From: a virus
IMG/VR virus record: IMGVR_UViG_3300045988_039638
Reading direction: 5' to 3' (one strand)
Length of the DNA stretch: 32,357 nucleotides
Positions 1 through 32,357 of this stretch are shown here, piece after piece (the stretch's first letter is position 1; each line of letters starts with the position of its first letter). The position numbers were made by a program, and so were the translations under genes. The notes below the pieces were generated by a model. That model was not told where the DNA came from. It was given only the letters and a program-made list of their open reading frames with translations, and did no database searches.

Positions 1-55
1 CATCGCTTTTATATCATAGTCAAGCCATAGTATGAATATTCTTAGACAAAAAGAA
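1..55. repeat. 55-bp terminal direct repeat, copy 1 (circular-contig overlap)
   Basis: nt 1-55 are identical to nt 32303-32357. This implies a closed circle or terminal redundancy, with 32302 bp of unique sequence. An exact 55-nt overlap is typical of a k=55 de Bruijn assembly of a circular molecule. Confidence 0.9.
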
Positions 56-183
56 AAAACCCTCCGATATTGTGAAGGGTTCTTTCTTTAAGAAATATGA
101 AAGGAGACAAACATTAATGAAAAAAACAAACAAAAACAAAATGTAAGTTGCTATACTAAGAAGTGCTTCTTTCTTCTTAGTAC
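48..183 (-). ncRNA. Candidate small RNA, unit 1 (promoter, 5' hairpin, CU-rich core, terminator)
   Basis: Minus-strand promoter TAGACA (218..213), 17-nt spacer, TGA-TAATAT (-10 at 195..190). A perfect 10-bp stem TACTAAGAAG/CTTCTTAGTA (154-163/173-182) sits at the predicted 5' end. The core contains UCUCCUUUC. The terminator stem is 58-65/74-81, followed on the minus strand by UUUUUUCUUUUU. One stem position is a G-U wobble in minus-sense RNA but a C-A mismatch in plus-sense RNA. Confidence 0.55.
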
Positions 184-408
184 GTATATATATTATCATA
201 CATTTCAGCATTTGTCTAGCGTTTTGCTACAATCTCAGTAAAAAAATGTCTCTAAAGGTTTGTTTGTTCTAGTTTGTTCATTAAAGATAGCAGTATATAG
301 CAATATTTAAGCAATACATCCAATCTAAGAGACTTTTATATATAATTGGTGTTATTCTTCATGTTTAGCGTTTTATCTCTCTATTGCCTTATTTTAAGCA
401 TTTAAGGT

Positions 409-520
409 AAAAGAAAAAAGAGACACAAATGAATGTATCTCTTCTTCCAATGAAATTCAATCTAAGAGAGGAAATCTAATGAATGAAATTACATAGTAGT
501 AAGCGTTACTTCTTACTACA
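409..520 (-). ncRNA. Candidate small RNA, unit 2
   Basis: Minus-strand promoter TTGACA (555..550), 17-nt spacer, TGA-TAATGT (-10 at 532..527). The 5' stem is GTAGTAAG/CTTACTAC (496-503/512-519). The core contains UUUCCUCUCUUAG. The terminator is a 9-bp stem AGAGAUACA/UGUGUCUCU (419-427/434-442) that includes a G-U possible only in minus sense, followed by UUUUUCUUUU. Confidence 0.6.
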
Positions 521-578
521 TGTCTAACATTATCACTAAATAGGCATATTGTCAATACTTTTGTTAGTTCATCAGTAT

Positions 579-675
579 AAAAAAGAAAGATGCATCTTTT
601 GATACACCCTTCTAAAAATATGGAGATAGATTATGAAATGAATTGAAATAGTAGTAAGTCTGCTCTTCTTACTAC
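579..675 (-). ncRNA. Candidate small RNA, unit 3
   Basis: Minus-strand promoter TTGACT (710..705), 17-nt spacer, TGA-TAATAT (-10 at 687..682). The 5' stem GTAGTAAG/CTTACTAC (651-658/668-675) is identical to that of unit 2. The core is CAUAAUCUAUCUCC. The terminator is a weak palindromic hairpin AAAGATGCATCTTT (586-599) followed by CUUUUUU. Confidence 0.5.
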
Positions 676-790
676 ATCTATATATTATCACTATTTATAT
701 TTAAAGTCAAGACTTTTTTTATTTTCTCTGTATAATTCTTTTACTGCACTATATATTACATCTCTATATATTAGATATAATATATATATA

Positions 791-854
791 CTTCTTTATT
801 TTATTTCTTATTCTTTCTTTGGTTCTTTCTTTCTTCTTCTTTATTTTATTTCTT
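791..854. repeat. Polypyrimidine/polypurine tract bounded by a 19-bp perfect direct repeat
   Basis: cttctttattttatttctt occurs at 791-809 and again at 836-854. The interval between them is almost entirely C/T on the plus strand. Immediately upstream, CTATATATTA occurs three times (678-687, 749-758, 764-773). Confidence 0.85.
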
Positions 855-929
855 CGTGATTGATTAGTTTAACTATTTAAGTGAATAACTAAATCTTCAA
901 ACAGTTCAGAGACAAGAGGAGAAATAGAA

Positions 930-971
930 GGAATGATATTCCCTTAGCGCTAACTAAAAAAATATCATCCC
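930..971. repeat. Nested palindrome (potential cruciform or RNA hairpin)
   Basis: GGAATGATATT (930-940) pairs with AATATCATCCC (961-971) with one mismatch. These arms enclose the perfect palindrome TTAGCGCTAA (944-953). Confidence 0.8.
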
Positions 972-1391
972 TTTAGAATAACAGTTCGTCAACTGTCGGA
1001 GTTTCTAAAGGTTGAGCATGATTGCTACTATTTCAAGTAACACGTGCGCTATTCTCACTTAGAGAAGTGTCTTTTCCGTCCAACACATCAAGCACGATTC
1101 CTCATCGGAAATCCTCCCAAACTCTTTATTTTATTGTGGTTTGTGTTTGTATAAAAACCACTCAAGTACTTATGCTTCGCTCACAGCATAAGTGCTGTAG
1201 ATTTATTGCGTCGGCTCTACACACCTACCTGTATTATTTTATAACGTGTCTAAAAGGTGCATATTCACACGCTTAGATTAAATATCTAAGATAGCCATGT
1301 AAGACTATTCATTTGGAGTAACTTTTGTTAACTCGCTATTCAATTGTCAAAGTCATTATACATCATTGGTTGGAGTATTGCAAGCATTAAT

Positions 1392-1421
1392 TTATTATCA
1401 GATGTAAACAGGAGTAGTCAA
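1392..1421 (-). promoter_or_regulatory. Fourth promoter of the small-RNA promoter family, facing the ORF-free segment
   Basis: Minus strand: TTGACT (1421..1416), 18-nt spacer, TGA-TAATAA (1397..1392). It has the same TGATAATA -10 context as units 1-3. No ORF lies downstream. Confidence 0.4.
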
Positions 1422-1603
1422 AGCGTGTATATATGCCTATAAGCCATATACCGCAAATATAAGCGTTGTTTATATTGAATGGGTGCAGTTTATCATATTT
1501 ATAAGAAAGTCGCTCATATGCTTAAATATTTGGCTTTTTATCAAGATGGCAAATATTGACTGTTAGTGGTTAAAAAATAACATCATAAATTTTCATTATA
1601 TGC

Positions 1604-1631
1604 TTGACATAGGAACATTATCGAATATAAT
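1604..1631 (+). promoter_or_regulatory. Plus-strand promoter module P1
   Basis: TTGACA (1604-1609), 16-nt spacer, TATAAT (1626-1631). It is followed by the shared initial transcribed sequence TATAAGTGTAATAAGAAAG and the leader GGGTGACACCCTAGGAGG. Confidence 0.75.
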
Positions 1632-1674
1632 TATAAGTGTAATAAGAAAGGGTGACACCCTAGGAGGAAAGATT

Positions 1675-1788
1675 ATGGATAACGAAGAACTATTACATAC
1701 TATGACTTTTAATGAAGTAAATGAAATCAGAAAAGGATTACAAGACAAGTTGGAAATGGCTTTATTAAAAAAACAACTTGGGAATTAG
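1675..1788 (+). CDS. Small hypothetical protein (37 aa), probably the 5' part of a frame-split gene
   Basis: ATG at 1675 lies 7 nt after TAGGAGG (1661-1667), in the same frame as track ORF 1600..1788. The ORF ends at TAG 1786-1788, just after an A7 run (1767-1773). Confidence 0.6.
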   Translation: MDNEELLHTMTFNEVNEIRKGLQDKLEMALLKKQLGN

Positions 1789-1984
1789 AATCGCTAAGGT
1801 CGAATACACAGACGAAAGACTATGGATTAATCAGAGATATCCTGTTGAATTTAAATTGAAAATAATGAGCATTGTTTGGTTAGATACGTGTGCTATTAGA
1901 AGACTTACGAACGTACTAAACGAAATGAGAGCAGAACTTGAAAACGTAAATAACGAATATAAAGGCTATACATTTATTTTCTAA
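1778..1984 (+). CDS. Hypothetical protein lacking its own RBS; the frame is open from 1769 and is +1 relative to 1675..1788
   Basis: This is track ORF 1778..1984 with a TTG start. No Shine-Dalgarno sequence precedes the TTG or any internal ATG. The reading frame opens inside the A7 run. A terminator follows directly. Confidence 0.5.
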   Translation: MGIRIAKVEYTDERLWINQRYPVEFKLKIMSIVWLDTCAIRRLTNVLNEMRAELENVNNEYKGYTFIF

Positions 1985-1986
1985 TC

Positions 1987-2017
1987 GGAGTGATAATTCA
2001 CTCCTTTTTATTTTTTT
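1987..2017 (+). terminator. Rho-independent terminator
   Basis: GGAGTG (1987-1992), loop ataatt, CACTCC (1999-2004), followed by TTTTTATTTTTTT. Confidence 0.8.
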
Positions 2018-2037
2018 AAATTATTTTAATGATATTA

Positions 2038-2065
2038 TTGACATATATGTAATACCGAGTATAAT
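2038..2065 (+). promoter_or_regulatory. Plus-strand promoter module P2
   Basis: TTGACA (2038-2043), 16-nt spacer, TATAAT (2060-2065). The 39-nt string ttgacatatatgtaataccgagtataattataagtgtaa is identical to the one in P3 at 2601-2639. The leader is GGGTAAACCCCTAAAGGAG. Confidence 0.8.
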
Positions 2066-2110
2066 TATAAGTGTAAAAGGAAAAGGGTAAACCCCTAAAG
2101 GAGATTAATT

Positions 2111-2317
2111 ATGAAAGCAAATAATTATTTTAAGAAGTATGGTGTTATTTATGGAGTATCAGAGAAGTTCAGTTTTGGAAGATTAACAGGCTATGCAAGA
2201 AAATTTGATAACATGGAAGAAGCCGAGAAGTGGCTACATACTGAAGAAGCAGACTTTAGAACAAGAAGCCTTGTTTCAAAAACATATGCTAAAAGATATG
2301 GATTAAGAGAAGACTAA
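2111..2317 (+). CDS. Hypothetical small protein (68 aa)
   Basis: Track ORF. The RBS AAAGGAG lies 8 nt upstream of the ATG, and the gene has its own promoter, P2. Confidence 0.75.
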   Translation: MKANNYFKKYGVIYGVSEKFSFGRLTGYARKFDNMEEAEKWLHTEEADFRTRSLVSKTYAKRYGLRED

Positions 2318-2324
2318 AAAAAGT

Positions 2325-2375
2325 TTCTACATATGCTATATGCCTATTGACAACATATATCATATGTAGAACAAT
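2325..2375 (+). promoter_or_regulatory. 11-bp perfect inverted repeat bracketing a TTGACA box upstream of the RHH-like gene
   Basis: TTCTACATATG (2325-2335) pairs with CATATGTAGAA (2361-2371). TTGACA is at 2347-2352, and only a weak -10 (AACAAT, 2370-2375) sits 17 nt downstream. Confidence 0.5.
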
Positions 2376-2402
2376 TAATATAGAAAATAGGAGGAATAAA
2401 AA

Positions 2403-2582
2403 ATGGTATCAGAAAGTCAGAAAAGAAGCGCTGAGAAATATCAGAAAGCAAATACAAAACTAATCAGCGTACGAGTAAATAAGAAGTTAGAACCCAAGTT
2501 ACTTGAATGGCTCGAAAGAAAGCCTTCAATGGGAGGTTATATGCTCGACTTGGTAAGAGCAGACATGGAAAGAAATAAATAA
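2403..2582 (+). CDS. 59-aa ribbon-helix-helix-like (Arc/CopG-type) DNA-binding protein candidate
   Basis: This ORF is not in the track because it is under 60 aa. The RBS is TAGGAGGAAT and the ATG is at 2403. The translation is MVSESQKRSAEKYQKANTKLISVRVNKKLEPKLLEWLERKPSMGGYMLDLVRADMERNK. It shows a short beta-strand (LISVRV) followed by two helices, which is the RHH layout. Confidence 0.55.
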   Translation: MVSESQKRSAEKYQKANTKLISVRVNKKLEPKLLEWLERKPSMGGYMLDLVRADMERNK

Positions 2583-2600
2583 AAAAATTAATGAATATGC

Positions 2601-2628
2601 TTGACATATATGTAATACCGAGTATAAT
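2601..2628 (+). promoter_or_regulatory. Plus-strand promoter module P3
   Basis: TTGACA (2601-2606), 16-nt spacer, TATAAT (2623-2628). It is identical to P2 over 39 nt. Confidence 0.8.
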
Positions 2629-2678
2629 TATAAGTGTAATAAGAAAGATAAAACAAAAGAAAAAGGAGATTGAAAGTT

Positions 2679-2973
2679 ATGAAAAAAGATTAGTTTTGCA
2701 AGCGTTTCAGAATTTAGTATTAATGAGGAATTAGATGTTGGTGTTTATAACATCTGTGGTGCTGATTACATAATTCTTGGTGGCGAATTTACTGCTAGTG
2801 GTGTAAGAAACTACCTTCGCCCTTTAGATAAGGTGAAAGAAAATTGGAAAGACTTAGAACATTATTCAAGAACTAGACGTGATGTTGAGTTCTACATGGA
2901 TAATAAATCAATGCTAAAATGTGAAAAAGTCATTAGAGATTTAAGACATGAAATTGAGCATCAAAAGTGGTAG
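2679..2973 (+). CDS. Frame-interrupted small gene (about 97 aa if a +1 shift occurs in the A6 run after the ATG)
   Basis: AAAGGAGATTGAAAGTT is followed by ATG (2679), then AAAAAA (2682-2687). The ATG frame stops after 4 codons (TAG 2691-2693). The +1 frame is open from 2683 to TAG 2971-2973 and reads KKISFASVSEFSINEELDVGVYNICGADYIILGGEF...HEIEHQKW. That frame has no start codon of its own near its 5' end. Confidence 0.55.
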
Positions 2974-2992
2974 GTGATATTAGATATAAAAT

Positions 2993-3026
2993 AAAAAAAA
3001 GGGGTTGGCAAAATACCAACCCTTTT
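2993..3026. terminator. Bidirectional rho-independent terminator between the convergent plus cassette and the lysis genes
   Basis: An A8 run, then GGGTTGG (3002-3008), loop caaaata, CCAACCC (3016-3022), then TTTT. Confidence 0.85.
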
Positions 3027-3033
3027 ATAATGC

Positions 3034-3930
3034 TTATTTTTTTGTACCTCGTAAAAGCCAATCCCAAGTGTTTCGACCTACAATTCCATCTTGCTTCAAG
3101 TTTCTATTCTTCTGAAATACTTTCACGGCTTTTTTAGTGCCACCACCAAAAATTCCGTCGGTTGACAAGTGGAATCCTACGCTATTAAGTCGTTCTTGAA
3201 TAAGTCTAGTAATGTTGCCTCTCGCTCCTTTTTTAACAGTTACACAAGCATCAAGCGTTCTTGGACCTCGTAAGCCGTCAACCGCAAGTCCTTTATGGAA
3301 CTGAACGTTCAATTCTTTTTGTAAACGTGCTACCCATTCATCATAGCCTTTTTTATGCGCTGTAGGCGCTGTTTCATGGTGTACAGGTGTATTAGTATTA
3401 GGAATCTGCGCTGTGCCACCGTTTAAACGGCTTTTAAAAGCATTCCATGTTTTATCATTTAAAAGGTCGTTACAATTAGGACATAACTTGCCGTTTACGT
3501 CATAATGCCTGATAACTCTATCAAGTGGAATATTGTATTTCTGCATTAAAAGTCTGCCTAGTGTGATAGCGTTCTTGAGCGTTGCTTCTGAGATTGAAAC
3601 AACACCGTTCTTTACTGTGTCACACATCTCAATACTAATAGAATTAGAGTTAGTACAGATTTTATATAGCGGATGATGTTTAGACTGACATTTGCCACCA
3701 ACTGAATAAGCCACATAATCATCATATACAGACTGTGTTACGCTGTCATCATCCACAAAATAATGAGCACTTGCCTTTACAATATTGTTATGAAAATAGT
3801 TAGCGTTGCTTTCATCATGGTCTCCATCGTTTGAGGTGTAATGATAAACTAAATATTTAATATTACCTGTATTTCTTTTTTTGCCATAGTTTGCTCTATT
3901 TGCAATATTTGTTTTAAAGATATATCCCAT
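3034..3930 (-). CDS. Endolysin: N-acetylmuramoyl-L-alanine amidase (Amidase_2/PGRP-type) with C-terminal PG_binding_1-like repeats
   Basis: 298 aa. The N-terminal pattern is YLVYHYTSNDGD...AHYFVDD...SIEMCD...RHYDVNGKLCP. The C-terminus carries two repeats, LAVDGLRGPRTLDA and LSTDGIFGGGTKKAVKVFQ...LKQDGIVGRNTW. It is the last gene of the late operon. Confidence 0.85.
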   Translation of the reverse strand: MGYIFKTNIANRANYGKKRNTGNIKYLVYHYTSNDGDHDESNANYFHNNIVKASAHYFVDDDSVTQSVYDDYVAYSVGGKCQSKHHPLYKICTNSNSISIEMCDTVKNGVVSISEATLKNAITLGRLLMQKYNIPLDRVIRHYDVNGKLCPNCNDLLNDKTWNAFKSRLNGGTAQIPNTNTPVHHETAPTAHKKGYDEWVARLQKELNVQFHKGLAVDGLRGPRTLDACVTVKKGARGNITRLIQERLNSVGFHLSTDGIFGGGTKKAVKVFQKNRNLKQDGIVGRNTWDWLLRGTKK

Positions 3931-3943
3931 ATAATAAAACCTC

Positions 3944-4159
3944 CTATCTTTCTAGATGTGAAATTCTCTTTTCGTGGTCGTCTAACTCTTTCGCATGTGC
4001 ATCTAATCTTGCATCCTGTCTTCTGTTGTCTGTGGCCATATATTCAAGAGCAGTTGTTAGTTTCGTAATGCTATTATTTAACTTTAGAACAGGTGTCATC
4101 ACTCCAATCAATGCACCAACACCGATAATTACGGTATATATTGCTTGTGCTTCAGTCAT
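3944..4159 (-). CDS. BhlA/UviB-like holin-type peptide (N-terminal TM helix plus charged coiled-coil tail)
   Basis: 71 aa. It has one hydrophobic helix (IYTVIIGVGALIGVMTPVL) followed by a charged tail. It lies between the holin and the endolysin. Confidence 0.5.
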   Translation of the reverse strand: MTEAQAIYTVIIGVGALIGVMTPVLKLNNSITKLTTALEYMATDNRRQDARLDAHAKELDDHEKRISHLER

Positions 4160-4429
4160 CTAAACACCTTCTTTTTCTTCGCCTTCAACGAATCTCGTAA
4201 AAGCCTGATGTAATCCTGTAGAAGCAAGTCCCATCAATGCACCATAAACAATCGAATTGACAGATACACCACTAACAATAGCGTTCAGCACTGCTCCAAC
4301 AACCGCTAGAATTGTTGGAATATACTTATTTGGCACTTTATCAAAAGATGTTTTAATAATGTATCCTACAACAAGACATGCGACCATGACGACCAAAACA
4401 AAATACTGTGTTAACTGAGAAAAATCCAT
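4160..4429 (-). CDS. Holin (phi LC3/SPP1-like class, multi-TM)
   Basis: 89 aa with 2-3 hydrophobic helices, an NKYIP motif and an acidic C-terminus. A strong RBS (AGGAGG) precedes it, and it lies upstream of the endolysin. Confidence 0.65.
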   Translation of the reverse strand: MDFSQLTQYFVLVVMVACLVVGYIIKTSFDKVPNKYIPTILAVVGAVLNAIVSGVSVNSIVYGALMGLASTGLHQAFTRFVEGEEKEGV

Positions 4430-4431
4430 AA

Positions 4432-4563
4432 TTATTTACCTCCTAAAAAGCCTTCTCGACCTCTTTTAATCAATTCCTGTTTAACTTTGTCACGAATACG
4501 TAAAGGCACATCATCAATAGTTTTTAAACCTTTTTCAATCAAATCAGCATAAATCTTATCCAT
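4432..4563 (-). CDS. 43-aa XkdX/CD1375-like small protein
   Basis: This ORF is not in the track. The translation is MDKIYADLIEKGLKTIDDVPLRIRDKVKQELIKRGREGFLGGK. The ATG at 4563 overlaps the stop of the upstream gene. Small proteins of this type typically sit between the fibre and holin genes in Firmicute phages. Confidence 0.5.
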   Translation of the reverse strand: MDKIYADLIEKGLKTIDDVPLRIRDKVKQELIKRGREGFLGGK

Positions 4564-4894
4564 TGTTATTCATCCCCTCGTAAATGTCACATAAAGCCAT
4601 CTGTAACTTAGTTACATTGCTTTCTGTTTCTGTAAGTCTTTCTTCAATTGTTGGTTCCTGTACAGGTTCAGTTTGCTCATATTTAGCCCATTCATAGTGT
4701 TCATAAATATGAGTATCGTCCTCTGTGTAAGTGGTTTTTACAATGTATGAGCCGTCTGCAACATTAGCATCATGTACTAACTCTTTATAGCCTAACTGCT
4801 TTAATACCTCATTATTATTGATGTATGTAGTGCCATCAATAACAACACTCTTAGGTGCTCTAGTTAGGATGTTGTCCTGTAATTTATATAGCAT
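4556..4894 (-). CDS. Hypothetical protein at the fibre/lysis junction (XkdW-like position)
   Basis: Track ORF of 112 aa with RBS AAAGAGGTGA. The function is assigned from position only. Confidence 0.6.
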   Translation of the reverse strand: MLYKLQDNILTRAPKSVVIDGTTYINNNEVLKQLGYKELVHDANVADGSYIVKTTYTEDDTHIYEHYEWAKYEQTEPVQEPTIEERLTETESNVTKLQMALCDIYEGMNNNG

Positions 4895-4908
4895 ATAATC
4901 ACCTCTTT

Positions 4909-5328
4909 TTATCTTGCTCTAATGAAAACCCTGTCTCCAACGTGAAACTTGGTTCCACTTTGATAAGTCAAACTTATTCCATTTGTTTTATCGTAATTAA
5001 ATTCTTGATTATTAACAATCGAAGAATAACCACGAAGATATGAAGTCGATGGAGATGGAGCAATAAAATGATTACTTACTTGCGAACCTGTCTCCCACAA
5101 GAAATTAGTAATTTTCTTTAGACTCAACATTCTGATTCCAATCCAAGAACCGTTAACTTGCGTGCTCACTCTAGGTTCGATAAAAATCGAACCTTTTCCG
5201 TTTGAAGAAAGGTATAAATTATCATTTGTATCTATTTTTGTTTTAATTAAAACATAAGCCTCGACTTCGTCATAATAAGCATCTTCGATAACTACTTTTA
5301 TCAGTATCTTCTGTAAATGTATTATCAT
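4909..5328 (-). CDS. Hypothetical tail-fibre-associated protein; possible N-terminal extension to ATG 5395 through a +1 shift
   Basis: Track ORF of 139 aa with a poor RBS. A 41-codon ORF starting at ATG 5395 (MDLIRERMLMSNREEMKEWVTLYDNTFTEDTDK...) overlaps it, and the two join in frame if one A of the A4 run (5299..5296) is skipped. Confidence 0.55.
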   Translation of the reverse strand: MIIHLQKILIKVVIEDAYYDEVEAYVLIKTKIDTNDNLYLSSNGKGSIFIEPRVSTQVNGSWIGIRMLSLKKITNFLWETGSQVSNHFIAPSPSTSYLRGYSSIVNNQEFNYDKTNGISLTYQSGTKFHVGDRVFIRAR

Positions 5329-5396
5329 ATAATGTAACCCATTCCTTCATCTCTTCTCTATTGCTCATTAGCATTCTTTCTCTTATCAAGTCCATA

Positions 5397-6114
5397 CTAT
5401 CTCAACCTCACAATCGCACTAGTGCCTAATATATTTACTTCACAAGTACCTGTATTCACATCATCGCTATTGCTCAATGTGCATCCTGTAAGTGTTAGAA
5501 CAGTAGGTGTAGAACCACTCGTAAATTCAAAACCACAAATAAAAATTTTTCCTGTTCCGACTGCTCCCAAAGTGATAGTTAGTGACTGCATTGTTGGGAA
5601 TACATGATACTCTTCGCTATTAATAGTCACATTGGTATCACTAGCAGTATGAGTTACTTTTTTAACTCCTAAATCGGTATTGTTGGCTTTCTTGTCAGTT
5701 CTGCCTTGATAATTTTATTCTGTACAGGGTTTACGCTAGTAGCGCTTAAAGCAGTATCTACAGTGATAGATGTACCTGTACCACCTGTTGGAATATCTAT
5801 GTTTCCTGTGTCTGTAATGGTTTGATTGTTGATGGTCTTAAACTGTGTTGGAACATTATCAATCTTATCACGCTGTGCCTTCGTCACTGTAACGTGGCTG
5901 TCATCTTCGGCCAATTGAGATAATCTAGTAGGTACTACAATATCAGCAATCATGCTATCAATTTCACTTTTTGTATAGAAGCCTTTTTCTGCTACTTTTG
6001 TAGCGATGTTATAGTTTTACATGAGTTATCATACATAATGCCTAAATTAAAATTAACAGGTAGCGTTACTGCTCTTGAATCAATATCAACATTAATGATG
6101 CTCTGAGTGTCCGT
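5397..6114 (-). pseudogene. Fibre-like gene broken into three frames, with ACG at the expected start position
   Basis: The RBS AAAAGGAGGTG is followed 5 nt later by ACG (6114..6112), not ATG.
- Frame A runs 6114..5992 (TDTQSIINVDIDSRAVTLPVNFNLGIMYDNSCKTITSLQK, then stop).
- Frame B is -1 relative to A and is open 6016..5669. It contains track ORF 5669..5953.
- Frame C is -1 again and is open 5714..5397. It contains track ORF 5397..5630.
- The B/C joint restores a fibre-like motif, SVNPVQNKIIKAEL-DKKANNTDLG. Confidence 0.6.
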
Positions 6115-6130
6115 TTAAGCACCTCCTTTT

Positions 6131-7042
6131 TTAAGCATACGAATAAATAAATGAGCCACAAACATATGCAGTACTTACGTTTGCACTGCCATGCATTGAT
6201 GTAAGCGTCCAATGGTTGGCCGTCACATCGTCTGTTTTTGGATAAAAACGTAAAGTAAGGTCTGTACTCTGAGTCTGTACAGGAATAAACAAATTGCTTT
6301 TTGGAACTTTATCATTAGGGAATCCATCCCACATGAAGCCCATAGAATTACCGATGATAGTGTTTGTAAGAGTGCCATCCCAATTTAACTCAACAAGTTT
6401 TGATGCTTCATTATATCTATACTTTAATGTGACACCACAACCGTTCTTTCCACAACTTTTCCATGCGCTCCATTTATTCAAGTTGTTAAAATTGTCAATC
6501 TGTGTTTTTAATTCATTAAGTTCATTTTCAAGACGTTCTTGTGCGCCTGCCGATGTTACATAGCCACAATACCACGAATCCCCTCTTGTATCTTTTACAT
6601 TTTCTTGAACCAATGCAGTTGTTCCTTTTGTTACTTTTACAACTGCTACAAACAATTGATATACTGAGTCCGTGCGAATTGGTCTAGGGTACTGTGAGTC
6701 ACTGCCACCCTTAACAACTTTTAAATAAAATTGACGGTCTGTTAAATTAAACTCGATAGCAATAGCATCATATCTATCAAAAGTACCGCTTGAACTGTCA
6801 ATAGTAAGTGTTACATTATCATTTACAGGATAGAACGCTCCATTTATACATGCGTTGCCAACTCCAACAGTTAATGTCATCGAATTGTTTGCAGTTACAT
6901 AAAAATCATTGGTATTAAATATTCCATTTGTGAAAAAACTTCTAAATAGTTTTCTAAAAGAAGCGCTCGACATTGTTCTATCGTGGTTTATAGAATCAAA
7001 TGGAAATCCTAAATTATCTGTTGCCATTTTATAAATTATCAC
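6131..7042 (-). CDS. Putative receptor-binding or tail-fibre protein
   Basis: Track ORF of 303 aa with a GTG start. ATG at 7027, 1 nt after the upstream TAA, is the more likely start. The function is assigned from its position after the Dit and Gp37-like genes. Confidence 0.6.
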   Translation of the reverse strand: MIIYKMATDNLGFPFDSINHDRTMSSASFRKLFRSFFTNGIFNTNDFYVTANNSMTLTVGVGNACINGAFYPVNDNVTLTIDSSSGTFDRYDAIAIEFNLTDRQFYLKVVKGGSDSQYPRPIRTDSVYQLFVAVVKVTKGTTALVQENVKDTRGDSWYCGYVTSAGAQERLENELNELKTQIDNFNNLNKWSAWKSCGKNGCGVTLKYRYNEASKLVELNWDGTLTNTIIGNSMGFMWDGFPNDKVPKSNLFIPVQTQSTDLTLRFYPKTDDVTANHWTLTSMHGSANVSTAYVCGSFIYSYA

Positions 7043-8078
7043 TCCAATCTATAGTCGATGGAAGCGGTGTTCCTAGCGTCGGAACTGCCACCATTCTGCC
7101 ATGTTCATATACTTCTTTGACGGAAGTAACTCTGTCATTGCTTGAGATATTCCAATATTCCAATTTATTCGTTATAATGTCGCCCACATCATAATCAATC
7201 GGATAATTATAAGTTCCCCCTGTTCGGTCTTCTTTTTCAAGTGATTGTACAAGGGCTTTTTCTTTTAGATTGCTTTCTCCTCTTTGCTTGAGCATATCGA
7301 GGTATTGTGAATCTGTCAACTTATCCTTTTCAATATCAGAACCGTTTATAAAGGTTTCTCGTCTGTCTAATCCTGTTAAATTGTTACCACCACAAATAAC
7401 AATCTGACGTGCCGAGCCTTCGCCTTGACCGCCAACGTAACATACATTGCAATAGTCTTGATTGCTTGCTGTGTACTCGGCTTTTGAAATATCGCCGTTA
7501 TGTTGTGAGAAGATGACTCGTGGTCTGTCTCTTTGGTTTTCTGACCTGTCAACACCTTTAAATGTTTCAAAAGTAAATGTTTTTGTATCAAAATTTGGAA
7601 CAAGCCTAAAACCTATATTAGACGACTGTGCCAACTTCTCAATATATGTAAGTGTGTTCTTATATGTTGCTTGAAATTGTATTTTATCATCAAACCCATT
7701 TAATGTTCCTAACTGCACTCTCGGAATATCTGCAAGCGTTACTAATTGACGCATTGCTTCTTCCACCTTACCATTGAAATTAAAAGTATTTTTGATTAAT
7801 CTTCTTGAGAAATAACTTTCAGCGAATCGACCCACTATCTTGACATTGCTCGTGCTTGCGCTCTGCTCTATTGTAATGCCTTCGATAATACCGCATTCCT
7901 TCTTCCCTTGAATCCATATGAGATTATCAAGTTTAATGAGTTTTAGTGTGTTGGTGTCAATAGGCATATGTATTTCAAAAGTACCGCACGAAGTATAATT
8001 TCTAATCCATTGGATAGAGTATGCATTTTCGATAATTCCCAACAAGTCCATATCGCTATTAAATATTCTTAACTGCAT
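7029..8078 (-). CDS. Siphovirus Gp37-like tail protein (Tal position)
   Basis: 349 aa. The N-terminus MQLRIFNSDMDLLGIIENAYSIQWIRNYTSCGTFEIHMP resembles the ReqiPepy6 Gp37-like family as I recall it. It follows Dit. Confidence 0.6.
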   Translation of the reverse strand: MQLRIFNSDMDLLGIIENAYSIQWIRNYTSCGTFEIHMPIDTNTLKLIKLDNLIWIQGKKECGIIEGITIEQSASTSNVKIVGRFAESYFSRRLIKNTFNFNGKVEEAMRQLVTLADIPRVQLGTLNGFDDKIQFQATYKNTLTYIEKLAQSSNIGFRLVPNFDTKTFTFETFKGVDRSENQRDRPRVIFSQHNGDISKAEYTASNQDYCNVCYVGGQGEGSARQIVICGGNNLTGLDRRETFINGSDIEKDKLTDSQYLDMLKQRGESNLKEKALVQSLEKEDRTGGTYNYPIDYDVGDIITNKLEYWNISSNDRVTSVKEVYEHGRMVAVPTLGTPLPSTIDWSDNL

Positions 8079-8081
8079 ATA

Positions 8082-8963
8082 TTAACCCCTCAAGTAGTTA
8101 TTCTTGAATGTGATAGAAACGATTAAATTATCTACACCGCTTTTAGCATTATAGGCTAGATGGTTTACTCCGTGCTTTAATCTCAAGAAAACAGAATCAG
8201 AGGTTAAATAGTGATTAATATTTGATTTATGACCGCTATTATCAATCAAAAATACAGTGCAGTTATTGACATCTGTTGTAATCTCAATTTTTTGTTCTGC
8301 TTCCAATGTGAAATCTTTTATGCCATTTACTCCTACCGTTAGTGCTTCTCCTGTCTCCTCAAGCGCTATGGAAGGGTTTGTTACTACACCGTTAGCGACC
8401 ATTTCAATTGTCATTGATGTATCAGCACCATTTTCATTTAGAATCTCTAGCGTCTGAGTCTTCACAATTCTTGATATTTCTTCGTCTTTAAATTCATGCT
8501 CAAATTCAAACAATGAATCAATATAAGCCACGTCTAACTCGTTATCATCGATATCATGGAAGTGTGGGTCGGCACATAACAATGATATTTGAGTGGTTCT
8601 CTTTTGGAACGTTCCATCCGTTCCTGTTAGTTTTTCGACCGTATAGGCTATTTTTCTTTTATGAATTCCATCATCATAAACTAACACACCATCACACGAA
8701 AAGACATTGTCAAGCAACTCTCGGTTTCTAGCAAACTGGTCTATATCAATGACAGTGATTACAATATTTCTAGCCTTTAACTGTGAGCCAATGACTGTTG
8801 AGCCGTCAACGTTTCCGTTATCTTGAGTAGTGACATTATACTCATAGTTATATATACCGTCACAGTCTGCAAGCAAAAAAGGGGAAATAGATGTTTCCCC
8901 AAAGTTTATTGTATAGCCTAACTCGTTAGTACAAGTTATCGTTCTAATTTCTCTTTGTTTCAA
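8082..8963 (-). CDS. Distal tail protein (Dit, siphovirus tail component)
   Basis: 293 aa, immediately downstream of the tape measure gene. Confidence 0.65.
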   Translation of the reverse strand: MKQREIRTITCTNELGYTINFGETSISPFLLADCDGIYNYEYNVTTQDNGNVDGSTVIGSQLKARNIVITVIDIDQFARNRELLDNVFSCDGVLVYDDGIHKRKIAYTVEKLTGTDGTFQKRTTQISLLCADPHFHDIDDNELDVAYIDSLFEFEHEFKDEEISRIVKTQTLEILNENGADTSMTIEMVANGVVTNPSIALEETGEALTVGVNGIKDFTLEAEQKIEITTDVNNCTVFLIDNSGHKSNINHYLTSDSVFLRLKHGVNHLAYNAKSGVDNLIVSITFKNNYLRG

Positions 8964-8966
8964 CTA

Positions 8967-10946
8967 CTATACCCCCTTTAGTTTAAGTATTAGTTCTCTG
9001 TTTGCGTTCCTTGTCTGTCTTGATACTTCGCTAGGGTCTAACTGCTTAGGACTTTGTATATTCAATGTCTGATATACGTTGCCGTTATTTGCCATATTTT
9101 GACCATATGAGCCACGTTTTAAGATTGTTATGTCTTCATTATCCATCTGCGTTTTAACTATCTGTATTGCCCCAAAACCCACAGGAACGCTCTTGATAGG
9201 ATTGAATCCGTTTATAACTTCATCATTGAACTCATTAATATCTTTTTTAACATTCGAAAGTGAATCTATGATACCTAATCCGATGCCTTGACCAATATAA
9301 ATACCGACCGTGTCACGCATTATTTTTGATGGAGAGTGAATACCGAATGCACTTTTAAACTTATTTACAACACCTTTTGCAAAACCTCCAACTTTTTTAA
9401 CAAGCCATCCAGCCATGCTCGAAATACCATTCCAAATACCTTTTACAATATTAGAACCGATAGAAAGCATTTTTGAAGGTAGTGTTCTGATTGCAGTTTC
9501 GATAGCACTCGCAACCTTTAACATTGCAGTCCTACCAAGATGTCCTAAGCCGCTGATAGTTCCACTTAGACTGTACATTGCCGAGCGTCCTATGTTCATG
9601 AGTGCAGAAGGTAGGTTTGTAATACCACCTTTAATTGAAGTTAGGATTCCCTTGCCTACTGTTTTCAATGCTCCGAACATTGATTTAATGCCATTCCCAA
9701 TGAACTTTATTGCATTAGAGCCTAACTGTAACCAGTTAAACGCTGACCAAACATTGACAATAGCCATGATAATTTTTGGAATATTGGCAATTAATGTAGG
9801 AATTGCTTGTATTAATCCAAGCGCTAATTTGCCAATTAGTTTTACACCGCAAATTAGAACAGTTGGAGCGTTGTCATTTATGATATTTGCAAATGTACTG
9901 ATGATCGTAGGAATCTTTGCAATCATGACAGGAATTGCAGATACAATGCCATCTGCCAACTTGTTCAACAAATCAAAACCTGTCTTGATGAAATGTGGCG
10001 CTTGTGAAGCAATGCTGCTTGCGAATTTTTGAACTGCATCAAGGATTCCTGGCATGTTATTAAATGCGCTTGTTAGAACTGTAATTGCTGACTTTGCAAT
10101 ATTTCCGAGCATTGGAATAAGGTTGTTGCCAACAAACACACCTAAAGAACTAATCAGATTTTTAAAGGTCTGCGTAACATTCTGACCTGTTGACATACTA
10201 CCTAAAAAATCACTCCAAGAAGCCTTTAACATTCCAAAAGAACCGCTAAAAGTTTTAGTTGCTTCTTCTTGTGTTGTATTAGTTACTTTTAAATTTTCTT
10301 GAATAGCGTGGATTGCACTATAGACATCACTTAAGTTATTAATATCATAGTGAACACCTGTTAGTTTCTGAGCGTCTGAAAGCAGTCTCTGCATTTCTGT
10401 TTTTGTGCCACCATAGCCTAATTTTAGATTGTCAAGCATTGTGTAGTTCTGTTTTGCGAAACCTTGATAAGCATTCTGTATGTCACTTATATTTGTTCCA
10501 AACTTATTAGAGTTATCTGACATATCTCTAATAGCAGTATTAGCAATCTCAACGGCTTTCGCTGTATCTCCACTACAAGAACGGACTAAAGCACTAGCGA
10601 ATGAGGTTGCTTGCTCCATGTATTCGTTAGCACTAACACCACTATCTCTAAAAGCCGTACTTGCGTATTTCTTGAGTCTGTCGGCACTCTTGCCAAATAG
10701 TGTTTCAACACCTCCGATAGACTGTTGCAGTTTTCCGCCTTCGGTTAGAGACTGTCCAACAATCTTTCCAAGTGTTCCTGTTGCTAAAACTTTTGTAAGT
10801 GTTTTTATTACTCCTCCACCAAGTAAAGAGCCTCCGCGTATGCCACCGTCACTCATTGGCTTTTCGATTACATCTTTAATAGAAGACGTAATACCTTTTG
10901 CAGAAGGCACAATTTGTATATACGCTTTTCCGAGGTCTGTTGCCAT
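8967..10946 (-). CDS. Tail tape measure protein
   Basis: 659 aa and the largest gene. It has a G/A/I/L-rich hydrophobic central region and lies directly after the G/GT chaperone pair. Confidence 0.85.
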   Translation of the reverse strand: MATDLGKAYIQIVPSAKGITSSIKDVIEKPMSDGGIRGGSLLGGGVIKTLTKVLATGTLGKIVGQSLTEGGKLQQSIGGVETLFGKSADRLKKYASTAFRDSGVSANEYMEQATSFASALVRSCSGDTAKAVEIANTAIRDMSDNSNKFGTNISDIQNAYQGFAKQNYTMLDNLKLGYGGTKTEMQRLLSDAQKLTGVHYDINNLSDVYSAIHAIQENLKVTNTTQEEATKTFSGSFGMLKASWSDFLGSMSTGQNVTQTFKNLISSLGVFVGNNLIPMLGNIAKSAITVLTSAFNNMPGILDAVQKFASSIASQAPHFIKTGFDLLNKLADGIVSAIPVMIAKIPTIISTFANIINDNAPTVLICGVKLIGKLALGLIQAIPTLIANIPKIIMAIVNVWSAFNWLQLGSNAIKFIGNGIKSMFGALKTVGKGILTSIKGGITNLPSALMNIGRSAMYSLSGTISGLGHLGRTAMLKVASAIETAIRTLPSKMLSIGSNIVKGIWNGISSMAGWLVKKVGGFAKGVVNKFKSAFGIHSPSKIMRDTVGIYIGQGIGLGIIDSLSNVKKDINEFNDEVINGFNPIKSVPVGFGAIQIVKTQMDNEDITILKRGSYGQNMANNGNVYQTLNIQSPKQLDPSEVSRQTRNANRELILKLKGV

Positions 10947-11321
10947 TTATAATCCCTCCTTTCTAAGAAGTTGACTTCTAGCATCGTTAAATTCCTCAAC
11001 ACTATTGAAGCCGTCCTTCTCGCTTTTGTCTACATTATCATCTAGCAATTGTGAAAGGATTGATATTGGTTTATTTCTTCCATGTTCAGCGTCCTCTGTC
11101 TTAGCCCACCATAACTTTGCCAAGTAGTCGCAAGAAATAGCGCTTAGCATTGTCTCTGTTGTGGTCTTCATACCGTTAATTTTTAACTTAAAACGGCTAT
11201 TCTCTTGTAATCCATCAACTAATATATAGATGTATGATGGTCTATAAGCGTGATAGTCGTATATATTATAGTACTGCGCTAAATCACATATAATTTCTTT
11301 TTTGTATGCTCTCAGCCACAT
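10947..11321 (-). CDS. Tail assembly chaperone, T part (expressed as a G-T fusion by -1 frameshift)
   Basis: 124-aa ORF in the -1 frame relative to 11333..11608. Its frame is open through the slip site. Confidence 0.7.
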   Translation of the reverse strand: MWLRAYKKEIICDLAQYYNIYDYHAYRPSYIYILVDGLQENSRFKLKINGMKTTTETMLSAISCDYLAKLWWAKTEDAEHGRNKPISILSQLLDDNVDKSEKDGFNSVEEFNDARSQLLRKEGL

Positions 11322-11332
11322 AGAGAGCGCTA

Positions 11333-11608
11333 CTAGTTTTTTGGCTCTGTATCTCCTACATTTGTAGACATTATATCATTCATTTCATGTCCGATTCTCT
11401 TTGCTGAGATAGTGCCGTCCTTCTTTCTGCAGTGTTCCTTTAAACGGTTGTATCCGTCTTCGCCAATCAGTCTAGTAAGTAACTTTCTTACTCCAAGTCC
11501 TGTCTCTTTGATATCCTCATACATTTCTAGCACTTCATAATCATCAATTAATTCAGTGCCTAATTCAAATTCAAACCCTGTCTTCGTCTTTCCTTTTACA
11601 ACTGCCAT
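11333..11608 (-). CDS. Tail assembly chaperone, G part
   Basis: 91 aa and acidic, located between the major tail protein and the tape measure. It ends at the slippery heptamer. Confidence 0.75.
   Translation of the reverse strand: MAVVKGKTKTGFEFELGTELIDDYEVLEMYEDIKETGLGVRKLLTRLIGEDGYNRLKEHCRKKDGTISAKRIGHEMNDIMSTNVGDTEPKN
11336..11342 (-). other. Programmed -1 ribosomal frameshift heptamer A_AAA_AAC
   Basis: The minus strand reads CCA AAA AAC TAG at the end of the G chaperone. The -1 frame continues as AAA AAA CTA GTA ... into ORF 10947..11321. Confidence 0.75.
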
Positions 11609-11619
11609 TTTTTAATACC

Positions 11620-12201
11620 CTACTTTCCTAATTTTTTTATGTACTCTTTATGGTATGAACCATCGTCGTATCCTTCTTCACATGAGTATTCAACTTCATA
11701 TTCAATTGTCTTGTTATCAACATAAGTTACATCTGAAGTCTTTGTAACCTTACAACGAGGGATTACAGTTCTTTTTAATACAGTGCCTTTGTTTAAAAGC
11801 ATGTCAATAACAATCATCTTATAATCTTGATTGTTAGGTGCTACATCAACAGTAATTCCTGTTTCAAGTGTTCCTTTTACTGCACCTTCTCCATGATATT
11901 CCTTAAGTACTTCTTCGTTTAGTGCTTCAATATATTTTAATTTAAAACCATCCTCAAAGTCTCCGTCTAAATGCTTTACTACAACACCGCCCCACGCTTT
12001 TACAGGTTCAGAACTTTCAGACTTAGAAAATGTGATTCCGTCTTCTGAAATATAACCGCAACACTTAAATACTTCTGTTAGTTCTGTGTCTGCGTTTGTT
12101 GGAGGTACGGTATCCTTTGGTGCTTTAAAGACAGAACCTGTTATTTTAGGTTTTGCCTCAGAAACGTTCTCTTTATTATTTTTGTTTACGTCTGCTGACA
12201 T
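11620..12201 (-). CDS. Major tail protein
   Basis: 193 aa with a strong RBS, positioned upstream of the chaperone pair. Confidence 0.7.
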   Translation of the reverse strand: MSADVNKNNKENVSEAKPKITGSVFKAPKDTVPPTNADTELTEVFKCCGYISEDGITFSKSESSEPVKAWGGVVVKHLDGDFEDGFKLKYIEALNEEVLKEYHGEGAVKGTLETGITVDVAPNNQDYKMIVIDMLLNKGTVLKRTVIPRCKVTKTSDVTYVDNKTIEYEVEYSCEEGYDDGSYHKEYIKKLGK

Positions 12202-12219
12202 ATTTTAAAACCTCCTTTT

Positions 12220-12564
12220 TTAATATACCAAGTCATAAACCGCTTGATATCTATATTTTTTGGTAGTGGTATCAGTATAGTTATAATCGCTGTTTAGTTT
12301 GCTACATGAAATCTCGGGCTTTTTGATAATATCGTCCATAGCGTCTTTTACACGCTCATTCAGTTTAGCACTATCTAATAATGTAGTGCCATAACTTTTT
12401 AGTGCTATCGTCGCATGCCTTGTAAAGTTTTCTACATATGAGCCCAGTTTTTCGATAACTACATATGAGCCTTTTTCTGCGTCTTCTTCCTGCCCGTAAA
12501 CATTAACCCCTAATTCCTTTGATAAATATTCAATCAGATATACTTCAATAATATTAGTGTCCAT
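12220..12564 (-). CDS. Tail completion or tail terminator protein (by position)
   Basis: 114-aa track ORF between the neck genes and the major tail protein. Confidence 0.5.
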   Translation of the reverse strand: MDTNIIEVYLIEYLSKELGVNVYGQEEDAEKGSYVVIEKLGSYVENFTRHATIALKSYGTTLLDSAKLNERVKDAMDDIIKKPEISCSKLNSDYNYTDTTTKKYRYQAVYDLVY

Positions 12565-12570
12565 GGTTTT

Positions 12571-12831
12571 TTAACCTCTTCTAGTATTAGCCATTGCTTT
12601 TAATAATGTATTATTTCTTAAGTTGTCATAATAAGTCTCTGTGCTTGCACATGATACCTCAGCGTTAGCACGTGTTCGTCCTGTCATGCTGTCAACCTTA
12701 TATTCTCCGTTTGCGCTCTCTGCGATGTGTTGTGCAGTTTCATCAAGAATGGCCTTCATCTCTGCACTCTTCATAATCTGCTTTACTCCATCTCTATTCA
12801 GTTCAAATTTGTAGTTACTCATAGCGCTCAA
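12571..12831 (-). CDS. Neck or head-tail joining protein (by position)
   Basis: 86-aa track ORF that overlaps the upstream gene by 17 nt. Confidence 0.45.
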   Translation of the reverse strand: MSAMSNYKFELNRDGVKQIMKSAEMKAILDETAQHIAESANGEYKVDSMTGRTRANAEVSCASTETYYDNLRNNTLLKAMANTRRG

Positions 12832-13153
12832 CCGTTACTTTCTTATTCCAATCAAGTGGAATATTTTTTTCTATGCCTTCAATAGGTAGTCCGACAGTAT
12901 GCCATCTCGCTCCAAAAAATTCAACGTCTACATTATCCCAATTGTGATTGTCTGTCTTTGGAATTGCTAGTTGATACGTTGCTTTTCTTTTATCCGTCTT
13001 TGTAGATGATGGAATATCAGAAACATTTAAAGGTGCAACTAATACATTATTTACTTGAATAGGTTGTATATCATAAGTGCTATGATTGAATCCATCTTTT
13101 CCTGTTTTTACTTTCTCAAGCAATGTTATTGTAATACCTTTGATTATTGCCAT
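12815..13153 (-). CDS. Head closure or head-tail adaptor protein (by position)
   Basis: 112-aa track ORF that overlaps its neighbours in operon style. Confidence 0.5.
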   Translation of the reverse strand: MAIIKGITITLLEKVKTGKDGFNHSTYDIQPIQVNNVLVAPLNVSDIPSSTKTDKRKATYQLAIPKTDNHNWDNVDVEFFGARWHTVGLPIEGIEKNIPLDWNKKVTVERYE

Positions 13154-13545
13154 AAGTCGATGAAAAATCCTTGAGCCTTTTTGGCAATTCCTAATCGCTT
13201 TAATTCGTTGTTCAAGAAGTAAATATCATCACCGGGGTTTAGGTACGTACCGCTAACAGTGTACCCCATAGCACTTTGAGAAAACTGTTCTAATGGTGCT
13301 TCCGTGACTTCGCTTGTATGCATAGCCCTTTTTACGCTTGCTAATACTACCATTTTAGCAACGTACTTTTTAGCCTCATCTTTCAATATGATAATGTCTA
13401 GATTATAACCCCTATTAGAAGCCTCCACTCTTAAAAGAGAGGAAGCATACATCAATAGGGTTTCAACACGCTTTTTGTCTGTATCTGAAAGATGAACGCT
13501 ATATACTTCTTCGTATTCCTCAATTGTCGCTAAAACATTGTTCAT
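13144..13545 (-). CDS. Head-tail connector (gp6/gp15-like) protein
   Basis: 133 aa, directly after the major capsid gene. Confidence 0.55.
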   Translation of the reverse strand: MNNVLATIEEYEEVYSVHLSDTDKKRVETLLMYASSLLRVEASNRGYNLDIIILKDEAKKYVAKMVVLASVKRAMHTSEVTEAPLEQFSQSAMGYTVSGTYLNPGDDIYFLNNELKRLGIAKKAQGFFIDLWQ

Positions 13546-13559
13546 CTTTTAGTTGCTCC

Positions 13560-14381
13560 TTATGCAGTATGTGTTTTAACTAATACTGTTGTTGGTCTTG
13601 AAATCATATAGCCGTAAACATCACGACCCTGGATTGCGCTTGCTCCGATGTGTTCTCCGTCGGCTAAATCGTTAATACCGATTTTTACTGCCCAATCGTC
13701 TACATAGTGGCAGAAGATTCTATTGCCTAAGATGAAATCTACCTTGTCATTTGTCATGTTGTCATATTCGTATACTGTAATACCGCCAATCTTGCCAACT
13801 GCGCCTGTCTGAAGTACTTCATCGCCTAAAGAAGAAGCCTTGATGAATTCTGGTGACTTTAAGAGTAAAGCATATGTATCTGGTGATACTGCAAGCCATA
13901 ATTCAGATGTCTGTAAGTGCGCTTTTCTAGCCTGTGTTCTTGCGTCGATGATTGACTCATAAATTGTTGCTTTTGTTAATGCTTTGGTATCTGAAATGGC
14001 TGTTCCTGTCTTGATTAACTCGTTGCATAAGTCCGTATCAGCCTGTAATGCCATTGAATAGCCTGCAGAATCAAGTCTTTCTGCTACTAATTTATCTGGT
14101 ACGGCTTCTGCAACATATCCATCCACTAGTTCATTGACTGCGTTGTCGTGGTCGATAACAAGTGTCTTATAAGTAGTTGTTGAATTAGTTAATGGAGTAC
14201 CGTTTACTTTATCATAAGCCTTTACTGCTACTTCAGTATCACGAACAGGGATTTTGACTGCTCCACTAGTTGGTGTACCTTCATAATTTCTATTGAATAA
14301 GTTAATAAATAATGATGTTTTTCTCTGCTTAGCAAGCACTAAACCTGAGTATCTTTCCTGTAGTTCTGTATTCTGTGCCAT
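13560..14381 (-). CDS. Major capsid protein
   Basis: 273 aa with a strong RBS (GGGGGGC...). It follows the scaffold gene, and its composition is typical of HK97-fold capsid proteins. Confidence 0.75.
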   Translation of the reverse strand: MAQNTELQERYSGLVLAKQRKTSLFINLFNRNYEGTPTSGAVKIPVRDTEVAVKAYDKVNGTPLTNSTTTYKTLVIDHDNAVNELVDGYVAEAVPDKLVAERLDSAGYSMALQADTDLCNELIKTGTAISDTKALTKATIYESIIDARTQARKAHLQTSELWLAVSPDTYALLLKSPEFIKASSLGDEVLQTGAVGKIGGITVYEYDNMTNDKVDFILGNRIFCHYVDDWAVKIGINDLADGEHIGASAIQGRDVYGYMISRPTTVLVKTHTA

Positions 14382-14402
14382 ATAGTTATAGCCCCCCTAT
14401 TT

Positions 14403-14876
14403 TTAAATTTTTAAATTTGGATTTAATTCCATGAAACGCTTTTCTACTGCACTCATTGTAGCACCTTGTTTGTTGCTTGCTTGTGGCGCACTAGGTGTTC
14501 CCTCTGGTTCTTTTTCTTTTGGAGGTACATTAGAAGTAAACATGCTAGAAAGCGTTTTTGCGCTCTCTGTTAGTTCTTCTTCTGTTTCTCCTTTTAAATA
14601 GTCCGTTACACCAATAGGCAAGCCGTTAGCAAGTGCTACTTTCGTTTTTAGCGTTCCGACCTCATAACCTTTAACCTTGTTCATAAGGTCTTCTTTTTCT
14701 TTTTCTAAAGCACTGTACTTTTCGTTTTCTGCTTTTGTGTTCGCTTCGTATGTGTCCTTTAGTTTCTGCACATCTCCAGCGCTCATATATCCATTATATT
14801 TTGCTCTTTCTCTTTCTAATCTTTCTTTAATGATTGAATCAAGTTCTTCTTGTGTTTCAATAGTTTTAAAAGCCAT
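14403..14876 (-). CDS. Capsid scaffolding protein (DUF4355-like)
   Basis: The start is reassigned to ATG 14876, preceded by GTAGGAGGA. The track start at 14993 lies inside TerL. The sequence MAFKTIETQEELDSIIKERLERERAKY... is charged and helical. Confidence 0.75.
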   Translation of the reverse strand: MAFKTIETQEELDSIIKERLERERAKYNGYMSAGDVQKLKDTYEANTKAENEKYSALEKEKEDLMNKVKGYEVGTLKTKVALANGLPIGVTDYLKGETEEELTESAKTLSSMFTSNVPPKEKEPEGTPSAPQASNKQGATMSAVEKRFMELNPNLKI

Positions 14877-14919
14877 AAATTTAAATCCTCCTACTTTTAA
14901 CCGTGTTAGTTCACGTAAA

Positions 14920-16362
14920 TTAATAAAATACTTTTTGCTTCTTCTTTCTGCTATATTTCTTGCAAGCCCATAATGCAAGAATAGTAGAATCAAGCAGTGT
15001 AATATCTACATCGTCCATAATTGATCTATAGCCAAAGCCTCCGTTTGTTCCAATGGCTCGTTTCTCAGAGTTGGTCGCAACCTGTCTCAGTGAAGGCTGT
15101 CCAAAATGACACAACGTGCCATCATTGATAGACTTTTCAAATAAAGCATTCGCTTCAATAACATTTTTAACAGTTGGGAGTGTAACAGGTATCTTGATAT
15201 TAGCGTCTTTTAAATTGTCCTTAAGGACGGCTTGACCGTTTGCACCGTCCACGACAATGCGCTTTACATCTGCTTTCCTCAAGAAATTAATAATCCAATC
15301 GTTGCCATCTTTTACCGCTTTTCTGTTGACTACATCAACAAGGACTCGTTTTCCTTCTGTTTGGCAAGCAACGGACATTGAAACGCTATTACCGTCTTTA
15401 GCATACTTTATTCCTACGTATAATTTGCCTGTTAGACGTGGTACTTCTTCAACTTTTAGGTTATCCCATTCCTTTTCAAGGATTGCTGATTTTTGATTGT
15501 ATTTCAGCCATAAGCCGAGCCTCTGTATATTGAAGTCTACTTCGTCACTTGAATCTTCGGAAGCGACAGAACGTTCCTTTAATGTCTGGCCTAATGACGG
15601 ATTGCACATATACCATATGTTCTTGTCTTTAACATCTGACATTTTATCGACTGACCATTCTGCCCAACCGCAATTTTCAGCCTGTCCACTCAAACATGAC
15701 TCCCTCAACTTCTCGAAAACAGTTCCGCTCGAAACGGCTGTCGGAGGTGTTCCACACATGATAGTTTGAGGGTTGTTTGATGATGTAACGACATACTGCA
15801 ATGTTGACTGCTGTTCGTCTGTATACTCCTGTGCTTCGTCAATAATGAGCAAGTCGAAACCTTCACCCAAGCCACCTTTGCTTGTTCTTGTACGAAAGTT
15901 GATAGTCCCTTCTAACTCATCTAGAATCGTGATTGTTTCTAATCCATACTGCGCTGTTGCAGTATAAGCCTTGTTATATGTTTTTGTCTTATCTGCCCTT
16001 TTGACTTCTTCAAAGCCATTTTCGTCTAGCACCTTCTTGAGTTTTTCCCATGACGCATGGGACGTTGGTGTTCTGTGTGCGGTATGTAATATACGCTCAC
16101 CGTGCAACAATCCCCAAAGTTCCCTCATAACGAGTAACTCGGACTTCCCATTTCTTCTAGGTATTGAATAGCCGTATTTCATGTGTAGCCATTGTCCTTC
16201 ATCATCAATAGCCATGATGTCCACCATCTGTACTTCTTGCCATTCCATGGCTGTATTTTTTGTGTTGTTATATAGGTCTATAGCCTCTTGTCCGAGACTT
16301 TTTTTATATGGAATGATGTAACTATTTGTAGGAGTTTGTTGTCCTATTCTTTTTTCTGACAT
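14920..16362 (-). CDS. terL: Terminase large subunit
   Basis: 480 aa. It has a Walker A-like PRRNGKSEL, a Walker B LLIIDEAQEY, and a C-terminal nuclease-type region with acidic motifs (VVDGANGQ). Confidence 0.85.
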   Translation of the reverse strand: MSEKRIGQQTPTNSYIIPYKKSLGQEAIDLYNNTKNTAMEWQEVQMVDIMAIDDEGQWLHMKYGYSIPRRNGKSELLVMRELWGLLHGERILHTAHRTPTSHASWEKLKKVLDENGFEEVKRADKTKTYNKAYTATAQYGLETITILDELEGTINFRTRTSKGGLGEGFDLLIIDEAQEYTDEQQSTLQYVVTSSNNPQTIMCGTPPTAVSSGTVFEKLRESCLSGQAENCGWAEWSVDKMSDVKDKNIWYMCNPSLGQTLKERSVASEDSSDEVDFNIQRLGLWLKYNQKSAILEKEWDNLKVEEVPRLTGKLYVGIKYAKDGNSVSMSVACQTEGKRVLVDVVNRKAVKDGNDWIINFLRKADVKRIVVDGANGQAVLKDNLKDANIKIPVTLPTVKNVIEANALFEKSINDGTLCHFGQPSLRQVATNSEKRAIGTNGGFGYRSIMDDVDITLLDSTILALWACKKYSRKKKQKVFY

Positions 16363-16443
16363 ATTACTACCCTCCTACATTGTCAATTTTTTGGTATCAA
16401 ACAATCAATTGACACCACCTCGCTTTGCTGAAAAGTGTTATAT

Positions 16444-17394
16444 TTATTTGTTTAGTTTCTGAGCCTGCTCTATTCTTTCTTTAGCAATGTTAAAATAATT
16501 TTCATCTTTTTCAATTCCAATGAAGTTTCTATTTGTATGCATACAAGCAACACCTGTCGAGCCACTGCCCATTGTGAAATCTAAAACCGTGTCACCCTCA
16601 TTGCTAAATGTCTTTAATAAGTCTTCTAATAGTTCCGTTGATTTCTGTGTTGGGTGAACCGACTTGTTAGGAGACGGCTTTGCATACTGAAAAACATTAC
16701 TCTTAGAGTTTGCTCCGTTCAAATTGAATGTAGATGGATAATCTACTTTTTTAGCGTTCTTTATTTCTTCGTAAGGCTTTTTGAAATATCCTGTTTCTTG
16801 TAACTTCTTGTAATACTTTTCAGTCGGAATAGCAAATTGTTTGCCGTTTCCAAAATAATGGTTTGCCATGCGTGAACACCCTAATAATTTATTAATCTGT
16901 GCCGTTGTCAATCCTGTTTTTTTATATTCTTCTTTAAGATAGGTTCTTACGTTGCTTTCTGCATATACTTTATCGCCGTAAACCTTCTTTTTGAATAAAA
17001 GCATAGCCTCTATATACTGCAAACAATTCTTTTTTGCTCCTAAAATGTTACCAGGGGAGTTTTTTAACCAATACATAGGATACGAAAAAGGCAAGTCAAC
17101 AGTCTGTTTAGTGATTAGTTCGCTTGCATACGGCTCTTGAGAAAACAATATACATTTGCCATTTGGCCTGAGTACTCGTGTACACTCCTCTAGCATTTTT
17201 TGAGTGTCTAAGGCAATATCCCATTTTCCTATTTTATTGAGACTCTTTTTGTTGCTTTTCTTGCCCGTGTCCTGTCCAAAATCTCCATGCATTGTGCCAA
17301 ATGGAGGGTCGCATAAAATCAAGTCTATAGAGTTATCCTTGATATTTTTAAATAACTCCATGCAGTCTCCTTTATGTAACAAACTATAAGCCAT
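16444..17394 (-). CDS. DNA methyltransferase (N6-adenine/N4-cytosine, beta-class order), with no restriction partner
   Basis: 316 aa. The catalytic motif LILCDPPFG is near the N-terminus. The SAM-binding motif VLDFTMGSGSTGVAC is near the C-terminus. Confidence 0.85.
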   Translation of the reverse strand: MAYSLLHKGDCMELFKNIKDNSIDLILCDPPFGTMHGDFGQDTGKKSNKKSLNKIGKWDIALDTQKMLEECTRVLRPNGKCILFSQEPYASELITKQTVDLPFSYPMYWLKNSPGNILGAKKNCLQYIEAMLLFKKKVYGDKVYAESNVRTYLKEEYKKTGLTTAQINKLLGCSRMANHYFGNGKQFAIPTEKYYKKLQETGYFKKPYEEIKNAKKVDYPSTFNLNGANSKSNVFQYAKPSPNKSVHPTQKSTELLEDLLKTFSNEGDTVLDFTMGSGSTGVACMHTNRNFIGIEKDENYFNIAKERIEQAQKLNK

Positions 17395-17409
17395 TATTGC
17401 TTAGCCCTC

Positions 17410-18084
17410 CTAAATTAATGTTTTTCTATGCACCCACACTGTGCATTTACAACGTTTATGACGCTTAAATATCGTATTATCCATGTCACTCGAATAGTCA
17501 TACGTACCCTCTATGCTTCTACACCATTTACAAGCACCGTTATCTGCTTTTCTTTCGACAACCTCATAATAACCGAGGTTATTTAAGAATCTAGCGTTTT
17601 CTTTTATTGTATCGTCAACGTTTGATAGCGAATAATTTTCGATAGTGTCTGCAAGTTCTGCTTGCGTGCTCTCGAACTTGTCCGCTCTTGAGAACTCTGA
17701 ACAAATACCCTCTATCCTGTCTGTGTTACATTTTGCAACCCTACCTTTGAACGGTATATCGTCCTTTTTGTTTAGCATTGTTTGAACGTCCTTTGCATAG
17801 TTAGTTACTAATGCATGGTTGTTCTTGAGCAAAGGAGTTAAAACACTCTCGGCAATATGATAGTATAACTTCCCATTTGGAAGTGTTCCTTCTGTCATAT
17901 TCTTTTTGATTGCATAATTTAAAAAGTCGCTCACTTTCTGTGCGAATTGGTACGAATCCATATGAGAAGCCGTGCCGTTATCTATCTTTAGAATTAGTTT
18001 GTTGATTGCTTTAGAGGACTTATATTTCTTTTCAAAGTCTTTTATTACTGCATTCAGAATGTCTTGTGATACATCATTATTCAT
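17410..18084 (-). CDS. Minor head protein (SPP1 gp7 / Mu F-like)
   Basis: 224 aa, immediately after the portal gene. The C-terminus carries CKWC...HKRCKCTV, resembling the HxxCxC end of the Mu F family. Confidence 0.7.
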   Translation of the reverse strand: MNNDVSQDILNAVIKDFEKKYKSSKAINKLILKIDNGTASHMDSYQFAQKVSDFLNYAIKKNMTEGTLPNGKLYYHIAESVLTPLLKNNHALVTNYAKDVQTMLNKKDDIPFKGRVAKCNTDRIEGICSEFSRADKFESTQAELADTIENYSLSNVDDTIKENARFLNNLGYYEVVERKADNGACKWCRSIEGTYDYSSDMDNTIFKRHKRCKCTVWVHRKTLI

Positions 18085-19390
18085 CTGCTAAATTGTCCTC
18101 GTTATCTTTAGTAGTTGTTCCTACATCATCAATCAACTTATTATAAATAGGAGTATCGTCTTTAGATGCTTCAATACCTGTCAAGTCTTCTAATGTGTTC
18201 TTGTCGAAGTAGTCTTCTACTGCTTGATTTATTTTAATTGCTCCGTCACCAATACCGCTAAGCATTGTTGCATCAATTTCAAATACAGGCTTCCATCTAA
18301 CTTTTAAATTGGCAAATTCTGAACGCTTAAACTGCATATTGCTTTCAAGCGACTTAGCCAAGAACGCTACATTAATAACACCTACTTCAAACGTCCTCTG
18401 TGCTGAGCGTGCCATAAGTCGCAATGTCTCATGGCTTGCTTTGATACCTTCTGCACTTGATGGGTTGGAACTAGGGAATCCCATATCGTCAAGGGTAAGC
18501 CCTGTTTCTCCTCCAAATAGTGAAGCAATGGTCTTTAACTGTTCGTTGTAAGGTGACATAGACTGCTGAACGAACTGCCCCACAGTCGGACTGTTTCCGT
18601 CCTCATCACGTGCGAATGCCATCATTGCACTCATGACCATTTGCCATTTGTCAAACGTATCTGTGTCGTTGTCAAGCCCTGTGACCCATTTCTGTGGGAA
18701 TGAATAGAACTGTGCAGAAACACTCATAAGCCTTAAGGTTTCCTTTGCATCATCTACATATTTAATAAGCGAATCAGTAATAAGGCTCTGTCCAAAAGGT
18801 CTAGTTGCATCAGGATTATAAACGACTGGAACTAGCAATGGATAATCAAGCACGTTTGGAATCTCTCCTGTTAATTGCCCGTCTTTATAATACTGAGTCT
18901 TCCCTTTAATGAAGTAGGCTTCCAAAGTTGGCAAACCTGTATAACTATCTCTTTCAAGTACTGCATATCCTTCTGTTAGCAGCATTGTAGATGTATCTAT
19001 AACACCTGTTGCATTATATCCATCAATTACTTGTAGTCTTGCCGTGCCGTCTGTATTTTTAGAGATATAGACAAAATCACATGATGAAATGATTGCGCCT
19101 TTAAACATTGTATTGAATAATACATCCCTGTTGTTTCTCATAAAAATATCATTGACCATTAATTCATCATCATTACCAAAGGAACTAAACTGTAATCTAT
19201 TGGTTAATGAATCTACGGCTTTAGGAATCCAACCAACCTTCTTTGTAATCTTCTGCATGTCCTTATTTTCAGTGATTGCTTGTGAGTTGTCCATCTTGTC
19301 TTTTTGCTTGTAGTACTTATAACAGCGTGCCACTCTTGTTTGTTTGTCTTTAAGTAAACTCCTTAAATAATCAATACCTTTGTAATCCAT
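18077..19390 (-). CDS. Portal protein (SPP1 gp6-like)
   Basis: 437 aa with an acidic C-terminus, followed by the MuF-like gene. The internal RPFGQSLI-type motif resembles this family as I recall it. Confidence 0.8.
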   Translation of the reverse strand: MDYKGIDYLRSLLKDKQTRVARCYKYYKQKDKMDNSQAITENKDMQKITKKVGWIPKAVDSLTNRLQFSSFGNDDELMVNDIFMRNNRDVLFNTMFKGAIISSCDFVYISKNTDGTARLQVIDGYNATGVIDTSTMLLTEGYAVLERDSYTGLPTLEAYFIKGKTQYYKDGQLTGEIPNVLDYPLLVPVVYNPDATRPFGQSLITDSLIKYVDDAKETLRLMSVSAQFYSFPQKWVTGLDNDTDTFDKWQMVMSAMMAFARDEDGNSPTVGQFVQQSMSPYNEQLKTIASLFGGETGLTLDDMGFPSSNPSSAEGIKASHETLRLMARSAQRTFEVGVINVAFLAKSLESNMQFKRSEFANLKVRWKPVFEIDATMLSGIGDGAIKINQAVEDYFDKNTLEDLTGIEASKDDTPIYNKLIDDVGTTTKDNEDNLADE

Positions 19391-19590
19391 AAAAACCCCC
19401 TAAATTTAGCGTATAAGCGTTGTTTTAAGCGTTGCTTATGCCTCTTCATAATATTGTTAAAAGCCTCTTAAATAGGCTATTTTTCGCATTTAGCGATATT
19501 TTTACGAGAAATCTGTATAGACGACGTGAACCTCTGAGTCAAAATACCCATGGGATACCCTAGCCCCTAATTTTATATGGTAAAATTAGA
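19391..19590 (-). other. Non-coding gap between HNH and portal; candidate packaging (cos/pac) region
   Basis: 200 bp with no ORF. A locally GC-richer block reads gacgacgtgaacctctgagtcaaaatacccatgggataccctagcccc. It contains the direct repeat ATACCC twice (19544-19549, 19555-19560) and the palindrome CCCATGGG (19547-19554). There is also a tandem TAAGCGTTG repeat. Confidence 0.35.
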
Positions 19591-19968
19591 CTAAGAACCC
19601 TTATAATTTTTCCAGTCTATTTTGTGTGGTAAGTCATTATTGCCTATTTCTGTATCATACTTTACAGTCACTCGTCTAAATAGTTTGTCGCTCTTCTCTC
19701 GATTGCATATCCAGTGAGCCAATTGCAAGTTGTCAATGTCGCTTGGATGGCCACCTTTTGCAATCGGTATTATATGGTCTATACATGGAGACATAGGGTG
19801 AGGATACTTCTTAGTGAAGTCAACAGGCTTGCCACATATGCCGCATACTGTCTGTGTGGCGAGTATCTTCTTTTTATTGACTGCAAATTGTCTTCTGTGG
19901 GCGCTTATCTGTTGGTCTGGTCTGTTCCCTCTAGGCATCATTATCACCTCTCTAATCGTCTGTATCAA
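19591..19968 (-). CDS. HNH endonuclease
   Basis: 125 aa. Motifs are CGICGKPVD...IDHIIPIAKGGHPSDIDNLQLAHWICNREKSDK. Confidence 0.9.
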   Translation of the reverse strand: MIQTIREVIMMPRGNRPDQQISAHRRQFAVNKKKILATQTVCGICGKPVDFTKKYPHPMSPCIDHIIPIAKGGHPSDIDNLQLAHWICNREKSDKLFRRVTVKYDTEIGNNDLPHKIDWKNYKGS

Positions 19969-20152
19969 GCGAATATGTTAGTTCTTCCGCATTCTCATCG
20001 TGTGGTTCAAACGAATATTCATAGTCTTGATAGCCACAAATCATACATCGCATAACATCTATAATCTCATCACGGTTCTTCTTTTTGTCATATACTCTAA
20101 TGCGATGGTCTGTATAAAATTGGTGCCTGTGTGGCCTTAACCCCTTAGCCAT
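19952..20152 (-). CDS. Hypothetical protein (66 aa)
   Basis: Track ORF and the first gene after the terminator at 20178-20205. The RBS is AAGAAGG. Confidence 0.55.
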   Translation of the reverse strand: MAKGLRPHRHQFYTDHRIRVYDKKKNRDEIIDVMRCMICGYQDYEYSFEPHDENAEELTYSLDTDD

Positions 20153-20177
20153 TGCAATACCTTCTTTCTTTACTGCA

Positions 20178-20205
20178 TAATAAAAGAGTACTCTAACAAG
20201 TACTC
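20178..20205 (-). terminator. Rho-independent terminator between the late regulator and the late operon
   Basis: Minus strand: GAGTACT, loop tgttag, AGTACTC, followed by TTTTATTAT. Confidence 0.7.
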
Positions 20206-20294
20206 CTTATATTTATATATTTTCTACTTTACCATATTATCATATATTGACGTATGTTGTAAGTCTAAACAATACTTAATAGCACTATGTAACA

Positions 20295-20657
20295 CTAAAT
20301 AATATGGCTTAATTCTTCGATAGCATTATGACTTAGTTCTTTGATGTGTGATATAGAACACTGCATGACGTCTGCAACCTCATAGAAGTTAAGGCAGCAG
20401 ACATATCTATAGAATAATACATCTCTATATTGTATGTTCTCTAACTCTTCTATATTGTTTCTAATCTCTGTCATCTGCTCTTCGTATTTATCCTTCATCA
20501 GAATAAAGTCATTGTTGGTTTTATACTCACCGTTTGAACCGTGAACCTCTCCATAATTAATAGAGTGTACACCAATTAGAACGTTGTCTAAATATTCGAC
20601 CCTGTTTTTCATATTCTTATAACTTCTTAAATAGTCTCTAGTCTGTTCGAATGTCAA
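20295..20657 (-). CDS. Late transcriptional regulator, ArpU/RinA/sigma-70 region-4-like
   Basis: 120 aa with a TTG start after AAAGGAGTGG. The N-terminus reads DYLRSYKNMKNRVEYL. The C-terminus YRDVLFYRYVCCLNFYEVADVMQCSISHIKELSHNAIEEL looks like a sigma region-4 HTH. It lies directly upstream of the structural genes. Confidence 0.65.
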   Translation of the reverse strand: MTFEQTRDYLRSYKNMKNRVEYLDNVLIGVHSINYGEVHGSNGEYKTNNDFILMKDKYEEQMTEIRNNIEELENIQYRDVLFYRYVCCLNFYEVADVMQCSISHIKELSHNAIEELSHII

Positions 20658-20675
20658 TTAAAACCACTCCTTTAT

Positions 20676-20741
20676 TTATGCAGTTAAATAAATCCATAGT
20701 AATACTAATAACGTGAGTACCAAGCAAGCAATAATATTCAT
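20676..20741 (-). CDS. 21-aa fully hydrophobic peptide (MNIIACLVLTLLVLLWIYLTA)
   Basis: This ORF is not in the track. A strong RBS (GAGGAGTG) lies 7 nt upstream of ATG 20741. Its stop is 18 nt upstream of the regulator's start. Confidence 0.4.
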   Translation of the reverse strand: MNIIACLVLTLLVLLWIYLTA

Positions 20742-20954
20742 GTTGTTTCACTCCTCTCTATTAATATAAAAGAATCTGTACTGCTCTTTACTCTACCTTT
20801 ACTTCTTATAGGTTTTCAATTGCAATACAGATTCATGAGTGCCATTGAATCAATGAGATAGTAGAAAAGAATCCATTGGAGGCATTTTATAAATAGATTT
20901 TCTTGTTTAATTTTCTTATTGTTTAAATATATATAAGAATCCAATGGCACATAT

Positions 20955-21680
20955 TTATCTAATAAATTCTTTCTGTACGAACTGCACTAAATCAACATAT
21001 TCTTCATATCTTGTCTTTTTTGTAGTGTCTTCTTCTGTTGATACAATCATATTCTTATGACTTCTTGTTCTGTAAATGCAGATTACTTTTTGAATATCAT
21101 AATTATTACCATCGTACCAAAATGACCCTACACTCTTTTTAGCCTTAAATTTCTTGAGATATTCAAAGCGTTCTTCTGCTAGTTTCTTGTCATAAAAGTG
21201 TTCTGTAAAAATAACGCTTCTTGTCTTGTCTCTACCTCTGAAATTAATCCTATAAGGGAATCCGTCTTCGAAAGACTTTCCATCAAGTTCGATTGTTACC
21301 CTGTTTAGGTTGATAATCGAAAAGTGTTTTCTCATGTAATCCATTTCTTCATTGTTTCTAGGCTTTCTAAATATTTTGAAAACCTCTACCATATTTGAAG
21401 GCTTTATTGAGTTGCACTTACTGTTTAAAAACTTTGAGTTTCTCTTTTTAAGTTCTACAGCAAATGGAACATCTTCAACCACTCCATCTTTATATTTTAT
21501 TAATAAACTTATGTCATACTTTAAAACAGAAAAAGCCGTTCCTTTTGCAACATGAGCCTTTATAATATCATCACTAGCCTTGAAGTAGTTTGATATTGAA
21601 AAACAACTTCCACATCCTAAAAATTCGTTAGTATCTGCATTATATACATAATACGTTCCTTTTCTGTTCCATTTTGCCAT
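20955..21680 (-). CDS. Hypothetical protein (241 aa)
   Basis: Track ORF. No motif was recognised. Confidence 0.7.
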   Translation of the reverse strand: MAKWNRKGTYYVYNADTNEFLGCGSCFSISNYFKASDDIIKAHVAKGTAFSVLKYDISLLIKYKDGVVEDVPFAVELKKRNSKFLNSKCNSIKPSNMVEVFKIFRKPRNNEEMDYMRKHFSIINLNRVTIELDGKSFEDGFPYRINFRGRDKTRSVIFTEHFYDKKLAEERFEYLKKFKAKKSVGSFWYDGNNYDIQKVICIYRTRSHKNMIVSTEEDTTKKTRYEEYVDLVQFVQKEFIR

Positions 21681-21684
21681 TTTT

Positions 21685-22020
21685 CTATGTCTCCTTTATA
21701 GTAACCTTGTATTTATATTCAAATAGTTTCTTTTTTAATTTATATATTTCTGTCTTTCTTCCTTTTACATCTTCTACAACTTTTTGTCCGTTTTTATAAT
21801 AGACAAAATCTGCTATATACCTTATATTTCTTCTTCTTCTCTTTTTTCCGTCTATTTCGATTGTAAATGACGGTACAAGTTCGAAGGGTACTTGTAGCCT
21901 TAAATCGGTTATTTCCCCTTCTTCTTGCTTCTTTTTAAGTTCTACGTACCTTTTAGCCTCTTTTTTAGAATCGAATGTTATATCATCAATGACTGTCTTT
22001 CTTGAATTGTATTTACTCAT
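21685..22020 (-). CDS. DUF1064-family protein (PD-(D/E)XK-like putative resolvase)
   Basis: 111 aa. The pattern SKYNSRKTVIDDITFDSKKEAKRYVELK...YIADFVYY...VEDVKG matches DUF1064 as I recall it. Confidence 0.7.
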   Translation of the reverse strand: MSKYNSRKTVIDDITFDSKKEAKRYVELKKKQEEGEITDLRLQVPFELVPSFTIEIDGKKRRRRNIRYIADFVYYKNGQKVVEDVKGRKTEIYKLKKKLFEYKYKVTIKET

Positions 22021-22022
22021 GC

Positions 22023-22457
22023 TTAGAATTGAATATCGCTTTCATCAAGTTCAAAATCATTGATTAGTGGTTCATTAGGTACATATGCTTCTGACTTCTT
22101 CTGTTCCTGTTTTGGTGCTTCTGCCTGTATGTTTATATTTTTCTTAGTTTCTATAAACTGCACACTATCAGCAACAACTTCAGTAACAAATACTTTCTGT
22201 CCTTGATTGTTTTCATACGTTCTTGTTTGTAATCTTCCATCTACAGAAACAAGCGAACCTTTACTGCAATAATTAGCCGTATTTTCTGCAACCTTTCCCC
22301 ACGCAACAATGCTTGGGAAGTCCGATTCCTGCCCGTCTCCTGTCTTGAAATTTCTATTTACTGCTAATGTAAAACTTGCTACGGCTTTTCCACTACTTGT
22401 CCTTCTTAACTCTGCATCCTTTGTAAGTCTACCTACAAGTGCAGCTCTATTCAACAT
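22023..22457 (-). CDS. ssb: Single-stranded DNA-binding protein
   Basis: 144 aa. The OB-fold N-terminus reads [35 protein letters not shown]. The acidic C-terminal tip reads DESDIQF. Confidence 0.9.
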
Positions 22458-22755
22458 CTTTGTTTCCTCCTAATTTATTTAATAGTTCTTTAAACATATC
22501 CTCTACATAGTAAACACAAACTTCTATAGCATAGTTGTATGCTTCATCTCTTTCATCACCTTCAATGCGAACCTTTTTATCATTCAACGTGTCAACAATT
22601 TTCTTTTCTAAATTTTCAATGGTCTCTTTGTATTCATCTTTATTGTCTTCTATTTCTTCGTTTAAGTCATCAACCTCATTTTCCAACTGCTCTAGTTTGT
22701 ATTGGAGGTCTGTTACTATTTCTTCGTGTAGTTCCATTCCTATTGTATTGCTCAT
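22447..22755 (-). CDS. Highly acidic coiled-coil protein (102 aa)
   Basis: Track ORF with many D/E residues ([20 protein letters not shown]...). Confidence 0.65.
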
Positions 22756-22967
22756 GGCCTTTCCCCTTTTCTTTTATCAAAAAGTTTGACAGTAACAACA
22801 CCTTCTTGAGGGTTTGCGACGTATCCAATAATATAATATTTTTCTTTAAACTCCTCTAAGTCGTTCATAAACTGTTTATAATTGTAATATTCCATCCTTT
22901 TAATTACGTATCCATTTTGGAATGTCTTTGTCTCGTAAACACTCATAATCAAATTATACCTATTCAT
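22752..22967 (-). CDS. Hypothetical protein (71 aa)
   Basis: Track ORF with operon-style overlaps on both sides. Confidence 0.6.
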   Translation of the reverse strand: MNRYNLIMSVYETKTFQNGYVIKRMEYYNYKQFMNDLEEFKEKYYIIGYVANPQEGVVTVKLFDKRKGERP

Positions 22968-23454
22968 CTACTGTCTTATGGATAACTATATTATTGTCAA
23001 TAACCCTACAATTTTTCAAAATGTAATTGATTGAATAAGGTTCTTTGTCTTCAGATTTAACAAATTGAAATAATTCGTTAAATACGTTTAAATGGTCGGT
23101 GCTACCATAACAGTTCCAGACATTGTTTAATTTATCTGGCTTATTATGATATACACCTAAGAAACCGCTTTTATCTCTTGCGATATACATATATTTTGCA
23201 TTATCTGCTAGGTATTTAAGAATTTTATATTCAAGTTCTGTAAGAATGATAGGCTTTTCGTACTCGGATAAGAGCCAATTATAGCGTCCATTGTTGCAAA
23301 ATTTATAGCCATTAAAGGCACAATTTTCGCATTTTACATCTATGCAATCGCAAAACGTCATATTTTGTTTATCAAAAGCGGTATACCATAGTTTGCCCGC
23401 ATCATTTAATGATTTTAGTTCATCTTTATATTTTTCTGCGTTAATCACTTTCAA
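22960..23454 (-). CDS. Hypothetical protein, paralog B (Cys-rich N-terminus plus shared C-terminal domain)
   Basis: 164 aa from a TTG start; GTG at 23448 is the better-spaced start. The C-terminal ~85 aa align with the C-terminus of 23441..23950. Confidence 0.7.
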   Translation of the reverse strand: MKVINAEKYKDELKSLNDAGKLWYTAFDKQNMTFCDCIDVKCENCAFNGYKFCNNGRYNWLLSEYEKPIILTELEYKILKYLADNAKYMYIARDKSGFLGVYHNKPDKLNNVWNCYGSTDHLNVFNELFQFVKSEDKEPYSINYILKNCRVIDNNIVIHKTVDE

Positions 23455-23950
23455 TCACCTCACAATTATTTAATAGTTCTTCGATATTCATAGGTTCTTT
23501 ATCTCTCCATGAAATAAAATGGAATAAATCATCAAAGCCTTTTTGACGTCTAGCGTGTCCATACTCAGTTGACCATACATCCTCATTTTTTGATGGCTTG
23601 TCTCTATAAGTATATAACGCTCCGTCTTTATCTATTGCAATATAATTATATTTTTTGTCCCAATATTTGAGTAACTCATATTCTAATCTAGTTAGAATAA
23701 AAGACGCTGACGGCTCTTCATATACGACAGGAACGGCAATATCTTCAACAACTACTATACTTTCTTCTACTCCAACATTATATCCTTTATCATAATCACA
23801 TATTTCATGACCTTTTAGGCTTTCAAGCGAATTAATAATTATTTGTTTTGTATCGTTAAATACTTCTACTAGTTCGTTGTAATTCTTTAATAAACTAGTA
23901 TATGCATACTTTTTTCTTTCATATTTTTCTTTATAACTTGTTATTTTCAT
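23441..23950 (-). CDS. Hypothetical protein, paralog A
   Basis: 169 aa. The shared pattern is LT.LEY..LKY...YIA.DK.G.L..Y..KP.K...VW...F..LF.F....DKEP..I...L.NC.VI. Confidence 0.7.
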   Translation of the reverse strand: MKITSYKEKYERKKYAYTSLLKNYNELVEVFNDTKQIIINSLESLKGHEICDYDKGYNVGVEESIVVVEDIAVPVVYEEPSASFILTRLEYELLKYWDKKYNYIAIDKDGALYTYRDKPSKNEDVWSTEYGHARRQKGFDDLFHFISWRDKEPMNIEELLNNCEVIESD

Positions 23951-23961
23951 ATTTCTTTCTC

Positions 23962-24231
23962 CTATTTTTTGTATTTTATAAGTTTGAAATTATTTTCAAA
24001 CTCCAAAATTAGTCCATACAGTGTTCTACTTAAACACCACAACTCTTGTAACTGGTCACACTGATAATTAATAAATTTTGATTCGTCCATTTCATAAATA
24101 CAATTGTTAAGTAACAAAGCACTCATTTTGTTGTTTAAATCTGTAGCCTTCTTACTTGATTCATACGCTCTAGAAATTTTCTGTTTGATATAATAAAAAA
24201 AATTCAGCGTTCTTACTTTTAGACTTTTCAA
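23962..24231 (-). CDS. Hypothetical protein (89 aa, start uncertain)
   Basis: Track ORF with a TTG start and a weak RBS. Confidence 0.45.
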   Translation of the reverse strand: MKSLKVRTLNFFYYIKQKISRAYESSKKATDLNNKMSALLLNNCIYEMDESKFINYQCDQLQELWCLSRTLYGLILEFENNFKLIKYKK

Positions 24232-24296
24232 TATGCTTTTCTAGTCTTTCAGCATAACGCTATGAAGCATATGCTTCCGTGAATAGGAAGTCGCAA

Positions 24297-24716
24297 TTAT
24301 GACCAAATGCGTTTAATAACTTGTTGAGCCTTTCTCCACTTACTTTCGTCTTTATTCTCCTCTCTACCTTTTTTCTTCATATTAATAAAGTTCTGCATGG
24401 TATTGATTATATGTTCCTGTCTTCTTAGACAGTCATACCACAGTTCATGCAGTGCATCATATATGTTTTTATTGCTTTTATCAAAATTAACACCTAATGC
24501 TTCTTCTAGCATTAAATAAATATTACAATATAAATCAATAGCCCTATTATTAAAATGTCTTAGGTCTTTTAAATCACTATATAAAAGATTCATATAGTCT
24601 TCTTTTTTGGCTTCCTGTCTTTCGATAAATCTTTCAAGATTATATGAATATGAATCTAAATTATCGACATAACATTCATGCATATCATCCTCAGGATAGT
24701 TCTTTTGGTCTTCCAA
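24297..24716 (-). CDS. Hypothetical protein (139 aa, start uncertain)
   Basis: Track ORF with a TTG start. The frame stays open upstream to 24765 without any ATG. Confidence 0.55.
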   Translation of the reverse strand: MEDQKNYPEDDMHECYVDNLDSYSYNLERFIERQEAKKEDYMNLLYSDLKDLRHFNNRAIDLYCNIYLMLEEALGVNFDKSNKNIYDALHELWYDCLRRQEHIINTMQNFINMKKKGREENKDESKWRKAQQVIKRIWS

Positions 24717-24766
24717 GTAATCTTCTAAGATAGGTTTTTCAAGACCTGTTATTTCTTCTACAATCT

Positions 24767-25111
24767 TTATCTTCTGTCCTCATTTCTTGTTTTCTTTGCT
24801 CTCTTAATCTCTCTATTGACTTTATATGTGTGCCACTTTTCGACCTCTGCAATGTCAATATATCCTAATGATGTGAGTTCGCTAATGCAGATAAGCACGT
24901 CTGCAATCTCCTCTTGTAGGTTGTCTTTGTATTCGTCTTTAAACCCATATCTTTTAACTTTTGTTAAGGCTTGTATTAGTTCTGCGCTTTCTTCTGTTGC
25001 GATTGTTAATGTTAAATCGTCTCCATTTACATGAGCGACAGAATCAATTTCTAAAGTCTTATACATAAGTATATCTTCTATTTTCTTTAAATCTTTGTAC
25101 ATTCTCATCAC
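24767..25111 (-). CDS. MazG-like nucleotide pyrophosphohydrolase
   Basis: 114 aa. EESAELIQAL ... LQEEIADVLICISEL form paired EExxE/ExxD-type helices. It has its own promoter upstream. Confidence 0.7.
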   Translation of the reverse strand: MMRMYKDLKKIEDILMYKTLEIDSVAHVNGDDLTLTIATEESAELIQALTKVKRYGFKDEYKDNLQEEIADVLICISELTSLGYIDIAEVEKWHTYKVNREIKRAKKTRNEDRR

Positions 25112-25129
25112 CTCTCTTCCTATATCTTC

Positions 25130-25157
25130 ATTATACTCTTGTTTATAATAAAATCAA
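25130..25157 (-). promoter_or_regulatory. Sigma-A-type promoter
   Basis: Minus strand: TTGATT (25157..25152), 16-nt spacer, TATAAT (25135..25130). Confidence 0.65.
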
Positions 25158-25189
25158 TACTTTTCTAAATTATTTTAATGTTTTTATAA

Positions 25190-25215
25190 ATAAAAAAGAC
25201 TTGCATTTCTGCAAG
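25190..25215 (-). terminator. Rho-independent terminator
   Basis: Minus strand: CTTGCA, loop gaaa, TGCAAG, followed by TCTTTTTTATTT. Confidence 0.75.
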
Positions 25216-25224
25216 CCGTTTATA

Positions 25225-25596
25225 TTATCCAAGCACTAGAACTACACTAACAATAAACAATAGTATTGCTAGAACGCACGTTTCTATGTTCATTTCTTTA
25301 TTGTCTTTTTTCAAATCTTCGCATTCTAATAGTTTAGCATTGTATGAGTTCATAGCCTTTACATATTTGTTTTTAAATTCTTTTGATTCTTTCTTTGTTC
25401 TGTCAAGTTCGTTTTGTAGTTGCACCTTATCTTTCACTTTTTCGCAATACAATGTATAACGTTTTTCATACTTGTTTAGCAATTGCTTATAGTCTTTTAC
25501 GAGTTTCTCATATTCATTATTTAGGTGATTATATTTACCTTTTAACACTTTATAATTAAACTCGGAAATCTCTAATTTTTCTTCTGCATCTGTCAT
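25225..25596 (-). CDS. Coiled-coil protein with a C-terminal transmembrane anchor
   Basis: 123 aa. It is K/E-rich and helical, ending in CVLAILLFIVSVVLVLG. Confidence 0.65.
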   Translation of the reverse strand: MTDAEEKLEISEFNYKVLKGKYNHLNNEYEKLVKDYKQLLNKYEKRYTLYCEKVKDKVQLQNELDRTKKESKEFKNKYVKAMNSYNAKLLECEDLKKDNKEMNIETCVLAILLFIVSVVLVLG

Positions 25597-26402
25597 TATT
25601 TACTTACAACCTCCCCTGTTTCTTCTTTAACTTCGAAGTCTGCTTCTACAAATTCGTTTGGCTTGTCTGCGATATCATCTGCATTCATTCCATCAAAACT
25701 CTTTACAGTCTCGTCTTGTGCCACCGCTCTTACAAATTCAGTTTTTAATGGCATATATTTCAATAACTTCTTGAGTACTGTCTTTTTAGCCATTTCATCA
25801 AATTCTTTCTGCCATATACCTCCACTATAATTTTTGCTGTATTTTCTTGCATGCTCGTCAATCTCATCTTTTGACATTACTTTAAATCCTTCTCCACCAT
25901 TCTTTAGTTTAAAAACTGCATAATAGAAGACAGGTTTACCACGGTTTGACTTACTAGGAATATGCTTTAGTTTTGGTTCAAGCCCCAATTCATATTCGAA
26001 TGTGTCATTTTCGCAAACAACCTCAGCAGTGATACTCTTTACCTCTCCTGTTCTAAATGCTAAGTCAATTAATCCCCTATAGCCAATCTGAAATTGACAC
26101 TGTTTGCCATATGGAATCAGATAGGCTTGACCTAATGAGGTATTAGGCTCTAGCCCTAGTTGAGCAGAATTTAACATCGCTCCAACGAAACTTTGTGGTG
26201 TGCATTCTGCAAGTTTTGGATTATTAGTGACTGCAGTTGTAACGATTCTCGCAAATCGCTCTGGTGTCATAACGTCTGGTAGCGCCTTTGCAATTTCACC
26301 TTTATAAAGTTTGATGTAATCCTTGATTGTCTGCCCTTGCTGTTTAGCGACCTCCTGTTTTGCTGTTTTAGTGATTATACCTTTTTGTTTAACTTCTGCC
26401 AT
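25596..26402 (-). CDS. recT: RecT-family single-strand annealing recombinase
   Basis: 268 aa. The sequence NPKLAECTPQSFVGAMLNSAQLGLEPNTSLGQAYLIPYGKQCQFQIGYRGLIDLA is RecT-like. It is paired with a YqaJ exonuclease upstream. Confidence 0.85.
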   Translation of the reverse strand: MAEVKQKGIITKTAKQEVAKQQGQTIKDYIKLYKGEIAKALPDVMTPERFARIVTTAVTNNPKLAECTPQSFVGAMLNSAQLGLEPNTSLGQAYLIPYGKQCQFQIGYRGLIDLAFRTGEVKSITAEVVCENDTFEYELGLEPKLKHIPSKSNRGKPVFYYAVFKLKNGGEGFKVMSKDEIDEHARKYSKNYSGGIWQKEFDEMAKKTVLKKLLKYMPLKTEFVRAVAQDETVKSFDGMNADDIADKPNEFVEADFEVKEETGEVVSK

Positions 26403-26416
26403 ATCTTATTCCTCCT

Positions 26417-26650
26417 TTATTTTTCTGCCATAATCAACATGACAGGAACTGAAAATGGGTCGTCATGTGATATTTCTAAATGAATACTTGTAACTAGCAA
26501 GTCTCCAAGTTTTTGCTTTTTGAATAACTCATTAGTTGTAATATCCTTTTTGAATCCGAATAATTCTTCCTTTTTGCTTATGTCTTTGATGTGTAATAAT
26601 TCATCATCATCGAGCCTATAAACAAGTTCATTCACTCTCATTTCTTTCAA
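26417..26650 (-). CDS. Hypothetical protein (74-77 aa)
   Basis: Track ORF. ATG at 26641 fits the AGGAGG RBS better than TTG at 26650. Confidence 0.6.
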   Translation of the reverse strand: MKEMRVNELVYRLDDDELLHIKDISKKEELFGFKKDITTNELFKKQKLGDLLVTSIHLEISHDDPFSVPVMLIMAEK

Positions 26651-26942
26651 TTCCTCCTTTGACTAGTCTTGCACATAATCTTGTTTTTTCTTCAACAATG
26701 CTTCTGCGAGTTCTAAATGTTTCTAAGTAAGCATTTAAAGCATTTATAACGTCGTCTAAATCAAATGTAATCTCTTTTAAATAATGGGATACAAACTTGT
26801 CACCTTTTGTTTCATCATGCGCTTTAGACATTTCTTTCTTTTCATAATTTAGTTTCTCTAATAGTATTGATATATCGCTATCGACCGTATCAAGTGAGCA
26901 TTCGACACTATATAACTTGTTCTGTAATTCTTTACTTGTCAT
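26628..26942 (-). CDS. Hypothetical protein (104 aa)
   Basis: Track ORF with RBS AAAGGAG and its own promoter at 26978-27006. Confidence 0.65.
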   Translation of the reverse strand: MTSKELQNKLYSVECSLDTVDSDISILLEKLNYEKKEMSKAHDETKGDKFVSHYLKEITFDLDDVINALNAYLETFRTRRSIVEEKTRLCARLVKGGIERNESE

Positions 26943-26977
26943 TCTTTATTCGCTCCTTTTTTTTAATTTCTATATTA

Positions 26978-27006
26978 ATTAGATGCTATATATAGTATAT
27001 AGTCAA
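26978..27006 (-). promoter_or_regulatory. Sigma-A-type promoter
   Basis: Minus strand: TTGACT (27006..27001), 17-nt spacer, TCTAAT (26983..26978). Confidence 0.5.
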
Positions 27007-27947
27007 TGATTATTTTTCTTTTTTACTACAAATCTTTCTGATATTGTTTCTTTCATATACTTTTTGTAAACCAACGGTTCATTCTTTTTTAAATCTGATT
27101 GACTAAACCTTCTTGTAGGCTTACGCTTCCACGTCACGATTAAATCTTCCGTTTCCGCTTTTTCTGCACTTCTCATTTCATGCTTTACAATGTTTTCATA
27201 AAGCGTCTTTTGCTCTTTAAGTTCCTTTATTTTTTCGTTTATGTTGTAAATCATGTTTAGCGCTGTTTCTGTCTCATGACCTAATATACATTCTTTGTCA
27301 TCTTTTGAATAATTGAATACTGCTTCAAGTGTTGTTGCAGTCGAACTTGTGCCGTCAATTGGTGGTGCTTCTCCTGTCTCTACTTTGTTCCAAAAATCTT
27401 CTTCGGCTTCTATGAGTGCTTTAATTTCTTCTTCGTCTCTGTTAATCTCAAACCAATAGAAACCCTTTCCCATTACTAATATAGCAATATACCACTTTCT
27501 TAGTCCTGTAACTGCCATATAATGCATGCATTGACAGTAATAAGAAGGTGGTATATCTCCGCTCTCAAAATCATATTTTGCCAATGCACTCGCAGTCTTG
27601 CATTCTAAACCGCAAGGTTCGTCCGTCAACAATCTATCAACATTCGCAAGCATAAACGGATGGGATTTTGATTGGAAGGAATAGTCACTCGTTACAACTT
27701 CATGCCCTGTTGCTTCCACAAATCTGCGTGCTACATAGTCTTCAAGGTCTCTGCCGATTCTCATTGATTCGTTGTCGGCATCCTCTGTATGCAGTAGACC
27801 ACTTTTTTCAGCCCATAATGTATATGGACTTTTATACTTATTTAGTCCTAATACTGCTCCGACATCTGAACCTCCGATTCCGTTTTTTCTATCTTCTAGC
27901 CATTCTTCATGAGTTGATGGCAGAGGATGTTTGATAACTCCATCCAT
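27003..27947 (-). CDS. YqaJ-like viral recombinase exonuclease (lambda Exo-like PD-(D/E)XK)
   Basis: 314 aa. The N-terminus reads EWLEDRKNGIGGSDVGAVLGLNKYKSPYTLWAEK. It is paired with RecT. Confidence 0.85.
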   Translation of the reverse strand: MDGVIKHPLPSTHEEWLEDRKNGIGGSDVGAVLGLNKYKSPYTLWAEKSGLLHTEDADNESMRIGRDLEDYVARRFVEATGHEVVTSDYSFQSKSHPFMLANVDRLLTDEPCGLECKTASALAKYDFESGDIPPSYYCQCMHYMAVTGLRKWYIAILVMGKGFYWFEINRDEEEIKALIEAEEDFWNKVETGEAPPIDGTSSTATTLEAVFNYSKDDKECILGHETETALNMIYNINEKIKELKEQKTLYENIVKHEMRSAEKAETEDLIVTWKRKPTRRFSQSDLKKNEPLVYKKYMKETISERFVVKKKNNH

Positions 27948-27950
27948 GTT

Positions 27951-28139
27951 CTACCCTCTTTTCTTGCTTATTCTAATAAGCGTGTATTCGATTAATAGTA
28001 AATTAAACATTAATGATATAGCCATAACCGTTTTAATTTCTACAACACTGCAATTGTTGCCATTTATAACGCTATATCCTAACACTCCTGTAATCAACAC
28101 ATTAAATAATGTTAATATAATTTTCTCAAATTTGCTCAT
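27951..28139 (-). CDS. Small two-TM membrane protein (62 aa)
   Basis: Strong RBS TAAGGAGGAATTAC precedes the ATG. There are two hydrophobic segments and a basic C-terminus (SKKRG). Confidence 0.65.
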   Translation of the reverse strand: MSKFEKIILTLFNVLITGVLGYSVINGNNCSVVEIKTVMAISLMFNLLLIEYTLIRISKKRG

Positions 28140-28162
28140 TGTAATTCCTCCTTATACATGTT

Positions 28163-28190
28163 AATATATACATGTCTGATATTTCATCAA
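28163..28190 (-). promoter_or_regulatory. Sigma-A-type promoter (weaker match)
   Basis: Minus strand: TTGATG (28190..28185), 16-nt spacer, TATATT (28168..28163). Confidence 0.4.
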
Positions 28191-28228
28191 TCTTTTTTAA
28201 ATAAATAGATGAAGATGTTATAAGAATT

Positions 28229-28265
28229 GGTGGTTCTCTGTTTAGGAGTTCCACCTTTTCTTTTT
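28229..28265. terminator. Hairpin whose U-tract lies on the plus strand
   Basis: GGTGG (28229-28233) pairs with CCACC (28251-28255), with inner CTC/GAG pairs. On the plus strand it is followed by TTTTCTTTTT. On the minus strand it is followed only by AATTCTT. Confidence 0.45.
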
Positions 28266-28575
28266 AGTTCAATCTTTCATCTCTTTCATCTTCTACAAGT
28301 TCACCAATATCTTTCAAAGATTTTATCAATCTTCTCAATCTTGTAATTCTAATTGCTTTAAACTGATTCTTCAATTCTTCCTCTGGGTCTTCTACAATGT
28401 CATTTAATAAGACCTTCGTTTTCTCATGGTCTTCTTCGTCCATGTCATTAAATAACATTTTAGTCAGTGCAGTAATTACCATCATTAAATGCAGAACGCA
28501 TAATCCGTTCTTTTCAAGTTCTAATTTTTCTTTTTCTTCGTCTAAAACACCTGTAATTTTAATTTTTGTTTTCAT
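28264..28575 (-). CDS. Acidic hypothetical protein (103 aa)
   Basis: The start is reassigned to ATG 28575 after ATAGGAGGTAT. The track start is 28602. Confidence 0.65.
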   Translation of the reverse strand: MKTKIKITGVLDEEKEKLELEKNGLCVLHLMMVITALTKMLFNDMDEEDHEKTKVLLNDIVEDPEEELKNQFKAIRITRLRRLIKSLKDIGELVEDERDERLN

Positions 28576-28592
28576 ATTTTTTATACCTCCTA

Positions 28593-28793
28593 TTATTTCC
28601 ACTTAATATTTTCAAAAGGAACTCCGACAATCTCAGAAAACTTTATTGCCTCATCTACATAGAATCTTGTTTTTCCTTTTTCCTTATTGAAATAAGTAAC
28701 GCTATTAATACCGAGTTTATCTGCGACATTTTGGACGCTCAATCCACTGTAATGACGTGCTTGTCTCGGTGTGAAACTTTTAAATTCATTCAA
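28593..28793 (-). CDS. XRE/Cro-like helix-turn-helix regulator
   Basis: The HTH reads LSVQNVADKLGINSVTYFNKEKGKTRF. TTG at 28793 lies 6 nt after GGAGGTGG. The track ATG at 28820 lies upstream of the predicted transcription start. Confidence 0.75.
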   Translation of the reverse strand: MNEFKSFTPRQARHYSGLSVQNVADKLGINSVTYFNKEKGKTRFYVDEAIKFSEIVGVPFENIKWK

Positions 28794-28822
28794 TTTTAAC
28801 CACCTCCGTTTTCTTCTCATTT

Positions 28823-28851
28823 ATATTACTGCTTTTATACATCGTTGTCAA
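28823..28851 (-). promoter_or_regulatory. Sigma-A-type promoter
   Basis: Minus strand: TTGACA (28851..28846), 17-nt spacer, TAATAT (28828..28823). Confidence 0.7.
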
Positions 28852-28926
28852 GCGTTTTATTAATTTTTTCTATAGTTTATTTAATGAATATAATGGAGGC
28901 TCGTTCTTGAGCATCTAACATATATT

Positions 28927-29205
28927 TTATAATGTTACATAGTAAGTATTACTGCTGTAAGTCTTTACAACATTCATATATTCATCAAATTCTCTGTTAT
29001 ATACAACCTTGATTTCTGCAACTGATGAATGATTAATTCTTAAATCTTCGCCGTCGTATTCTTCAATGTCTGAAATTGCACCAAAGCCCAAACAAATATA
29101 AAATATGCCTTCTTCATTTTTTGACATTTCAATGTACTGCTCATTTGTGTACATATCCATAGCAATAGCGGAACTTTTCTGTTTTGAATTTTTTAATGTT
29201 TTCAT
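28927..29205 (-). CDS. Hypothetical protein (92 aa)
   Basis: Track ORF with RBS TAGGAGGAATAATT. Confidence 0.65.
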   Translation of the reverse strand: MKTLKNSKQKSSAIAMDMYTNEQYIEMSKNEEGIFYICLGFGAISDIEEYDGEDLRINHSSVAEIKVVYNREFDEYMNVVKTYSSNTYYVTL

Positions 29206-29262
29206 AATTATTCCTCCTAGTTAAAAAAGTTGGTGTTTATAGTGTTATCGCTTCACTTATTT

Positions 29263-29664
29263 TTATTTGTTTTTAATTTCGCAATCATAAGTTCTTTTTA
29301 TGATTTCATTTAAAATTCTTTCTTTATTTTCTCTTGTTGCTTCAAGAATCCAATCAAAATTGATTTTTGTTCCATGTGGTAAAATTTGTGGATTATACTT
29401 TCCATAGCAATTTCCTTTTTCATCATAGACATATACTTCAACATTCCAATAATTTTCTAATTTTTCTTTGATAAAACCTTCTTTATACCATACATTTAGT
29501 ATGTGTCCTTTGCAGTCATTTTCAATCTTTGTAAATTCAATTTCAATTCTTTCATCTTTAGAATTTCTATCATTGAAATGATAAAATTCTCTTCTTTCGC
29601 TCATTTTCTCCATTGTATACTCATGACCATCAATTTTTAAAATACCATTATTCATTCTTTCCAT
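29263..29664 (-). CDS. Hypothetical protein (133 aa)
   Basis: The start is reassigned to ATG 29664 after AAGGGAGGTAAGC. The track start at 29721 overlaps the gene's own promoter. Confidence 0.7.
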   Translation of the reverse strand: MERMNNGILKIDGHEYTMEKMSERREFYHFNDRNSKDERIEIEFTKIENDCKGHILNVWYKEGFIKEKLENYWNVEVYVYDEKGNCYGKYNPQILPHGTKINFDWILEATRENKERILNEIIKRTYDCEIKNK

Positions 29665-29692
29665 TTTGCTTACCTCCCTTATTACATCTATA

Positions 29693-29721
29693 ATTATATA
29701 TGTAATACATAGAAAAGTCAA
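29693..29721 (-). promoter_or_regulatory. Sigma-A-type promoter
   Basis: Minus strand: TTGACT (29721..29716), 17-nt spacer, TATAAT (29698..29693). It is followed by TATAGATGTAATAAGG, similar to the plus-strand modules. Confidence 0.75.
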
Positions 29722-29757
29722 TACTTTTTTTAAACTTTTTTTTAAATCTTTTTGCAG

Positions 29758-29787
29758 TTATAAAAGAGTGATATCACTCTTTTATAA
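29758..29787. terminator. 30-bp perfect palindrome (bidirectional terminator)
   Basis: TTATAAAAGAGTGAT/ATCACTCTTTTATAA. It includes the stop codon of 29774..30367. Confidence 0.7.
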
Positions 29788-30367
29788 ACCACACTTTTCC
29801 ATGAGATGCTTTTACATCTCTTTGTGAAAATACATAATATGCTCCATGTAATGTATGTGATATATTTGTTATATTACAGTCATATGAATAAATATTGAAA
29901 TCTCCATTAACATACGTTACAAATTCAGCATTTTTTGGTGCTTCTGTTGGTGTATCAGAAATCAATACATCTGTATTTCCATCTCCATAGCCATTAGGAA
30001 TATTAAATTGAAAACTATCATTTCCAATTTTTACGCTACCAACATCACTATATGTTTTTACTACCTTAAAAGGTTTGATTTCTTTCAAATCATCATTTTT
30101 AAGGATTTCAACATATGTATGAGTATCAGCAATAAATGCGATTCCACTTTGAATTATCCAACATAATTTACCATAAAAGTTTTTATTTTTGATTTCATCA
30201 AAATCAATGATTTCAAAATTAGGGATTAATTTTAAATAATCCAATGTGTTTAATGTTGGTTTCTTACCAACACTTGAATCATATAAACAACAGAAGATGT
30301 CTGCGTTTTCTTCTTTTCCTTCTCCAACAATCATAATAAAATCATCATTAACTCTATAAGTATTCAT
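29774..30367 (-). CDS. Hypothetical protein (197 aa) in a stand-alone transcription unit
   Basis: Track ORF with RBS AAGGAGA. It has its own promoter (30412-30440) and terminator (29758-29787). Confidence 0.75.
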   Translation of the reverse strand: MNTYRVNDDFIMIVGEGKEENADIFCCLYDSSVGKKPTLNTLDYLKLIPNFEIIDFDEIKNKNFYGKLCWIIQSGIAFIADTHTYVEILKNDDLKEIKPFKVVKTYSDVGSVKIGNDSFQFNIPNGYGDGNTDVLISDTPTEAPKNAEFVTYVNGDFNIYSYDCNITNISHTLHGAYYVFSQRDVKASHGKVWFIKE

Positions 30368-30411
30368 ATTCTTTTCTCCTTAGGGGGTTGCCCTCTTCTC
30401 TTTACAAGTAT

Positions 30412-30440
30412 ATTATATACTATATATTACATATATGCAA
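30412..30440 (-). promoter_or_regulatory. Sigma-A-type promoter
   Basis: Minus strand: TTGCAT (30440..30435), 17-nt spacer, TATAAT (30417..30412). The leader is GAGGGCAACCCCCTAAGGAG. Confidence 0.75.
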
Positions 30441-30470
30441 GCATTTATTTAAAAAAAGTTTTGAATAAAA

Positions 30471-30499
30471 TAAAAAAAGCCATAACGTTATTGGTTATG
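30471..30499 (-). terminator. Rho-independent terminator after the helicase gene
   Basis: Minus strand: CATAAC, loop, GTTATG, followed by GCTTTTTTTATTTT. Confidence 0.75.
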
Positions 30500-30501
30500 A
30501 C

Positions 30502-31734
30502 TTACTTTTCTCTAATTGTCATTATCTTTTTAGTAAACTCGATAGGAATATCAACATCAACACTTCCTCGAGTATTTTTCGCAATGCGTAAATAGTAATC
30601 ATCTTCTTGCTTGTTATATATGAATATTACTTGACGAGCGCTGTTCTCAATCTCGCCACTTTCTTTTAGTCTGCTAAGCGTTGGAGGCTCATTTAATCTA
30701 GCCTTCTGTCCCTGTTGTGGTTGACCTCTGCTAACTTGAGATAATGCTATCATTGTTATGTTGTGATTGAGCGCTAAGGCACGAAGGCTCTTTGCTATTT
30801 CTGTTGTTTTCTCATAAAGAGAAGAACGGCTAAAACCTCTTATCATGCCTATATGGTCTACAAAAACGATAACGTGTTCATCGGTGTCTAATCTGTTTAT
30901 ATTTGTGTTTATTGTTTCTAGGCTCTTAGCACCTGTTACAAGCGTTATTCTCTTATTGTTGACTATTTCACTTATACCGTTGTCAATGCTGCTCTTTAAG
31001 TCTGTATCGGTGATATAACGGTATCTTTCTAGGGTATCCATTGGAACTCCTGTTTCAATTGATAACAAGCGTGCCTTAATGTCTTCTTCTGCCATTTCCA
31101 TATTGAAGTAAACACATTGGTAATGCTTAGACAGTTCACTAAGCATATTCAAGGCTAAAGCCGTTTTCCCTCCACCTGTGCTGCTTGCTGAAATCACCAT
31201 AAAATCATGCTCTTTCATTTTAAGGAATGCTTCCAATTTTGGAAAACCTAAGCCCATTATAGCATTGTTTTCAGTCTCTAAAAAGTTAAAATCTGCAATG
31301 CTCAAGGTTTCCTGTTTAATAGTTCCTAAACTATTAATAATATTTAAATTAGAAAAATATTCATCTATATCACATTTACCATTATCATATTTTCTGAATT
31401 CACTTCTTACAAGTCTATCTTTATAGGCACTTATAATTGTATCTTCTAGTCCTTGTATGCTTGCAATTTCTTCATAAGGATTACTTTTGTAAACAGTGTT
31501 AAAAACAAAGTCTTGGTTTATGTTTTTATCTTCTAATAAATCCGTGAGAAGTTCTGCGTCTCTCCCTTCTTTATGCAGTTCCTTTATTCTTTTAAATAAA
31601 TACTTAAAATTTGAATTGCCAAACTCTTTGAAATAGTTTTCATTAATAGATAACTTGTCTATATCTTCTTTATGCTTTAGCAAATAACCTATTATATTAC
31701 ATTGTATTTCAAATAATGTCTTATCATCAATCAT
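30502..31734 (-). CDS. DnaB-like replicative DNA helicase
   Basis: 410 aa with a DnaB-N-like N-terminus. The Walker A motif is SASSTGGGKTALALN and the Walker B-like motif is VIVFVDHIGMI. Confidence 0.85.
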   Translation of the reverse strand: MIDDKTLFEIQCNIIGYLLKHKEDIDKLSINENYFKEFGNSNFKYLFKRIKELHKEGRDAELLTDLLEDKNINQDFVFNTVYKSNPYEEIASIQGLEDTIISAYKDRLVRSEFRKYDNGKCDIDEYFSNLNIINSLGTIKQETLSIADFNFLETENNAIMGLGFPKLEAFLKMKEHDFMVISASSTGGGKTALALNMLSELSKHYQCVYFNMEMAEEDIKARLLSIETGVPMDTLERYRYITDTDLKSSIDNGISEIVNNKRITLVTGAKSLETINTNINRLDTDEHVIVFVDHIGMIRGFSRSSLYEKTTEIAKSLRALALNHNITMIALSQVSRGQPQQGQKARLNEPPTLSRLKESGEIENSARQVIFIYNKQEDDYYLRIAKNTRGSVDVDIPIEFTKKIMTIREK

Positions 31735-31746
31735 AATTTACATCCC

Positions 31747-32199
31747 CTAAAGAAAATCTCTGTCACTTTCATTTGCAAATTTTTGTTGGTCTATCCTTGC
31801 TTTTAAGTATGCAACTTTTTCTTCTATTGTCATGCCGTCAAACGCTGATTTTTCCTGTCCTTTTCGTTCATAACCGCTATTTTTAATCCATCCTTTAACT
31901 TCTTCTCTACCTTTTTCAATATTTTTAATCAATTCCTTCCTATCTGTTGGATATAGCATTCGACATCTGCCGTTGTATTCTTTACGCAAATATCCTTTTT
32001 TAACAAGGCTATTGATCCAATTTTTAACGGACCTTACACTTTTGCCCATTGCATTAGCAATAGATTCATTAGTTTCACGATAAATAAGGCTTTCATCTGA
32101 AAGGCTTTTTACACGTCCTAAGATATATGCTTCTTCTAATGTCAAACCTTTTTCAGCGAAATCTTTGTCAACCATTATAAATTTTTCTTCTGCACTCAT
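31747..32199 (-). CDS. Winged-HTH DNA-binding protein; candidate replication initiator or replisome organiser
   Basis: 150 aa. ESIANAMGKSVRSVKNWINSLVKKGYLRK is a wHTH pattern. It is the first gene of the early operon, directly upstream of the helicase and downstream of the direct repeats. Confidence 0.55.
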   Translation of the reverse strand: MSAEEKFIMVDKDFAEKGLTLEEAYILGRVKSLSDESLIYRETNESIANAMGKSVRSVKNWINSLVKKGYLRKEYNGRCRMLYPTDRKELIKNIEKGREEVKGWIKNSGYERKGQEKSAFDGMTIEEKVAYLKARIDQQKFANESDRDFL

Positions 32200-32233
32200 A
32201 ATATATCCTCCTATGTGCTTTTATATTTAAATG

Positions 32234-32277
32234 GGCATTTCTTGCCTTGTAGGCATTTCTGCCTTGTAGGCATTTCT
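32234..32277. repeat. Three direct repeats (iteron- or operator-like) in the early leader
   Basis: GGCATTTCT occurs at 32234, 32252 and 32269, giving periods of 18 and 17 bp. The first two units extend to GGCATTTCT(T)GCCTTGTA. The array is flanked by the inverted repeat AAATGGG (32229-32235) / CCCATTT (32280-32286). Confidence 0.8.
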
Positions 32278-32296
32278 TACCCATTTCTATACTTAC

Positions 32297-32325
32297 ATAC
32301 TACATCGCTTTTATATCATAGTCAA
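32297..32325 (-). promoter_or_regulatory. Early promoter of the replication operon
   Basis: Minus strand: TTGACT (32325..32320), 17-nt spacer, TAGTAT (32302..32297). The repeats lie between it and the AGGAGG RBS. Confidence 0.6.
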
Positions 32326-32357
32326 GCCATAGTATGAATATTCTTAGACAAAAAGAA
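32303..32357. repeat. 55-bp terminal direct repeat, copy 2
   Basis: Identical to nt 1-55. Confidence 0.9.

Follow-up and report, generated by a model that had tools for sequence, protein, structure and literature searches.

Very few small RNAs are, to our knowledge, known from phages of Gram-positive bacteria. Among phage regulators, c4 of P1 and P7 and sar of P22 are short RNAs that mask a ribosome-binding site by pairing and so repress translation; c4 is processed out of the transcript that also holds its target, sar is a genuine cis-antisense RNA, and P1 is a plasmid prophage. Firmicutes possess C-rich RNAs of the RsaE/RoxS type with a UCCC motif, in which an unpaired pyrimidine-rich seed pairs with G-rich Shine-Dalgarno (SD) sequences independently of Hfq. 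A 2025 review of phage small RNAs, in which c4 appears as well, has SprY as the sole Gram-positive example (PMC12197685). The cia-dependent csRNAs of streptococci (ccnA-E) are several paralogous RNAs, about 50-200 nt long, that each have a strong promoter and a terminator of their own; the unpaired region between their two stem-loops complements the SD sequence and AUG, and a block of translation initiation was proposed for them (PMC3091779). Stem-loops at the very 5' end of a transcript, as in ompA and papA of E. coli and aprE of B. subtilis, are described, in work that PMC3997798 cites, as protection from 5'-end-dependent decay.

The stretch of DNA analysed here (the window, 32,357 nucleotides, IMG/VR record IMGVR_UViG_3300045988_039638) comes from a gut phage and carries three units directly upstream of its replication genes. 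They lie on the minus strand at 710-578 (unit 3), 555-409 (unit 2) and 218-48 (unit 1), and in each an extended -10 promoter is followed by a stem-loop from the predicted +1 onwards, then by a CU-rich core that is unpaired and last by an intrinsic terminator. An earlier note on this DNA had described these four elements, and we found all of them on the minus strand, including the identical hairpin arms of units 2 and 3, the different arms of unit 1, the CU tract of each core and the T-run after each terminator:

682-710, minus strand: unit 3 promoter, TTGACT (710-705), N17 and extended -10 TGATAATAT (690-682), found by a scanner with TG extension
651-675, minus strand: unit 3 5' stem-loop, GUAGUAAG/CUUACUAC with a 9-nt loop, from the predicted +1, 7 nt past the -10
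651-675, minus strand: unit 3 hairpin arms, GTAGTAAG (675-668) and CTTACTAC (658-651), from fold and covariation
614-650, minus strand: unit 3 core with CAUAAUCUAUCUCC, anti-AUG CAU at 635-633 and anti-SD UCUCC at 626-622, unpaired in the minimum-energy fold
578-613, minus strand: unit 3 intrinsic terminator, 13-bp stem (613-584) including G-U pairs, then a U-run
527-555, minus strand: unit 2 promoter, TTGACA (555-550), N17 and TGATAATGT (535-527), read directly
496-519, minus strand: unit 2 5' stem-loop, GUAGUAAG/CUUACUAC with an 8-nt loop, arms 519-512 and 503-496
449-495, minus strand: unit 2 core, anti-AUG CAU at 485-483 and 481-479, anti-SD UCCUCUC at 472-466
409-448, minus strand: unit 2 intrinsic terminator, 15-bp stem (448-413), then a U-run
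190-218, minus strand: unit 1 promoter, TAGACA (218-213), N17 and TGATAATAT (198-190), found by the scanner with TG extension
153-183, minus strand: unit 1 5' stem-loop, GUACUAAGAAG/CUUCUUAGUAU with a 9-nt loop, from the fold
153-183, minus strand: unit 1 hairpin arms, GTACTAAGAAG (183-173) and CTTCTTAGTAT (163-153)
90-152, minus strand: unit 1 core, U-rich tract, anti-AUG CAU at 119-117, anti-SD GUCUCCUUUC at 108-99
48-89, minus strand: unit 1 intrinsic terminator (hairpin at about 89-50), CCCUUC/GGAGGG (79-74 and 65-60) with an extension of A/U pairs, U-run 59-48
1-23, minus strand: early replication promoter P_rep, outside the units, -35 TTGACT (23-18) and, across the circle, -10 TAGTAT (32302-32297)

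In all three units the hairpin begins 6-7 nt past the -10 hexamer, and the predicted RNAs are about 98, 111 and 136 nt long. Terminator-like sites number 9 in positions 1-3000 of the window, as opposed to 0.8 +/- 1.0 in shuffles. We suggest, with a probability of about 0.55, that the units form a new small-RNA family that would act in trans and block translation initiation, csRNA-like in design without being members of the csRNAs, and with putative targets. If real, this would be a conserved, multi-copy small-RNA family from uncultured gut phages.

The same layout of 2-3 units upstream of a rep-dnaB operon is found in 10 other, distinct phage genomes from gut metagenomes, which with the window makes 11, and the identity of the neighbouring Rep goes down to 39% among them. 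In the homologue alignment called for by the earlier note, the order of promoter, +1 hairpin, CU core and terminator is kept in all 11 distinct genomes; this, with the covarying stems described below, supports its central reading of three paralogous minus-strand small-RNA genes. Among relatives of the DnaB with 62-67% identity, those whose upstream sequence is present carry an integrase and a switch region of the conventional type; none of the 62-67% relatives has similarity to the units. DNA similarity searches of GenBank phages, in near and distant modes, and of PLSDB plasmids gave no match to the window; a scan of GTDB genomes with two patterns gave none either, and a Rep protein-pattern scan of IMG/VR returned nothing. 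An initial pattern for the hairpin lacked specificity, with more than 120 chance matches, and refined patterns recovered only two known IMG/VR relatives and one unrelated promoter-hairpin mRNA leader. From protein matches of about 30%, our guess is that the host may be one of the Erysipelotrichaceae.

Promoters of the units are conserved where a promoter is read: each position of the -35 and -10 hexamers holds 1.5-1.6 bits of information, a spacer position 0.65. The -35 across unit promoters is TTGACW or TAGACA, the TAGACA of unit 1 being unchanged in 11/11 orthologues; the TG extension is retained in orthologues, and the spacers drift, that of unit 3 among them. A promoter of the P_rep class (TTGACT-N17-TAGTAT or TAATAT) stands ahead of rep in every relative. 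The units are situated directly upstream of P_rep and the iterons in all 11 genomes, always in one orientation. Such constancy would be expected if the units worked in cis, as a promoter-terminator stack that activates or insulates the origin and early promoter or gives read-through, with the short RNAs as by-products; that the unit promoters are of the P_rep class and that the unit number is 2 or 3, changed via inter-unit recombination, would agree with it as well. We nevertheless hold a role in cis to be unlikely, because the compensatory stems, their G-U intermediates and the invariant core described below are RNA features that a DNA role does not need, and because the terminators, with 13-16 bp and a U-run, are strong.

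The structure is specific to one strand. Minus-sense RNAs of the three units fold with -24.0, -32.4 and -34.0 kcal/mol (z = -4.0, -4.8 and -4.6), and their plus-sense images with -13.5, -21.6 and -26.4 kcal/mol, so that the minus sense is better by 8-11 kcal/mol. The earlier note had argued for minus-strand transcription from positions that are G-U pairs in the minus sense and C-A mismatches in the plus sense; because the minus sense folds better, this argument is confirmed.

The units have no coding potential. Plus-sense ORFs with an SD sequence that run across them measure 2-14 codons in the window and 0-52 across all genomes, and in the relatives no such ORF is conserved, nothing being shared beyond MK. 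The limit of 8 codons set by the earlier note was too low, since unit 1 has such an ORF of 9 codons and unit 2 one of 14; a 24-codon GTG ORF at 72-146 is not conserved. Just one weak plus-strand promoter match (9/12, 43-71) faces the units, at the far edge of unit 1. This bears on a reading of the units as antisense to the plus strand, be it as type I antitoxins against small toxin ORFs or as countertranscripts on a replication gene. Plus-sense images of the cores do resemble SD + AUG + AAA, hydrophobic stretches occur in plus-sense ORFs of 23-52 codons in some relatives, several have a Rep_3 plasmid initiator nearby on the opposite strand, and Rfam gives weak matches to ctRNA_p42d. These last, however, are terminator hairpins only and score 16-18 bits vs a threshold of 50, and the inverted terminators would stop plus-strand transcripts. 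The units are moreover co-directional with rep, upstream of its promoter and without overlap with Rep_3, which in L170 occupies 3103-3942, the units there lying at about 4200-4880, while the window is entirely without Rep_3. With the ORFs unconserved and the facing promoter weak, an antisense function is hardly credible. Both of its concrete forms were dropped as candidates, the type I antitoxin because no conserved toxin ORF lies opposite the units, and the plasmid ctRNA because the units are not antisense to a replication-initiator leader.

Covariation is evident in the 5'-terminal hairpin. In an alignment of this stem, for which the two arms served as anchors, 94.8% of cells are paired and both-side changes occur at 4/8 pairs; 0/500 shuffles reached this pairing and number of double changes, and slid controls were 19-52% paired. 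One-sided changes yield G-U at five pair positions, and 5/96 cells are unpaired. A single pair of the unit 1 stem is A-U in the window, G-U in L124 and G-C in L178. The covariation check proposed in the earlier note thus turned out positive, changes in the 5' stem being compensatory or passing via G-U intermediates. As G-U pairs are valid on the minus strand only, the stem changes support an RNA from this strand.

The earlier note had put forward, as its own alternative, protein operators at +1. In such a case the 8-11 bp inverted repeats would be DNA operators of a dimeric repressor and the remainder of each unit a spacer. The perfect palindromic arms over the +1 of three promoters and the conserved arm sequence would suit this, and a protein of the nearby small-gene cassette (window 2403-2582) could conceivably be the regulator. 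A dimer binds half-sites of fixed spacing, though, and here the inter-arm distance is 4-34 nt and the stem length 5-12 bp across units, which disfavours a dimeric DNA operator. Changes via G-U would mean half-site mismatches in DNA instead of symmetric sites, and the conserved cores and covarying terminators would be left without explanation; operators are therefore very improbable.

The 5' arm, GUA(G/C)UAAGA, keeps both its sequence and its structure. As GTA(G/C)TAAGA it is also found after other phage promoters without a complementary arm, including promoters of protein-coding genes, so that an effect of the promoter or of the initial transcript may account for some of its conservation. A similar promoter with a GUGCUAAGA/CUUAGCA hairpin stands ahead of an mRNA in the IMG/VR phage contig L183.

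All three terminators covary too, with both-side changes at 5/14 pairs in unit 1, 5/9 in unit 2 and 5/10 in unit 3, as the earlier note's check of these stems had asked. In L124 the terminator hairpin of unit 3 is inverted, with A-C mismatches on the sense strand. One could think of the units as conditional leaders, or attenuators, in which a factor acting on the CU core or the 5' hairpin lets transcription read toward rep. A structured leader does stand between promoter and terminator in each unit, ahead of an operon, and pairing of the CU-rich cores with the purine-rich terminator arms is conceivable in principle. An antiterminator would have to track those arms, whereas the core is invariant while they covary; the terminators are also strongly favoured in minimum-energy folds, what comes after each of them is the next full promoter and not a gene, and Rfam gives no cis-regulatory match. 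Attenuation is, on balance, quite improbable.

We return to the trans-acting reading and to the element on which it chiefly depends, the core. An anti-SD motif (UCUCC, often UCUCCUUUC; scored as CUCC or CCUC) is present in 28/29 units, as compared with a mean of 7.6 and a maximum of 16 in shuffles, and CAU, an anti-AUG, stands 4-11 nt upstream of it in 23/29 (shuffles: mean 2.2, maximum 8); as the units share ancestry, these counts over 29 units are not independent. Minimum-energy folds of most units leave the motif free of pairing or pair just a part of it. The sequence itself is conserved: GUCUCCUUUC of unit 1 is unchanged in 11/11 orthologues, and CAUAAUCUAUCUCC of unit 3 is identical in 5/8 genomes carrying that unit (window, L123, L124, L168 and L170), with UCUCCAUAAUUC in its place in L166, L169 and L176. 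More divergent orthologues of unit 2 have AUCUCCUUUC in the core. The terminator stems beside the core covary and the core itself does not change, a sign that its partner is to be sought outside the RNA. The predicted anti-SD is nearly a copy of the 16S rRNA 3' tail.

In this the units come close to the csRNAs, having likewise an anti-SD/anti-AUG segment flanked by stems. They differ in that the CiaR box TTTAAG-N5-TTTAAG, which replaces the -35 in csRNA promoters, is in 0/29 units, as is the nonamer [A/C]UCCUAAA[A/C] that follows the first stem-loop in nearly all csRNAs, and in that they are phage-borne, in tandem and beside the early replication promoter, with no sequence similarity and no Rfam match. 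The earlier note had known of no described family with this layout. That holds as far as Rfam is concerned, since Rfam 15 has no match at gathering thresholds in the whole window and gives at E <= 10 only sub-threshold matches to terminator hairpins; it does not hold for the design, which the csRNAs share, although the box and the nonamer that mark csRNAs are absent from the units. With RsaE/RoxS RNAs the units have in common an unpaired, pyrimidine-rich seed against the SD sequence, but their seed is UCUCC(UUUC) with an anti-AUG, lies outside hairpin loops and finds no match in Rfam. With c4 and sar they share being short, phage-encoded RNAs for which masking of a ribosome-binding site is proposed; the units, in contrast, have their own promoters and terminators and are not antisense to any gene, and their targets are predicted ones only. 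Like the ompA, papA and aprE transcripts, they have a stem-loop at the extreme 5' end, which in those cases belongs to an mRNA leader and here to the head of a predicted non-coding RNA.

The RNAs might also be real and act as decoys, either as RNA anti-CRISPRs mimicking a CRISPR repeat or guide scaffold or as sponges for an RNA-binding protein that recognises the conserved 5' hairpin or the CU motif. Small RNAs that phages encode between genes, each having a promoter of its own and a 5' duplex, are known to inhibit Cas9; such RNA anti-CRISPRs include the solitary repeat units (Racrs) and rAcrIIA1, which is about 111 nt long, and the units resemble them in these traits; several paralogous copies and a 5' arm conserved in both sequence and structure would be in keeping with such a function. 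RNA anti-CRISPRs are defined by homology to host CRISPR repeats or tracrRNA, and the units match no Rfam CRISPR-DR family, nor any other Rfam family even at E <= 10. With a loop of 4-34 nt and a stem of 5-12 bp, the hairpin is too variable for a protein-fitted repeat mimic, and the arm motif is found after the promoters of protein-coding genes too. The best-conserved unpaired element is an anti-SD/anti-AUG image, for which a repeat mimic has no need, and a conserved core against translation initiation regions (TIRs) is a feature of the units and not of Racrs. A decoy role thus appears doubtful.

Under the preferred reading, RNAs that would block translation initiation in trans, each unit would be an independent small-RNA gene, read by host sigma-A RNA polymerase from its strong extended -10 promoter, and the intrinsic terminator would end the RNA. 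The stem-loop at the 5' end most likely shields it from 5'-end-dependent decay. The segment between the stems would expose CAU upstream of UCUCC or UCUCCUUUC, with which the RNAs most likely pair in trans with the SD sequence and start-codon region of mRNAs, thereby blocking ribosome loading. Transcription, the stabilising role of the hairpin, the pairing mechanism and the targets are what we infer from sequence and its conservation. The design, consisting of a 5' stabiliser hairpin, an exposed anti-SD/anti-AUG seed and a terminator, would be testable and may offer a handle on RNA-level control of translation in infection.

As to the targets, the best candidates within the phage would be, for unit 3, the leaders of the small-gene cassette on the opposite strand; host mRNAs are equally possible. 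The predicted seed is generic and would match most strong SD sequences. The resemblance between the plus-sense core of unit 3 and a cassette TIR, reported in the earlier note, is present (GGAGATAGATTATG vs GGAGATTAATTATG of gene 2111), and AGATTATG is common with gene 1675. We scored targets in windows, having discarded unrestricted RNAduplex, which gave unrealistic long-loop duplexes. Scored against 54 phage TIRs, unit 3 has gene 2111 in first place (z = -2.0), with gene 1675 in fourth and the 2679 mini-ORF in seventh. Gene 2111 is second among the 31 TIRs of the partial window locus. In the four other genomes with the same unit 3 core, a cassette TIR is first in L123, L124 and L168 and second in L170, and the z across genomes is about -2 to -2.8. 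For unit 3, pairing with the cassette leaders is at most suggested by these ranks. The proposal of the earlier note that the RNAs pair with these leaders is weakly supported, as no target stands out; units 1 and 2 have no preference for the cassette and no outlier target among phage TIRs. Exact complements of 9-13 nt occur here and there, as AT-rich sequence would lead one to expect. Two matches were set aside: one of 13 nt between unit 1 and the TIR of the gene at 23441-23950, which relies on a CAU found in only 4/11 orthologues, and a 23-nt complementarity of unit 3 to the upstream long RNA (643-665 vs 1014-1036), which is not kept in L168. For the genes of the cassette and the early small genes, Pfam and PHROGs gave no function; the cassette contains a small, conserved, uncharacterised protein (window 2403-2582) with no Pfam match.

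Just upstream of the units lies a candidate structured RNA of about 450 nt. One may speculate that the whole 1.5-kb non-coding stretch is an RNA-only regulatory island, made of this RNA and three mimics of the 16S tail, which would serve as an immunity or lifestyle switch like P4 CI and P1 c4, or else mask SD sequences of host translation globally; we regard this as an improbable extension. The units and the large structured RNA would mark a region where regulation needs no protein, in a lineage of phages that has no recognisable repressor or integrase. The position of the stretch is the one at which temperate cousins keep integrase and repressor. These phages are integrase-less, and some of them possess a plasmid-type Rep_3 initiator.

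Bases 1-55 and 32303-32357 of the window are identical, an exact 55-nt terminal overlap which shows that the assembly closes into a circle: the contig (ERZ916558, human gut metagenome) represents a phage genome in full, and its map is circular. Nearly all of its genes occupy the minus strand, among them those for the replication initiator (HTH_36), DnaB, RecE, RecT, portal, large terminase, tape measure and endolysin. No credible ORF was found on either strand of 1-1500. Three minus-strand units had been described here in an earlier note, each built of promoter, 5' hairpin, CU-rich core and terminator, and all of these elements were recovered when the minus strand was read.

Features of the non-coding region and its surroundings
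710-682, minus: unit 3 promoter; hairpin 675-651, core 650-614, terminator 613-584 and U-run
555-527, minus: unit 2 promoter; hairpin 519-496, core 495-449, terminator 448-413 and U-run
218-190, minus: unit 1 promoter; hairpin 183-153, core 152-90, terminator ~89-50
1383-1355, minus: promoter of a candidate large RNA, TTGCAA-N17-TATAAT
1600-2973, plus: small-gene cassette, right of the non-coding region
1604-1631, 2038-2065 and 2601-2628, plus: cassette promoters, each a perfect 12/12 consensus
23-18 (-35) and 32302-32297 (-10): early promoter P_rep, left of the units on the circle
32233-32277, minus: direct repeats AGAAATGCCTACAAGGCA, ~2.5 copies, between P_rep and the rep RBS

The three units are recognisably paralogous. 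The two TGnTAATAT promoters and the terminators were detected by a promoter/terminator scan, which lists nine terminator-like sites within 3 kb where 0.8 would be expected. For the predicted RNAs, folding energies are -24.0, -32.4 and -34.0 kcal/mol (z between -4.0 and -4.8), and their plus-sense images are 8-11 kcal/mol worse.

Relatives were collected independently of RNA features, through homologues of DnaB and the adjacent Rep and then through their contigs; curated phage, plasmid and genome collections contained no match similar to the window. The non-coding region is present in 11 distinct genomes (the window, L124, L123, L163, L166, L168, L169, L170, L174, L176 and L178). All 11 carry unit 1, and L163 and L174 have two units only, one of them a unit 3/unit 2 hybrid. 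Between L170 and the window the region is 88% identical, Rep only 54%, and L176 keeps all three units though its Rep stands at 39%. No DnaB relative at 62-67% identity has any similarity to the units; those with upstream sequence retained possess an integrase and a normal switch region. In several relatives a Rep_3 plasmid-type initiator adjoins the non-coding region on the opposite strand (L166 2605-3444, L169 1983-2786, L170 3103-3942), its nearest plasmid matches being from Amedibacterium and Spiroplasma (~28-31%). The window is without Rep_3 and integrase, and no integrase was seen in the unit-bearing lineage. Such gene content suggests phage-plasmids.

Several lines of evidence point to RNA genes on the minus strand. 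Across 29 units, the -35 and -10 hexamers carry 1.5-1.6 bits per position and the 17-nt spacer 0.65, the TG extension is preserved, and the 5' hairpin begins 6-7 nt past the -10, i.e. at the predicted +1. The earlier note regarded the stems as RNA structures, and compensatory changes in the related genomes bear this out for the 5' stem and all three terminators. In an alignment of eight basal pairs, which leans toward structure because it is anchored on both arms, 94.8% of 5' stem cells are paired and both sides have changed at 4 of 8 pairs; none of 500 shuffles reaches the observed pairing, and slid controls pair at 19-52%. One unit 1 pair, for example, is A-U in the window, G-U in L124 and G-C in L178; unit 2 of L169 has GCAG/CUGC where other genomes have GUAG/CUAC; and a pair that is G-C in units 2 and 3 is C-G in unit 1. 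At five pair positions a change on one side only has produced G-U, which is legitimate only in minus-sense RNA. Unpaired cells number 5 of 96, among them a U/C mismatch in L176 unit 3. In the terminators of units 1, 2 and 3, RNAalifold detects changes on both sides at 5/14, 5/9 and 5/10 pairs, and the unit 1 terminator of L169 and L176 has another sequence in the same shape. The L124 unit 3 terminator (8950-8979) matches window 584-613 at 26/30 positions in reverse complement and 19/30 directly; it is the hairpin inverted in place, mismatched on the sense strand. Plus-sense ORFs opening from the SD-like image are 0 to 52 codons long and have nothing in common beyond MK, so that the conserved plus-strand ORFs which would have counted against the same note's reading are not there.

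If the repeats at +1 were instead DNA operators, arms and spacing like those of a dimeric operator would be expected. The inter-arm loop is shortest in L123 unit 1 (4 nt) and longest in L166 unit 1 (34 nt), and the arms measure 5 to 12 bp. This variation is at odds with such an operator, and we consider the explanation highly improbable. The 5' arm motif is found downstream of coding-gene promoters as well, and its conservation may in part be promoter-related. In L183 (IMGVR_UViG_3300045988_127620), another IMG/VR phage contig, a minus-strand TTGACA-N17-TAATAT (-35 at base 1619 of the reverse-complemented locus) has the hairpin GUGCUAAGA/CUUAGCA at +1, and an mRNA with its own SD comes after it; the same 5' hairpin module thus serves on a coding transcript.

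The core, the unpaired middle of each unit, is conserved by sequence and not by structure: unit 1 has GUCUCCUUUC in 11/11 copies, unit 2 AUCUCCUUUC or UUUCCUC(UC), and unit 3 UCUCCAUA. CUCC or CCUC occurs in 28/29 units (shuffles: mean 7.6, maximum 16) and CAU lies 4-11 nt upstream of it in 23/29 (mean 2.2, maximum 8), both counts being inflated by shared ancestry; they persist across orthologues with rewritten flanking stems. In minimum-energy folds the CU motif is unpaired or partly paired in most units. UCUCCUUUC matches the Firmicute 16S 3' tail, CCUCCUUUC, at 8/9 positions; the core thus mirrors, in antisense, a generic translation initiation region.

We consider it very probable that the units are real small-RNA genes. 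Our favoured reading is that of three trans-acting small RNAs masking translation initiation regions (probability about 0.55). Host polymerase would transcribe them immediately upon infection; in class, their promoters agree with P_rep and other strong promoters of the genome. The 5'-terminal stem-loop, a known means of RNA stabilisation, would stabilise each RNA, which would mask SD and AUG regions; for the pairing mechanism itself the odds are even at best. Decoy RNAs, including RNA anti-CRISPRs, are unlikely, and to the same degree so are promoter-terminator modules that act in cis at the origin or the early promoter. Attenuators are very unlikely, and antisense or type I systems least probable of all. 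These four, as well as operators, account less well than masking in trans for the covariation and for the conservation of the core.

Which messages might be masked was approached by scoring each core in windows against 54 phage translation initiation regions. Pairing with the cassette leaders, as proposed earlier, is suggested for unit 3: its best-ranked region is that of gene 2111 (-18.2 kcal/mol, z = -2.0), with gene 1675 in fourth place and the 2679 mini-ORF in seventh. No preference for the cassette is seen with units 1 and 2. Four other genomes share the unit 3 core, and a cassette region is first in L123, L124 and L168 and second in L170; with the partial window locus, gene 2111 is second of 31. 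In L168, unit 3 and the gene 2111 orthologue could pair over 9 + 8 bp, interrupted by a single bulge. Exact complements of the cores elsewhere are scattered. With small margins and related genomes, this is suggestive, not decisive, and the same picture would arise if the core and a cassette leader shared common descent. The cassette promoters have paralogous leaders, TATAAGTGTAA(T/A)AAG(A/G)AAAG, so that transcripts begin with a sequence similar to the 5' arm of the small-RNA hairpins; downstream of the third there is just a 4-codon ORF (ATGAAAAAAGATTAG at 2679), probably the remnant of a gene.

The closest known design is that of streptococcal csRNAs, which likewise comprise several paralogues with two stem-loops and unpaired anti-SD and anti-AUG sequences. 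However, the CiaR box and the UCCUAAA nonamer are absent in 29/29 units, and Rfam families gave no match; the units resemble csRNAs in predicted working but are not members. Phage c4 and sar RNAs mask RBSs too, as is predicted for the units, but are cis-encoded. As a new family of candidate small RNAs from phages, functionally of a known kind, the units are well-supported. A review of phage small RNAs gives SprY as the only example from a Gram-positive phage (PMC12197685).

Directly upstream of the units lies a candidate large structured RNA of ~450 nt (895-1345, minus), 71-89% conserved in L124, L168, L169 and L176 and matching no Rfam family. Of 116 pairs predicted by RNAalifold, 27 have changed on both sides; pairing extends to 94.8% of cells (0/500 shuffles equal this, slid controls 38-48%), and the fold reaches -124.4 kcal/mol (z = -4.6) versus -103.2 (z = -2.8) on the other strand. 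It is absent in L170, L123 and L166, where the small units persist. Together with the RNA-only character of the region, it makes the small-RNA find somewhat more interesting. Between it and unit 3 are three copies of a pyrimidine-rich direct repeat, CTTCTTTATTTTATTTCTT... (790-870, plus). Between units 2 and 1 (~230-345, minus), a box TATAYAAAAGTC(T/G)CTTAGAATGG is followed ~100 nt on by CCTTAGAGAC and a T-run. All ten genomes with alignable spacer retain it (the L178 sequence ends just beyond unit 1, on its upstream side), and in L123, L169 and L174 it occurs in duplicate; it might represent a fourth transcript, a promoter copy in decay or a DNA site.

Leftward on the circle, P_rep is followed by iterons, rep and dnaB. 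The repeats at 32233-32277 are probably the origin or a Rep operator; iterons at this spot differ in each relative, with up to 7 copies (L174), and track the divergent Rep protein. At ~9545-9600 of L123, a deletion fuses the rep promoter to the interior of rep, with loss of iterons, RBS and ~25 codons.
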